This document shows, in pieces, positions 1 to 64,000 of a stretch of 64,000 nucleotides of DNA (the stretch's first letter is position 1; every line of letters begins with the position of its first letter). The position numbers were made by a program, and so were the translations under genes. The stretch lies in IMG/VR virus record IMGVR_UViG_2597490325_000001, positions 64,001 through 128,000 of that record, one strand, 5' to 3'. The notes under the pieces are model-generated. The model searched no databases, was not told where the DNA came from, and saw only the letters and a program-made list of their open reading frames with translations. This DNA is from a virus. Lineage: Duplodnaviria; Caudoviricetes.

Positions 1-1
1 A

Positions 2-535
2 TCTAAAGCTTCCGATGATGAAGAGGAAGATGAAGAAGAATCTAACGGTGGTAAACCTCTCTTCGGCGGTAAAGCTAAGAAAGCTGCAACTCTGCGTACT
101 CCGAAAGAAGGCGCAACAATGCCGCGTGAAAATATCATTTCCATGATCGCTGAAAAGCTGGATTGCACTAAAGCTGAAGCAAAAACTGCTCTGGTTGGTA
201 TTGAAGAAGTCCTGAAAGAAGTTGGTGAACAATACTCCTTCCGCTTCATGGATTCCAACTTCCGTCGTCGTGTAGTTAATACTCGCGATTACAAAGGTGC
301 AGGTGGTCTGACTGAACGTGTATCTAGCGATGTTGCTGCTATGACTACTCGTGTCGAATCCCACGTTTCCCTGAAAGGCGAAGTAACTTACGATCGTCGT
401 ACCATTCGTGGTGTTGGCGAAGGTGATGACTTCCGTGAAGGTAACATGGTTAATGGTAAATTCGTAGCTGGTACCTGGGATGAAGAAGGTAACTTCACTC
501 CATCTGAAAAGAAAGTCAAAAAAGCTAAAAAATAA
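2..535 (+). CDS. HU/IHF-like DNA-binding protein with an acidic upstream segment, 5' truncated by the window edge
   Basis: Frame is open from nt 2 (SKASDDEEEDEEES...). MPRENIISMIAEKLDCTKAEAKTAL resembles the HU N-terminal helices. Basic C-tail and strong codon bias. Confidence 0.5.
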   Translation, partial: SKASDDEEEDEEESNGGKPLFGGKAKKAATLRTPKEGATMPRENIISMIAEKLDCTKAEAKTALVGIEEVLKEVGEQYSFRFMDSNFRRRVVNTRDYKGAGGLTERVSSDVAAMTTRVESHVSLKGEVTYDRRTIRGVGEGDDFREGNMVNGKFVAGTWDEEGNFTPSEKKVKKAKK

Positions 536-566
536 TATTGACTAATAGTTAATATTAGATAAAGAT

Positions 567-596
567 TCCCCATAACGTTTAAAAGCGTTATGGGGA
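567..596 (+). terminator. Intrinsic terminator hairpin
   Basis: TCCCCATAACG-tttaaaag-CGTTATGGGGA inverted repeat after the stop codon. Confidence 0.7.
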
Positions 597-633
597 TCCT
601 TCAATATTATTTTTATATAAGAGGCTAAGAGAA

Positions 634-2445
634 TTGGAAACTATAGATCTCAACTTCGTCAATAATAAGAATCCAGAAGAAGTTTTTGAAATCACTGACG
701 GATTGATTGAAATCTTCCGTGATGATTGGCATAGAGCCTTTGAACAAGTAAAGATTAAAATTAAAAAAGAAACTAAGGTTATCAACCTTAACTCACTGTT
801 CACTGGTCTTATCTATTCAACTACAAGATTCCCTTTAGATAGAGAACTGACAGTTGATGATTTAGTACTGGACTTAACATCTGGTGTAAATGAAAATATT
901 GCTAACTATTTAGATGATACTATCTTAGAATTCACTAAGCAAGATGGTGATATTTCAGAGCTGTCATTATTCATTAGTAAGGCACTTTCCAGAGCAGCTA
1001 GTTATAGTTGGAATATTAACCACTTCCGTGGTAATACTATTAATATTTATGATCTCATTAAACTCATGCAAGAGAATCCTGATCTGCGTAAGATCATTAA
1101 CTTTGAGAGCAATGAGAATCTACAGTTCGCTGAAATTGAGTCAAGCGTAGAAGAGCAAACTAAAAAACTTGTAAAAATTCTACGTTCCAAAGAAGTTGAC
1201 TCATGTTTTAAAAATATCATTCCATCTGTATCTATCAAGCAGTTCCAACAGGTATTTGTCAATATTTCTCTTAAGCCAGACTTGTATGGTATCATTATTA
1301 GTAAACCAATTAATACAAGTTTCTTTAGAGGTATGCGTAATAGTACTGATTACTATATCAACGCTCAAGGTGCCCGTAAAGCGCTTGTAACTAACGCAAC
1401 AAGTGTTAGGTCTGCTGGTTATCTTGCTCGTAAGCTCATTCTTCTTTGTCTTGGTACTCAACTCGATAGAGAAGTGGAAGATTGCGGAACTAATAATCTC
1501 ATTGAACTTAAACTTGATAATAAAGATCAAGCTAAACGTTTTACAAATAGTTTCTATAAGCTTAAACCTAGTGATAAGAAATTGTCATTGGTTACTAATA
1601 AAAACTACATGGATATTGTAGGTAAAACAGTACACTTCCGCTCTCCAATTACATGTAAATTAGGGGATGGTAAAATCTGTAAAACCTGCTATGGACATTT
1701 GTCTCATACTAATAATTTCCATATTGGCATTTCAGCTATACTGGTTCTATGTAATCAACTTATTCAACGTCTACTGTCGTCTAAACACCTATTACAAGTC
1801 TCAACTGAAAAGATTGAACTTGATGAGACAATTAGCAAATACTTCTATGTAGATAAAGATATCTTAGTTGCAAAAGAGACTTTCAAATTGTCTCTTACTG
1901 AGGTAACTGAAGCTCATAACGCTAAGCAAGTTCATGGAATTAAAATTGTAGATGAGTCTGATGAGATATTAGATTATCAGTTCTTGGATATGGAAGTATT
2001 CGATTCTATCATTTCTGAGAATTTAGATAAAGACAATTCTATAGATGTTGAACCAAATCAGCCTATTTTCAAATTTAACGTTGAGAATACTGAGATTTCT
2101 GCTCCACTTAAAAAGCTATTATCTTTGATCGAATCTGAGGTAGAGCTTAACAAACGTTCTTCAGTTAATGAATTACTTAAAGATTTAATTGATCTCTTGA
2201 ACTTATCAGGTATTCGTTTATCTGCTACAGGTCTTCAGATTCTAGTTAAATCACTGGCTAGAGATCCTTCCAATATTATGGAAAGAACTACTGATTTGAA
2301 TGATGTATACTTCCTACGTGTTCATAATGCCATTCTTAACAGTAAATCATTGTCTATCGGTTTAGCATACGAACGTTTAAAACTTCAATTAGAATCGAAT
2401 ATCTTTGATAAGACAGAGTCTTCTGTCTTGGATGTACTTTTCTAA
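634..2445 (+). CDS. Multisubunit RNA polymerase beta' subunit, C-terminal part (phage split RNAP)
   Basis: Bridge helix SAGYLARKL, DCGT, RSPITC...ICKTCYG zinc site and trigger-loop-like NQLIQRLLSSKH, all typical of RpoC C-terminal regions. Confidence 0.9.
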   Translation: METIDLNFVNNKNPEEVFEITDGLIEIFRDDWHRAFEQVKIKIKKETKVINLNSLFTGLIYSTTRFPLDRELTVDDLVLDLTSGVNENIANYLDDTILEFTKQDGDISELSLFISKALSRAASYSWNINHFRGNTINIYDLIKLMQENPDLRKIINFESNENLQFAEIESSVEEQTKKLVKILRSKEVDSCFKNIIPSVSIKQFQQVFVNISLKPDLYGIIISKPINTSFFRGMRNSTDYYINAQGARKALVTNATSVRSAGYLARKLILLCLGTQLDREVEDCGTNNLIELKLDNKDQAKRFTNSFYKLKPSDKKLSLVTNKNYMDIVGKTVHFRSPITCKLGDGKICKTCYGHLSHTNNFHIGISAILVLCNQLIQRLLSSKHLLQVSTEKIELDETISKYFYVDKDILVAKETFKLSLTEVTEAHNAKQVHGIKIVDESDEILDYQFLDMEVFDSIISENLDKDNSIDVEPNQPIFKFNVENTEISAPLKKLLSLIESEVELNKRSSVNELLKDLIDLLNLSGIRLSATGLQILVKSLARDPSNIMERTTDLNDVYFLRVHNAILNSKSLSIGLAYERLKLQLESNIFDKTESSVLDVLF

Positions 2446-2466
2446 ATAACTTTAATAGGGATCAAA

Positions 2467-2982
2467 ATGTCTAGTAATAACGAGTACGATATCGTAAAAA
2501 AGATGTTTGATCACGCTATTGTTGAAGCTAATGCGTCTCCAGATACTCGACAGAAAGTAGGTGCTGTTATTGCAACTGGTGATCTAAGTAATATTATCTC
2601 TACGGGGTGGAATGGTCGCCCCGTTGTAGATAAAGATTTCAATAAATGTGTGAATCCTAAAACATCATCATCTTTCCCACAACTGATTCATGCAGAAGAA
2701 CGTGCTATTATTAAAGCAGGTTTTGATAAGTGTAATGGCGCTACTATTTTTGTAACACATTGCCCTTGTTTAAGATGTGCTGCCAGAATTATTGAATCTG
2801 GTATTAAGCGTGTTTACTTCATGAAAGAACACGATGAACTGGAAGGAGCTGAATATCTTCTAGCCAACGGCATTGAAGTTAGTCAAGTACCTTTCTTAAG
2901 ACGAACTATTTCTCCCAACGATCAATTCTTAAGCGAATTGGTTCCTGGAGAAGTAAAGAGTTTAAAAGAAACTGGTAAGTAA
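2467..2982 (+). CDS. dCMP deaminase-family protein
   Basis: RQKVGAVI, STGWNG, HAE and PCLRC zinc deaminase motifs. Confidence 0.9.
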   Translation: MSSNNEYDIVKKMFDHAIVEANASPDTRQKVGAVIATGDLSNIISTGWNGRPVVDKDFNKCVNPKTSSSFPQLIHAEERAIIKAGFDKCNGATIFVTHCPCLRCAARIIESGIKRVYFMKEHDELEGAEYLLANGIEVSQVPFLRRTISPNDQFLSELVPGEVKSLKETGK

Positions 2983-2983
2983 T

Positions 2984-3211
2984 ATGTATAAAGTGACCGA
3001 AGTAATTAGTAACTCTGTAAATATTCATTTTAAAGCACAAGAAGATTTATTATTTAAATTTGGAAGAGGTTATGTGACAAGTCTCCAAATGGAAACTCTT
3101 TTCTTAGCTCAATCTAAATTTTATGCAAAATTGGATTTATGGAAAAGTAGTAGCTTCGATATGAGTGAGGTTATCTCTAGAGGTTCTACTATTCGAATTA
3201 CTGATAACTAG
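2984..3211 (+). CDS. Hypothetical protein
   Basis: ORF starts immediately after the upstream stop. Confidence 0.55.
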   Translation: MYKVTEVISNSVNIHFKAQEDLLFKFGRGYVTSLQMETLFLAQSKFYAKLDLWKSSSFDMSEVISRGSTIRITDN

Positions 3212-3219
3212 GTTACTTT

Positions 3220-3480
3220 ATGCTTACTTTAAGAATTCTCAAGGATGAGAAACGCCCTTTTCATTTTAATGGTACTTCATTTAAACATACTGTAGAAGTT
3301 TGGTTCAGTGAAAGTGTTAAATATATAGCTAATCCTTTAAACGGTATGATGAATTTTTCAGTCAAGTACAAATTTGTATTGGATTCTGAAAAATTTTATT
3401 CAAAGGTAAATTATTTTGCCATTCGTACTGGTTATCGTAATAAAGTATATGTATTAACTATTAGATCTACAGGCTTCTAA
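3220..3480 (+). CDS. Hypothetical protein
   Basis: ORF in operon, AGGT RBS. Confidence 0.55.
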   Translation: MLTLRILKDEKRPFHFNGTSFKHTVEVWFSESVKYIANPLNGMMNFSVKYKFVLDSEKFYSKVNYFAIRTGYRNKVYVLTIRSTGF

Positions 3481-3491
3481 CAGAAAGTTAG
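3479..3491 (+). promoter_or_regulatory. Late-type promoter AACA-N6-TAG heading tRNA cluster 1
   Basis: AACAGAAAGTTAG; 17 intergenic copies of the motif in the window. Confidence 0.7.
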
Positions 3492-3618
3492 AAATGAAAG
3501 ACTAAAGCTTCCATTCCTGACTCATTTAGTAATTTCTTAGCCTTTTTATAGGGATAATAACTTTTCATTATCCCTTCTTTTCATAAAGTACTTACGAGTA
3601 TATTATGAAAAGAATTTC

Positions 3619-3653
3619 GGTGCATAGCTCAGTAGGATAGTAGCAACTGCATC
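3619..3653 (+). pseudogene. tRNA remnant (acceptor-like stem plus D-arm only)
   Basis: GGTGCA-TAGCTCAGTAGGATAGTAGCAAC-TGCATC; no anticodon or T arm. Confidence 0.5.
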
Positions 3654-3658
3654 AAATT

Positions 3659-3735
3659 CGGGGTGTAGCATAATAGGATAATGCACCGACCTTCTAAGTC
3701 GGCTTACGTGGGTTCGACTCCCTCCGTCCCGACCA
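3659..3735 (+). tRNA. tRNA-Arg(UCU)
   Basis: Anticodon arm CCGAC-CTTCTAA-GTCGG, GGTTCGACTCC T-arm, encoded CCA. Confidence 0.9.
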
Positions 3736-3746
3736 AATTAATTTAT

Positions 3747-3828
3747 GCGAATGTGGCGAAATTGGTAGACGCCCCAGATTTAGGTTCTGGTATCGAAAGG
3801 TGTGTGGGTTCGACTCCCTCCATTCGCA
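3747..3828 (+). tRNA. tRNA-Leu(UAG)
   Basis: GCGAATG/CATTCGC acceptor, CCAGA-TTTAGGT-TCTGG, long variable arm; CCA not encoded. Confidence 0.9.
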
Positions 3829-3837
3829 ATCTATTCT

Positions 3838-3925
3838 GTCTGCTTGTCCAAATTGGTAAAGGAAGGAGACTTAAAATCTCCCGGCTGTAACAGCCTTATG
3901 GGTTCGACTCCCTTAGCAGATACCA
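3838..3925 (+). tRNA. tRNA-Leu(UAA)
   Basis: GGAGA-CTTAAAA-TCTCC anticodon arm, variable arm GGCTG-taa-CAGCC, encoded CCA. Confidence 0.9.
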
Positions 3926-3942
3926 CTTATAGGAATTTCTGA

Positions 3943-4035
3943 GTGAAACAAGAAATCCCAATTGATTTAAAATCATATGAAAAAATGATTAGAGACCTAG
4001 TGAATTCTGCATTAAGTAGAACTTATCAAGGTTAA
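3943..4035 (+). CDS. 30-aa small ORF between tRNAs (not in ORF track)
   Basis: TAGGAA RBS, GTG start, MKQEIPIDLKSYEKMIRDLVNSALSRTYQG*. Confidence 0.4.
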   Translation: MKQEIPIDLKSYEKMIRDLVNSALSRTYQG

Positions 4036-4042
4036 GTATTAT

Positions 4043-4120
4043 GGGCCATTAGCATAGTGCTCTAATGCAGCCAGCTCATAACTGGAAGATCACCGGTTGG
4101 AATCGCGGTATGGCCCACCA
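4043..4120 (+). tRNA. tRNA with CAU anticodon (Ile2 or elongator Met), atypical D and T loops
   Basis: GGGCCAT/ATGGCCC acceptor, CCAG-CTCATAA-CTGG, T-loop TTGGAAT, encoded CCA. Confidence 0.75.
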
Positions 4121-4133
4121 TTAAATAAAATTT

Positions 4134-4161
4134 CCCATATCCTTCGAAAGAGGGATATGGG
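4134..4161 (+). terminator. Member of the conserved CCCATATCC...GGATATGGG terminator family
   Basis: CCCATATCCtTC-gaaa-GAgGGATATGGG followed by a T-rich tract. Confidence 0.8.
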
Positions 4162-4222
4162 AGTTTATTTCTTTTTTATTCATATATAATTATAATAGAA
4201 TATAACTTTATAGGAAAATATA

Positions 4223-4750
4223 ATGAAAGACAAGATGCAAAAAATTTTAGATAATATTAAAAAAGATGAAAATGGCTGTTGGATATGGCAAAGGTCTTTA
4301 ACTGGTTCAGGATATGGTCAAATATTTGCTGAAGGTAGAAATCATTCAGTACATAAATATGTATTTGAATTAATTAATGGTAAAGTTCCAAATAAATACG
4401 TAGTTCGTCATAAATGCCATAATCGTAAATGCTGTAATCCAGATCATCTACTATCTGGAACAAATAAAGATAACTATCATGATTCTATTGAAGTATTTAA
4501 AAAAATTCATAAAAGTAAAAGACTTAAATGGATTATAAACGATGTTTCTTATCCTAATTCAAGAATTTCGTCTAAGATAACTAAACTTTCTCAGAGTATA
4601 ATTTGTAAGCATATGGATAAAGAAACTAGAATATTTGATTATGATAGTTATGCTAAAGCGTGTAAAATAGCCAATGTTGAACCTAAGAAGTTACCAACTC
4701 TTAAGACTCTCACTAAAGAGCAGAAGAAACTCATTGAGGATAATATGTAA
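4223..4750 (+). CDS. HNH homing endonuclease (free-standing, next to tRNA cluster)
   Basis: CWIWQ...GYG...VVRHKCHNRKCCNPDHL...TNKDN beta-beta-alpha-metal motif; early-type motif ATATATAAT at 4182. Confidence 0.85.
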   Translation: MKDKMQKILDNIKKDENGCWIWQRSLTGSGYGQIFAEGRNHSVHKYVFELINGKVPNKYVVRHKCHNRKCCNPDHLLSGTNKDNYHDSIEVFKKIHKSKRLKWIINDVSYPNSRISSKITKLSQSIICKHMDKETRIFDYDSYAKACKIANVEPKKLPTLKTLTKEQKKLIEDNM

Positions 4751-5037
4751 TGCTTAGAATCCATAGAAATGCTGCAATTTTCAGCATTTCAGAAATTGAT
4801 GAGTGTATGCTTTTTCTAGGTTTTATAAAGACCTTAAAACATGTAAAAGATTATACTAAGATAGATGATGAAGATGATTATAGAAAATCATTTTATATTA
4901 TTGGCCCTAATCCTGAAATGAAAGGTATGAATAGAGTTCAGGTAATAGAGCATAGTAACCCATTAAGGAAATCTCATACTTTCTTTTATTCCATAGAGAA
5001 AAAATATAATGCTAAAAGTATCTGGCTCAAGAAATAA
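4750..5037 (+). CDS. Hypothetical protein
   Basis: TAATG stop/start overlap. Confidence 0.55.
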   Translation: MLRIHRNAAIFSISEIDECMLFLGFIKTLKHVKDYTKIDDEDDYRKSFYIIGPNPEMKGMNRVQVIEHSNPLRKSHTFFYSIEKKYNAKSIWLKK

Positions 5038-5218
5038 ACTTATTACTTATTCCAGATATCATGAGTTTATTGCATATTTTGAGGATAACTTAGGTATTGA
5101 AAACTTAACTATAAAACGTATAATTTATCGTACCAAAAGGACTTATAATAATATAGAAACAATAAATTTCTGGTTTGCTGAAAATGTATTATGGAATAGT
5201 AAACTATGTTTATTATAG
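5009..5218 (+). CDS. Hypothetical protein
   Basis: Overlapping ORF in operon. Confidence 0.45.
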   Translation: MLKVSGSRNKLITYSRYHEFIAYFEDNLGIENLTIKRIIYRTKRTYNNIETINFWFAENVLWNSKLCLL

Positions 5219-5445
5219 GTTATGTAGTACCTAATAAAATTAATCACCATAGAACTTCTTTAGTTACTCATTCATTATTTAATGTAATGGGAGTAGATGA
5301 TGATTATGATATAGAAAATGATTACTTTTTAGAGATATTTATCGATTTAGAAAATGTACCTATTGATGATTCAAATAAAGTAGTAACTATACAGCATCAT
5401 GTAGGTCTATGTGAAAATAAATGGTTAGTATTTACTCCTTATTAA
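5206..5445 (+). CDS. Hypothetical protein
   Basis: Overlapping ORF in operon. Confidence 0.5.
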   Translation: MFIIGYVVPNKINHHRTSLVTHSLFNVMGVDDDYDIENDYFLEIFIDLENVPIDDSNKVVTIQHHVGLCENKWLVFTPY

Positions 5446-5530
5446 AGTACGAATAAGCAACAGTTTAGTAGTTAGTTGAGAAACACTAACTACAATAGAA
5501 ACTAGTACTCAGAAATAAGGAAGACATAAA

Positions 5531-5965
5531 ATGTCTATTACAGTAAAAATTATGAATGACACTCACCCTAGACGTGGTGACGATAATATTTCATCAAGAT
5601 TTAAGCTTGTGCATATTCCTGATGGTGGTTCTTTTCAGATTAACCGCCCTCAAGCAAGAGACCTTAATGAAGATCTTTCAATAGATTCCCCATTAGTTGG
5701 TAGACCGGATTTAGGATATTGTACGTTATCTGTATTTGGTAGTGATGGTTCCGATTTAGGTGCATTACATGTCATTAATGGTAATATGTATGTAATGGAT
5801 AATGGTAAAACCATCTCTACATTTTGGGGATGTTCTTATCCTATTGACGACCCTAAGCTATCAGACCTCGAACCAATGGAAGTTAAAGAAGATAAAGTTC
5901 TAGATAAAAATAAATCTTTCATTACTCCTCTAGAGCATCAAGAGATTTTAAGATCTCGATTATAA
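5531..5965 (+). CDS. Hypothetical late-type protein
   Basis: AACA-N6-TAG at 5459, TAAGGA RBS, terminator near 5994. Confidence 0.7.
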   Translation: MSITVKIMNDTHPRRGDDNISSRFKLVHIPDGGSFQINRPQARDLNEDLSIDSPLVGRPDLGYCTLSVFGSDGSDLGALHVINGNMYVMDNGKTISTFWGCSYPIDDPKLSDLEPMEVKEDKVLDKNKSFITPLEHQEILRSRL

Positions 5966-6143
5966 GTATTAATATTTTAAATATTAAAAATAACCCATAT
6001 CCTTCCAAAGAGGGATATGGGAGTTTTATTACAAAATGTAGCGGCGGTATAAATAAGCATATATTATTACCATGAAGTAGCATAGGAAGCTGACATAATG
6101 ATTATTAATATCATTTAAACCGTACGGTAATGGGGTATATAAT

Positions 6144-6431
6144 ATGATCGCTGAAAATATATCTTTACTTGTGAACGATATGTATGCTGAATTAGTTAAC
6201 CATTTAGATGATAATTTATCTGGTAAGCCTAGCTACATAACCGAGTATAATTTAGAAGATTTGACTATAGAACAGCTGAATGACTTATCTGAATCATTAG
6301 TTGATAAACTGACTAATGAGCTAATAGAGAATCCTTTAGCTGCAAGAGTTGAAATATCTATCTCTATCACTAACAAATCTGAAATTTCAGTAGAGGAAAA
6401 TCTGATAGAACATGACAATCTACCAGAATAG
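6144..6431 (+). CDS. Acidic hypothetical early-type protein
   Basis: ATATATTAT at 6059, GGGG RBS, terminator near 6440. Confidence 0.65.
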   Translation: MIAENISLLVNDMYAELVNHLDDNLSGKPSYITEYNLEDLTIEQLNDLSESLVDKLTNELIENPLAARVEISISITNKSEISVEENLIEHDNLPE

Positions 6432-6482
6432 TAACTAATAAAGCCTACTTAGGTAGGCTTTATTTTTATATAAGGAATACAA

Positions 6483-7133
6483 TTGTATATTCACACTTAT
6501 AACAAAGAACTTCCAGATAGCTCTAATGAAAATATAAGATCGATTCTTATGGTCTATGCTTCATCTGCATATGCTGTTAATTCAGCTGTATCACTTGATA
6601 TAGTTCAGTGGTTTGTAAAATTACATGAAATAAAAGAATCGCAAATTCTAATAAGGGTACACAGTGAATATTTTAAGGTGGAGGGGTAGGCAACCTATTC
6701 AAGAAGTACAAGACACTCTTTCAGAAATTAATCAGAGAGAAATTTCACAATTGGTTCATGATATAGTTGTTGATCGTCTTCCAATGAGTAGTATAGCATA
6801 TGAAGAAAAGATGGTATTCAATGGTAGAACTAGCTATCCTTATATAAGATTATTATGGATTAGAAAATGTTAACTTTATTACGTATTAATAAATCTAGAG
6901 AGCATCGCTTAGAAATATTAGTAGAGTCTAAACGATTTTCTGCTTTAGCTGAAGCTGAGGTTCTATTATTACCTTTTTCTCGTAGATTTGAAACAGAATA
7001 TTTGTATTTCCATACTAGCTTTAAAAAATCTGAGAAACCTATAAGTCTTCGTTGCTCGCCAGAATTTGTAAATTTTTGTAACAAAAATACAGGATTCTAT
7101 GATTCTTCTTTAGAAGAACAAATTGTTTTCTAG
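6483..7133 (+). CDS. Three small overlapping hypothetical ORFs (6483-6689, 6664-6873, 6867-7133)
   Basis: Overlapping ORFs; TAAGGA RBS before the first. Confidence 0.5.
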
Positions 7134-7270
7134 AGCTAACAAAAAAGTAGAAATGAAACCTCCGGCTGTGAGCGCATCCCGATTCGGTTACTTTCTAGCT
7201 TCTTTCATATCCTTCTTATTGTTATGGTCTCTAGGAAGTGGGATAAATGGATTTTATCCCACTCCTATTT

Positions 7271-7390
7271 AGTATTTTTATTGTAGGGCAGGTACTTACT
7301 TTTAATCTACAGGAAAATCCTGGGGTTATCCACAGAGAGTATGCAACGTATTGGGCTATACATTGAAACTTGCCCTACAATAAAAATATT
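7271..7390 (+). ncRNA. Putative structured small RNA closed by a ~23-bp stem
   Basis: AGTATTTTTATTGTAGGGCAGGT (7271-7293) pairs with ACTTGCCCTACAATAAAAATATT (7368-7390); no ORF. Confidence 0.5.
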
Positions 7391-7407
7391 TTATAACAAA
7401 AGAATTA

Positions 7408-7526
7408 GAAGAGTATTTAATGATACTGTATTAGGTTTTCCCTCTTCCTTTAAACCTAATTAAGCCTGGGTTGGTTAGCCGAAAGCAATAGTAACTAATA
7501 CAGTATCGATTAAGTATTTTTTTTTT
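7408..7526 (+). ncRNA. Putative structured small RNA closed by a long stem
   Basis: GAGTATTTAATGATACTGTATTAG pairs with CTAATACAGTATCGATTAAGTATTT; AACA-N7-TAG at 7395. Confidence 0.5.
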
Positions 7527-7535
7527 AAGAATTTA

Positions 7536-7613
7536 GACTCGCTAGCTCAGTTGGTTAGTAGCGGATGACTGTTAATCATCAGGTCGCAGGTTCAAGCCCT
7601 GCGCGAGTCGCCA
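7536..7613 (+). tRNA. tRNA-Asn(GUU)
   Basis: GATGA-CTGTTAA-TCATC anticodon arm, GGTTCAAGCC T-arm, GCCA end. Confidence 0.92.
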
Positions 7614-7623
7614 TATTTATTAT

Positions 7624-7698
7624 TGTCCCTTAAATTAGTGGCTAGACAAATCCATTGTAAAATGGGCGGCACCAGTTCGATCCTGGTAGGGACAACCA
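7624..7698 (+). pseudogene. Degenerate tRNA or tRNA-like RNA (Tyr GUA or Thr UGU register ambiguous)
   Basis: Perfect TGTCCCT/AGGGACA acceptor, ACCAG-TTCGATC-CTGGT T-arm and CCA, but unpaired D-arm and a 6- or 8-nt anticodon loop. Confidence 0.6.
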
Positions 7699-7699
7699 A

Positions 7700-7969
7700 A
7701 TTAGTCTTATTCCATTAAGACTTACAGACTTAGCTACCAGCTTGGTATCTGAGAGCCTTCTCCCAAGGTTTACCCATAGTTCTATTCGAATAAGGTGAAG
7801 AATAGTTCCGATATAATCACTTCTTAGGAAATGATTAGTGTCTCAGCAAACCGTATGAGACTGAAAGGGTTGAAATAAACGGTTCCTCTAAATTAATAAG
7901 ATTGAATATATCGATCTTAGTGCCAAAGTCGCCAGATACATACGGCATAAATAAAGAGGAGTAGACTAA
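7700..7969 (+). ncRNA. Putative ~270-nt structured RNA with long-range pairings
   Basis: Terminal stem ATTAGTCT(T)ATTCC/GGAGTAGACTAAT; internal GTATCTG/CAGATAC, CCGTATG/CATACGG and GACTT/AAGTC. Confidence 0.5.
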
Positions 7970-8320
7970 TCAACTACCCTTCTTTATATAAAAATTTCCT
8001 TGTTGAAATGGTAAGGAAGGTAGTTATGCCTGATTCGAAAGAATCTAAATAACAAAAAAATAGAAGTCCTCGCTTCTAGATGACGGATCAATTTTTTGTT
8101 GTATAAGTCATTAAATTTGAGGTTTTGAGAAAAACTGAGGTTTTTGTCATTAGGCTCTTTACATTTTTGCCCTCACAATTTGTAATTACTTTGCCACTGC
8201 ATATCTTCTTTATGAAGAAAAAATCTACTGTCAGAAGTAGAAACATGAATTCCTTTCAGGCTGAAAGGTGGATGCCCTTATTTAGATAACTCTAGATAAG
8301 GGCATTAACAACCCACGATT

Positions 8321-8561
8321 ACGGGGATGTAGTGTTTATTTTTCTAGGTAGTGAAAGCGTGCACCAGTAACTACCATGTTTACCTCCCACTAAAATGGTG
8401 AAGAGTTAGATCAACTCTTTACTAGGCTACATAGGTATGTAGGGTATTGGAGGTTAAACATTCTATAAATACCAAATGTTAAATTGGTGGAATGCCTATC
8501 CGAGATAACTATCAGATAGAATAGTTAAAAGGGCGTTAGAAAAATTTCACTGCATCCCCGT
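8321..8561 (+). ncRNA. Putative ~240-nt multibranch structured RNA
   Basis: ACGGGGATGTAGTG/CACTGCATCCCCGT closing stem plus at least five internal helices. Confidence 0.6.
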
Positions 8562-8585
8562 TCCCTAATTTATTAAGGAACGAAA

Positions 8586-8741
8586 ATGTCTGCTAGTAAA
8601 GAACTTGAAATTGATATCGATAGCGTAGTGTTTAATGAAGATGAGCTTCAAGAGTCCGTTAAACATAACGAAGAGAAAATTGATTCTCAAGAAGTAGTTG
8701 AAGCTTCCGATGAATGTGATGGCGGCGGCTGTAAGATTTAA
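8586..8741 (+). CDS. 51-aa acidic peptide with an RNR-alpha-like C-terminal CX4C motif (not in ORF track)
   Basis: TAAGGA RBS; MSASKELEIDIDSVVFNEDELQESVKHNEEKIDSQEVVEASDECDGGGCKI*; followed by a family terminator. Confidence 0.75.
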   Translation: MSASKELEIDIDSVVFNEDELQESVKHNEEKIDSQEVVEASDECDGGGCKI

Positions 8742-8909
8742 AAACTTCCCATATCCTCTATTAAGGGGATATGGGGTTTTCTTTCCTTCTTAAAAACGTA
8801 TTTGGTAAACCTTTAAGAATATATTATTTTAGTGATATTGGGTGTTAAAACTCAATGTTAAACAAAAACAAACACTAATTCTAATAAGCAATAAAAGGAA
8901 TACCACAAG

Positions 8910-9338
8910 ATGTCCGACAAACATGTAGTTTATTCTAAAATTGAAAACTTTTTCTCTAAAGTGGCTAACCGTGACTTTGAACCAGTGCTCAGTTCATTGT
9001 TCGGCGGTTTACGTAAACAAGTTCGGTGGGATGTAGTATTTGAAGAAATTCGTTCAATGGATGTGAACGCAATTCCACTTGACAAGTTTAAAGTGATGAG
9101 CAAGGGCGATGTCATTTCTATCTCTGATAATGGAGACACAATCTTTGTTGAAGATATGTTTAATGGTAAGTATACTCTTAAACGTAAACAAGGTATCATT
9201 GAAATGACTGTTGACGGCGAACATTTCACTTTTAAAGATAATAACGATGAAGCTGAATCTGCCAGCTTTGTTGCACCCGTTGATTTCCCTCCGGTGCCAA
9301 ACGGATTTATCGCTAATATCCGTAACCTATTAGCGTAA
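8910..9338 (+). CDS. Hypothetical early-type protein
   Basis: ATATATTAT at 8819, AAGGA RBS. Confidence 0.75.
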   Translation: MSDKHVVYSKIENFFSKVANRDFEPVLSSLFGGLRKQVRWDVVFEEIRSMDVNAIPLDKFKVMSKGDVISISDNGDTIFVEDMFNGKYTLKRKQGIIEMTVDGEHFTFKDNNDEAESASFVAPVDFPPVPNGFIANIRNLLA

Positions 9339-9350
9339 CGTCATCCTCTT

Positions 9351-9722
9351 GTGCCCCCGAAAGGGGGTATAACTTTTATTGGAAAAACAAAAATGAATCA
9401 ATACAGCGAATCTTACAAAAGTTCCATTATGGGTTACTTTAAAGATCGTTATTTAGTGCTAATTACTGAGCGCTTTAAAGATCTACCGCAGCTTACTTTT
9501 ATGAAGTTAAAAGTTAAATCTGTAGCAGTAATTAATAACTCTGAATGGGATGATGATTTACTTAAAGCTAATATCCGTTGCTTCTTCTCTCAAGAAATCA
9601 AAGATCATTCAAAATATGAAGATTGGATGACAAGACTTGATGAAGTATTTGAAGAATCCTGCCAGTATGCTAAAGATCAAACATTCATTAAAGCTATGGG
9701 TTCTTTGAGTTTGATTAACTAA
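9351..9722 (+). CDS. Hypothetical protein (true start probably the ATG near 9393)
   Basis: The annotated 5' end runs through the GCCCCC-gaaa-GGGGGT hairpin. Confidence 0.65.
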   Translation: MPPKGGITFIGKTKMNQYSESYKSSIMGYFKDRYLVLITERFKDLPQLTFMKLKVKSVAVINNSEWDDDLLKANIRCFFSQEIKDHSKYEDWMTRLDEVFEESCQYAKDQTFIKAMGSLSLIN

Positions 9723-9736
9723 AAAAGGATTGTATA

Positions 9737-10111
9737 ATGACTACTATGTACAGAGCAGCCAATAATTTTAGAAGAAAAGTTACACGTTTCTATTCTAGAA
9801 TTGTTAGAAAAGAATTTGAAAAAGAAGTATCAATGCTAATAACTGATAAAGAATCAATAAATACTTTCTTTACCAGTTTAGAAAAATATGATTTTAATCC
9901 TAGACATCTAATTATGACTTGTTTCCCTGTTGGTAAATTAGAAGAAGGAAAAAAATTATTAAATAGTATTCAGAATAGAGGTATTGAGTTTGCTTTAAAT
10001 GAAATATCTTTAGAAGAAAAAAGACTTATTTTAACTGCTATGAATACACCTGATTTTTCTGAAATAATGAATAACCTTTCTGACTCTCTCCTACCAGAAA
10101 AAGTTATTTAA
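9737..10111 (+). CDS. Hypothetical protein
   Basis: AAGGA RBS; terminator near 10125. Confidence 0.65.
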   Translation: MTTMYRAANNFRRKVTRFYSRIVRKEFEKEVSMLITDKESINTFFTSLEKYDFNPRHLIMTCFPVGKLEEGKKLLNSIQNRGIEFALNEISLEEKRLILTAMNTPDFSEIMNNLSDSLLPEKVI

Positions 10112-10247
10112 TATTTTAATTTTAAAAAAAGACCTTATAAGGTCTTTTTTTTTTTCATGATGTACATTACTATTTAGAATTTATCTATTTTTTAAACAAA
10201 GAATTAGTGTCTTGCATGAAAAATAGATAAATTTTATAGGAGTTTTC

Positions 10248-11783
10248 ATGGCAACTATAATTCAAAGAAAAAGAATTCTGATTAAAGATTTTTATTCAGA
10301 TGATGAAATGAAGAAGTTTTTTAGATACATGTCTATGGATAAAACTAACATGTATGGGGCTGTTGAAAAGTCATGGATAGCTGGCTACGAAACAGAATTT
10401 GAAGGTGAGCATTATATTGCTGTACCTAGGCGTATAGATACTAAACTTTTAGAAGACTTAATAGATGCTGATGCTGGAGTAGATAAGCGTTTAATTCCAC
10501 CTATTCCTGTAAGAAAAAATGTCTTTAGCTGTTTTGCTGAGCCTAGAGATATTACTCAGCAAGTTATTTTAGATTTTATGATGGGTAGAAATAGTTATGA
10601 AAGTATAACTACTAAACAGCATAGAAAAGCATTATTTGCTCAAACTGGTAGTGGTAAAACATACTTAACTATCAAATTTTGTGCTGAAAATAATCTATTA
10701 CCTTTCATTAACTGTCCAGATAAGAAAGCAATTCTTACTTGGCAGCAAGAGTTCGGTAAGTTTACTGATATTAAACCTGAAGAAATATGTGTTATTATGG
10801 GTAAAGATTCAGTAATACGACTTATTAAAAAATTTGAGAAAAAACAATATAAAGTTATTCTCTGCTCATCTAAGACTATGACATCTCTTATTCTTTCTAA
10901 AGACTTTGCTCTTATAGAAGAATTATTTACGCATTTAGGCATTGGTCTGTTAGTACATGATGAAAGTCACTTGAATTTAATGGTTCTCTTTTACTTAGAA
11001 ATGATTTGTAATACTAGACATACTTTATTCTTAACTGCTACTCCTAGTAGACGTATGTATAAAGAAGATAGACTACTCAAATCGTTAATGCCTCCTGAAA
11101 AAGCGATATATGTAGAAGAAGCTGAACAGCGCTTTACTTATGTAAGGGGTTGTTATTTCTCTAATATGGATAAGAAAGCCTATGCAGGTATAGCCCTTCC
11201 AGCTGGTACTAATTTATCTAGATATTTTGATCAAGTATTGAATAAGAAAGAAAACTATGAGTTCTTTAGGGATGAAATTTTTGCACCAGTAGTGAATTAT
11301 GCATTGAGAAAAAGATCCAAAACTGATAAAGATGATTTTACTAAATTAGCTTTTTTATGTAACAGTAAAAAAGAGAATGAGTTCTTTTACAATATGTTGA
11401 AAGATCTTTACAAAGACAAATATTCTATCGGTATTTTTAATAGTGATATTGAGAATATGGATGAGCGATTTAAAGAAACTGAAAAAGAAATCATTATCAG
11501 CACTGATAAATCTTTTGCTGGTATTATAAACATACCTGGATTAGAGATAATCATAAACCTTTATCCATATAGTTCAGATTCCCATATTAAACAAGTAATG
11601 GGCCGTATTCGTAAAGAAAAAGGTAAAAAGAGTATATTTATTCAGATGGTAGATGCTTCTTTAAAACGATTCAAATCTGTTGAGTCTAGAGAAAGGTCAG
11701 CAGTAGCGGATATTTGCGCTAAAGTATTTATGAAAGAATTGAATACTCAGATATCTGTATTTAATAGTATAGAAGAAGACTAA
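10248..11783 (+). CDS. Superfamily 2 DExH helicase (UvsW-like)
   Basis: AQTGSGKT, HDESH, TATP and QVMGRIR motifs; AACA-N6-TAG at 10195. Confidence 0.88.
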   Translation: MATIIQRKRILIKDFYSDDEMKKFFRYMSMDKTNMYGAVEKSWIAGYETEFEGEHYIAVPRRIDTKLLEDLIDADAGVDKRLIPPIPVRKNVFSCFAEPRDITQQVILDFMMGRNSYESITTKQHRKALFAQTGSGKTYLTIKFCAENNLLPFINCPDKKAILTWQQEFGKFTDIKPEEICVIMGKDSVIRLIKKFEKKQYKVILCSSKTMTSLILSKDFALIEELFTHLGIGLLVHDESHLNLMVLFYLEMICNTRHTLFLTATPSRRMYKEDRLLKSLMPPEKAIYVEEAEQRFTYVRGCYFSNMDKKAYAGIALPAGTNLSRYFDQVLNKKENYEFFRDEIFAPVVNYALRKRSKTDKDDFTKLAFLCNSKKENEFFYNMLKDLYKDKYSIGIFNSDIENMDERFKETEKEIIISTDKSFAGIINIPGLEIIINLYPYSSDSHIKQVMGRIRKEKGKKSIFIQMVDASLKRFKSVESRERSAVADICAKVFMKELNTQISVFNSIEED

Positions 11784-11837
11784 ATAGCATTATAGTCTTT
11801 TTTATTGATATATTATTAAATTGATTGTTTTAAATAG

Positions 11838-12446
11838 GTGGGAATAATGATTAGTATTACGGAAAGACTTTTAAATATTGGTAAGTTACAATTGAGTGTT
11901 ACTGCTCGCCTAGGAAGTAAAGATAACCCTTATCATTTTTATGGTAAGGGTGACTATATTTCTATGAATAAAAGCTCATTTATCATTCTAGGCTTCCATG
12001 CTAAAGGAAAAGATAAGGAAGAAGTTTATATTTCTGTACTTGATTTTCCAAAGATAATGGAAGCTATAGAGACTATTGATTATCTGATGTTAAATTTGGA
12101 TGATCATACTGAGACTGTAGGAGAAGAAGGAACTCTCCGTTTTAAATCAGGCTCAAAGGTTTCTTATAGAATGCAAATGCGCTCTACTGGTGTGTGTCTG
12201 TTCTCTCCAGTAGTTTGGAATAGTAGGAAACATGGTGGTCAAATTATTGCAGTAAAAATACTTATTGGTGGCGATACTAATAAAGTAATGCTTGAACCGG
12301 AAAACTGGTTGGCTTTCTCCATGCAGTTGAAAAATTGTATGGAGAACTTTACTGCGATAACAAACTCTATTCTTACTTTAGGGCTACAGAATAAAAGGAA
12401 TACTCCTAGAGAAAGTATTAAGTTTAGTGAAATTGCTGAGGAGTAA
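11838..12446 (+). CDS. Hypothetical early-type protein
   Basis: ATATATTAT at 11808; 202-aa ORF. Confidence 0.7.
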   Translation: MGIMISITERLLNIGKLQLSVTARLGSKDNPYHFYGKGDYISMNKSSFIILGFHAKGKDKEEVYISVLDFPKIMEAIETIDYLMLNLDDHTETVGEEGTLRFKSGSKVSYRMQMRSTGVCLFSPVVWNSRKHGGQIIAVKILIGGDTNKVMLEPENWLAFSMQLKNCMENFTAITNSILTLGLQNKRNTPRESIKFSEIAEE

Positions 12447-13039
12447 TGATGAAACATAACGTTATTAAATATGGTGCTGCTATCATATTTCATTCCTTAG
12501 AAATTGATGAAAAAGTTTTACCTTATCTTTCTAGAGAACAGTTTTTAGTATTTTCTAGGGATGGTGAGGTTCCTAACAACAGCCAGTATGCCTGTAATGA
12601 AAATTCTCTTTTAGCATCAAACTCACGTTTAGCGGCACTAGTGTTAGGCTTACGTATAAATCTTCAAATTAAATCATTTGGGCAAGATCCAATTACTAAT
12701 GATTTAATTGATTCTTTATCAGGTAGCATAAAGAATCAATTGAAAGGAAAGATATACACGGTTAATTTAAAACTTATTAATGGGGATTTTATCTCAAGAG
12801 TTACATATCCTACACGTTTTTCTGAACTTGAGTTTGCATTAGGTTATAAAAGAGATTTGTCTGAAGAATCTAGTCAAAAAATCACCATTTGTAACGGATA
12901 TAATATATCATTTCTTAAAGAAGAATGGAGCTTTTATATTGAAGAAAATAATGCATTCAATGAAAGTGATTGGATTAATATCTTAACCTTTACCAATAAT
13001 AAAAATGAATATAAAATAATTGTAGTGGAAGAAATATGA
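12446..13039 (+). CDS. Hypothetical protein
   Basis: GAGGAG RBS; stop/start overlap. Confidence 0.7.
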   Translation: MMKHNVIKYGAAIIFHSLEIDEKVLPYLSREQFLVFSRDGEVPNNSQYACNENSLLASNSRLAALVLGLRINLQIKSFGQDPITNDLIDSLSGSIKNQLKGKIYTVNLKLINGDFISRVTYPTRFSELEFALGYKRDLSEESSQKITICNGYNISFLKEEWSFYIEENNAFNESDWINILTFTNNKNEYKIIVVEEI

Positions 13040-13226
13040 AAATAAAAAAGTAATACAGCGATTTCGTATTCTCTTTAAAAAGATTAAGAAATTGCTTAAA
13101 CAGTACAAAGAAGCTGGTAATGAACTTATCAGTGAAGAAATAATACCGTTCAAAAAGAAGCGTCATGGAGATAGTTTTCTCGAAACGCTTAAAGACAATC
13201 TGTTGGATGATAAAAAGGATAAATGA
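13036..13226 (+). CDS. ~63-aa basic protein requiring a -1 frameshift (or one missing A) at A-AAA-AAG
   Basis: ATG overlaps the upstream TGA; the -1 frame is open to TGA at 13224-13226, abutting the next ATG at 13227. Confidence 0.55.
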
Positions 13227-14012
13227 ATGTACAGCTATAAAATGACTGTTAAGGGTAGTATTCCATTCGGAATGTTTAAAACTATGGTAAACATGATTAA
13301 TCATGGACTTCGTTCTGGAACTAGCGATTTCGATTTAAAGAACAAGTTAAAAGGTTATTTGCCACCTAAAGAAATTTCTGGTTTCCTAACAGTAGTGAAG
13401 GAATACTATATGTTAGATAAGCTAAAAGGACGATACATTCTCCATCCAACTCATTCATTTATTGCTAATCAAATAAGTGAAAGACATGGTAAGAACGCTG
13501 TGGTGGAACATCTTTATGATTCATTTGAGGAAAATATTGTTGCAGATTCTTTAGTTATAAATGCCAATGACATTATAACTGCCAGTGCTCTTAATAATGC
13601 GGAAGTACGAACTGATATATTTGATAGAAAATGGATTGGTATGATCATGTCTAATTTATCAAATAATACTGTTCTTCCATTAACTTCTGGTACTGAACGT
13701 GGCATAGCTACCTTCCGTAATCCTTCTGATTCTAAGACTTCCTTTATAACAAGAAAATTCTTTACTAAAGAAGGCGAAGCAGGATGGACTGCAAGTACGG
13801 ATGTTACTACTTTTGATCTTGATGAGACCCCCGTTTCTCATATTAGTAAAAATAATATTTTCTGTTTCACTGAAGTAGATAAATATGGTTTCTATCAAGG
13901 TAATGACAAAGTGATAGAAACTATAGATTTTCATAGTATCATGAGAGCACCTAATTTAATTGATCTGATTTTAACCTTTATGAGTGATAAAGGATTTAAA
14001 ATTAAATTTTAA
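13227..14012 (+). CDS. Hypothetical protein
   Basis: AAGGA RBS; 261-aa ORF. Confidence 0.7.
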   Translation: MYSYKMTVKGSIPFGMFKTMVNMINHGLRSGTSDFDLKNKLKGYLPPKEISGFLTVVKEYYMLDKLKGRYILHPTHSFIANQISERHGKNAVVEHLYDSFEENIVADSLVINANDIITASALNNAEVRTDIFDRKWIGMIMSNLSNNTVLPLTSGTERGIATFRNPSDSKTSFITRKFFTKEGEAGWTASTDVTTFDLDETPVSHISKNNIFCFTEVDKYGFYQGNDKVIETIDFHSIMRAPNLIDLILTFMSDKGFKIKF

Positions 14013-14027
14013 TATTCGTTAATTAGT

Positions 14028-15026
14028 ATGGTAAATATCATGTTAAAATTACAGTCAACCATTCAGTCATTTAGTTCCCGTATTACAACTACTGTTTACA
14101 AAACTTGTAGAAATACATTATTTGATAAACAGGAATTAAGTAGTTACGAGTATAATTTCTTTAAAGACGATGCTGAAGATTTTAAAGCAGACTTTTTACT
14201 TTCTGTCATTCCGGCAGAGTTAGGATCTATGGTTTTAGGTATTATTCTTAAAATAGATCGATTAACGAAGGAATCTAATCATTCATTAGATATAACAAAA
14301 GAAGTATATAAACTTTGGATAGTATACCATGATGTAGAAAATGGTATAAACGCTATTAATCAGGTAATTAATACTATGGTTAATAGTGAAGTGTCAATGG
14401 AATTAAATTCAGTAGCTTTTTCTATGATCCATGAATTACTTCCAGGAGTTATTTCTATACCTCGTTTAATTGGGGAGAGTAGTGATAAGGATGAGTTTTC
14501 CTATAGCTTTAATAGAAGCTCATGGAAAATGGATTCAGTATCCAAACATGGTAAATATGTAGAGTCATTACTCAATGAAGTTCCAATGATGATGCAATTT
14601 ATTGAAGTTGAAAATGGTAAAGGGGATGATGAAACTTTATATTCTAATACCATTTTAAATGGAGCCGTTGTTCTCTTAGGTGATATTTACAAAACTCTCC
14701 CATGTGATGATAGAGAGCATTTAAGAGTATACTTCAATATGTTGGTTGGCGGAAATATTCTTACTAATGGTTTTACTTCCAAAAGTACCAATATTAAATC
14801 TACTAAAGAACAATTTGTTATAAATGGTGCTGTCGCATATGACAAATATGACGATTCCGACCAATTTGAAGTTTTTACAGCTCTACCAACAGTAGGGTTC
14901 GCTGTATCTGGATGGTCAGTTAAAAGCAATCCAGTAAACCCACGTTATACTTCTTTAATGACATGGGTAAATCCTGAAGGTAATTTCAGGTATTTAAAAA
15001 TTAATAAATATTCAGAGGGAATGTAA
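14028..15026 (+). CDS. Hypothetical protein
   Basis: 332-aa ORF in operon. Confidence 0.7.
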   Translation: MVNIMLKLQSTIQSFSSRITTTVYKTCRNTLFDKQELSSYEYNFFKDDAEDFKADFLLSVIPAELGSMVLGIILKIDRLTKESNHSLDITKEVYKLWIVYHDVENGINAINQVINTMVNSEVSMELNSVAFSMIHELLPGVISIPRLIGESSDKDEFSYSFNRSSWKMDSVSKHGKYVESLLNEVPMMMQFIEVENGKGDDETLYSNTILNGAVVLLGDIYKTLPCDDREHLRVYFNMLVGGNILTNGFTSKSTNIKSTKEQFVINGAVAYDKYDDSDQFEVFTALPTVGFAVSGWSVKSNPVNPRYTSLMTWVNPEGNFRYLKINKYSEGM

Positions 15027-15548
15027 GTGAAACGAGAAGAACTTGATTCTTTACTTCATTACTACAGGAATATTATGCTTAATAGGCATATTACTGAAGA
15101 TAGTAATGATGCAGTGTCCACTGACTATCTGAGTATGCTAAATGAGAATTATTCTATTTTAGAACTTCTTAGACAGCGCTTGGCTAGTGGTGAAGCAAGT
15201 AACTATAATTTTAATCAAAAAGTCATTGAAGCTTTATATCATGATACAATGGATAGAATCTTTCTCTTCCAATGCGAATGGAATTTGTCCTTTAGATTAT
15301 GGTATGACGGGTTTAAAGCTGATAAGAAAAACAGAGAAGAAATTCTCCGTGATGGACTTGAATCAGTCCAGTTAGCTTATCAGAATATGTATCCTTCAAT
15401 TACTGAGATAATGAATAATGCATCAAATATCAGTACTAGTATCAATACTAAACTTGATATAATTGATGAATACTTCAAAGTACATCCATTCAACTTTTTA
15501 AAAAGAAGACAAGTTTTAAGCAGACTCTTTTACGGTTCTGGCGGTTAA
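15027..15548 (+). CDS. Hypothetical protein
   Basis: GAGGGA RBS, GTG start abutting the upstream stop. Confidence 0.7.
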   Translation: MKREELDSLLHYYRNIMLNRHITEDSNDAVSTDYLSMLNENYSILELLRQRLASGEASNYNFNQKVIEALYHDTMDRIFLFQCEWNLSFRLWYDGFKADKKNREEILRDGLESVQLAYQNMYPSITEIMNNASNISTSINTKLDIIDEYFKVHPFNFLKRRQVLSRLFYGSGG

Positions 15549-15583
15549 CATATAAATAGTTCAATAGAAAAAGGCTATTTGTT

Positions 15584-15754
15584 ATGTCAACTGTAAATGC
15601 TCAAGAAGTTGCTTCATCCAATATTCCTAATATTCCAGTGAATGATGGTTTCATTACCCTTAATGATACGGAAGCGGATAAAACCCAATTCCAAGAGAAT
15701 GATAATCCATCTATCGGAAAAGAGCATAAGTTTGCTGCTGTTCTTCATGGTTAA
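15584..15754 (+). CDS. 56-aa late-type small protein (not in ORF track)
   Basis: AACA-N6-TAG at 15547, AAGG RBS, MSTVNAQEVASSNIPN...FAAVLHG*, own terminator near 15770-15800. Confidence 0.65.
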   Translation: MSTVNAQEVASSNIPNIPVNDGFITLNDTEADKTQFQENDNPSIGKEHKFAAVLHG

Positions 15755-15876
15755 ATCATAAAATACTTTTACCCTATACGTACTTAGTTGCGTATAGGGT
15801 AGAATATTTTTTTTTATCTTTTTAATGAAGAATGAAACAACTCTTTAGTTTAATATAGAAAATTAAAGGCTTTCCT

Positions 15877-17199
15877 ATGGCTAAAGTAAAGAAAATACTT
15901 ACAACGGAAGAGCTAGTAAATCGTAACTTAGAACAGTTTACTAAAGATTCTACTGAAACCTATCCAGCGTTTCAGGAATCTACACCTGTATTCGTAACTT
16001 ATTATAATAAGTCTGCATATGCTAGTGATGCTGATATAAACTTTGAAAACTTCAATCAAGCTGTTGGGGTTGAATCACCTAATCTATTTTATGAAATTGC
16101 TAGCTTACCATTGTATGAGATGACTACTGCTGACTTCTCAACGGAAGAAACAGATAGTGGTAGAAAATCTAATATTACTGGTACATGTACTATTATTCCT
16201 GGAACGGTAACTCCTAGTGTAGAAGATCAGTTCCTTTTTGATTATCATTCTCAGAAGTATTTATTTGTAATCACTTCTATAGAGCCTGATAACTTCAATA
16301 ATAAGAAATATTATCGAGTATCTTATCAATTAAGTCCTAATACTTTAGATGAAATTAAGGCTCAAGTATATAAGGAAATGGTTGTAGATTACAATCTGAT
16401 TGGTAGAACGGATTCAGCACTAATTGAAAGAAAGTACTCTGATTATCTTAATATTATTAGAGCTGTCTTTGATGAGTTTAGAAAATCTTATAGATATTCT
16501 TACTATGAAGAAAATCAGTCATGCTTTGCCAATAAACGTACTGAAGTAATAGATCAGTTCATCAACTATTTTGCTGCTAATAACGATATTTTACCAGCAT
16601 TTGAGGATTATCGTAATACTTTAACTATACATAATAAGATAATTGATGATGTATCAAGACAGCAATATAAATTGTCTCCTTTCTTTGATCTGGAAAAACG
16701 TAGAGATCCCGTCTCTGTAGTATCCGTATTTGTAGAACCAGTAGATAGAACGCCTTATAAATTTGCATTCTTTTATAAGACTAAATATAACTTTACAAGA
16801 TATGTCAAGTATACTGATGAAGAAGTAGAGATTCCTAGTGCTGAAGAATTGGCACAAATGACTGAAGAAGAACAGTTGGCAGTCATGGATAGTATAGTTA
16901 AAGGAAAATACAACCTTCTTCCAGAACTTTTAGAACCTATTAATAGTAACGACCCATATAATCTGCAATTTATCAAGAAATATATTGCATTTTCTAAATT
17001 AAGGAAAACCCAAGATTATAAGAGTCAATTAATAGAATGCCTGGACATGGTAGAGGATTTAGAGGAATACTTCTGTGATGCTCTTTACATTAAGGGTGCG
17101 AGTGATTCTGATAAAAAAGAATACGACTTTAACTACTATATAGGTATGATAGTGCTTTTCGCACTTAAAGACCTATATTCGTTTATTACCAATTCATAA
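15877..17199 (+). CDS. Probable virion structural protein (head-tail or neck type)
   Basis: Late motif at 15836; TPVFVTYY...GTCTIIPGTVTPSVEDQF pattern recalls jumbo-phage structural proteins (by eye only). Confidence 0.5.
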   Translation: MAKVKKILTTEELVNRNLEQFTKDSTETYPAFQESTPVFVTYYNKSAYASDADINFENFNQAVGVESPNLFYEIASLPLYEMTTADFSTEETDSGRKSNITGTCTIIPGTVTPSVEDQFLFDYHSQKYLFVITSIEPDNFNNKKYYRVSYQLSPNTLDEIKAQVYKEMVVDYNLIGRTDSALIERKYSDYLNIIRAVFDEFRKSYRYSYYEENQSCFANKRTEVIDQFINYFAANNDILPAFEDYRNTLTIHNKIIDDVSRQQYKLSPFFDLEKRRDPVSVVSVFVEPVDRTPYKFAFFYKTKYNFTRYVKYTDEEVEIPSAEELAQMTEEEQLAVMDSIVKGKYNLLPELLEPINSNDPYNLQFIKKYIAFSKLRKTQDYKSQLIECLDMVEDLEEYFCDALYIKGASDSDKKEYDFNYYIGMIVLFALKDLYSFITNS

Positions 17200-17242
17200 T
17201 TGCTAACACTTTAATAGCATTTAATCCTATAGGAATTGCATA

Positions 17243-17875
17243 ATGAAAGATTTAACTAACGAACTGCTTACTGGCGGTAATCTGCTGGCTGAGTCAGTTG
17301 ATCAGGTTGAAACCAATGTGGCTATTCAAGAAGAATTGCAGAACATGGCTAACCCTACTGCACTGCTGGCTGAAAGCATGGAAGACATGCTTTTTAGCGA
17401 AGATGCTCGTATTGATGGTAATAACATTGAAATGCCATCTGATGCAGGTATTGATTCACTTCAATTCTTCAATCAGGATAACGTAGGTCAAAGCGTAGCT
17501 GATTCTACCCTGACTGGTCTTGATCCTGATCGTCAAAATGATTTCGGTAATGCTGCATTTGCCTCGTCTAACCCTAAAGGTAAAGATATGGTTCAACTGC
17601 GTAGCGTTGGTGACAACGTAGCATTAGGTGAATCCGGTATTCCTTCTCTGTTCACCGAAGGTGGTGATGAAGAATGTGATGATACCGAAACTAAAGATAT
17701 TGCTAATGGCGTAGACGACCAAACTAATAGTATTGGTGATGATGCTGGCGATTCTCTGGAAGAAAGTCTGAAACTTTTTAAAGAAGATGATGACAACGAT
17801 GATTCTGAATCCGATGTCGAAGAAGACGATGAAGATGAGGATGACGACGAGTACGAAGATGAGTTAGGTCTGTAA
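17243..17875 (+). CDS. Acidic head or scaffold-type protein with L-x-E motifs
   Basis: Late motif at 17205; high codon bias; LLAES twice, LFSED, LFTEG, LFKED. Confidence 0.55.
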   Translation: MKDLTNELLTGGNLLAESVDQVETNVAIQEELQNMANPTALLAESMEDMLFSEDARIDGNNIEMPSDAGIDSLQFFNQDNVGQSVADSTLTGLDPDRQNDFGNAAFASSNPKGKDMVQLRSVGDNVALGESGIPSLFTEGGDEECDDTETKDIANGVDDQTNSIGDDAGDSLEESLKLFKEDDDNDDSESDVEEDDEDEDDDEYEDELGL

Positions 17876-17946
17876 TCTAGTTCGTCTATGCAGTAAGAAT
17901 CTCTTATGGTTCTTACTGCATTTTATTTAATGGAAAAGGAGATACT

Positions 17947-18552
17947 ATGTCTAATTTAGACCCTGTATATTACGTTACCATTTCTACGGCTAGACAGATC
18001 CCATTTATCAATCGCCGTGGCCCAATCACTTCTAAAATTTCTATGAAGAAATCTACTATTGATACCCTTAAAGCTATGGGTTTTGATGTCAAGATTATTT
18101 CAGAAGTAAATTTGGATAAGAATGGTAAACAATATGCTGATGATGCATCTAAATTTGTACCAGCTGACAACCAAAGTGAATCAAATGTAGATGTTAATAT
18201 TGTTGATGCTATTAAACCTAATGACGAAGAGATTTTCTCTGGTTCTACAGAAGGCTTAGAAGCAAAAAAGGATGACCTTTCTCATTCTCAACAAGAAGAG
18301 GAAACACCTGAATCCGAAGAAGAAGTAGATGACACTCAGGAAAAACCTGCAGAAGAATCTACCGAGGAAGAAGAGGATGATGACTTTTCTCTAGAGTCCT
18401 ACGAGACTTATGAGAAATGGAATGCCACTAAACTGAAAGCTTATATTAGTGACACTATTATTCCTCGCTTGGAAGAAGAGGATGTACCTGATCCAATTCC
18501 TACAAGTAAGAAGGATTGTCTTGCTTTCCTAAAAACTCTCTTAGATGAATAA
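17947..18552 (+). CDS. Acidic hypothetical protein, possibly virion-associated
   Basis: AAGGAG RBS; Glu-rich linker and small C-terminal domain. Confidence 0.65.
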   Translation: MSNLDPVYYVTISTARQIPFINRRGPITSKISMKKSTIDTLKAMGFDVKIISEVNLDKNGKQYADDASKFVPADNQSESNVDVNIVDAIKPNDEEIFSGSTEGLEAKKDDLSHSQQEEETPESEEEVDDTQEKPAEESTEEEEDDDFSLESYETYEKWNATKLKAYISDTIIPRLEEEDVPDPIPTSKKDCLAFLKTLLDE

Positions 18553-18728
18553 GAGAGACGAAAAGTAAAGAGTTCTTGGATTATCAAGAACTCTCCCTAT
18601 TTTTCAATATTAAAAAAATTTTTACTAACAAAAAAGTAGAAATCAGAAACGTTAAAGTTTAGAAACCGAAATCTAAATAGTTTCTGTTTTACCCCTAATC
18701 ATAAAATTACACATTAAGGAATACCATC

Positions 18729-19091
18729 ATGGCAACTGTAAATGATCTGCTGGCTCAAGTACAAACTAACCTGAAAGCTCAAGGCGTAGACTCTACTAAG
18801 AAAGAGTGTGGCGTTGCTCTGGAAGCCGTTCTGAATGCAATTCAGACTGTAGCTCTGGATCAGGGTTCTATCCGTACTGCAATCGGTACGTTTAAACGTA
18901 AAGAATGCGCAGCTCGTCAGGCACATAACCCTAAAACTGGTGATAAAGTTGATGTTCCAGCTAAAATCACCGTTAGCTTCAAATCCTATTACAATGAAGT
19001 AGTAGGCGAGAAAAAAGCTGCTAAGAAAGCCGCTCCAGCGAAAGCTGCAGCTCCGGCTGCTAAAAAAGTAGTTAAAAAAGGTAAAAAATAA
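18729..19091 (+). CDS. HU-like DNA-binding protein with a Lys/Ala-rich tail
   Basis: IGTFKRKECAARQAHNPKTGDKVDVPAKITVSFK HU arm; KKAAPAKAAAP tail; late motif at 18627. Confidence 0.88.
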   Translation: MATVNDLLAQVQTNLKAQGVDSTKKECGVALEAVLNAIQTVALDQGSIRTAIGTFKRKECAARQAHNPKTGDKVDVPAKITVSFKSYYNEVVGEKKAAKKAAPAKAAAPAAKKVVKKGKK

Positions 19092-19221
19092 TTTACCTTG
19101 AGTAAGTTATAATTCTTTCCCCATATCTCCTGAAAAGGTGATATGGGGTTTACTTTGCACTTAAATTCTTTTTATTGATATATAATCATATTGAATAATC
19201 ATAAAGTGAGGTTGTATAGAA

Positions 19222-19506
19222 ATGAATGTAATAAAGATAGCCTTAATAACAATATCTCTAGGCTTATCATCCAATTCTTTTGCTAAAGAGTTTGAAGCTG
19301 AATTAGTTGCATTAGACTCAGTCAAAGGTACATTCTATATTCATTCTATTGAGCACTTTTTCTCAGTACCCAATAAAGATTGTCCAGTTTTGGTTAATAC
19401 ATCATTACATAAGACATTTAAAGTCGAAGGTAAACCAGTAGAAGAAGGTTATTATACCTTCTATGGTGTTAAAGAAGAATTATGCAGGTCTATTAATCTT
19501 CTTTAA
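19222..19506 (+). CDS. Hypothetical protein with a signal peptide
   Basis: MNVIKIALITISLGLSSNSFA-KE; early motif at 19178. Confidence 0.6.
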   Translation: MNVIKIALITISLGLSSNSFAKEFEAELVALDSVKGTFYIHSIEHFFSVPNKDCPVLVNTSLHKTFKVEGKPVEEGYYTFYGVKEELCRSINLL

Positions 19507-19553
19507 CTAAGCTAAGACCTCCATAGCGGGGTCTTTTTTTTTTTGAGGTTTTT

Positions 19554-20018
19554 ATGACTTTAATAGAACAGTTGTTGAATGACAAAAAAATTATTAGTGG
19601 TTTTCCTGGAATTGGTAAGTCTGAATTATTTAAAATTTATGGTGAAGCTAGAGTAAGCGATAGTGATTCAAGTAAATTCCCTAAAGATAGCTTCCCTGCA
19701 AATTATGTAGCTCATATTAAAGATTTAATAGTAAATAGTAATAAAAAATATATTTTGGTTAGTTCACATAAAGTAGTTCGTGATGCATTGGTTGCTGAAG
19801 GAATTCCTTTCTTCTTAGTGTATCCTAATGAAAATTGTAAAGATGAATATATCAATCGATACATTAAACGTGGCTCTCCAGAAGCATTTGTATCACTGCT
19901 TTCTAATAACTTTAACAACTTTGTACAAGAATGTAAGACTACTAATTCTCCTATTGCAACTCATATAGAATTGTCTGATGGACAATACCTAAGTGATGTA
20001 CTTTCTACAATTGGCTGA
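19554..20018 (+). CDS. Small P-loop NTPase/kinase-like protein
   Basis: Walker A GFPGIGKS at the N-terminus. Confidence 0.65.
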   Translation: MTLIEQLLNDKKIISGFPGIGKSELFKIYGEARVSDSDSSKFPKDSFPANYVAHIKDLIVNSNKKYILVSSHKVVRDALVAEGIPFFLVYPNENCKDEYINRYIKRGSPEAFVSLLSNNFNNFVQECKTTNSPIATHIELSDGQYLSDVLSTIG

Positions 20019-20112
20019 ATGTTAAAATTAAGTGAAAACTCAATTAATATAAAATCCTAATAGCTAACATACTTTTAGAAATCAAGTTTAAGATACAGGA
20101 GCGTGTTATAGC

Positions 20113-20799
20113 ATGTCTGCTTTATTCCTAAGCACCTTACTTCAGGAAGACGAGGATTCAGCAGATGGTGGCGCAAAATCATCTGCTGATCTTGATCTTG
20201 GTACTGACAAAGGTGATTTAAAAGATCAAAAGGATGTAAAGTCTGATTCAGATGATTCTGATGAAGATAATACTAATGATGATAATGACGATGTATCAGA
20301 TGATAATTCTTCAGATACTGAAACAGATGATTCTTCTTCTCCAAATGACTCTTCAGATGACACTGAAGCAACAGATGATGACAATGACTCCGAAGAAGAT
20401 GATGAAGTTCTCAATCAAAAAGAATTGGAAGAGCAACGTAAGAAGCTTAACCGTTATAATCAGCTGAAATCTTTAGTTGTTACCTATAGAAATCTAGATG
20501 GTATCTATGACAAACTATTAAAGCTTGATTTGCCTGGAGGACTACCGAATACAATTCGAATGTTCAAAGACAAGATTGCCTATAATAGAGAATCATTAGA
20601 TAAATTGTTATTGGATCCAGTAATCTTTAATAACAATACTGTCTCTGAATTGACCGCGATTCATAATGTATATATGTCAGACTTAAGAGCTGTATCTACT
20701 AATTTAAAAGTACTTTATAACTCTTCTGTCTTGAACCATACAAAAGACAATCGTGCGATACTTAGCATAATCTCTAGGGATGCTGAAAATCGTCGCTAG
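20113..20799 (+). CDS. Acidic protein upstream of the capsid gene (head assembly candidate)
   Basis: Late motif at 20066; N-terminal LLQED and Asp-rich tract. Confidence 0.55.
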   Translation: MSALFLSTLLQEDEDSADGGAKSSADLDLGTDKGDLKDQKDVKSDSDDSDEDNTNDDNDDVSDDNSSDTETDDSSSPNDSSDDTEATDDDNDSEEDDEVLNQKELEEQRKKLNRYNQLKSLVVTYRNLDGIYDKLLKLDLPGGLPNTIRMFKDKIAYNRESLDKLLLDPVIFNNNTVSELTAIHNVYMSDLRAVSTNLKVLYNSSVLNHTKDNRAILSIISRDAENRR

Positions 20800-20900
20800 G
20801 TTTTAAATAAATTTTAAAACTGAGTGATCAACATTAAAATAGAAATCCGGTTGACCTAAAAAGTCATCTCTAGGTAATCACTTCATAAAGGAAATTAATA

Positions 20901-22457
20901 ATGTCTGTTGATTATGGCTTTGCTAATCTGCGTAGCAAAACGAAGCATAATTCTAAAGCTACTGCACATCTTAAAACTCTGGTAGAAGACTACAAAGGCG
21001 ACGAAGTAGATATTCTGTCAGAAGGCGTATATGACGTTGTACGTGACCAAGTTGCGTTCCAAGAATACGTTGAACGTCTTTCCGAAGGTACTTCAGAAGA
21101 AACTGGCGAACAGCTGGCTATTCTGTCTGAAAACACCCGTATGGTAATGCTTCAAGAAAGCATGATTGGTGGCGTTAACCCTATCGCTGCCCTGTCACTA
21201 CCTATGCTGCGTATCGGCTATCCGAAAATGGCTGTACGTGAAGGTCTACCTACTGAACCAGTAGAACAGCCGAAATTCAAAGTAACTACCAAACGTCCTT
21301 ATGTTCTGGATACCGCTACTGGTGAAAAACACTGGTTGCCTGGTGCTTTCCAGACTAAGAAAGAACTGTTTGGTTTACCACGTCTGCAACAGAATGATAT
21401 TACTGTTCCGGCTGGCGGTCTGATTGATTATGATATGCTAGCTCCAATCAGCAAAAATGCTCTGCTTGGTGACGAAATCGATCCACGTTTCACCGTTGTA
21501 GAAGTTACCGATTCTGCTGATGTTGCTATCTCTGTATCCTTCGAACTGGATACTAACCTGAACGCAATCGTTGGTTCTTTCGTTGATAGTACTAACGCTG
21601 CAGTACAGGTTCTGGGTAAAGTTGACCGTTCTAAAGGTCTTCTGACTCTGGTAACTGTTCCGGGCAATGCTATTAAGAAAGTAAAAATTCAGGGTTACGT
21701 TTCTTCTGAAATGAATAACGCTGCAACTCAGGTTGGTTTCGATATTGACGGTGTTGATATTACTATCGGTACTGGTCAGCCTATCGAATCCCCAATCAAT
21801 ATTCAGCAGATGACTGACGTCATGGCTATGTATAATGTAGATTCCACTCTGACTCACATGGAAACTATGTCTACTGCTCTGGCACAGTCTACTGACCTTG
21901 AAGGTGTTCAGTTTATCTATGATTGCTTCGACCGCAATACTAAGAAAATCCAAGAAACCTTCGACGCTATGCCTCCTTCTAACTTCCTGGCTGGCCCTGT
22001 TGAATGGCGTAAAAATATTCATCGTAACTTTGACCGTCTTGTGTCTCAGATGCAGACTGAATTCAACATCTATACTGGTCACGCAGTAGTATTCTGTCAC
22101 CCACTGGACGCTCAGGTTGTTGCTGATGTTCGTTGGATGTACACTAATACTGAACAGCCTAACGATGTTGCTGTTGACTTCCGTGTTGGTACTTACACCT
22201 CCGGTACTACTACTTATGTAGTCCTGCAGTCTCCGAACTTTGTTCAGGGTCATTACGAAATCGTATACATCCCGTCCGAAGCTGACTTTAAATCTCTGGT
22301 ATACTACCCGTATGCGTTCAACGTGATTCGTGGTGCTGCATCACCTAACACTCCGAACCTGCCAGCTATCCAGATGATTAAACGTTACCGCTTCCAGAAG
22401 TTCAACAACATGGTTGCACGTCTGAACATCGTTAATAACGGTGTTGGCGAAGTTTAA
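20901..22457 (+). CDS. Major capsid protein
   Basis: 518 aa with very strong codon bias, late motif at 20830, AAAGGA RBS, and an N-terminal region with repeated L-x-E sites (ILSEG, RLSEG, ILSEN, MLQES). Confidence 0.75.
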   Translation: MSVDYGFANLRSKTKHNSKATAHLKTLVEDYKGDEVDILSEGVYDVVRDQVAFQEYVERLSEGTSEETGEQLAILSENTRMVMLQESMIGGVNPIAALSLPMLRIGYPKMAVREGLPTEPVEQPKFKVTTKRPYVLDTATGEKHWLPGAFQTKKELFGLPRLQQNDITVPAGGLIDYDMLAPISKNALLGDEIDPRFTVVEVTDSADVAISVSFELDTNLNAIVGSFVDSTNAAVQVLGKVDRSKGLLTLVTVPGNAIKKVKIQGYVSSEMNNAATQVGFDIDGVDITIGTGQPIESPINIQQMTDVMAMYNVDSTLTHMETMSTALAQSTDLEGVQFIYDCFDRNTKKIQETFDAMPPSNFLAGPVEWRKNIHRNFDRLVSQMQTEFNIYTGHAVVFCHPLDAQVVADVRWMYTNTEQPNDVAVDFRVGTYTSGTTTYVVLQSPNFVQGHYEIVYIPSEADFKSLVYYPYAFNVIRGAASPNTPNLPAIQMIKRYRFQKFNNMVARLNIVNNGVGEV

Positions 22458-22571
22458 TCTTTGCTAGTATAAAATACCCATATCCTCTATAAAGGGGATA
22501 TGGGGTTTTCTTTACAATTTTTTCATGCATATATTATAAGAAAGATATCAATATTAACATGAGACCTGATA

Positions 22572-24709
22572 ATGTTTATTAGAAAAATACTTACAGAAGA
22601 AACTCCTTTAGGGTTTGATATTAATCTAGTTATGGAAATGATAACTAGATCATATGAAATGGAGTTAAACGATTTTAAGAAAGGAACTATTGTTACATCA
22701 CTAATGCTAAGTAATCTACTTATGAGTAATTTTGATTTTCTAATCTACAATACTACAGATAACTACCTTGGGTTTGATGAAATTTTGATAAATGAATCTG
22801 AAGGGTCAGTTGTTTTAGGGCGAACTAAGCATAATTCTATAGAATTAAGTGTACCATCGCCATTTGAGGATGAAGGAACAGTTCCTATTCAAGATCTATA
22901 TAAAAATGGGCTTGATAAGTATACCATGTTTACTCATACTCAGATAAACTATTTTAGTATCCACATAAATGAAACTAGTGGAAGATCACATAAACCTCTT
23001 CCAAATGTAAAATATAGGGTGGCATTGAAGACTATGATGATAGATTTAATTACTAGCTTTAAGATGCGTTTTCCAAAAGTTATCAAAGATATATAATTTT
23101 ATTAGATAATTGGAGGGAGTTATTAATTGATGGTTATTATAAGAAATTGTCTAGACACCAAAATACTACATTACGCCGCTACTTTTGGCAGTGAAATCTA
23201 TATTGAATTAACACAGATTCTTAGACAGGAAATATCAAAATCTTGCATTTCTTTGTTAAAGATAGGGGATATATGTAAACCCGATGCAGAATATGGTAAT
23301 ATAAAATATTATATGAATATAGGCCAAGTATATGGTCATAATTGTTTAAGTAATTTAGATTATACTAATATCCATGTACTAGATAAAGATTGCCCTATAT
23401 TCACTAAAAGAGAACATCAAGATTTAGTAGAATATATTCATGAAAATCTAGTCAATCAGTACACTAGTATGATGGCATATGAAGATATTCTTGATGTCTT
23501 CTCAAATATCTATTTTATCTTCAATAAAACAAATCAAGGTTCTTTCCTATGAGAACTGTGCAAGCTAGATGGTTTCGCATCAAAGAAAAGGATGGTACAT
23601 TTAGGGAAGTAATTTTCTCTGATTCAACTATCAGAGATGCTTTGAGGCGTTTATATAAAAAACATATCAATATCCTGCTTCCGAGTAAAATTTCTTTAAA
23701 AATTGGCTTATTTGATCATCCACCAATAAAAACTTTATTCTTTGTTAATTCACCATACATAAATCTCAATTATATAAACACGCTTATTGTTCATCCATTA
23801 GACTTTAATGTAAAAGATCTAACTGGAAATGAACTTAGTGAATTGATCTCATTAAATCATGTTCTTCATGTTAGATTTTTCTCTGACGTAAATAGGGATC
23901 ATTCAGTGATATATAATTATTATGAAGGTTTTAATATTAATAAGAATCGGAGCAATTATTGATGTTTGAGACACTAACTGGTCTAGTCGGTTATCATAAT
24001 AATTTACTTAAAGATAAAACCGACAAAGAAAAATCATATATAAAAAAAGTCGTCAAAAAGACGATGGTGGAAGACCTAAATTATGTCTCTTTTAAATTAT
24101 TCGTAAATAAACGTTCGCTAAATCGTTTTATCAATGATAATGGAATTTCTCCTCCAGATATCTTTGATTTAAATTTACTCTTAATGGAAAATTCTAAGGA
24201 TTTCTTAGAAAATATCATTAAGAAGGATTATAGTACATTAGTACTGGATGTGACTTCATGGAATTTACTATGTATTAATAAATCATTTCTTTATAATGAA
24301 AACCCCTATATAAAAATAAGAGCTACATATGCGTGTGATACAAGTAAAAATCCGGTATGAACTTCTGTCATATGGAATATATAGAGAAATCATTTCAGAT
24401 CACTATTTTAAAAATCATATAGAAGCATTTAATCTCCTTATTCCAAATAACCAACCATTTAAAGAAATCCCTAATCATTTCGGATTTACTAAAAGTATAC
24501 TTTCTCTTTCTGATCTAAAATATGAATACCATTTATTGGATTACGTTACAAATCGTAGTCCTCTTGATGAAAACAAAGTATTGAAACAAATGTATATGGT
24601 CGAATATACTAAATCTTCCCTAAAGCTTAGCAAATCTAGTTACCGATATATTCCTGTCATTAATTTAGACTATAATATTTCAATGATGATTCCACACTAC
24701 GCTATATAG
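22572..24709 (+). CDS. Operon of five AT-rich hypothetical ORFs (22572-23096, 23127-23552, 23549-23962, 23959-24360, 24329-24709)
   Basis: ATATATTAT at 22529; overlapping starts and stops. Confidence 0.6.
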
Positions 24710-24793
24710 GATACTAGGAGAAACTTTAAAGTTTCTCCTTTATATCTTTATTTTTATTGTACATTTTTTTAGTTAATTGAACAAAGGTGTATT

Positions 24794-25279
24794 ATGAATA
24801 TATCACAATTTAATAGTATAGATACTCCTACAATTGGTAGTTTAGATGATCATTATAAGACAACAGCCGTTAAACCTCTAGTAGTTGTACCTATAAAGAA
24901 ATCCCCCACCGAAATATCTGATGTACTTAGTATAAAAGATAATAAGCTAGTTATAGATTTAGAAATGTTAGATGGTATAGAAATTAAGGGTTCTAGCCCA
25001 AAAGTAATGAAATTTTTATCAACTCTTATTCTTGAATCTGATAAGAATATTTTCATCAATTCTAATTTTGATGATAAAGATAATCCTAAGAAGTATAAAG
25101 TATGGTTTAACACTGAAGACCCTAAAACTGGTAAACGTGTTGATAATGAAGATTTAGAAAATTATGCTGAATTACAGTATGCCTTAGAAAAAAATAGCAT
25201 ATCTGACTTTTCTTATAAAAATGAATGCTCATGTGGTAAATGTGGGGGTAATGATGCCAGCAGTAGTGAGGTTGGGTGA
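24794..25279 (+). CDS. Hypothetical protein with a C-terminal CSCGKC motif
   Basis: AAGGTG RBS; TACA-N6-TAG promoter variant at 24760. Confidence 0.6.
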   Translation: MNISQFNSIDTPTIGSLDDHYKTTAVKPLVVVPIKKSPTEISDVLSIKDNKLVIDLEMLDGIEIKGSSPKVMKFLSTLILESDKNIFINSNFDDKDNPKKYKVWFNTEDPKTGKRVDNEDLENYAELQYALEKNSISDFSYKNECSCGKCGGNDASSSEVG

Positions 25280-25541
25280 TCAAGATACTGGACACGGATG
25301 CTATCCACCTAGAGCAAATAATGGTTCTTGTAGTACTGTATTTGCCGATGGTAAACTAATACATCGTAAAGGAGACTCATGGAATGTGCATTCATGCCCT
25401 GATAATCCTCCACACGATGCAACTCTTTCAGGTGGTAGTGGAACTGTAATGGTAGAAGGTGCCGCTGTAGGTAGAGTTGGTGATAGTGTATCATGTGGCG
25501 GTGCCGCTGCACAAGGTTCTTCAACTGTTTTTGCAGGTTAA
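25254..25541 (+). CDS. PAAR-repeat spike tip protein
   Basis: MPAVVRLGDQDTGHGCYPP...STVFADG..HRKGD..H.C...H...GTVMVEG..VGRVGD..SCG...GSSTVFAG. Confidence 0.92.
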   Translation: MPAVVRLGDQDTGHGCYPPRANNGSCSTVFADGKLIHRKGDSWNVHSCPDNPPHDATLSGGSGTVMVEGAAVGRVGDSVSCGGAAAQGSSTVFAG

Positions 25542-25544
25542 TTT

Positions 25545-26174
25545 ATGATTTTATCTAATGAAGAGTATTATATACATACTCAAACACGAAATATTTCCTT
25601 TATTAAAATGGCTAGGTATTTAAAAGATAGAGGTATTGAAAACTATTCCTTTATGCTTAAGCTATATGATAAAGATTTAATGAAAGTTAATCCACATGCA
25701 AGAAATCTTTCTCCCATAACTAAGAGTAAGATTATTGTAGAGTGTACACGAAATCCTTGGTATGCCTTAAGGGAATGCTATATGATTTCTGCTCCTGGTG
25801 GTTCAAGAGTATTCTTTGAGCTTCATCCAGGTAACTTAGCTATTATATGGGCTATTCTTTTAAGTCTATCTGTTATAGTATTACTTCCTCGACAGAGAGG
25901 TAAAACTATCTCTATAGCTACTATATTATCTTACATCTTTTACTTTGGTACCAAAAACACTGCAATGTTATTTGGTAATAAGTCTGGTAAAGATGCAGAG
26001 AACAACTTAGCACGTTTTAAAGATATTACTTTAGGTTTACCTTCTTATTTGAGAGACACATTTGTTGACTCCAAAGACACTGATAACGTAACTCAGATAG
26101 TATCAGTTAAACGTAATAACAAAATTGACATACATGGTCAGCCAGTTTCTGAAGAAGCTGCTGATAAACAGGGT
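25545..26174 (+). CDS. Terminase large subunit, exon 1
   Basis: ECTRNPWY and Walker A LPRQRGKT; ends ...ADKQG at the 5' splice site. Confidence 0.9.
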
Positions 26175-26356
26175 TAACCTACGGCTCTGTATAAATTCCG
26201 TTAGATGACTGGAACCCCTTCAATCTTAAGGCAACCAGCAGTAATGAAAAACCGTATCTTGCATATAATTAAAGATATATTATTTAGGTGATAGAATAAT
26301 AAAGATAATGAAATCTTTATTATATTAACCCATTAATTATAGCGAGGTATTATCCT

Positions 26357-27937
26357 ATGGCTAGCATCAATTCTCTGAAAGCGAACTCTTCTCAGCTGTC
26401 TTTTTCTATGATCCGTAAAATGTTCGAAGATAAAGGTATCTTCGAAACCATCAAAGAAATCGGCGCGGAATTCCTCGATCCAGAAAACATCGCGGAACAT
26501 CGCTACATCAAGTTTAATAATACGAAATACGCTGGCGTGGTTCATCCAAGCCAGAAACGCGCATTAGCTCTTTTGAGCTTACTGGACGTGGTATCAGATG
26601 AAAATCTGGATAAAACGTTTAAACGGAACTCTCCGGTTTCCCGTGTTTTAAGCGGGTACACGTTCTATTCATATCTTTTAGAAAACATTGATCCTGAAGT
26701 CAAATCGAAAGAAATTGACGTCAAGACCATTCTGAAAGACTATGTCAAGGCAGTTTCCCTTGATTTCAAAGGTATGTCGAATTCTGCAATTCGTACAGTC
26801 CTTGAAAACACGGCTAAAAATCAAAGTGATCATATTAAAGCACTTTGGGATTTGGCGGTTAAAGATAATAAGCTGGCAGATAAAGACTACCTGAAAGAAG
26901 AAGATCTTCGTCAGGTTCGGTCTCATCTGAGTCACGTAAATGAAGCTTTGCGTGACAACTTTGTCGGCCCTATTATGGCTAACCGGAAAATTACCGACAT
27001 GGACAAACTGGTACAAGTTTGGGCTATCGGCGAACTGGCTGATGAAATCCTTAAGGAGTGCGAATCCTTAACTGATCTCACTCTGCTGTCTTCCTCCTAT
27101 CCAATCAAAAAGTATTTCGAAGATATTAATACTAAATCAGAGGCTAAACCAATGAAACACACTGCTACCACCGTACCATCTACCGCCGAATCATCATCAT
27201 CATCTGTTACGGCTGCATCAGCTAAAAAAGATGATATCCTGACTGAAACACAGGGTATCATTAAAGACGTTAAAACCGTCATTGCTGGTGAACAGCCAGC
27301 TACTTTAGAAGTTCCTGAAGTAGCAAGCACTGTCGTTAAAGAAGAAGTGGTTACTACCACTAAAACTACTACGACCGCAATTAACGATGACGAAGCGGCT
27401 GAAGCATTAGCTGATCTTGCTGGTCTGTTTGGCGAAGTCGAAATCAGCCTGGTCTTCAGTAAAGAAGACAAAAAGCTGAGCGACATCATTTCCAAAGAAG
27501 TAACAACTCTGGAAAACCGTCTGAAAGAAGTTACTCATTTGGGTAACACTCTGGACGGCGCTTTTGCTTCTATCCGTACTGCCAGCAGCTTGTCCGGTCG
27601 TATTGAAGGACTGCGTGATCTGGTCTTCCTGCTGTCAAAAGCTAAAACTGAAGACAACATGTCAGACAAAGCGAAAGCAAGTCTGCAAACTGTTATCGAT
27701 AAGCTGAACGAAGTTATTACTGTTTCACACGCATATCAGATGGCTACCAACGCCAAAGATAAGCGCAGTATCTTCCGTAAAGCAATCGATCTGGTCATCG
27801 GCTTCTTTGCTGGTATCATAAATGCGTTCATGCTCGTTATTCGTAAACTCATCGATTTCTTCTTTAACTGGAATTCTGATGATTACAAAAAACGTGCTCC
27901 GAGCCGTGATCCGGTAGTTGAACCTGTAGGCGTTTAA
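26357..27937 (+). CDS. Intron-nested 526-aa non-nuclease protein with a C-terminal hydrophobic/amphipathic helix
   Basis: ATATATTAT at 26275, GAGGT RBS, host-like codon bias; no HNH, GIY-YIG, LAGLIDADG or PD-(D/E)XK motif seen. Confidence 0.85.
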   Translation: MASINSLKANSSQLSFSMIRKMFEDKGIFETIKEIGAEFLDPENIAEHRYIKFNNTKYAGVVHPSQKRALALLSLLDVVSDENLDKTFKRNSPVSRVLSGYTFYSYLLENIDPEVKSKEIDVKTILKDYVKAVSLDFKGMSNSAIRTVLENTAKNQSDHIKALWDLAVKDNKLADKDYLKEEDLRQVRSHLSHVNEALRDNFVGPIMANRKITDMDKLVQVWAIGELADEILKECESLTDLTLLSSSYPIKKYFEDINTKSEAKPMKHTATTVPSTAESSSSSVTAASAKKDDILTETQGIIKDVKTVIAGEQPATLEVPEVASTVVKEEVVTTTKTTTTAINDDEAAEALADLAGLFGEVEISLVFSKEDKKLSDIISKEVTTLENRLKEVTHLGNTLDGAFASIRTASSLSGRIEGLRDLVFLLSKAKTEDNMSDKAKASLQTVIDKLNEVITVSHAYQMATNAKDKRSIFRKAIDLVIGFFAGIINAFMLVIRKLIDFFFNWNSDDYKKRAPSRDPVVEPVGV

Positions 27938-27958
27938 GCTACAGGCGCTAGCCATAAT

Positions 27959-27988
27959 AAAAAACAGGGTAAGCCCTGTTTTTTTTTT
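27959..27988 (+). terminator. Intrinsic terminator inside the terminase intron
   Basis: AAAAAACAGGG-taag-CCCTG followed by T10. Confidence 0.75.
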
Positions 27989-28127
27989 CATTATTCAACG
28001 ACTATTTGTAGAAATCAAGCGATTTCGAAATGCGGAACATAGAAAAAATCTATGAAGATATAGTCTAAACTTATAGGAAACTATAAGCCCTATGGTAACT
28101 ATTTAGCGAATAGTTATAAATGTAAAG

Positions 28128-29543
28128 CGTGGTATGTCAATCCCCTTCCTATGGGAAGATGAGTTAGCATTCTTAAAATATAATAAAACTATCTTTGAAG
28201 CAGCAACTCCGGCAGTAAACCGTATATCGGATATTGCAGAAGCTAATGGTGCTCCACATGCTAAAATTATTTCCACTACCCCTAATAACTTAGACTCACC
28301 AGCTGGTGCTTATTGTAAAAGTACTATTGATAGCGCCTGTGTATTTATTGAAGAAATGTATGATTGGTCTCGTGAAGAAGTATTAGCCTATATTCACGAT
28401 AACTCAATAAACGACTTCTTATATATTAAATATACGTGGAAACAACTTGGTTACAGTGATGATTGGTATGAGAAAGAATGTCGTTCTCTGCAGTTTAACT
28501 GGTTAACCATCAACCGTGAAATCAACTTAGTATGGACTAAATCTACTGATAACTCTGTATTTAACGAAGAACAGTTAATGACTATATCTAAACTTCTTAA
28601 GAATGAGTCAGAAAACTTATTAATCGAAGTAACCCGTTATGATGCAGTAGTAGAAGAAGTAGTTAAGAATACTCTTAAAGTTGAATGTTTTGATGAAATG
28701 AATCCTGATAAATGTTACTTTATAGGAGTGGACGTTGCAGGTGGTCTTGATCAAGATAACTCTACATTTGTAATGACTGACCCTACAGATAATTACAGAC
28801 CAGTAGCATTCTTCAAAAACCCTAAAATTGATACTACTTTGTATTCAAGATTTTTGACTAAGTTTATCAAAGAGTATTTCCCTAAATCAATTCTCTTTAT
28901 AGAAAATAACTCATACGGTCGTGGTTTAATCACTAACTTACTTGATACTATTCCTAAAAATATTTATTATGACTATAGTTTAACTGATAAAAACAAGACT
29001 GCTAGAAACCCTGCTACTAAAACAGATAATATCCGTTGGGGGATAAACACTAACGAAACTACCCGTCAGTTAATGATGGATGTATTAGTTGAATTAGTAA
29101 ATGATACCCCACAGATACTAGCCTATCCAGACCTATATGATGATCTACGTGGTTTAATTTATAATAAACGTGGTAAGATTGAGCATGAGCAAGGTATGCA
29201 TGATGATACCTTAATGGCCTATTTAGTATTACGTTATGCGGTTCAGTATGGTAACAACATTACTAAATTCTTGAGAGAAATTCGAGAAGGTAAAGTAAAT
29301 AATGGAGTTACTAAACTTAAGAACGTAGTGAATAATAATATAGATGACCCTGCAGTAGCAAAAGGTGCAAATATCAATATTTTAGATGTAGCAACTATGG
29401 TTTCTAACGGGATGAGTGTAGAAGAAGCTATGGCTATTATAACTGGTAAAGTCGATAAAGGCGGTACTAAGATCAATAATGCTGCAGTAAATACTATGCT
29501 AAATAAAAATTTAAATTATAATTCAAAATTAAAAGGTAAATAG
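28128..29543 (+). CDS. Terminase large subunit, exon 2 (spliced product 681 aa)
   Basis: RGMSIPFLWEDE Walker B, ISTTPN, nuclease motifs GVDVAGG..QDNS, IENNSYG and HDDTLMA. Confidence 0.92.
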   Translation, partial: RGMSIPFLWEDELAFLKYNKTIFEAATPAVNRISDIAEANGAPHAKIISTTPNNLDSPAGAYCKSTIDSACVFIEEMYDWSREEVLAYIHDNSINDFLYIKYTWKQLGYSDDWYEKECRSLQFNWLTINREINLVWTKSTDNSVFNEEQLMTISKLLKNESENLLIEVTRYDAVVEEVVKNTLKVECFDEMNPDKCYFIGVDVAGGLDQDNSTFVMTDPTDNYRPVAFFKNPKIDTTLYSRFLTKFIKEYFPKSILFIENNSYGRGLITNLLDTIPKNIYYDYSLTDKNKTARNPATKTDNIRWGINTNETTRQLMMDVLVELVNDTPQILAYPDLYDDLRGLIYNKRGKIEHEQGMHDDTLMAYLVLRYAVQYGNNITKFLREIREGKVNNGVTKLKNVVNNNIDDPAVAKGANINILDVATMVSNGMSVEEAMAIITGKVDKGGTKINNAAVNTMLNKNLNYNSKLKGK

Positions 29544-29544
29544 T

Positions 29545-30276
29545 ATGGAATTGGATTTTGTAAGAGAATCGTATTCTACATTAGATGGAGCTTTAGAAGA
29601 TTTCTTATCTAGTAAAGCTGATTTATTTAGTTCCGCTCCAAGGAATGATTTCCTTGAAGGATTAATGTCTAGAATTGATTCAGCTAAACTTTCTGAAGAT
29701 CTTGATTCAGATGATAAAGATGAATTACAAGGTTTAGAAAGTGCATTATACCATAAAATCATTTCTCACTTCAGAAAGGATTATTCTATTAATGAAGAAG
29801 AAATTGCTAATATTTTTGAGAATGCTCAAATTACCAGATTCTATATTCAGAAGATTTATGATCTTTTTTATACTGGTAAACGAGAAATTCTTATTAATTT
29901 CCTAGCTAACTTTATTTTTGATAATAAAGGTGATTTTGCTAAGCAATATAAAGCTCAAGTAAGTAAAAAAGATTATGAATATTACTCTCTTCGTAAAGAT
30001 CTTTCATTGTCTAAACCTGAGTATTATTGTATTATCATTAAAGCTGTAGAAATTGTCAATGATATTTTGGAAGATACCGAGAGTTTTGACTTTAAAGAAG
30101 TACTCCTTGGTAGTGATTTAGAAGTTGAAGATGTAGAAACCGTCTATTCGTTATTTGATAGCAGTTCTGATAACTTCTCTAGATTTATCGATACTTTGAT
30201 TGGAAGTATTAACCAAGACCGAATTTCTCTAGAAGTTAAAGATAAATTAGGTAATATGCTTAAAAATGCTAAGTAA
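29545..30276 (+). CDS. Hypothetical protein
   Basis: Starts immediately after the terminase stop. Confidence 0.7.
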   Translation: MELDFVRESYSTLDGALEDFLSSKADLFSSAPRNDFLEGLMSRIDSAKLSEDLDSDDKDELQGLESALYHKIISHFRKDYSINEEEIANIFENAQITRFYIQKIYDLFYTGKREILINFLANFIFDNKGDFAKQYKAQVSKKDYEYYSLRKDLSLSKPEYYCIIIKAVEIVNDILEDTESFDFKEVLLGSDLEVEDVETVYSLFDSSSDNFSRFIDTLIGSINQDRISLEVKDKLGNMLKNAK

Positions 30277-30312
30277 ATAACAAAAAGTTAGATCACACAA
30301 GGATACCGAATA

Positions 30313-31119
30313 ATGTCTAATGTACCTACTCAAGAACAAATCGCTGGTTCAGTTAATGCTGTAGAACAGAAAGTGAATGATATCCCTTCTCTGGACAGTA
30401 ATATGCAAGAAGCAGCTGATGAAGTAACTAAATTAGGTAAAGAGTATACCGCTACAATTGCAAATGCAGCGCGTCATACTGCTGAAATTCTGTCAGAGTA
30501 TATTGCTTCTCTTCGTAAAGAAGCTACGAATGCTATTAATGTACTCACTGCAAAAAATGCTGAAGAAGGTTTAACTGATGCTGAATCTATGGATTTAGGT
30601 GCTGCTATTATTACTAAGCAGAACATTCTAGAATTGGATACTCAGCAACCTCTTTATCTTTTTGCCGCTCAGAATAAAGTTAGTATTGAAATCGCTAGTT
30701 GTAAACCGCGAGTACTACAAGCGTACGAAGTATTTAAACATTACTGCCGTACACGAAAACTGCGTCATGCCGACATGATGGTAGCTTTTGATATGGTAGA
30801 TAAAGATTCCGAAGAATTCCATAAGTCTAAAATGGTATTTGCTTATTATGTCTTTAAGATGTTTGAGCAGAATAAAAAGACTATGGATAATCGTATTCTT
30901 TATATGCATCTTACCACTCAGGTATTACTGACTGCATTTGCTACTAATGCATCAACTCAATTCATCGAGAAGTTTGTCAAAACTATCTATCCAGAAGTAT
31001 TTACTGAAGAAATTTTCAATAAAGCTATGGATACTACTGCATTGGACTCAGAGGGAGAACTCTCTGATAAGGTTGAAGTAGATGAAGGTGAAGCTGATTC
31101 ATCTTATGTAGCCCAGTAA
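30313..31119 (+). CDS. Hypothetical late-type protein
   Basis: AACA-N6-TAG at 30279, AAGGA RBS. Confidence 0.7.
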   Translation: MSNVPTQEQIAGSVNAVEQKVNDIPSLDSNMQEAADEVTKLGKEYTATIANAARHTAEILSEYIASLRKEATNAINVLTAKNAEEGLTDAESMDLGAAIITKQNILELDTQQPLYLFAAQNKVSIEIASCKPRVLQAYEVFKHYCRTRKLRHADMMVAFDMVDKDSEEFHKSKMVFAYYVFKMFEQNKKTMDNRILYMHLTTQVLLTAFATNASTQFIEKFVKTIYPEVFTEEIFNKAMDTTALDSEGELSDKVEVDEGEADSSYVAQ

Positions 31120-31190
31120 AAATTAATTCCCCTATAGTCTGAACAAGGCTATAGGGGATTAACTCTTATTTTTTATATAGGAATTCTAAA

Positions 31191-31889
31191 ATGGCTTCAA
31201 AAAAAGTAGAGAAATATATAGTTAAGAAAGGTACTTCTTTAGTCTGTAAACAGGATGTAAAGATTATCATACCTAAAACTAACTTTGATAACAATCTATC
31301 TGAATTTAAAGATTCTCAGATTATAACTCAAGGTTTATTTAAAATGAGTTCACCGGATGGTAAAGATCAGTTTGAAGTTAAATTACCATTGAGCGTTAAA
31401 CTTAATTTTTACGATATGACCAGTGATAGTGATAACTTCTATTTCCCATATAAAGAAAATGACGTTATTATCGAAGACATGGTTTTCATCCCAAACGTTA
31501 AGCAAGCTTCAGCTTTCCTTAATCTTTTAACTGCTGGTAAGATCAATACTAATTCATTTACTGATACAGTAGATGTATTCAAAAAGTCAATGGCTTATAA
31601 TAAGGTTAATATTAACGTACCTTCTGAACTAGTTGAATGTATGATTGCTGAAATGGCTCGTTATAAGAGTGATACAACTATTCCATTCAGAATAGCCTAT
31701 GGTACTATTAAAGGTGTATCTGAAAGTGATTATACAATGTTTAACTATAAAGACATTGCACGTATGACATCCGTATTTGGTGCTGTATCATTTGAAGACA
31801 TCAAAAAATCTATGCAGTCTGCTGTTTTCATGACACGAACCAATCAGGATCAGACTATCACCCCTACTGAGTCTGTACTCAAGTATTAA
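31191..31889 (+). CDS. Probable RNA polymerase beta' extreme C-terminal fragment (second RNAP)
   Basis: VPSELVECMIAEMAR and IARMTSVFGAVSFED parallel RpoC KHIEVIVRQM and SFISAASFQE, and the C-terminus of 634-2445. Confidence 0.55.
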   Translation: MASKKVEKYIVKKGTSLVCKQDVKIIIPKTNFDNNLSEFKDSQIITQGLFKMSSPDGKDQFEVKLPLSVKLNFYDMTSDSDNFYFPYKENDVIIEDMVFIPNVKQASAFLNLLTAGKINTNSFTDTVDVFKKSMAYNKVNINVPSELVECMIAEMARYKSDTTIPFRIAYGTIKGVSESDYTMFNYKDIARMTSVFGAVSFEDIKKSMQSAVFMTRTNQDQTITPTESVLKY

Positions 31890-32007
31890 AAATAATAAAA
31901 GCCATCCTGTTTCTGAGTAACATAAAAATAGAATGTACTCATATGAAATATATTAGTATATAGTATTTCATTCAAGTAGTATTTCTTTTATAAAGGAAAT
32001 AGAAAAG

Positions 32008-33780
32008 ATGGCAGATTATTTACATCCTTCCGTCTCTAGCCGAATCGTTGATAATTCAGCTGTATATGCTACCGCCGCAGGTAACACTGTACTTTATGCT
32101 GCTATCCATTCGGCTATCGGACGGGACAATGCTGTTGAATTCGTTACCACTACAGACGAGTTTCTGTTTAAGTTTGGTAATCCGAATCTCTCCAAGTATG
32201 GTCAAACTTCATATAATATCCTGAACTGGCTGCAATCAGGTGGTACAGCTTATGTACTGCGTGTTATGCCGGACGATGCTAAGTTTGCTAACAGCTTAAT
32301 CAGTATTAAAACTACTGCAGCTGCTGATCCTGCTAAAGCTACCGTTCTGGTGACTGCTAAAGCTCAGACTACCAATACTGCTTCCAAGAATGCAATGAAA
32401 ACCATCCTAAGCGGTGGTACAGCTGGTGAAACTCCACTGTGCTTCATTGTACCTAAAGGTCGTGGTGAAAATTATAACGGCTATGGTTTCCGTTTATCTC
32501 TGCGTTCTGATTACGACAACACCTATAATTTCCGTACTTACAATCTGTCTGTAACGGTTAAAGATTCTACTGGTGCCGACGTAGTTGTTGAAGGCCCATA
32601 CATTGTATCCTTCGACCCAGAAGCAAAAGATAAATCTCGTCAGTCTATTTACTATGCTAATATCATTAACAAGTATAGTCAGTACGTAGAAATCGTAGAC
32701 AACCGTTCCGCATTTGAAACTATTTCTGAATTTGTAGTTGGCGACTCTGAAGCTGACCCTCAGAAAGTAGATATCATCTTTGGTCAGGAACGTGCAGTTA
32801 CTCCTGCTGAGACTATTCATGCTAATGTAGTATGGAAATCCTCTTCAGTAGAAACTGATGACCCGTCTTATGACGCAACTGCTGCCAACTTCAACAATAT
32901 TCAATACCTGACTGAAGGTTCTGAAGGTACTTGGACTGGTGGTAATGAAGAATCTGCTCTCCTTGTGAAAGGTTATAGCGGCGTTCTGGCTCCAGAAATT
33001 CTGGACAAACAACAGTATGAAATCGATGTACTGCTGGATGGTAATAATGAAGTTGCTGTTAAAAACGCTATGAGCGATCTGTGCTCTGAACAGCGTGGTG
33101 ACTGTATTGCTATTCTTGACTGCTCTTTCCAAGGGGATGCGCAGCAGACTATCGACTATCGTACTGGTAATATCAGTATGAGTACTTATTTCACCGCTAT
33201 CTTCGGCCAGCATATGAATGTATATGACGAATATAATGGTGAAACTATTACAGTTACTTCAACTTACTTCCTGGCTTCCATGATTCCATCTAACGATGAT
33301 CAGAATGGTATTCAGTGGACGTTTGTTGGCCCACGTCGTGGTGTAATCTCTGGTTTTACGGATATTAACTTCTATCCTAACGAACCTTGGAAAGAAAAAC
33401 TGTATCTGGCTCAGGTTAACTACATTGAGCGTGATCCTAAGAAAATTAGTTTTGCGACTCAGCTGACTTCTCAGACCTCTCGCTCTGCACTGAGCTACAT
33501 CAACAACGTTCGTGTACTGTTACGTATTCGTCGTGAAGTTGAGAAAATGATGGCTGATTACCGTCAGGAGTTCCAAGATAATACTACTTATGATAGTATG
33601 TCTTACAGCCTGAATAACTATCTGCAACAGTGGGTAGCTAACCGTGCATGTTCTTCTATCTCCGGTACTGTATATGCTTCTGACTATGACAAGCAGCAAT
33701 CTATTGCTCGTGTCAAAGTTGAGCTTGTATTCACTGGTGTAATCGAACGTATCGCCATTGACCTAGTCGTTAATAAATAA
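32008..33780 (+). CDS. Tail sheath protein
   Basis: YLHPSV N-terminus, FKFGNP, VLRVMP, GPRRG, SYINNVRVL and C-terminal IERIAIDL sheath pattern; late motif at 31919. Confidence 0.9.
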   Translation: MADYLHPSVSSRIVDNSAVYATAAGNTVLYAAIHSAIGRDNAVEFVTTTDEFLFKFGNPNLSKYGQTSYNILNWLQSGGTAYVLRVMPDDAKFANSLISIKTTAAADPAKATVLVTAKAQTTNTASKNAMKTILSGGTAGETPLCFIVPKGRGENYNGYGFRLSLRSDYDNTYNFRTYNLSVTVKDSTGADVVVEGPYIVSFDPEAKDKSRQSIYYANIINKYSQYVEIVDNRSAFETISEFVVGDSEADPQKVDIIFGQERAVTPAETIHANVVWKSSSVETDDPSYDATAANFNNIQYLTEGSEGTWTGGNEESALLVKGYSGVLAPEILDKQQYEIDVLLDGNNEVAVKNAMSDLCSEQRGDCIAILDCSFQGDAQQTIDYRTGNISMSTYFTAIFGQHMNVYDEYNGETITVTSTYFLASMIPSNDDQNGIQWTFVGPRRGVISGFTDINFYPNEPWKEKLYLAQVNYIERDPKKISFATQLTSQTSRSALSYINNVRVLLRIRREVEKMMADYRQEFQDNTTYDSMSYSLNNYLQQWVANRACSSISGTVYASDYDKQQSIARVKVELVFTGVIERIAIDLVVNK

Positions 33781-33790
33781 GGATAAATAA

Positions 33791-34543
33791 ATGGCTAACT
33801 CAGATATCTTGACTTATGACTCCGGTCTAACTGGTCATGACACTAGTGCAACGGGCGATAACTTCTTTACTGGTGCTATTAACACTGGACAGATTAGTCA
33901 CGACCCGTATGTAACTGGTTTCGCATTTTGGGTATGGGTTTCCGTACCCACTTGGTTGTCTAACCCTGAAGAATTTAAAGCTCTTTCTCAAAAGAACTTT
34001 TTAGCATTCCAGGGTTTGTCTAACCTTGAAATGGAAACTGAAGGTGTTCGTGGTGGTTTTACTGCTAACGAAACTCATTACGCAAAACAGACTGGTGCAA
34101 AACCAACTGAATTTACTCTGCGTTATCAGATTCATAGTGGTTCTCCACTCGATCGTTTTTATAATGAATGGTATTCCGGTATCCGTGACCCACATACTGG
34201 TATTGCTACTTATCCTAAGCAGTTCGGTTTAGAATATCACTCTTCTAACCATACTGGTGTAGGTCTGTATGTTGTTACTCGTCCAGATGCTAACAATTTT
34301 GATGCTAAAAACATTGAATTTGCTACTCTGATAACTCATATGCAACCAAAACGTATCAACATGGAACATTTCAACTTTGAGCAAGGTACTAACGACTTTG
34401 CTACAGGCGAAATGCCGTTCTCTGGTGTTATGCATTTTGGTCAACAGGTTGCGCAGTATGCTGAATCTTACATTAGTGATAAAGTTTATAACTTCATTAC
34501 TGAAAACAACTTCAGCAACATCAATACCTATACTGGTTCCTAA
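33791..34543 (+). CDS. Tail tube protein
   Basis: Directly follows the sheath gene; 250 aa, high codon bias, WYSGIRDP motif. Confidence 0.7.
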   Translation: MANSDILTYDSGLTGHDTSATGDNFFTGAINTGQISHDPYVTGFAFWVWVSVPTWLSNPEEFKALSQKNFLAFQGLSNLEMETEGVRGGFTANETHYAKQTGAKPTEFTLRYQIHSGSPLDRFYNEWYSGIRDPHTGIATYPKQFGLEYHSSNHTGVGLYVVTRPDANNFDAKNIEFATLITHMQPKRINMEHFNFEQGTNDFATGEMPFSGVMHFGQQVAQYAESYISDKVYNFITENNFSNINTYTGS

Positions 34544-34603
34544 TCAGTAAAAAAAAATTAAGAATAACCCATATCCCTCCAAAGGGATATGGGTTTCTTT
34601 ATA

Positions 34604-36361
34604 CTATTTCAAAATCCATTTTCTTAGACCAGCATTATAAATACGATAATATCCATTGGCATGTGAATTTTCATATTCAGTTAAATTAGGATCAAAAATT
34701 TTTTTACATGTAGTAGGATCTTTAAATTTTTTAGCCTGATTACTTTTTTTCATAAATGATTTATGATAACGTCTTTCAGAGGCTTGATTGTTATTGGTAT
34801 TTATATAGTAATAATCTGGAGGGATTTCTTTTATCAAATCAAATCCCAACGCTCTATATAGATTACCATTACTAATTCTATTATCACTATAAGATACAAT
34901 AGATTCTATTTCGTTAATTCTCTCATCTTTACAGAATGCAGTAAGTAATTTAGAAGCACCGCCCACTACCTGCTTTGAAGATGCAAACCTTACCAACTCC
35001 CAATTTTTACCATCTGCTACAGAGCCTCTATTACTGGTAGTGAAGTTGAATAGCATAACTGCTAGTAATTCACTTGTATTTGTATCTAATAAACCATAAG
35101 CGTATTTATAAACACATCTGCCTTGAATATGAGTTGAATCAAGAAAACTATTTATAATATTTTTTGATAAACGTTCATCTGTATCATCAATTAATTTAGT
35201 TTTTCTTGCAAAAATTTTTTCTAAACCGATACTAGATTTAAGTAATATCATTTTCTTAATGATATCTAATTTATGCAAAATTTCATCTTCATAAAATTGT
35301 AATAATCTGATATCTTGTGATTCACATAAATTGAATTTTTCCTTCATATGGTTTTTCAGCCAGCTGTGCCTATTACGGTTACTAGGTAAAGCTTCACTAT
35401 GCCAGTAATTACCATGACATTCTATACCAAATTTATAATCAGGTAAATAAATATCAATTTCTTTACCATTTAGAATATTTCTGTCATGTTCTACAAAGTT
35501 GATTTTATTATCTCTAAGAAAATCTTTAATTACTACTTCTATAAATGGGTCTCTTTTAGCACATTTAATACATCTCTTACCAGAAAGATGCCCTTTAGGT
35601 AATTGCTCAAAATAACCATGTTCAGGGCATGATATCATTATCTTAGTATTACTATCTACATATTCCACTTTAGAATAGTCATAGAAGTCTCCATGCACTT
35701 TTTTAGCTTTTTTAATAAAACTATTAGTGGTATCTTTCTTAGCTTCAGCTGATGCAGTAATAAGTGGTATAGCACATTTAGGGCATCCATTACCTGCAAT
35801 ATGCCTATTAGGAGTTTGTTCGAAATCTCCATGTTTCTTACAGGTAATTATTACTTTAGTTTTATTATTTACGTAATGTACTTTATCATAATTATATTTG
35901 TTATTATGAATTTCCTTAGCTTTACTAATAAATAAGTGGCATCTACTAGGGTCATTATCTTTTTTAACCATAGCACATTTAGGACATCCAGCACCATGAG
36001 TATGACTATTAGGAGTCTGTTCAAAATCACCATGTATTTTACATGTAATAACTAATTTCGTATTAGTATTTACATATTCAGCAGATGTGTATAGGTATTT
36101 ATTACCATGTATTTTTTTAGCTTTTTTAATAAAAGACTTAGTATCAAAAACTTGATAACCTGATTTATTTCTTTTACATAAAGGACAGCCACCTCTATCT
36201 TTTCTTCTTATATAATGAGGAGTCTGTTCAAAATCACCATGTTCTTTACATGTAATAGTTACCTTAGTAGTATCATTTACATAGACAGTTTTATTATATA
36301 GATAATCCTCTTCTGGAAAACGCTCAGTTTTAAGTTTGTAAATAAATTCTTTAGTATCCAT
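34604..36361 (-). CDS. Free-standing Hef-like homing endonuclease with zinc-ribbon repeats
   Basis: Four repeats of ITCxxHGxFEQxP..H..G.GCPxC; EIDIYLP..KFGIECHGNYWH nuclease motif; late motif on minus strand at 36391-36403. Confidence 0.8.
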   Translation of the reverse strand: MDTKEFIYKLKTERFPEEDYLYNKTVYVNDTTKVTITCKEHGDFEQTPHYIRRKDRGGCPLCKRNKSGYQVFDTKSFIKKAKKIHGNKYLYTSAEYVNTNTKLVITCKIHGDFEQTPNSHTHGAGCPKCAMVKKDNDPSRCHLFISKAKEIHNNKYNYDKVHYVNNKTKVIITCKKHGDFEQTPNRHIAGNGCPKCAIPLITASAEAKKDTTNSFIKKAKKVHGDFYDYSKVEYVDSNTKIMISCPEHGYFEQLPKGHLSGKRCIKCAKRDPFIEVVIKDFLRDNKINFVEHDRNILNGKEIDIYLPDYKFGIECHGNYWHSEALPSNRNRHSWLKNHMKEKFNLCESQDIRLLQFYEDEILHKLDIIKKMILLKSSIGLEKIFARKTKLIDDTDERLSKNIINSFLDSTHIQGRCVYKYAYGLLDTNTSELLAVMLFNFTTSNRGSVADGKNWELVRFASSKQVVGGASKLLTAFCKDERINEIESIVSYSDNRISNGNLYRALGFDLIKEIPPDYYYINTNNNQASERRYHKSFMKKSNQAKKFKDPTTCKKIFDPNLTEYENSHANGYYRIYNAGLRKWILK

Positions 36362-36451
36362 ATTTTTTATTACTGACCTATTTTAGTTAACTAAGAAAAT
36401 GTTAAAAAAATAAGAATAACCCATATCTCTTAAAGAGATATGGGCTTTTAC

Positions 36452-37537
36452 TTAAAGTTTAAATACTAATTGATTATCATTGCAGAGTTCTTCTACCATC
36501 AATGCTCTGAAATTTTCGCCATATCCAGTATATGCTTTCTTAAGCATATTATATAGAACAGGGTAAGTATTTGCTGAAATAATAATCTCAATGTTCCCAT
36601 AACTGTTAATCTCAATGTTTTCCCCACTATAGCTCTTTTGAAGACATATTAAATTAGCTTCTTTATCAATAAGAAGCTCATATTTGTGAGAGTGTGTACC
36701 ATTTACATAAATAGGGAATTGGCTATTATTAAAAAGTTCTAATAACCATTTATTTGATATTTTAGTAACAGATAGATATGATTCTTCTTTTTTAGCTCTT
36801 TCAAAATTAGGAGTAAATTTAGCTTGTTCAAAATTATTAGTAGATTGAATAGGAGTATTCTTAGACTTAAGTCTTTTCAACTTAGATAAAAAATCTAAAT
36901 CATTTCTATTAATTCTTCTACTTTTCTTTCTATTAATACTATCTTCATTATATGGATAACGTTTAATGAAATCATTTGTATTAGTTAGATCTACATGATA
37001 TGAAGAATCAGCTTCTTCCATAAAAAGACTGTTAAAGGTTAAAGAAAATTCTTTATACTTATCATGAGTATCAACTTCACCATCTCTTATTTTTTTAAGT
37101 AAAAATTGAGCTACTTCATTAGGGAAAATATCAAATAAATGATTAGGTTCGCCATTATTTATATTTTCTGGATGGAGAGGTATAGTCCATTGATTTAAAC
37201 GAGTAACCTTTTTAAGAATTTCGAATGCCGGATTTACTTCCAGCTTATCATTTCCAACATCTATATTCATTCTTGTAGTTTTTCTTCTTTCTAATACAAT
37301 TTTAAGTTTGCTTTCGATTTCATTATTATCACATAGAGAATTGCAATCTTTCATATAAAATGATAAGCCGTCTCCTTTATCCGTTGAAACATTTTTAATT
37401 ATTATTGGGAAAGTAAATGACCCTGGGGTTGATACAGGGATTTTATATGTTTTGATAATTAAGTCAGTGATATCTTTATTTAATATAATACTATCACCGG
37501 CAATGCGCATTAAAACTTTATGGCTAATTTCGAACAT
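36452..37537 (-). CDS. Hypothetical early-type protein
   Basis: 361-aa ORF, AAGGA RBS, ATATATAAT on minus strand near 37573-37581. Confidence 0.7.
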   Translation of the reverse strand: MFEISHKVLMRIAGDSIILNKDITDLIIKTYKIPVSTPGSFTFPIIIKNVSTDKGDGLSFYMKDCNSLCDNNEIESKLKIVLERRKTTRMNIDVGNDKLEVNPAFEILKKVTRLNQWTIPLHPENINNGEPNHLFDIFPNEVAQFLLKKIRDGEVDTHDKYKEFSLTFNSLFMEEADSSYHVDLTNTNDFIKRYPYNEDSINRKKSRRINRNDLDFLSKLKRLKSKNTPIQSTNNFEQAKFTPNFERAKKEESYLSVTKISNKWLLELFNNSQFPIYVNGTHSHKYELLIDKEANLICLQKSYSGENIEINSYGNIEIIISANTYPVLYNMLKKAYTGYGENFRALMVEELCNDNQLVFKL

Positions 37538-37639
37538 TGTAAAATTCCTTTATATAGATTATTCACACTATAATTATATATACATGAAAAAATAATTAAA
37601 AATAATCCATATCCCTCAAAAGAAGGATATGGATATTTA

Positions 37640-40416
37640 TTAATATTTTCTTGAATCGTTAATAACTTTTACATCTTTAAGGAAAATATAAGATATTATT
37701 AGAGTAAATGGAATACTATACAAAACCGCTGATTCATGATGAGTAGCTTTAACTACTACTATATTAAGAATCAGTAGCATCATTATAGATAGAAATAATA
37801 CAAGTAAAATTCTAGATATATACGCTTGTTTCAGAGTTCTATACTTTGTATTATAAACCGTTACAGCTAAGGTACCGAAAGATAACACTGTATAAATAAT
37901 AAGTATAGTTGTTGAACTAAGATAATTACTTATAGTCAGTAAGTCTACCATAAAATTAATCACTGGAATTCCTCTTGTTAATTAGTTCAGGTAATTTACC
38001 TAAATCAGAAATCTCTTGTAAGCCTACTTTCAATGCAATATTTTGTGCATGACTACTAAGTTCATTCTTACCGTTTTCTACAATCTCTTCCATAACTTCT
38101 TCCATTACTTCCGTAGCAAAAGTTAAGTTTTTAGGAGTATTATTGATTGCATGTTTAAGACTTTTTACTTTTTCTTGAAGATCCTTACGATTTAGTTTAC
38201 TTCCACTTAAAGCAACTTCTAAATCTTTAAGTCTTTCTTGAAGTCCTTCAATTTGAGATGATACACTCTCTTCAAGAATTCGTCGTAAATGAGCGTTACT
38301 AGTTTCCGTTTCACCTATACTTCCTGGTGAAACAATATTACCATCGCGGTAATACGATATAGTGCATGGAGTACCTTCTCCCAGCCCAATACTGCTAACC
38401 ATAGCAGCCCATTGACTTTGAGTTAGATTAACTTCTATAAGACCCTTTCGACTATTAGGTCTAAATTTTTTAATACCATATGCTTCTACTTCTATACCCT
38501 GATCAATAGTTAACCGGATATAGTTATTGTGTCTAATTCCACTACCGAAAAATCTTTTACCAGCGCCACTTTGTACTCTAGAAATAGAGATATTGCCGAA
38601 TGCCGGATGAGATCTTTCTAGATGCCCTAAAGAATTTATTCTTTCTTCTATTAACACATCATTATTCTTTTTAGTCATGATTACCTCAAAAATAATTCCC
38701 TATACCTTCAAAAGAGGGTATAGGGGGTTTCTTAGATATGCTTTCGATACTTTATTACATATACCGTATGAATTATATGTAATACTGCAAGACAGATTAT
38801 AGTAGTATTAGTACTAAAGTTCCATCCAAGAACTACAGCGGTTAAAATTAATTGAAGACCCTTATCAGAAAAAATTCTAAAAATTTTCATTTTTAGCTTA
38901 TTTTCCGAAGGTACAGATATTGCGAATACTGCTAAGCCTATCATCAGTATTCCAACTACAGCAAATATTACTGGATAAGAGTAAATCATATGTATACCTT
39001 AAAAAATGTTAATTCTAAGCCCTATAGTATAACGTTTACCCTTGCCAACTTCTATAAAAAAGCTTTCTTTTAATCTTATCTTCATAACTATCTCCTTTTT
39101 GATCTTCTCAAAATCAATATCTTCCGTAACTATATAGTCATGAATTGCTTTCTCTAGAGAGTCAACAAAATCAGATAAACGCTTCTTCATTACACTACCT
39201 TTTATCCCATCAGGTAAAGGCATAATACACATTGCTGCGTTATCAAAAAATCTAATGTCGGCGTAATAAGTGTGTCTATGTCTATTATATTGTGAAAATT
39301 TTTGTACTGTTTCTCTGTCAACTTTCTCTACTAGACGTTCAAGAGGAGTAAATCTTCTATCAATATAATCTATTGCACCTACTACTAAAAGAAGAACTAA
39401 ACCAACACCAATTATAATAACTTTTACAGCCTCATCATGTGTCATTATTTGAAAAGTTTCCTTATATAATATTTGATGGTTATACGAATTTCTTTACCTG
39501 TCTTCAAATAAATACAGGTGCTTTTATCTGGATCTACATTTCTATCATAACCTACACGTCTAATGGCATAGCGTATAAAAGTATTTTTAGAGCTATCAAA
39601 CTCACTCGCTATAACATATGGCGTATTAGTTCTATATTGAATTTTTCTCAATATAGGATTTACAATTCTTTTTAACCGAGTAGAGTGAACGGTATATGTA
39701 TTAGTTTCCACCATCGTCTCCGGAAGAATGATCATTGGTAGAGCCACGTAATTTAGATTTAGGAATAAGACCATTTTTAGTAGGTTCTAAATTACATTCT
39801 TTATAATACCATGAATATGTACCTTTGGTACCTAAAGAGTTAGCATACATAGTGCAGTCAATTGTTTCCCATAAAGGGCGATATGTAAAAATAGTTGTAG
39901 ATGCAATTGCTAATGCTACCAATTTAACGGTAATAATTCGACGTTTGCTATCTGTTACAATATCTAACCAATCTTCATCTTTTTTGTGAAGATAAAATGC
40001 AAATCCACCAATCAGAATTACAAGAATAGTTAAAAGTAACAGAAAATACCAGATCATAAAATACTCCTTTAGAATTGACTAGAATCAACAGATTTAATTA
40101 AATCGATTTGTAACTGTAAATGTTTAATGGTTTCTCGTCTTAACGAGAGTGTTGCAGAATCTATATCTTTTTGGTGACAAATTAGGTAAGACTGATAAGT
40201 GCTTCCCATACTATCAAAATATACTTTTCCTATATCTTCTGACAGAATATTGAAAACTGAGCGTGTAATTAAGCGTACAGATTGGAAGCGGATTAAATCT
40301 GAACTACGTTTAGTATATGGTGATGGTTTGAGAATGTCAACTACATTAAGCTCTTTAGTATTAAGAATACCATTCTCAATAATTACCATATACAATTTAA
40401 TATCTTTAAGAATCAT
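37640..40416 (-). CDS. Early-type run of small ORFs, four of them hydrophobic (37640-37963, 37956-38678, 38732-38989, 38999-39445, 39701-40057, 40069-40416, plus an ORF in 39445-39774)
   Basis: ATATATTAT on minus strand at 40449-40457; adjoining ORFs; TM-like stretches. Confidence 0.6.
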
Positions 40417-40511
40417 CTCATTTCCTTTAAATTAGCATTATCATTCTTATAATATATTTTTAAAAGTAAGAATAAAAATCCCCATACCTTTTTACAGGTA
40501 TGGGGTATTTA

Positions 40512-43148
40512 TTAGAAACCGCCACCTACATCTTCAGAACCTTCTTCGTTTTCTTCTTCTGAAGTAGAAATGGATTTCTCTACTTTCTCACCAGTGTATT
40601 CACGAACAATTTCATCCATAATAGAATCGAGTTCATCCCAATCTACGTTAGGTAAATTTTTCTTAGTGAAACGCATAATGAGTTTCTTCTTAAGTTTTTC
40701 CTGATCGTCTTGAGGAATGGTATCATCGAACGTCAAGTTTTCAGTAAGAGTAGTAACAAAGTTGTTAACATTACTGATTTGCTCACTTAAGTTGTTCATA
40801 TTCAGAGAAGCTGGAGAAGGGAACTTAACCGAGATATTATTAATATCAAAGTATTTAATAGCTGCTTTAGCCAAACTTTGAGTATCAGTATAGGACTTAG
40901 CATTTTTAGTCAAGATTTCATCTTTAGCTGGATCAGATTTATCATCTACTTCATTGGATTTGAAGTTTAAATTATAAATCTTACGAACTAATTCAGTATA
41001 ACCCTTACTAAGAATTACCTGATCACCGATAATATCACGAATAAAACGACTGTTTTGCATAGATAGGGTCTTAGCAAAATCTACGTTTTCTACTTCAGTT
41101 AGGTATGCTGAAGGGATTCCCATACCAGAGAAGATATTATTTGAGAGCCAATTAAGAAAATCGTCATCTAAACTCTTAGCATCTAATGCATCGATAGTTT
41201 CAAACGTAATAGGTTTTTCACCATCTACTACCGGAATGTAATAATCTTGGAATTCACCTACATAATTAATTATGGATTGCATATCCATATTAGTAATGGA
41301 GCTAATTTCTTTAGATTTTACATCACGAATAGCTTGTTGAGTAGCATTAGCAGGGTTATTATCTAAGCCTACTTCTACATATACTGCACGTTTAGGTGCT
41401 CCACGTAATACGTTTTGCATTAACAGAGTCAGTAGAGTAGTAATATAAATCTTAGCAAAGAAGAGAATATTATCAAAGATAGAATGGCCTCTATTGATCA
41501 TTACAACTTCTTCAGGCTTGAGATAAATAACACGTACTTTATCTTTACGAGTTAATTTACGGATAGATAAAGTATTGTAGATAGCTTGTTTAATTGTAGC
41601 AGATTTCTTAATAAGCTTTATATTAGACTCATCAGATAATCTGTTGGCAAAAGCTGCAGCAAGGAATTGTAAACGAGCATCATCAGCTACATCTAAACGT
41701 TGACCATTAGGGTTCTCAACATTCTTAGCGCCACTACTATGCCCACCATTACCATCAATAGGGATATCCTTACCAGAATACACCATATTTTGCAATACGT
41801 TGCCATTACCAACTGATTGGCTAGGCATAAAGGTGTAACCTTCATTACCATTGTCTACTTTATCTGAAGGCATTGTAGTACCGTCTGGATCAACCTCTAC
41901 GATATCAAGGTATAAGTAACCTAGAATATTATCTTCGAATGTAAGATCAACGATATTCCCTGGGGAGATTCGTTTAACTATAGCTTTTTCATTACCGCCA
42001 AGCTTAGTTTTAAGAATCTTTTCTTTTTCAGGGTCAGCAAGCTTTCTATTACTTCCTGGTTGAGTATTACCCTCACCAGTAGCATTGAATGGGCTTACAG
42101 CAGAACCAAAGAATCCAGAAATATTCATATCTTCACTAAGAAGTACATCTGAATATTCAGATAAAATATGACTACTATCACCAATAATAAAAGTATCTTT
42201 TAATGCTTCAGAGAACTTATCTAAAGCTGCGCCAACTTTAACGCCAGTAGCTTCTTTCTCTATACCAAATGCATCTTTAAACTCTTCTAAGAAGATAGAA
42301 CCTTGCTTAGAAAATGAAGCATTTTCACTAAGAAGTTGAGATTTATCAGCTGAATTAAGTAATCCTTCAGATAGGTTAAGAGTCTTATATGAATCAACTT
42401 TATCCAACTCTGATGCAGACTCAGAAAGCATTTGCTTAATTTCTTCGTTCATTGAAAGAACAAGATAAATTAATTTGCCGTCTCGTAAGTATGCAATTAC
42501 ATCATTCTGTAGCTTGGTATTGATATCATAATAAGTAATTAAACTTTCTACCCTATCTTTAATTTGTGCATGATCTTCTTCATTAACATTCTCTGAATCA
42601 ATCATAATATTAAGAGCGCATTTAGTAAAGTCGTCTGGAGAAATGATAGTGTTAGCTACCGTTTTCAAAGCAAGACGCATTTTAGGAATAATTCTTATAA
42701 TCAAATTATAAGTGGAAAGGTACTCCCAAAATCTACTTTTATTACTCTCTACTACATTACGAATTAGACTTTGTTGAGAAGTGGTAATTTCTTTCTTAAG
42801 CTCTTCTAATTCTTGCTTAATTTTCTTACCATTAGCTTTTCTTTTTTTACGTTCTTCTTTATCCTTTGGAGGATTAGCAAGATAGAACATTGAATCTACA
42901 GGCGGAGCTGCAGATTCAGTATTATTAGCATTAGATGCAAGTAAACGTCTAGCAACATTAGTAGCTAGTTTATCTATATCTGCATTAAGCTTATTTGTTT
43001 TAGCATTTAAATCTAGATCTTCTTTATCTAGATTATTTTGAATTTTTTCAATTCTATTATTGCTTCTTTCGAATCTTTCAGATATTTTATTCACTGCAGT
43101 CTTTGATACAGCGCCACTCAGGATATCTGGTTCTTTTTGCTTGGCCAT
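40512..43148 (-). CDS. Portal protein
   Basis: 878 aa; TIISPDDF, RAVYVEVG, DYYIPV, PITFETI, GIPSAYL and FAKTLSMQNSRF parallel myovirus (T4 gp20-like) portal motifs. Confidence 0.75.
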   Translation of the reverse strand: MAKQKEPDILSGAVSKTAVNKISERFERSNNRIEKIQNNLDKEDLDLNAKTNKLNADIDKLATNVARRLLASNANNTESAAPPVDSMFYLANPPKDKEERKKRKANGKKIKQELEELKKEITTSQQSLIRNVVESNKSRFWEYLSTYNLIIRIIPKMRLALKTVANTIISPDDFTKCALNIMIDSENVNEEDHAQIKDRVESLITYYDINTKLQNDVIAYLRDGKLIYLVLSMNEEIKQMLSESASELDKVDSYKTLNLSEGLLNSADKSQLLSENASFSKQGSIFLEEFKDAFGIEKEATGVKVGAALDKFSEALKDTFIIGDSSHILSEYSDVLLSEDMNISGFFGSAVSPFNATGEGNTQPGSNRKLADPEKEKILKTKLGGNEKAIVKRISPGNIVDLTFEDNILGYLYLDIVEVDPDGTTMPSDKVDNGNEGYTFMPSQSVGNGNVLQNMVYSGKDIPIDGNGGHSSGAKNVENPNGQRLDVADDARLQFLAAAFANRLSDESNIKLIKKSATIKQAIYNTLSIRKLTRKDKVRVIYLKPEEVVMINRGHSIFDNILFFAKIYITTLLTLLMQNVLRGAPKRAVYVEVGLDNNPANATQQAIRDVKSKEISSITNMDMQSIINYVGEFQDYYIPVVDGEKPITFETIDALDAKSLDDDFLNWLSNNIFSGMGIPSAYLTEVENVDFAKTLSMQNSRFIRDIIGDQVILSKGYTELVRKIYNLNFKSNEVDDKSDPAKDEILTKNAKSYTDTQSLAKAAIKYFDINNISVKFPSPASLNMNNLSEQISNVNNFVTTLTENLTFDDTIPQDDQEKLKKKLIMRFTKKNLPNVDWDELDSIMDEIVREYTGEKVEKSISTSEEENEEGSEDVGGGF

Positions 43149-43150
43149 AA

Positions 43151-45738
43151 TTAATCCGTATTAACTAATAGATATTTATTGGTAGCAGACATAGTGAGAT
43201 CAAATACCTTCCTGATATCGGAAAAGAATTTTTCATATTCAGCTATAAGAGTTAAATCTGCGTTTAGTTTATTAATCAAAGAATTGTTTTCTGATGTAGC
43301 AGCTAATAGATATTCTTGAATATAGAACTTCATAGTTGCAAACATATCATCAAAAACAGGGTAGTTCTTTATTGATGATACTACATCAGAATATTTAGCT
43401 TCCATATAGGTTTCATCAGGGGCTTCTCCTAATGAGTTGATATGGAATATCTCATTAGTAACTAAAAATGATATAACCTTTGAAGAAGTCTTGTAGTTGA
43501 AAACATTATTGAATATTGCAGTAGATACACCAAATGCAGAATTAGAATCTGGTAGAGCTACAATATAATTAAATAACTTATCATTACTTAATTTGTTATT
43601 CAATGAATTCATTTGAGACGATATACCATTAACAAATTCTTTCATCTGGTCAGTACAATTAGTACTGTCTGGAGAGAATTGAAGTGTAGATATATCAGTA
43701 ACACTCATTCCTGTCAATATATCATTTAGAGCTTTCTCGTCAAAACTATGCTTGAAATCTGATAAGTTTGAATATAAACCCCCTACAGTAGCTTTATATG
43801 AAATATATGGTACCTTGTAGATAACTTTATCCAAAAGACCACTATTCTCTTTTTCATTATAATCTACTAGTAAATCTCTTACTGGAGAGCCTGAAGGTAT
43901 CAACCAATCAGCTGCCACAAAATCAGTTGTAGAACCATTAGATGGGAGTGGAAAATAATTTTTTTCATAGTTAGCAAGAAATTCACCTACGTATTGATCG
44001 TTTACAATAGGTAAATTTTCTACATCTGATAAAGATATTTCTTTTCTAGTAAGTAAACTAAAAATACCTTTATAATTATCTTTATCTTCAAGGTTAAAAA
44101 GTTTACTGAATGTACCAAAAGTACCTTCTTTTAAATATTTGGAAATAAATAACCTTAAGTCAGATTCATTTACTATATCAATCATACACCTACTCCTTGA
44201 CATGCAGTTCTAATAGCTGTGCAATAAGTATACATATTATCAAATAAACTAATTATAGAGTCAAATTCTTCTTTAACTGTAGCAGTATCATTAAAGAAAG
44301 CACTACCATAGACTGTTGAGTACAAGTTGATTCGTACAAAAGTGGCATAGTTAAATTGACTTTCAAATAATGAACTTGAAAGAATGGTGGTATCAGTAAA
44401 AGAACTACTAAATGATACATTATTCTTTAATTGATTTACTGCATAAGAACCATCTTTAGTTTCATCAGCATCATAGTATAAAACCATCCCATTTAAAGCT
44501 GACATGAAATTTTCTATAAAACTGGTATATTTAGCTTGCTTAAATCCGCCTTTAGCTATATAAAATTCTAAATCAGTATAGTTAATTTTTAAACTAAGCG
44601 TATTATCAGTAGTAAAAATAAAGTAGTAATCTGAAATCTTTTTGAAGAAGTTGGTTACTAGATTATTCAGACGTCTATAACCATATTTAGTTTGGATAGC
44701 AGCGGCTTGAGAAATAATACTATTCTGTAGAGCTACCAATGAACTATCATTGATAATCTGAGTATATGCTGACATTAAAACTGTAACTGAACTTACTGAA
44801 CCATCAGTTATTCCTAATGGATCAATTACTTTGGATACAGCTATTCTGAATGGAGACAATGATGCAGTAGCAAATCTATCTGCAGTTTTACCATTCATTT
44901 CATTAATCAAATTAGTATAGGAGGCAAAGCTCTTGATCTTGGTTTTATACTGAGTAATAGCTGTTTTATTATCATTAAGATCATATATAACTAGCTTGTT
45001 TCTAATAGTAGTATTATTGATATTCATAGTGTATAAATCACTAATATCAAATACCCCATTTATCAAGAAATACACTAGTTGTTGCAATAAATTGCCATCA
45101 AGTAACTGGATAGCACCTAATACCTTTTGAACTCTTGTATCTGTTCCATCCAAAGTATTAACCCATTCTTGGATGTCAGAGTTAGAAATAGTACCTTCGT
45201 TCATTTTAAATCCTTACAATTTACTAATAGGTTTATAAGACATTTTGTTGGACATAAAAATTTGTGTTTCTTTATTTTGTCCATCAATATCTTCTAAGTT
45301 TAACTGTTGATAGTAAGTTTCCTGAACAACTACTAGAATACTATTAATTTCATCATCAGTTAATGTATTACCTGTCTGTGATTCATATTCTTTTGCAATA
45401 GCATACCTATAGTCATCTAGATTATTAAAGAATAATTGGTTCTCTTTAATAATATCTGAAGTATTCTCTCCAGTTAATCTAGCTATGAGATTTGATTTCA
45501 TTGTATCTACAATGTTTTCACTTAGGTTTCTATTAGTAGACGTTTTGTTACTAGAAGGGATAACGTTATTAAGGAGCTGACGCGTATCTTCAATATCCAA
45601 TCTACCATCTAGAATTTCTTGCATAAGGGGTTTGTAATCACTAATATCTAGTAATAATAATCTTTCATATAACACATAGTTCTTAGAATTTACATCTAAG
45701 CTACTAAATTTATCTTGTAATTCTTTAATATGGATCAT
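43151..45738 (-). CDS. Three hypothetical late-type genes upstream of portal (45214-45738, 44182-45204, 43151-44203)
   Basis: AACA-N6-TAG on minus strand at 45765-45777; closely spaced ORFs. Confidence 0.65.
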
Positions 45739-45848
45739 TAGTTATAATCCCTTTAATAATTCAACTAAAAAGATGTTACAACTATAGTTTTTATATAAAA
45801 AAAAAAGAATCCCCCTATACCCCTTTTATGAGGTATAGGGTTCTTACT

Positions 45849-46561
45849 TTAAACTGGAAGAATATTACTTACAGCTTTTCTTTTCTCACCATCAAATTGA
45901 ATTAAACTAAATCCAACAGATTCTAAGATAATATTACCTTTTTTGATAATACCATTGGTAATACTTTCAATATCTGCTAATTTTGCAAATTCGGTAGGAA
46001 ATTCCTCCCTACCAAATGGTATAGCCATAACGTCTACACCAAATCGCTCAATCATTTCAGGATGCTCATCTTTAAGAGCAAGAAGTTTGTCGTAGTACTC
46101 TTCAGGTAAGTAATCCTTAATATTATCAAATCCTACTTTCTTAAACTCAAGAATTTTCATTGATGAGTTTTCAGGAATAGTGTCTTTAGGGAATATAGCG
46201 TTCCAAACAGCCATTGCACGGAATGGCTGCATAGCATATTTATCTTTATATGCGCTAATATTCTTAATTACTCCAGGTTTAAGATATTCAGTGTTACCAC
46301 TTCGAATAGATTCAATAACTGAATATTCGAAGTTTTTAAAGTTTTTAAAGACTGTGAATGGTTTAATTTTCTCAGATAGAAGAATATTATGCTCAAGCTC
46401 ATGAGAATAGAATTCACGGGCTTTCTTAGGCGTACTTGTTTTACGAATTTGAAGACCTTTCATATCAAAGTCAGGATTATCGTAAACGTTACCTTCTTTC
46501 GCAAGTACAATACCTGTATAAGTCTTCTTGTTAGGCGTTAACATGATTCGTTTATAGTGAA
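45849..46561 (-). CDS. Family B DNA polymerase C-terminal subunit, exon 2
   Basis: KKTYTG and MKGLQIRKTSTP motifs; the spliced junction reads KSE-F-HYKRIML. Confidence 0.85.
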
Positions 46562-46911
46562 CATTTACATTCATCATAGTTCGTTAATCTATGACCGCTT
46601 TTTAAGCTGCTATATATTGCTATATAGATTAGACTATATCTTAAGTACATAACCTATTATGTACCTCTCCCCATTTCGCTTTAAAGGATTTTATAATTGA
46701 AGCCATTCCACTTCAATAACCTACCACTTGGCGCTACTCTACTTGCTTATTCACTTAGATTTCGGTCTAAGCTATGCTTTCGATAGTCGTTGAACCTTAT
46801 TCAATAATTTTTATATTATTTTAAATAATATAAAAATTCTTAAATCTTGGATGCTGATTGTCTCAATGAGAGTTCCAGCAGTTAAAGGAGTTTATAGTGA
46901 GCATCAAGTTT
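46562..46911 (-). mobile_element. Group I intron (350 nt, ORF-less) in DNA polymerase
   Basis: P1 AGUGAGU/GCUCACU with U.G; core TGCTGGAA, AATCAGCA, TTCAACGACTA, GCGAAATGGGGAG, AAGATATAGTC; terminal G at 46562; frame restored. Confidence 0.9.
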
Positions 46912-48172
46912 ACTCACTTTTCATATTAACTCTAGGGCGATCTTCTGGAAGTACACCAGCCGCCTTAGTTAACTTATAGAAAACATCACCGATGAAATTA
47001 GTAATAAAGTAAGTAATTACAGCACCGATACTTACACGTTTTTCTTTAGTTAATTTATCAGGGTCTTCACCTGTTGAATCACAAATGTACTCAATAAATG
47101 GACGAATGTACAAGAATGTTGAGTCAGTATCTGATAACAGTACTGTTTTTCTCATCATTGCTTTTACTTTAGTAGTTTTATTTGAGAATGGATAAGAATA
47201 GAATACGAATGCTTTCATCAATTCATTCAATTCTTGAAGACTTTCTTTAATATCTTCTGGCGGTTTCTCAAAATTAAAATAGTTTTCTACAATTAGATTA
47301 CTTGTTACAAATTCTTCAATAGAAGGTAATTTTAAAAACTCCATTAAGTTATTCTTATAATAGAGCATTTCTCTAACTGAGGCAGTTTGACTTTTAACCA
47401 CCTTAATTACCATGTTTCTAATTTCGTCTGTAACTAGGAAGGTACATTTACCAAGTAGATGCTCTACAACATCATTAGTTGTTAAATCATCATTTAAAGT
47501 AAATTCTGGATCTTCCTCAAGATTACAGATATTATACATATACTGAGTAAGTTCATGTTCAGTATCAAATGTAAAGTTACCAGACATAAAGGCTTCAAAG
47601 CCTAAAATAGCGGAAATGATAATTTGCTGTCCGGTATAAGTAATTGATGGGCCGAGGTCAGGGTTAAAGAATATGAATGAACTTGCCCCGAATGCACCAT
47701 AATAGCTGTTAGCTAGAATTTTAAAGATGAGCTGCTTGATGTCAAGGAAATTATAAAGAGATTTATCAACATCGTTGATATGTTGAAGCATTTCCTTTTT
47801 AGTTACTTTACGAGCTTTAAGTAGGAACTCAAGGAACATTCCTGGAAGGTTTTCTTTCTTATTACGGTTATAGAAAAGAGTATTAAAGCCAGTAATGATT
47901 AATCGTTTATCTTCTGGAAGAACTTTATTGTAGACGACAATATCGGCTACTGTTGCGTCCGAATAAGTTTCCTGAACGTTATTATAGACTACTCCGTTAC
48001 GATTCTTCCAATCCTGCAGATAATCGCTTTTTAGTCTATTCCAATCAACTTTTTTAGCTTTTTTTCTTCCTAATGATGTAAGTTTTTCCTTTAGATCATT
48101 AAAAAAGAAGTCAAACGCTTTCTTTTCATTTTTAGTTAAACTTTCATAAGTAATCAATGTTATACACCTCAT
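46912..48172 (-). CDS. Family B DNA polymerase C-terminal subunit, exon 1 (likely TTG start at 48157)
   Basis: Motif B KILANSYYG and motif C SDTDS; GAGGTG SD lies upstream of TTG at 48157. Confidence 0.9.
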
Positions 48173-48268
48173 TTAACTAGATTTATCTCTATAAAACTAG
48201 TTTTGAAATAACACTAAAATAGAAAGTGATCAATTTTCTATTTCGTTAAACCCTTATAAGGATTTCAT

Positions 48269-48748
48269 ATGAAAAATACTATTGTTGACGAACTCTTAGC
48301 AGAAACTTCTGTCACCACGAACGATTTAAAAAATAACGCCTCTGGTGATGGTGCTGAATTCGCCGATGCAACTAATGCTGCCCTGACTGATCCTGATCTG
48401 GACATTCATGCAGATGGTATTCCACTGGAAGAACAAGAAGCTTCTCTTGCTCAACTGGCAGAATTCTACAAAAGTATGGAAGGTGAAGGCGGTGTTCTTA
48501 CTGAAGCTGCGCGTAACATCGTCCGTCTTAACCGTCAAACTAAGCTGCTGAACCTGACCAACCGTTCTGCACTGGTTATGGCTGCACGTAAAGGTGATCC
48601 GCTGTTTGCTAAATATGCTAAATTTAACAAAATGCGTAAAGCTATTCGTGCTCAGATCGTACAGAAGTATGGTGCTAAAGCTACCTCTTATGCACGTAAG
48701 CTGATGACCCAAAGTGTTGATAACACTGGTGGCGGTAAAGCTAAATAA
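48269..48748 (+). CDS. Probable internal head protein (acidic N-terminal half, basic C-terminal half)
   Basis: Late motif at 48210; LLAET and VLTEA motifs; high codon bias. Confidence 0.55.
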   Translation: MKNTIVDELLAETSVTTNDLKNNASGDGAEFADATNAALTDPDLDIHADGIPLEEQEASLAQLAEFYKSMEGEGGVLTEAARNIVRLNRQTKLLNLTNRSALVMAARKGDPLFAKYAKFNKMRKAIRAQIVQKYGAKATSYARKLMTQSVDNTGGGKAK

Positions 48749-48827
48749 GTTTAAACCCCTATATCCCCTTTCGAGGGATATAGGGAGTTTTATTACTCTT
48801 TTTTATAATATATTTTTGAAGTAAGGT

Positions 48828-49733
48828 TTAATCATCGTCTTCTTCAACATTTGACTCATCAATGAGTTCTAATTGAAGTTTAATTACACTACTCATATAG
48901 ACGTTTTCTTCAACTTCTTCTAGCTCAAGTTCGTCTTCCGTAGCATATCTAACGATGTTCATTTCTTCATCAGTAATGATAAATCTTTCTTCCTCTTCAG
49001 AATAGAAGAGTCTATAACCGTTTTTAATAACTAGTTCATCAAGAGATTTATCCTGATTAATCATATCATCATCTTCCTCTTCCTTTAATCTCAATACATC
49101 TTCGTCAATTTCAGTATCAGATTCTTTATTTTTTATATGTTCCGGTTTAGTTTCGCCACTACTAATAGCTTTCACATCCAGCGCCTCTACACCTTCCTCT
49201 TTCAATCTTGAGTTAAGGATATCATCAATAGACTCACCCTCAACTTCAATTACTCTGCCGCCAGAATAACTTTCAGCGGCTTTGCCACCCGATTGAAGAA
49301 GTGACATAACAAATGCAGCTAATTGATCTGGTGGAACGCCGAGGTCAGCATCGTCTCCAGAGTGTTTAGCAATATTATTTAGAATTCTCAGACGTCTATC
49401 AAGTTCTTCTGAACGTAATTTAGCTAATTGATTAAATAGAGTAGACTTAAGGCCACCTAAAGAGACAACATTACTAATTTGTTGTGCTACATAAATACCA
49501 CTAGGTTTTTTCTTTTCTTTAGTACCCATTCGCTTAGGTTTAGAAGATTCATCTTCATCTTCCATAGCGGTTAGTAATTTATCAGCATGACTAATTAGCC
49601 TGTTCTGTAGGCTTTCAATTTTAGATATTTCACTTTCTACTTTACCAGATACGTCTTTGAATTGGTTTTCAGTAATAATACTTTCTAGACGTTCTAATAA
49701 GTCGTTTTTCTGATCGACAATTTCTTCACTCAT
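48828..49733 (-). CDS. Acidic hypothetical protein
   Basis: 301-aa ORF divergent from the polymerase N-terminal gene. Confidence 0.7.
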   Translation of the reverse strand: MSEEIVDQKNDLLERLESIITENQFKDVSGKVESEISKIESLQNRLISHADKLLTAMEDEDESSKPKRMGTKEKKKPSGIYVAQQISNVVSLGGLKSTLFNQLAKLRSEELDRRLRILNNIAKHSGDDADLGVPPDQLAAFVMSLLQSGGKAAESYSGGRVIEVEGESIDDILNSRLKEEGVEALDVKAISSGETKPEHIKNKESDTEIDEDVLRLKEEEDDDMINQDKSLDELVIKNGYRLFYSEEEERFIITDEEMNIVRYATEDELELEEVEENVYMSSVIKLQLELIDESNVEEDDD

Positions 49734-49891
49734 AATAAAATTCCATAAGAGATAATGACTTATTAATACATTTCTATAATTCTATAAAAATTATTATAGA
49801 AATATATTATTAAAATGAAATTAATAAAGAACTAAAATTTTGTTTACATTAAACAAAAAGTTAGCTTTTATGAGAAAAATGGTAAATCATT

Positions 49892-51622
49892 ATGACAAAA
49901 CCGACAGTGACTAAACAGTTGATTTCGACTCAACTTGTTTATGACGAGAACTTTAATCCCAATCTAATAACGATTGAAAAAATTAAAGATCAAGTTACTG
50001 GTAAGATTAAAAAGAAGGCATCTTTCGATAGTGATCCTAAAATCACTTACTTCATAACTAAGCCGGAACATGAGCTTACTTATCCAGTAAAAGTAATCGA
50101 GAGAGATAAACTCATTCCAATCACGACTAGTTATAAAGATTTATTTAAATCTATAGCTAAAGCTCGTAAACGTATGAATGAGTACAACGAAGCTAAAAAT
50201 ACACGGAAACGTGGTAAATTTAGGTTCCTTCATAATGACTGTAACGTTTATGGTTCCGATGTAGATCTTGCAGATTATGCAATGATGGAATGGGAGAAAA
50301 ATACCCCTCCAGATGTACAAGATGCTTCATTACCTCTTGAAAAAGTCTTTTCAGATATCGAAGTTGACATTTATAATTACGAAGGCTTTCCAGTGGAAGA
50401 ACTTGCTCCCTGTGAGATTAACTTTGTATCATATGTCAACCCAAATAGAGGATCGTTAGTAAAAGTATGGGTGCTCTTTAATGAAGAGAACCATTCTATG
50501 GCAGAATTTATTGATAACTATGCAGATGGTAGCGCATTGTTATCTTCGGATGATAATGAATATGCTAAATACGTATTAGACGATTTTATCAATAATAATG
50601 ATACAGAAAAATTAAAATTTCATAAGTTTAAGACTCTCGAAATAGAATTCTTTGATGATGAGCTTGAACTAATCAAATCATATATGAATCAGGTTAAAAA
50701 AGATAAACCTGATTTTAATGCCTTATGGAATGCCCACTTCGATATTAGGACGTTCTATGAACGCATTCTTAAACTTGGCGGCGATCCAGTAGAAATCTTT
50801 TGTCCAGAAAATTTCCCCGTTAAAAAGTGTGAAATTCGTAAAGATGAAAGAGCTAAAGACGTAGCTGACCGTTCTCATACATTTGATATCAGCGGTTATA
50901 CACATTGGGTCGATTTACTTTACTTCTATGCAGCTAACCGTAAAGCTAAAGGTCAAAAGGAATCTTGGAAGTTACAGGATATTCTCTTGTCAGAGTTAGG
51001 AGAAGGTAAATTTGAATATGAAGGTGATATCAAAACTGCAGCATATGTGAATTTTGAATCATTCCTTAAATACTCAATTTACGACTCATATCGTATGTAT
51101 CAGCTTGAGACTAAATGTCGTGACATTGATGTGATGTATGCTAACTCACTAATGACATGTACACGTCTTAATAAAGTTCTTAAAAAGACCACTTCTATCA
51201 AGAATATTGCAAAAGTATTCTTGGAAAAAGAAGGATATATTCTCTCCAATAATCTTAATATATTTATTGAACGAGAGAAAAAGAAATTCCAAGGTGCTTT
51301 CGTACTCGATCCAACTATGATGCAAAAGGTGGGAACCTTCATCAACGGAAGGAGGACTGCGAATATATTTGAGGATACGATAGACGAAGACTTAAGTAGT
51401 ATGTATCCGTCAATTATTCTTGCATATGGTATCGATAACGAAACGCTTTTAGGTAAATTCCTTGTATTCCTAGATGAAGAAGAGGAAACCACAGATCCAT
51501 TGTTTGATTCATTCGGTGAAAAAATGATGGAAGATGATCCAGAAATTATTGCAACCACATATTTTAACCTCAAGCCAGCAGCTTATTATTTAGAGAGGTT
51601 AGATGATTTTATAGAGAAATAG
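49892..51622 (+). CDS. Family B DNA polymerase N-terminal subunit (3'-5' exonuclease plus motif A)
   Basis: Exo I SDIEV, Exo II WNAHFD, Exo III YSIYD, FQGAFV and motif A DLSSMYPSII. Confidence 0.9.
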   Translation: MTKPTVTKQLISTQLVYDENFNPNLITIEKIKDQVTGKIKKKASFDSDPKITYFITKPEHELTYPVKVIERDKLIPITTSYKDLFKSIAKARKRMNEYNEAKNTRKRGKFRFLHNDCNVYGSDVDLADYAMMEWEKNTPPDVQDASLPLEKVFSDIEVDIYNYEGFPVEELAPCEINFVSYVNPNRGSLVKVWVLFNEENHSMAEFIDNYADGSALLSSDDNEYAKYVLDDFINNNDTEKLKFHKFKTLEIEFFDDELELIKSYMNQVKKDKPDFNALWNAHFDIRTFYERILKLGGDPVEIFCPENFPVKKCEIRKDERAKDVADRSHTFDISGYTHWVDLLYFYAANRKAKGQKESWKLQDILLSELGEGKFEYEGDIKTAAYVNFESFLKYSIYDSYRMYQLETKCRDIDVMYANSLMTCTRLNKVLKKTTSIKNIAKVFLEKEGYILSNNLNIFIEREKKKFQGAFVLDPTMMQKVGTFINGRRTANIFEDTIDEDLSSMYPSIILAYGIDNETLLGKFLVFLDEEEETTDPLFDSFGEKMMEDDPEIIATTYFNLKPAAYYLERLDDFIEK

Positions 51623-51623
51623 T

Positions 51624-53309
51624 ATGGAACAAGATAAAGTGTATAAACTCTTTATCGGGAGAACGGAAGAAAAAGTAAAACGATTTAATTTTACTTTATT
51701 AAAGGTGGAAGAAATTCCACCTACTCCTGGAAAGAAAGACTTAGCGTCAAAGCATCTTTTAACTGTTAAATGTGATAAAGATCATATTACACAAGTTAAA
51801 GCCTGTAATTTTAAAGGTAAATGCCTAATCTGTTCTGGTAAGAACCAGAAAACTACGGAGCAATTTGCTAAAGAAGTTGATGATATAACTAATGGAGAAT
51901 ATAAATTAGTCAGTGATTATATTAATAAATCTACTAAAGTTGATATAAGCCATTTAGAATGTAATAGGGCTTTTAAAGTAACCCCTAATGATTTTTTGAA
52001 TAAAAGTAATAGATGTCCTTTCTGCAATACTAATAGAACTAAACAGTATTCTAAAGATGATATGGTTCTAGCTACAATAGACACTGTATCTGAGTATTTC
52101 AATTTAAATGTCATAGATGAGACTGATGATTATTGGATTGGAAGAGATTTATTAAATGATATCCAATTAATCTTTAAGAAGAAATATATCTCTCAATTAG
52201 CTATCCGTTCTAAAAATCAGCGACCTGTAACCAAATATGAGTTTGCAGATATATTAGAGAAAGATGGGTATGAATTTGTAGATATTAATAGCATTCCTAC
52301 ACTAATAGGTGACAAAGAGAAATATTTAATTAGACATAAAGATTGTGACCATGAATACTCTGTAAGATATAATCACTTCTATATCAATGAAAGGCGTTGC
52401 CCTAAATGCTCTAAAGGTAGAAAATTCTCTAATGGTGAAAAAGAAATATTATCATTTATTGAATCATTAGGTATAGAGTGTATTCCAAATTACAGACCTA
52501 AAGGTAAGGGTAAAGAATTAGATATTTTTATACCTAGTATTTCTTTAGGTATTGAGTATAATGGTCAGTATTGGCATTCTGAAAGAATGTCTAGTGATAA
52601 ATTAAATTTATTTAAGAAGACTGAATATTTTGCAGAGAATGGAATACGTACAATTCATATTCTTTCTAGCGAATGGGCTTCTAAATCTGAGATAGTAAAA
52701 AGTCGTATTAGATATTTGGTTGGAAAAATAGATATAAGAATTCCTGCTAGGAAAACTATCTTTAAAGAAATACCATCTAAAACGGCCAACAACTTCCTAG
52801 AAGCTAACCATATTCAAGGTAAAGATAGAAATATTTTTAAATCTTATGGGTTATTCTATAATAATGGCCTTGTATCAGTTATAACATATAATAAGCCTAG
52901 GATTATAACTAATAATAAAAATGATGGTAAAAGCTTAGAGATTGGTAGATTTGCTAGCATTTTAAATACTAATGTGATTTCAGGGTTTTCCAAATTACTT
53001 AAAAACTCATTAGAACGGTTAATGGATGAATATACATTTATTTATACATACGCTGATATGCGTTGGTCTACTGGAGGGGTATATGATGCCAGTGGATTTG
53101 ATTTTGATTCTGTAACTAAACCGTCATATTACTATTTTAGAAATGATAGTGAATTATTCCATCGCTCTAACTTTATGAAGCATAAGTTGGTAGGTAAGCT
53201 AGAGAAATTTGATGAAAATTTATCTGAATACCAGAATATGCTTAATAACGGCTATGATAGAATTTGGGATTGTGGTAATTTAAAATACATTCTAAATTTA
53301 GATGATTAG
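51624..53309 (+). CDS. Free-standing Hef-like homing endonuclease
   Basis: HxxC...RCPxC repeats; ELDIFIP...GIEYNGQYWH; C-terminal domain similar to 34604-36361 (ARKT, HIQG, EY.N...GY.RI...G). Confidence 0.8.
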   Translation: MEQDKVYKLFIGRTEEKVKRFNFTLLKVEEIPPTPGKKDLASKHLLTVKCDKDHITQVKACNFKGKCLICSGKNQKTTEQFAKEVDDITNGEYKLVSDYINKSTKVDISHLECNRAFKVTPNDFLNKSNRCPFCNTNRTKQYSKDDMVLATIDTVSEYFNLNVIDETDDYWIGRDLLNDIQLIFKKKYISQLAIRSKNQRPVTKYEFADILEKDGYEFVDINSIPTLIGDKEKYLIRHKDCDHEYSVRYNHFYINERRCPKCSKGRKFSNGEKEILSFIESLGIECIPNYRPKGKGKELDIFIPSISLGIEYNGQYWHSERMSSDKLNLFKKTEYFAENGIRTIHILSSEWASKSEIVKSRIRYLVGKIDIRIPARKTIFKEIPSKTANNFLEANHIQGKDRNIFKSYGLFYNNGLVSVITYNKPRIITNNKNDGKSLEIGRFASILNTNVISGFSKLLKNSLERLMDEYTFIYTYADMRWSTGGVYDASGFDFDSVTKPSYYYFRNDSELFHRSNFMKHKLVGKLEKFDENLSEYQNMLNNGYDRIWDCGNLKYILNLDD

Positions 53310-53505
53310 GAGATTGAAAATGACTTATTTTGACATTACTGATGATATGATCTATGCGGCTGAACAGGAATTACTTAATACTCCTGGAGAAGGAATCATT
53401 GATGAATCACTTGCTCAGTCAAATGTATTTCGATTCATTAAAGCTGCATTGGAAGCAGCTAATGTTCAAGTAGTTGATTGCCGTATATCAACTTCTGACA
53501 ATTAA
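53302..53505 (+). CDS. Small hypothetical protein (start likely the ATG near 53320)
   Basis: AGGAG RBS upstream of MTYFD. Confidence 0.6.
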   Translation: MIRRLKMTYFDITDDMIYAAEQELLNTPGEGIIDESLAQSNVFRFIKAALEAANVQVVDCRISTSDN

Positions 53506-53570
53506 TGTGTTTAGTTATGATTCATTGATATATAATTTTATTGTATCTTCTATATAAGGTTAATTAATAA

Positions 53571-56006
53571 ATGAAAGAAGATCTAGAGGATTATATAAAT
53601 AGAATAATAAATAAATCCGAAATTCCTATATATGGAATAACTATATGTGAAAGAGGTAAAGAAGTAGATACATTTTCTATTTCTAATGGTAAAGAAAAAA
53701 TCATCCGTAACTTTAAAATATACGATACTGATTATGGTACCGTTATGGAAAAAGTGGTTGACGGTAAATTAGGTAACGGTTTAGTTCTTCCAACCATGCC
53801 TCATGGCTACGTTATTTATAAACGTGCTAGAAAATCTCATATAGGTGGAGGTAGAGTAATTAGGGTTAATAAAGCATTTATCCGACTGTTTTTTAGTTCA
53901 GATATTTGTTTCCTATCCGGTGGTAGACGTTATCAGATAGAAGAAGCTGATCTTCGATTTAAGGAAAAGGTTAAGATGGCTAAGAAGGTCAAAGATATAA
54001 AGAAGGTAATGAAAGAACATGAAAATGCTACGCTACCTTTAAAAGTAAGAACTCTTTTAGAATTAATTGAAGAGCAGTTTACTGTAGAGCGAGCCGAGGT
54101 TTTCAATAAATTAAATATTAAGATTCAAGACGCAATATTCAATATTAGTAGTATTAAATCTGCAAGAAAACTTCTTGAAGAAGCATATACTATTAAACGT
54201 AGAAATTTATGGTTTGAAACTATAGATTTTGCAATTAAAGCTTTGGAAAAGAAAAGAGATAATATATTTGATAATATTATGAATGGCTTTGATTCTCCAA
54301 AGTATCCAAAGAAACTCACTCAAATTAATGAACGTTTATCATTAGTTAAAGAGTTGATGGAAAAAGTTAAAGAAGACAACCAAAATAATCTTAATTCATA
54401 TTAATAAGGAAATAGTAAATGTTTAATAACATCCCTCCTATCATTAAAATTGTTGGTAACTCTGAAACTCTCCAAGCTTTACGTGAAAAGCTTGCAACTT
54501 TTACTCCTGAACAAATTGAAGAAACCTTCCGTGGTGGCTACAGCGATAATGATTTCTTTAATCGTATTATTAATGAAGCTCGTAATAAAGATAAGAAACC
54601 TTCAGTTTTTGAAGATATTCTTACTGATCTTATTATTAAGGCTACTAAGAAAAAAGCTGAAACACCTAAGCCTACTGAAGAAGTACCTGAAGAAGTTCGT
54701 ATTGATCTTTTGAATATGTCTTCTGAAGATATTCAAAATCTTTCTAAAGAAGACCTTGAAAATATTCTTAAGTCTCTTGATGCTTATCATCATCGTATTC
54801 AATCTAGCCGTGACATGGTTTGGAATACAATTATGTTGCGTGAGCAAGAAGCTCATAATAGTCTGACTGAAATCAAATCAAATCTAAAAGATTTCATCCA
54901 GATTGTAAACTCTCTCGCTACTGATGTTAAAATTCAGCTTCCAGAAATAGATAAGGCTAAAAGTGTAGTTACTTGGATTATTAGTGATCGTTTACTAGTA
55001 ATTGAACAGAAAACTAAACAAGTTTTGAATGGTGCAAAAACAGTTGCTAAAGCTATTCAAAATGGTGACATGATTTGTGATAATCCAACTTTCTTCTCAG
55101 AGCAAGTTAAAGTTCTTGAAGATAAGATGCTTCGTATTGATCAAGCTAAACAGCTTGGTAAACAGCTTAACGAATTATTGTCTGCTGTAGGCTATTAAGA
55201 TTTAAAAAACTAAAAAGTCTCTAACTCTGTAATAGGGTTAGAGACCTTAAGGATTATTTTTTATGGCTAAAGAACAAGACCCGATAAATGTAACTTTTTT
55301 AAAAGAGTTATATATCGTTAATCAGACAATGAAAATAACTGGTCGCTATTTTTATGATTTCCCCAACCAAAGATTCATTGGTAGGATAGATAATCGTTAT
55401 TTTTCATTAGTCCATGATACCTTCAATGAACTTATTGAAAAAATTGGAATACAGTATAGTTTTGCCATTAATGGTAAAGAATTCTTCGATATCTTTAAAG
55501 AGTGCAAGAAACCATCTTTTAATGTAAAGCATTGTGTTATCCGAACTGATGAAGGTGATTTGAGTCAACCTATTTATCGTCTTCATAAAAATAACTCAGG
55601 TGAATTTGAAGATAATAAATTCGCTAAAGATTTCGAAGATGAATCTAAAATAATTGAATTTGATATTGAGACTGTAGAAGGTATCAATCCTGTTGAAGAA
55701 GAGTTAACATTTCATGAAGTAATTCTTAATATCTATAAAGATAAAGAAACCTATTTCAGAAATATTGTCTTTAACAGAAAAAACAAAAGTATAGTACTCA
55801 AGAAGTTCGATGAACCATTGGAAAAGAGAATATTTTTGACAACGGATCAGAAGACTTTCCTTAAATATAAAACTTTGAAGAAAAACCTTCCTCATGAGTA
55901 TATGAAAGCGGCTGTAGATACTTCTAATTACGAATATCTCAGACTTGAGTACGGAAATGATATATGGCATTTCCAAATAGAAATGAACGGAATATTTAAA
56001 TATTAA
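53571..56006 (+). CDS. Three hypothetical ORFs (53571-54404, 54419-55198, 55263-56006)
   Basis: ATATATAAT at 53528; AAGG(A) RBS before each. Confidence 0.7.
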
Positions 56007-56094
56007 ATTTAAATCAAAATATGGTCATATATTATTTATATGACGAATTAAACTTAATTCCGTTGTAAACAATACAAATAAAGGATAAGCTATA

Positions 56095-57000
56095 ATGGCT
56101 CAGCAACAAAAAGGTAAAGGCGGAAACAACCGTCGTCAAAACAGTACTTATTCTTCTGCTAACTTCTCATCTTATGATGAACAAGTTTCTTCTTTGTCTT
56201 TCTCCTATGCCAATGAAGGATCTTTTATTGAAGTAGCACCAATCATTCCTACTATGATTGGTAAAACACCAAAACAAGGCGAGAAAGTATACGATTATGA
56301 TAATCGTGTTAGTACTTTCATTTCTCCACAACACGCAGTACTTCTGCGTCGTGCATTGAATAATCTTCTTGAGCTTATTGAAGCTGATGAAGAAATTCCA
56401 GCTAAAACTGAAGTAATGGTTCCAACTGGCCAAGGTATTCGTCGTATTACTATTATTGCTCCAGGCCGTGTTTCACTTAAAATTAAAGGTAAGAAAACCA
56501 GCTTCCCTGACAACTTTATGCTGAAACTGGAAACTAAGAAATCTGATGATGAGACTATGCTAGCTTATCATATTCTACAGAATAGTACTGTAAGTTATAT
56601 CTCTGGTGAAGAGACTAGCGAAGAAGTAGTTGAGCATGATATGATTATGCTCATGGAATTCTGTGAAATGGCTATCGAACTTAGCCTTGGTAAAGTTCGT
56701 CATACTGCATCTATGACTCGTAATCTGGTTAATGCCAACCAATCCTCTTCCTCTAATGGTAGTAAGAAAGGTAGTGCATTCAATAGTATGGATGACGACG
56801 ATGATGGCGAAGATGATGAAGATTATGATGATAACGAGACTGAAGAGGAAGAAACCACTTCCAGAAAGTCTAAGAAATCTTCTAGTGGTAAATCTGCTAA
56901 ACAATCACCTGCTAAGAAAACTCGTAAGAGTATCTCTTCTGAAATGGAAGATGATGACGACGGTGAAGACACCGATTACGATGATGATATCCCGATGTAA
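56095..57000 (+). CDS. Probable single-stranded DNA-binding protein
   Basis: Beta-rich N-domain, disordered acidic linker and C-terminus DYDDDIPM resembling the bacterial SSB tail DDDIPF; early motif at 56027. Confidence 0.6.
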   Translation: MAQQQKGKGGNNRRQNSTYSSANFSSYDEQVSSLSFSYANEGSFIEVAPIIPTMIGKTPKQGEKVYDYDNRVSTFISPQHAVLLRRALNNLLELIEADEEIPAKTEVMVPTGQGIRRITIIAPGRVSLKIKGKKTSFPDNFMLKLETKKSDDETMLAYHILQNSTVSYISGEETSEEVVEHDMIMLMEFCEMAIELSLGKVRHTASMTRNLVNANQSSSSNGSKKGSAFNSMDDDDDGEDDEDYDDNETEEEETTSRKSKKSSSGKSAKQSPAKKTRKSISSEMEDDDDGEDTDYDDDIPM

Positions 57001-57087
57001 TTAGAGTTAATACTCTTTAAATTTCCCCCTATAGGTAAAAGCCTATAGGGGGTTTATACTTTTTTATTATAACTAACAAAGGCTAAT

Positions 57088-57966
57088 ATGGAAAATACTT
57101 TTATCAAAGAGAATACTGATGGGTCTATGATAATTAACCCATTCTCAAGCAAACATGTAGTTCGTGATAGTATGTTTGTTAATTCTCTTCCAAGTTCAAC
57201 TGTTAATAATGGAAATCGTTTTTCAGCTGTATTTGATTGTGACGAAGTTCTAGTAAATATCTCTGATAAATGGGCTAGAAAAATGCTAGCCGTACCAGAA
57301 CTTAAGAAGTTTATTCCAGATTCAATGATTCAAACCATTAATATGGGTGTAATGAACTTACGTATTGTTAACTTCATTGATCGACTTCTTGGAATTGAAT
57401 TTGGTAGTAAAGAGTATGAAATCTTTATGTCTCTTTACAAGGATGATCCAACTTTTTATGATGATTTACCACCATCACCATTCCTTAACTCGGTAAAACG
57501 TACCATTAATTTCTATGATGAAATTCATATTCTTACTAAGATGCCTACTGATGAAGAATCACACGTAGTAGATGCTAGTAAGCAGAGATTTCTGGTAAAT
57601 CATTTATTACCTCTTAAGAAAGAGAATCCTAGTCTAAAAATTAATATTCTTTTCTTGAAAGCAAATGAAAAGAAATCTGATGCGATTTTAGAACAAAAGA
57701 TCAAATTTAATACATTCGCTGATGATTCAACAGAAAATATTGTAGATGTGGTCAGTAATGTTACTAACCGTAGTTATGAAGTACTCGTTCCAATGTACGG
57801 CTATAACTATAAGTCTTTAGAAGAAATTCATAAGATTGAGAATAGAACTGCTCACTCTTTTGCATTTATGTATAATTTCGATTCACCACATATGAATCCT
57901 GATTTGTTAAAAAATACTATGTTTAAACTGTTTCATGAAAATGAAGCAGAACCTAATATTAGTTAA
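57088..57966 (+). CDS. HAD-family 5'(3')-deoxyribonucleotidase-like protein
   Basis: FDCDEVL motif I, FYDDLPP, ILT, K and FADDS. Confidence 0.65.
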   Translation: MENTFIKENTDGSMIINPFSSKHVVRDSMFVNSLPSSTVNNGNRFSAVFDCDEVLVNISDKWARKMLAVPELKKFIPDSMIQTINMGVMNLRIVNFIDRLLGIEFGSKEYEIFMSLYKDDPTFYDDLPPSPFLNSVKRTINFYDEIHILTKMPTDEESHVVDASKQRFLVNHLLPLKKENPSLKINILFLKANEKKSDAILEQKIKFNTFADDSTENIVDVVSNVTNRSYEVLVPMYGYNYKSLEEIHKIENRTAHSFAFMYNFDSPHMNPDLLKNTMFKLFHENEAEPNIS

Positions 57967-58026
57967 TTAATAAAAATGGTACTCCTAAGAGTACCATTTA
58001 ATTATTTTTTTTTCTTAGGAAATACC

Positions 58027-59436
58027 ATGAAACTAGATATCTATGATGTAGATAAATTCATAGAGGTGAATGGGATTAAAGAGGTAACTTCAGCATATGT
58101 ATTTGCAGCTGATGGCGCTCCTGATCCAGACGGCATCTTCTCTTATGATATTTTTGGAAGAGTAGGTTCTAATGATAGGAAGAATAACTTTGGCTACATA
58201 GACCTAAAAAGAAAATTCTTCCATCCATTGATTTACAACGCAGTGTTACAGATGTTCCGTAACTTACCGCTAGTCCTAGCTGGTGAAAAATATTGTATTG
58301 TCTCACCAAAAACTGGTGGAATTAAGATAGTACCTCCTGAAGAGGAAGGTGCTGAAACGGGTATAGATTTCTTCGTAGATAACTGGTCTAAAATCAAGTG
58401 GAACGTAAATGATTCCACTAGCAGAGAACGTAAAGAAGCTCTATTTGAAACCATACCGGAAGAGCTAATCTTTGTTGAAAAATGGCCTGTTCTACCAGCT
58501 TACTATAGGGATGTAAACTTCCATAGTAAAGAATCTGGTAAAGTAGATATGGATGAATTCAATACATTCTATATCAAATTGATTAACACCGTACAAAGCA
58601 ATTTAATTACCTTTACTGGTGCGTATGCTACTCAAAACAATGCTCAAACCATTATCGTAGATATTCATAACTATATATCTAAAAAGATTTCTGGTAAGGG
58701 TGGTATTATCCGTAAAGCTATTATGGGTAAAACTGTTGACTATGCAATTACCAACGTTATTTCAGCACCTCGTTTTAATGCCGAATTTTATAAAGATCAG
58801 ATGATACCATATAACTACATTGGTGTACCTTTGTATAACGTATGTGCATTATTCTTCCCACTGATCGTCAACCAATTAGAGAATATGTTTTATGACATTG
58901 CTCAGTCTACAGAATTCTTTTTAACTTATGATGAAAAAACTGGTGAAGCTAAGTATGCTGAAACTGGAGCTATGGTAACTGAAAAACTTAATAGTGAGTC
59001 TTTAAGAAAATTAGTTGCCACATTCATTAAAGATAAAACTAAGTCTATTCGTACTGCTAGATTCAATCTAGGTGAAGAGCATATGGTTATTTCTTCTCTA
59101 GAAAGAATGCTTGGTAGACCAGCTACTGTTACGGATATCTTATTTAATGCTGCAGCCGATGTGGTATTTAATAAACACGTATTAAGTACTCGTTTCCCTG
59201 TTACTGGTTCTGAATCTCTTATTATTAACCGAATTAAAATTCTTACTACTGAAGATACTGTAGATCTTTCCAATATTTCAGATCGTTTAACAGGTAGTTT
59301 AAAAGAATACTATAAAGCTTATCCACTGATTCCTTCAGCTAATGATGGTACTATCAGAAAAGATAAAGTTAAATGGATTGATACGGTTATCCCAAACAAC
59401 TCATTCCTTAAAGGCATGGGTGGTGACTTTGATGGT
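58027..59436 (+). CDS. RNA polymerase beta' N-terminal/catalytic subunit, exon 1
   Basis: DGIFSYDIFG, FGYIDL, IRKAIMGKTVDY, TRFP and GGDFDG; AGGA RBS before ATG 58027. Confidence 0.9.
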
Positions 59437-60849
59437 AAATTTTGATAGTTTGTATATAGATTTCTAAAAAATGGGAGGTTCCTTAACCATAAAATAGTGA
59501 TATATTATTTAAATAGTACTTATCTAATATAGAGAACTTTTTATGCGTAGGAAAATTGATTTACCTTTCATTAAAGCTTTTATTAGCGATAAAAAACCTG
59601 ATTACGAATATATATCAGGAAAAGTAGAAAATCAAAAATCATTTATTATGATTAGACATAAACCATGTGGTCATGAATATGAAACACAAATTAAAGGGTT
59701 TATCTCTGAGAGAGAAGCAAATAAAGGCGAATGTAAGCTTTGTAATCCAGTTAAAACTTTCAAACGCACTTATAAATTATCTGAAAAAGATATCATTAAT
59801 CGTTTTAAAGAAGTAACTGGAGACGAGTATGTATACCAATCTGGATTTATTAATTCAAAATCTAAGATGCTAATTTTACATACGAAATGCAATACTACAT
59901 TTAATGTAACATCGCATATGTTTTTCGGCACTAAACAGACTCGATGCCCTAATTGCGCTAATCAAAAGAGAAAATCTCATCAATCGATAAATAGAGTTGA
60001 CAATTATCTAGAAAAACTTCTTGTAGATAATCTTTTAGATAAAGACTATTATTGGTTGGAGGAGTATACGAGTGATAATAAATACAAACATCTGATATTC
60101 CATAAAGTTTGTGGGGAAAGATCTCTCATTAGACCTAATGATATTCAACAAGGTTATTTACCTTGTACTTGTGAAGGTAGTAAATACGAAGTTAGATTTA
60201 AAAATCTACTTATTAAGTATAAAATACCTTTTGTAAGAGAATTCAAGTTAGGTAATTCAATGCGAGTAGATTTTGTAGTTCAATGTAAATCTTCTAAAAT
60301 CTTTATTGAAATTGATGGCGAATTTCATGGTCTTCCAGAAAAGAAACCGGTAGATAAGCGTAAAGAAGATTTAATTAAAGAACTATTCCCAAATGATTAC
60401 TTCTTTAGAGTAAATTATAATGATGATTTTGAAAATATCGTTAAAGAAATAAAGTTTAATTTAGATGAAATATAAATTATATTGCCATCTTTAAACTCCT
60501 TTAATTGCTGGAACACCCTTAGAGCCATATAAACTACAACATAATCTGAAAAGATAAGTGTGAATGTTTAAAAATTATATGGATTGGGAAATCAGCAGCG
60601 AAGCTTATACTATTAAACAACTTATAAAGGATTATAAGTGGTATAAGTGTGTTCAACGACTATCGAAAGTATCTATACATTGTATAGAGTAAATGAGTAG
60701 AGTAGTGCCAAGTGGTAGGTATCATAATGACAATAGTTATGAATAATTCCTTTAAAGCGAAATGGGGAGCAATGGATTGAAGATATAGTCTGGGCTATAT
60801 GGAAACATATAGAAGGTTCTATTTGACGAATAGAATCGTAACATAACTG
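59437..60849 (+). mobile_element. Group I intron (1413 nt) inside the catalytic DFDG^D motif, with an endonuclease gene in the P1 loop
   Basis: P1 GAUGGU/GCCAUC (60484-60489); core TTGCTGGAA, AATCAGCAG, GTTCAACGACTA, GCGAAATGGGGAG, GAAGATATAGTC; terminal G at 60849. Confidence 0.92.
59543..60475 (+). CDS. Intron-encoded homing endonuclease (zinc-ribbon repeats plus Vsr/DUF559-like nuclease)
   Basis: Three HxxC...CxxC-type repeats; RVDF...IFIEIDGEFH; ATATATTAT at 59500. Confidence 0.8.
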   Translation: MRRKIDLPFIKAFISDKKPDYEYISGKVENQKSFIMIRHKPCGHEYETQIKGFISEREANKGECKLCNPVKTFKRTYKLSEKDIINRFKEVTGDEYVYQSGFINSKSKMLILHTKCNTTFNVTSHMFFGTKQTRCPNCANQKRKSHQSINRVDNYLEKLLVDNLLDKDYYWLEEYTSDNKYKHLIFHKVCGERSLIRPNDIQQGYLPCTCEGSKYEVRFKNLLIKYKIPFVREFKLGNSMRVDFVVQCKSSKIFIEIDGEFHGLPEKKPVDKRKEDLIKELFPNDYFFRVNYNDDFENIVKEIKFNLDEI

Positions 60850-61008
60850 GATACATTCCGATTAATTGGTCTTTTCTCTGATGAGGCTAATAGAGAAGCT
60901 GAACGTATTATGGATGCACCTATGAACTTTGTAGATACTTCCGGCTCATTAATTCGTAACATTGACCGTGAATCTGGTATCAGTTTGTATATGATGACTA
61001 GAGACTAA
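60850..61008 (+). CDS. RNA polymerase beta' catalytic subunit, exon 2 (52 aa; spliced product 522 aa; not in ORF track)
   Basis: DTFRLIGLFSDEANREAERIM...SLYMMTRD* completes DFDGD and parallels RpoC ...EAQAEAR...GLYYMT. Confidence 0.9.
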   Translation, partial: DTFRLIGLFSDEANREAERIMDAPMNFVDTSGSLIRNIDRESGISLYMMTRD

Positions 61009-61090
61009 AACTAAACCTATATCCTTCTTTTGAGGGATATAGGGTTTAATTTTGTTTTAAAGATATATTATAATAATGATAACTTAAGAG

Positions 61091-62885
61091 GTGATTATGA
61101 ATATTATACAAATTAAAGAGAACGAATTTAACGTTGATATCCCTCTCACAAATTTGAGCTTTATAGAAGTTTGTTGGGATTTTATTTTAACTAGCTTAAA
61201 TATTGAAGAACTTTATAAGATTATAGATGATGGTAGAGATATGGCTGCGCTGGATGTAACTTATGATTGGCGGCACCAAGTAAAATCTATGATATCTGAA
61301 GTATCTTGCAACTATCATCCATATGCGCAATTAACTTATTACCTTCCCGTACTAGTTGATAAAAATGCCCCTATTTCATACAGACAAGATATGGCATGTA
61401 GAGTAACTATTATCCGAAGTAGATATTATGGATTCAAAAGCTTAAGGAAGATATTTGAATGCTAAGAATACAAATAGACCCATTTGATCTTGAAGAAATA
61501 AAAGAAAGATTTAAAAAGAGAACTATAATAACTGAAATAACTTTACGATCCCGATTTGATATGATTGAAGACTATTTACAATTCTATACTATTAGACAAT
61601 TAGATGTAATACTTTCTAAATATATTATCGACGATACAGAGGTTCAAGCCTTTCTAGTATTAAATATTCATGATACTAGAGAAAATTATATAGTGAATGG
61701 TACACGAAATATTTTCGATGGTTATTTAACAATTAAAGGTCTAGGTATAAAAGAAGAACGTCTTTTAAAATTCACTCTAGATGGATTTGACTATCATATT
61801 TTTATATTTAAAAACTTTGTTAAAGGTTTTATAGGTGCAGCTATATGAAAATTAATTCTTTCTTAACTTCCACTGAAGATTACATAGTAGGGTTTTTTAG
61901 TATAGAATGTTTCTTTAGGAACTTATCGGTAGCTATTTCCATTATTAATGGTGATGTAATAATGGGAAGACAGGAATTAATGGCTTTAGGTAGAGCAATT
62001 AATAAGAAACGCTTTATGTACTTTAGAAAAGAAGTTAAAAATTCTTTATTCGTCTTAGATAAAAAGAATCGTATGGAATTGCTTAGTATGAGTCTATCTT
62101 CCAAACCAAGGTATAAATTCGATACATATAACATAGTTAGTATAAGTTTTAAGAATGGTATTTAGCTATATGAAGATAAATAAATTAAATATAAGAGAGT
62201 TAAGCAATCAGATAAATATTAATATTGCTGGTAGTGTAAGTCATGATAGGTTTTTTGATATAACCTACAGAGGTATAAAAGGTTTCCTATTAATGAATAT
62301 AGGAAAAAAGATAGCATTTTGTGAGATGAATGTATTTTTTGCCCATTATTCATATAATACTATTCAGTCCAATAAACAAACTAGATGGTATGAATTAAAT
62401 ATAAGAGATCGTTTCCAACGTGCAGCAATCAATCATTTTGAAGGTGTGAATATAGAACGATATGAAGAACCTTTATTTATAAAAACTTATTATAAATATA
62501 AGGAAAGAATAATATGAAAATCTTTAAGAATCCTTATGATCTGCGTAAAGATACTTTATCGGTATTTAATGACTTTGATGTAGCCACAACTAGATTATTT
62601 CTTTTCCATATGAAATTAATCACTTTAATTCGCTGTCAATATCATAAAGAACCATATCCACCTGATGAAAGGATAGATGTAGATGAACTATATGATATAA
62701 GTATAAATGATGATAGTATAGCTATGGCTATATTTCCTTCTACAAATAAAAAATTGTACGAAAGGAGTAAAGAATCTACTGGTGATAAGCTATTCCAACT
62801 TTATAATTTATTTCATTTAAATTATGAATCATCTATACTAGTTTTTGGTAGTTGTAGAGGTAATAACTATTCATATTTATTATAA
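61091..62885 (+). CDS. Operon of five AT-rich hypothetical ORFs (61091-61465, 61459-61848, 61845-62165, 62155-62517, 62514-62885)
   Basis: ATATATTAT at 61063; overlapping starts and stops. Confidence 0.6.
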
Positions 62886-62894
62886 GGAAAAATA

Positions 62895-63506
62895 ATGAGT
62901 GAACTTATTGTAAAACGTCAATTACAGCATAATCGATATGGTGCCGCCGACTGGCATATTGGTCATAAGAAGATATGGAAGCCTAGAGGTTTCAATTCTT
63001 TAGAAGAGCATGATATGGGTGTACTTCTTCCAGTATTTATGGAACTAGAAAGTAAAGATACTATGATTGTAGCAGGGGATGTATTCTTTGGTTCTCCTGA
63101 AGAATTTGCTGAAACTTTAAGAAAAGCTTTAGCACTTTCTATGAAGCTAAAGTTTAATGCTAAACGAATCAGACCTGATGAACGGCCCACTTTTAATATT
63201 AAAGTGGTTAATGGTAATCATGACTCTAATGCGAAATTAGAGTATCTGAAACAAGAACGTTGGATTACTTCTTATCAGATGCATATGGAAGAATATATTC
63301 ATGGTCATCCAGTGGTTATTTCTCATTTTCCAGTTCATCCTATTTGCCTTGATAGGTGGCATGCAAATGGTCATGGTCACATTCATTCAGATTTCTGTAA
63401 AGATCCTTTAGATGAAACTAAAGAAGATCCAAGATATCGTTGCATGTCATGGGAACGTTATAGAAAACCTATGAAACTTACTGATATCTTTGCTCATTTA
63501 GCGTAA
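62895..63506 (+). CDS. Calcineurin-like metallophosphoesterase
   Basis: ADWH, AGD, GNHD, SH and HGHIH motifs. Confidence 0.88.
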   Translation: MSELIVKRQLQHNRYGAADWHIGHKKIWKPRGFNSLEEHDMGVLLPVFMELESKDTMIVAGDVFFGSPEEFAETLRKALALSMKLKFNAKRIRPDERPTFNIKVVNGNHDSNAKLEYLKQERWITSYQMHMEEYIHGHPVVISHFPVHPICLDRWHANGHGHIHSDFCKDPLDETKEDPRYRCMSWERYRKPMKLTDIFAHLA

Positions 63507-63607
63507 TTAGTCACCTCTTATTGATATATTATTTTAATGAATAGTCGGATGTAAAGTCCTAGTATGTACTATATAATTCAATAATAATTTGATAAAGGAA
63601 TTTTAAA

Positions 63608-63694
63608 ATGGCTACTAAAAAATTAGGCGTTAAACGTTGGGAACTTATTGCTGTATCAGTTATTCTGTTCGCATCAATGTTTATGTGTAACTAA
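63608..63694 (+). CDS. 28-aa single-pass membrane peptide (not in ORF track)
   Basis: ATATATTAT at 63524, AAAGGA RBS, MATKKLGVKRWELIAVSVILFASMFMCN*, terminator near 63703-63730. Confidence 0.6.
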   Translation: MATKKLGVKRWELIAVSVILFASMFMCN

Positions 63695-63796
63695 TTCATA
63701 AGAAAGAGCATCTAACAATGCTCTTTTTTTGATTGTGGAACATAGAAAAAAGTAAAAACTTTCATTAAACAAACATGTATTTGATAAGGAATTGAA

Positions 63797-63976
63797 ATGT
63801 CTGATAAAGAATCTAAACCATCTGAAGAACAACTTCGTAAAGAATTTGAAGAGCATATGAAAGATATGTTCCCTAGTGTTGGTTTGGAAATGCAGGAGAA
63901 TACTAATTACTATTATTCAACTGCTGCCAATGTCGGTTGGGCGTTTTATCGTAATATGCGTCTCGGTTCTCTTTAA
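63797..63976 (+). CDS. 59-aa hypothetical protein (not in ORF track)
   Basis: TAAGGA RBS; MSDKESKPSEEQLRKEFEEHMK...RLGSL*. Confidence 0.65.
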   Translation: MSDKESKPSEEQLRKEFEEHMKDMFPSVGLEMQENTNYYYSTAANVGWAFYRNMRLGSL

Positions 63977-64000
63977 TATTTCCCTTTCTACTAATAAACA

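Follow-up and report, generated by a model that had tools for sequence, protein, structure and literature searches.

In phages, group I introns are usually taken either to lack cargo or to carry homing endonucleases. The window (the whole stretch of 64,000 nucleotides of phage DNA that was analysed) raises the question of what a 526-aa open reading frame (ORF) is doing inside its terminase large subunit gene (terL), and whether the intervening sequence can act as a ribozyme while holding it. The first-pass annotation had proposed that positions 26175-28127 are a group I intron in whose P6 loop (L6) a complete transcription unit, coding for something other than an endonuclease, is nested.

The interrupted terminase gene and its ribozyme

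The features of the gene and of the intron are given below in the order of the sequence.

25545-26174, + strand: terL exon 1, 210 codons, ending ...ADKQG, with Walker A LPRQRGKT (phrog_32359 match, BpSp alignment)
26168-26190, + strand: P1, formed by exon end ACAGGGU (26168-74) and guide GCUCUGU (26184-90), with U.G at the 5' splice site (sequence, folding)
26175-28127, + strand: group I intron, 1953 nt, with a ribozyme core of ~220 nt and an L6 insert of ~1.7 kb
26175-26251, + strand: ribozyme 5' half, with P1 3' strand, P3, P4, P5, P4', P6 5' strand GUAAUG (26241-46) and AAAAA (26247-51)
27989-28127, + strand: ribozyme 3' half, with P6', J6/7-P7, P7.1, P3', P8, P7', P9, P9.1 and terminal G 28127
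28128-29543, + strand: terL exon 2, starting RGMSIPFLWEDE, with Walker B and the nuclease domain (reading frame, PHROGs, BpSp alignment)

Exon 1 matches the terminase large subunit family phrog_32359 in PHROGs (E 6e-127), and the reading frame is maintained when 26174 is ligated to 28128. The claim that excision of 26175-28127 restores TerL was borne out by Bacillus phage BpSp, whose TerL is uninterrupted (ADKLG-RGLTIPIIWYDE at this point) and is colinear, with zero gap, with the joined protein. The insertion point is the codon junction ADKxG|RG, immediately upstream of Walker B. The intron itself, its precise borders and the placement of the insert in L6 were likewise upheld.

From the sequence and from comparison with phage AR9, P1, the U.G pair, the omega-G and P3-P9.1 could all be identified, the 5' half being placed by visual inspection and by aligning it with AR9 terL intron 1. 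P1 covaries between the two phages (exon CUG with guide CAG in AR9, exon CAG with guide CUG here). The core pairings are P3 (UUCCG x CGGAA), P4 (UGaCUGG x CCAGCA), P5 (CCUU x AAGG) and P6 (GUAAUG 26241-46 x CAUUAU 27989-94), and they are accompanied by UCAACGACUA at 27995-28004, GAAGAUAUAGUCU, P9, P9.1 and the terminal G at 28127. A whole-window Rfam search at the gathering level did not report the intron. In a local search, the covariance model RF00028 matched the 3' half below its curated threshold (27924-28087, E 5.6e-6, 32.6 bits against a cut-off of 50), while the model, split by the 1.7-kb L6 insert, left the 5' half unmatched. The 3' half is identical to that of a related viral contig (L001) at 131 of 139 positions, whereas the flanking genes diverge at 34-54% of their synonymous sites. 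Furthermore, all 42 cells of P9 and P9.1 are paired across the three sequences compared, with four pairs changed on both sides, and only 7 of 500 shuffles of this three-sequence set score as high. It is considered probable that a functional group I intron occupies 26175-28127, in the terL gene of an AR9/PBS1-like giant phage, and has a cargo unit in its P6 loop.

Unspliced RNA contigs run across the terminator and each of the two splice sites, and DNA carry-over is a possible source of them. The contigs of four RNA runs hold no spliced joint, contigs being an assembly product in which rare forms are lost.

Occupancy of the site differs among relatives. The terL gene of AR9 is annotated as a join of five pieces and gives four RF00028 matches (70.6-92.7 bits). 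Its intron 1 (L004, 3614 to about 3906) lies at the same codon junction, starts GGGT|TAAC, ends before CGTGGT, is ORF-less and has a short P6 hairpin. It resembles the window intron in insertion point, in a similar 5' half and in the covarying P1, and it differs by a large insertion between the P7 element and P3' (~83 nt unaligned to the Rfam model), as well as by its full RF00028 match at 82.3 bits, where the window intron scores 32.6 bits and with its 3' half alone. A terL intron at this site is absent from Goe21 (in which the CDS is uninterrupted), BpSp, L007, L008 and L009. The search for empty alleles at the terminase locus, proposed at the outset, thus yielded both an ORF-less intron at the same site and intron-less genes. 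A DNA pattern scan of metagenome contigs returned a single contig (L010) with a related ORF-less intron, which has a short P6 and lies at a locus other than terL. L001 shares the layout of the window (the ORF, then the 3' half of the intron and exon 2) on a contig that lacks the 5' part of the intron; it was the sole locus found when viral contigs were searched with the 526-aa ORF. Viral contigs searched with terL exon 1, and metagenome contigs searched with the 526-aa ORF family, gave no related locus. Since the introns of AR9 and L010 have a short P6, the 1.7 kb of L6 content is probably an addition, and the notion of the ribozyme as a landing pad fits these two introns.

The proposed expression unit in the P6 loop

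Within L6, the following features make up the unit.

26254-26350, + strand: predicted long-range helix over the ribosome-binding site (RBS), 26254-62 x 26342-50 with inner pairs (folding)
26271-26290, + strand: early-type (virion RNA polymerase) promoter motif AAAGATATATTAT-TTAGGT-G, predicted +1 at G 26290 (genome motif count, AR9 consensus)
26296-26323, + strand: cargo mRNA leader, A/U hairpin (folding)
26344-26347, + strand: RBS GAGG, 9 nt 5' of the ATG (sequence)
26357-27937, + strand: 526-aa cargo ORF, with helical N-terminal part (residues 1-262), Thr/Ser-rich linker (263-345), conserved helical C-terminal part and hydrophobic helix (477-495)
27923-27945, + strand: hairpin across the stop codon, also present in L001 notwithstanding an indel (L001 comparison, folding)
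27959-27988, + strand: predicted intrinsic terminator, 11-pair stem 27959-27984 and T run 27984-88 (terminator scan, folding)

In the promoter motif, ATATATTAT begins at 26275, and 6 nt separate it from G 26290. The pattern ATATATTAT-N5-TG, of which the L6 motif is one instance, occurs at 39 sites in the genome against 1.3 expected, and 38 of these have an ORF of at least 50 aa within 400 nt downstream. The geometry agrees with the early consensus of AR9, given as AAATATATATTAT-(6N)-G, with transcription in relatives of AR9 starting 6 nt past the element (PMC5312081). The late motif AACA-N6-T[AG] does not occur in 26175-26357. At the other end, the terminator is the strongest terminator-like site in the 4.8 kb of 25000-29800 and the sole one there on the + strand; it folds at z -3.55. 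Its 5' arm AAACAGGGT repeats the final 9 nt of exon 1, and its T run (27984-88) doubles as the 3' strand of a P6 extension. The anatomy of promoter, RBS, ORF and terminator described in the first-pass annotation was upheld.

Access to the RBS is predicted to depend on where transcription begins. In the predicted folds, the helix covering the RBS (-24.9 kcal/mol, z -3.63) forms in the long precursor and leaves the RBS nearly free in RNA starting at 26290; it is predicted only for transcripts begun upstream of the internal promoter. Of the earlier picture of a nested early gene, perhaps membrane-associated, the promoter motif and the hydrophobic helix stand as features of the sequence, while independent early transcription and membrane location, like splicing, are inferred. 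As regards RNA, summed word depth over the ORF is far above that over the exons in X1 and X4, contig depth being a quantity that cannot rank genes. The X13 contigs cover 26357-27726 and a 167-nt piece of exon 2, the uncovered parts carrying no weight.

The composition of the ORF sets it apart from its surroundings (GC 0.42 against about 0.30-0.33 in the flanks). Its GC3 of 0.404, compared with a genome mean of 0.233, ranks second among 249 ORFs, and CTG accounts for 52% of its Leu codons (genome mean 9%). By its share of optimal codons, counted with an E. coli-type list, it ranks tenth of 249, in the company of the genes for the tail sheath and the major head protein. The phage's own head, sheath and ATPase genes have the same bias. 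The codon bias that had been called host-like is real, but the phage's genes for the major head protein and the tail sheath share it, and it is better read as a mark of high expression than of host origin.

The 526-aa protein and competing explanations

The cargo is a real, selected protein, with a dN/dS of 0.195 against L001. Diversifying selection or cassette swapping of the ORF was considered and rejected, its omega being 0.195 and its dS of 0.97 falling in the range of the neighbouring genes (0.46-0.97). Six homologues (68-98% identity) were found among 5.8 billion proteins, and a profile search of 1.84 billion representatives returned two matches, both close relatives; tblastn against 50,697 phage records, including those of the AR9/PBS1-like group, found no homologue. 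No family in Pfam, PHROGs, NCBIfam, the PADLOC defence models or PDB sequences matched the protein, nor did the HNH, GIY-YIG, LAGLIDADG, other nuclease or reverse transcriptase, or transposase families. The hydrophobic helix near the C-terminus, which had been noted at first sight, was corroborated as the sole such helix (best 19-residue Kyte-Doolittle window 2.35, at 477-495). An HNH-like spacing (H48...N54...H63) was examined and rejected as unconserved, His48 and His63 being replaced in P0004, where Q and D occur. The protein has a single Cys and shows no conserved catalytic constellation of His, Asp or Cys. AlphaFold2 models reached a pLDDT of 38.4 for the whole protein and 36.7 for residues 1-265, values too low for fold assignment, and every structure row in the ESM Atlas fell below TM 0.5. 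In all available sequence tests the protein looks like a non-endonuclease, a label that is provisional because both structure models are unusable.

Several other explanations of the locus can be weighed against these observations. One is that the ORF encodes a structural or assembly protein made in large amounts (a scaffold-like, internal or decoration protein) and lies in an intron by chance. This would suit a codon usage that groups it with the tail sheath, the major head protein and virion proteins, a largely helical chain with a flexible linker, and a gene position with the tail sheath gene on one side and the head, PAAR and terminase genes on the other. This explanation is nevertheless regarded as decidedly unlikely, given an early-type promoter, the lack of the late motif in 26175-26357, the C-terminal hydrophobic anchor, the lack of tblastn homologues in AR9/PBS1-like or other deposited phages, and an hhalign probability of 0.8% in the profile comparison with gp197 of BpSp, the 540-aa structural protein adjoining its terL. 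A cryptic new-type homing endonuclease or mobility factor that moves the intron is very unlikely. Pfam, PHROGs, NCBIfam and PDB gave no nuclease or DNA-binding family match, the His pair is unconserved and only one Cys is present, and a length of 526 aa, a Thr-rich linker and a membrane-type helix also speak against it. Homing endonucleases are typically expressed at a low level, whereas the cargo has high-expression codon usage. Elsewhere the same genome has two HNH_3 genes and, within another intron, an ORF with a zinc finger that possibly codes for an endonuclease. On the other side, an ORF looped out from a peripheral helix occupies the usual seat of intron homing endonuclease genes, the intron is patchy (present in AR9 and here, absent from Goe21, BpSp, L007, L008 and L009), the structure models give no usable fold, and a hidden HNH is reported from a phage insertion element (PMC11855218).

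The codon bias, GC content and CTG preference of the ORF might also mark foreign origin, that is, recent capture of a host gene. This is highly improbable in view of the lack of any bacterial homologue in the two protein searches described above, the same bias in the phage's own head, sheath and ATPase genes, and a synonymous divergence from L001 that resembles that of the neighbours. Scarcely credible is a locus without splicing, where one TerL chain of 210 aa and another of 469 aa, begun at ATG 28134, are translated separately and what looks like a ribozyme is a relic. An in-frame ATG is indeed the third codon of exon 2, and the RNA contigs lack a joint. Yet no good RBS precedes 28134, the Met is unconserved (Leu in BpSp and, as read from DNA, Cys in AR9), and Walker A and Walker B would end up on different chains; moreover, the 3' half is conserved far beyond synonymous sites, with compensatory changes, and exon and guide covary with AR9.

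Proposed working and known systems

The cargo is most likely an abundant early accessory protein with its C-terminal helix anchored in the inner membrane; its use in host take-over or in the exclusion of competing phages is a guess, rated below even odds. The P6 loop of this lineage would have gained a self-contained unit of early-type promoter, leader, RBS, 526-aa ORF and intrinsic terminator. Early in infection, the injected polymerase would initiate at G 26290. The resulting RNA lacks the 5' half of the ribozyme and is proposed to be unable to splice for that reason; with its RBS open and its end at the terminator, it would serve as an abundant monocistronic mRNA. Late in infection, transcripts running through terL exon 1 would carry an additional strand (26254-62) that pairs with the RBS, so that ribosomes would, as proposed, be excluded from the intron. 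The late polymerase would pass the terminator, P6 would close across 1.7 kb (GUAAUGAAAAA x UUUUUCAUUAU), and the ribozyme would then ligate the exons into a 681-codon terL mRNA. An awkward point is that the intron-internal terminator must be read through to make terL. A structural or assembly protein, too, would be compatible with this codon usage and with a place among the head and packaging genes.

A more far-reaching interpretation, rated unlikely, would make the P6 loop a protected cargo slot, the intron and its cargo a single regulated unit whose fate the promoter decides, and the cargo a new abundant early membrane-anchored effector. From the internal early promoter, the RBS would be open and the RNA would terminate, while in the late terL precursor the RBS would be paired and the terminator read through. 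The T run of the terminator would close P6, and the 9-nt copy of the P1 substrate in the 5' arm could bind the guide. In such a slot, imprecise deletion would kill the ribozyme and terL, and the cargo would thereby be shielded from loss.

In AR9, an early gene lying within a late gene's group I intron has been described before, and only the cargo is unusual here. In the part of the AR9 description that deals with this locus, g190, with its own early promoter, lies in an intron of the late gene g189 (PMC5312081). The likeness is close (same phage group, and a late gene whose group I intron encloses an early-promoter gene), but g190 is an HNH homing endonuclease of 225 aa with an AP2 domain, in the gene for a virion RNA polymerase beta subunit, whereas the window cargo, of 526 aa, has a membrane-type helix and belongs to no known family, and the interrupted gene is terL. 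In its treatment of intron cargo, a 2014 review names homing endonucleases and IStron transposases only (PMC3984707), and an open-access keyword search found no phage group I intron in print with cargo that is neither endonuclease nor transposase. The text of PMC4848604, a paper on gene and promoter expression, contains neither "intron" nor "terminase". Here, a selected gene with high-expression codon usage lies in the intron of a packaging gene, with no sign of a role in intron mobility, and the locus suggests that ribozyme loops can serve as safe insertion sites for accessory genes of giant phages. The RNA layout offers a testable case of promoter-dependent control of translation and termination around a ribozyme. 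With relatives in a handful of phages only and capsid-like codon usage, the 526-aa protein is a promising place to look for a new early function.

Three other systems offer partial parallels. In the T4 td intron, the I-TevI ORF is looped out from the P6 region and has an internal promoter, and a hairpin hides its RBS in transcripts started upstream, which resembles the layout seen or predicted for the window intron; I-TevI is a GIY-YIG homing endonuclease served by a late promoter, whereas the window intron has an early-type promoter and no recognisable nuclease. The IStron CdISt1 of Clostridioides difficile differs in carrying an IS605-type transposase at its 3' end, which serves mobility; IStrons are marked by an IS200/IS605 transposase in the intron, and no transposase family matched the window cargo. 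The morons of lambdoid phages are independently expressed units of promoter, gene and terminator with a composition unlike that of their neighbours. The window unit resembles them in having promoter and terminator motifs of its own and a composition unlike its flanks, but morons sit between genes, whereas this unit lies inside the ribozyme loop of an essential gene.

Terminase exons and the intervening ribozyme

The large terminase gene (terL) of this 262,391-bp record (32.5% G+C) is read in two pieces, and the features of the locus are as follows (window positions):

25221-25541, +, PAAR-motif protein gene (PF05488, E 1.5e-9), ending 3 nt upstream of the terL start
25545-26174, +, terL exon 1, ending ...ADKQG
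26175-28127, +, almost certainly a group I intron
26357-27937, +, cargo ORF (526 aa)
27959-27984, +, terminator-like site
28128 onwards, +, terL exon 2

The PAAR-motif gene overlaps a preceding 161-aa ORF, directly before which lies a late-type motif (AACA-N6-TA, 24780).

In PHROGs searches, exon 1 matched the terminase family phrog_32359 end to end (E 6e-127) and exon 2 matched phrog_2; the best relatives of exon 2 are PBS1/AR9-like giant Bacillus phages (Goe21, 38%; BpSp, 36%). Yersinia phage phiR1-37 is named as the closest relative of AR9 in one report (PMC5312081). Translation from 28128 gives RGMSIPFLWEDE..., and on the uninterrupted 657-aa TerL of BpSp the second piece starts exactly where the first stops (ADKLG-RGLTIPIIWYDE in BpSp, ADKQG-RGMSIPFLWEDE here). 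This fixes the intron borders to the single base, and the gapless colinearity bears out the first-pass annotation, according to which removal of 26175-28127 rejoins the terminase.

The search with group I models proposed there succeeded in part. At the Rfam curated threshold, only another intron (46610-47009, -) was reported in the whole window and the terL intron was not, while a local search placed the Rfam group I intron model RF00028 on its 3' half (27924-28087; 32.6 bits, E 5.6e-6, cut-off 50), aligning J6/7-P7, P3', P8, P7' and P9. The 5' half was assigned from sequence, not by a covariance model match. P1 pairs ACAGGGU (26168-74) with GCUCUGU (26184-90), leaving U.G at the splice site, and is also the minimum-energy fold. 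P3 (UUCCG with CGGAA), P4 (UGaCUGG with CCAGCA), P5 (CCUU with AAGG) and P6 (GUAAUG, 26241-46, with CAUUAU, 27989-94; extendable by flanking AAAAA and UUUUU) follow, and the last intron base is G 28127. Since the P6 strands flank the ORF unit, the cargo sits in L6, as had been claimed.

Comparison of terminase loci, likewise suggested earlier, yielded both empty alleles (no terL intron in Goe21 or BpSp) and an ORF-less one. In AR9, the terL annotation (L004, 3011-6212) joins five segments; the gene has four introns in all and four RF00028 matches (70.6-92.7 bits). Its intron 1 follows ...CTGGGT, starts TAAC... and precedes an exon starting CGTGGT, a junction identical to that of the window; it is ORF-less, and its P6 hairpin is short. 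The 5' halves of the two introns can be aligned, and P1 covaries (exon CUG with guide CAG in AR9, exon CAG with guide CUG in the window). Among further relatives, the terL locus L007 carries its intron (5638-5996) 12 codons downstream of the window's junction, and L008 and L009, which have none at that junction, carry one about 50 codons on. Around Walker B, three distinct insertion points fall within about 15 codons (AR9 introns 1 and 2, L007). Thus, the Walker B region of TerL is a repeated intron target, and the intron at the window's site is scattered among relatives.

A related viral contig (L001, 4,975 bp) holds the C-terminal 305 codons of the cargo ORF, then the intron 3' half, then exon 2. 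The two 3' halves differ at 8 of 139 nt, as against synonymous differences of 34-54% in exon 2 and two downstream genes. In P9 and P9.1 of the window, L001 and a metagenome contig (L010), 42 of 42 cells are paired and four pairs are changed on both sides, albeit among three sequences only; this score was reached by 7 of 500 shuffles, and slid controls gave 0-1. One ORF-less intron of L010 and the window intron have an identical 37-nt P7'-P9 stretch (three free positions allowed), and the L010 intron shows compensatory changes in P9.1. Taken together, the conserved 3' half, the P1 covariation and the paired P9/P9.1 argue that the ribozyme is under selection.

No splice joint was present in the contigs of four RNA-library runs, which keep the commonest path and may include DNA. 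Contigs of runs X1 (24700-26585) and X4 (24700-26636) cross the 5' splice site unspliced, others (X1, 27454-30400; X4, 27923-30400) cross the terminator and 3' splice site unspliced, and a single metatranscriptome contig spans the entire 5.7 kb with 67 differences. Members of this phage group can be grown in culture, and RNA data are available.

Expression of the cargo

The nested ORF is likely to be an autonomous expression unit, and the early-type motif, RBS and terminator ascribed to it earlier were all recovered. The motif ATATATTAT-N5-TG occurs at 39 genome sites, whereas 1.3 are expected from 20 first-order Markov simulations (maximum 5), and 38 of the 39 precede an ORF of at least 50 aa within 400 nt on the same strand. 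The cargo copy at 26275, with its flank AAAGATATATTAT-TTAGGT-G, has one mismatch to the AR9 early consensus AAATATATATTAT-(6N)-G; in the relatives studied, transcription starts 6 nt past the promoter element (both from PMC5312081). The late-type motif AACA-N6-T[AG] is absent from 26175-26357. The RBS, GAGG, lies 9 nt upstream of the cargo ATG, and the terminator-like site (11 pairs, then a T run) is the sole + strand one in 25000-29800, with none of 200 shuffles equally stable.

Folding of 26249-26360 predicts a long helix (26254-62 with 26342-50; -24.9 kcal/mol, z -3.63) covering the RBS, while RNA starting at 26290 would lack the upstream strand and leave the RBS nearly free. Such predicted covering in upstream-started RNA recalls I-TevI of phage T4. 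The 5' arm of the terminator, AAACAGGGT (27962-27970), repeats the 9 nt that close exon 1 (26166-26174), the P1 substrate, and has only three copies in 262 kb; the 3' arm GCCCTGT is one base off the guide GCTCTGT, and the T run also serves as 3' strand when P6 is extended. The repeated 9-mer may act as a decoy or a switch, may be left over from the unit's origin, or may be a chance match.

The codon bias described earlier is real, its host-like character less so. Cargo GC3 is 0.404 against 0.233 +/- 0.048 (rank 2/249), the optimal-codon share 0.628 against 0.436 +/- 0.085 (rank 10/249; optimal set of E. coli type), and 52% of Leu codons are CTG (genome mean 9%). This usage class is common to the phage's own major head protein, tail sheath, virion proteins and an ATPase gene with an early-type motif, and therefore marks high expression in the phage, not foreign origin. 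Similarly extreme usage is found in the genome at 63492-64535, 228349-229641 and 241918-243255, two with early-type promoter motifs; one encodes an ATPase (phrog_1297), and the other two products (347 and 445 aa) belong to no named family.

Nature of the cargo protein

The cargo is a real, constrained protein, changing faster than TerL. Six homologues (68-98% identity) were found among 5.8 billion clusters and two close representatives among 1.84 billion, with no second copy in the genome. Against L001, dN/dS is 0.195 (dS 0.97) for the cargo, 0.029 (dS 0.46) for terL and 0.048 and 0.106 for neighbours; the cargo is not under diversifying selection.

That the protein shows no recognisable nuclease or reverse transcriptase motif agrees with the searches, which gave no family in Pfam, PHROGs, NCBIfam or PADLOC, no sequence match in PDB and no lead in Atlas; it is probably not an endonuclease. 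Both structure models are helical throughout, but their confidence is too low for use (pLDDT 38.4 and 36.7). The charge is neutral to slightly acidic, with one Cys. The Thr/Ser-rich linker (263-345, variable) and C-terminal hydrophobic helix proposed earlier are both present, the C-terminal half being conserved. Only one hydrophobic segment is present (residues 477-495, Kyte-Doolittle 2.35, against 1.38 for the next best among windows that begin before residue 450); about 30 polar residues follow it, and no N-terminal signal-like segment was seen; if membrane-entering, the protein would be tail-anchored with its bulk in the cytoplasm. The earlier interpretation holds in part, an intron, an autonomous unit and a non-endonuclease cargo all being likely, while a membrane-associated early accessory function is a tentative guess.

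Other intron cargo and further introns

The AR9 intron gene g190, an early-promoter gene within the late gene g189, encodes an HNH/AP2 homing endonuclease (PMC5312081) and IStrons carry transposases (PMC3984707), whereas the terL cargo matches no family. Keyword searches of the open-access literature found no printed phage group I intron with cargo neither endonuclease nor transposase. Elsewhere in the genome (252480-253382; L011, 2981-3883), an ORF encodes 300 aa that include a treble-clef zinc finger (DUF4379, 27.4 bits) and a stretch resembling D-G-x-H-F-E-x-K. It is situated upstream of an RF00028 3'-half match (253291-253406) and overlaps it; the match in turn follows closely on a truncated DnaB-like ORF whose end reads ...AISGG (weak divDNAB match, below curated cut-off). 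This could be an endonuclease-bearing intron splitting a DnaB-like gene. Two HNH_3 domain genes (window 4349-4474, genome 68349-68474, 48.6 bits; genome 206481-206612, 26.1 bits) are possible free-standing homing endonucleases. L010 (11,199 bp) has five RF00028 matches in 11 kb, and beside introns related to the window's lie ORFs of 235 and 303 aa with N-termini GIY-YIG-like by eye. Beside g190, the zinc-finger ORF and these GIY-YIG-like ORFs, the terL cargo stands apart.

In all, at least five intron-like elements are present in the genome. The second window intron (46610-47009) is ORF-less with a full model match (63.4 bits), although the search of the whole genome did not list it, and RF00028 also matches at window 60454-60812 (+; genome 124454-124812; 44.1 bits) and genome 234911-235216 (69.8 bits). 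Four Rfam tRNA genes lie at window 3659-3922 and 7536-7610, three clustered and one apart.
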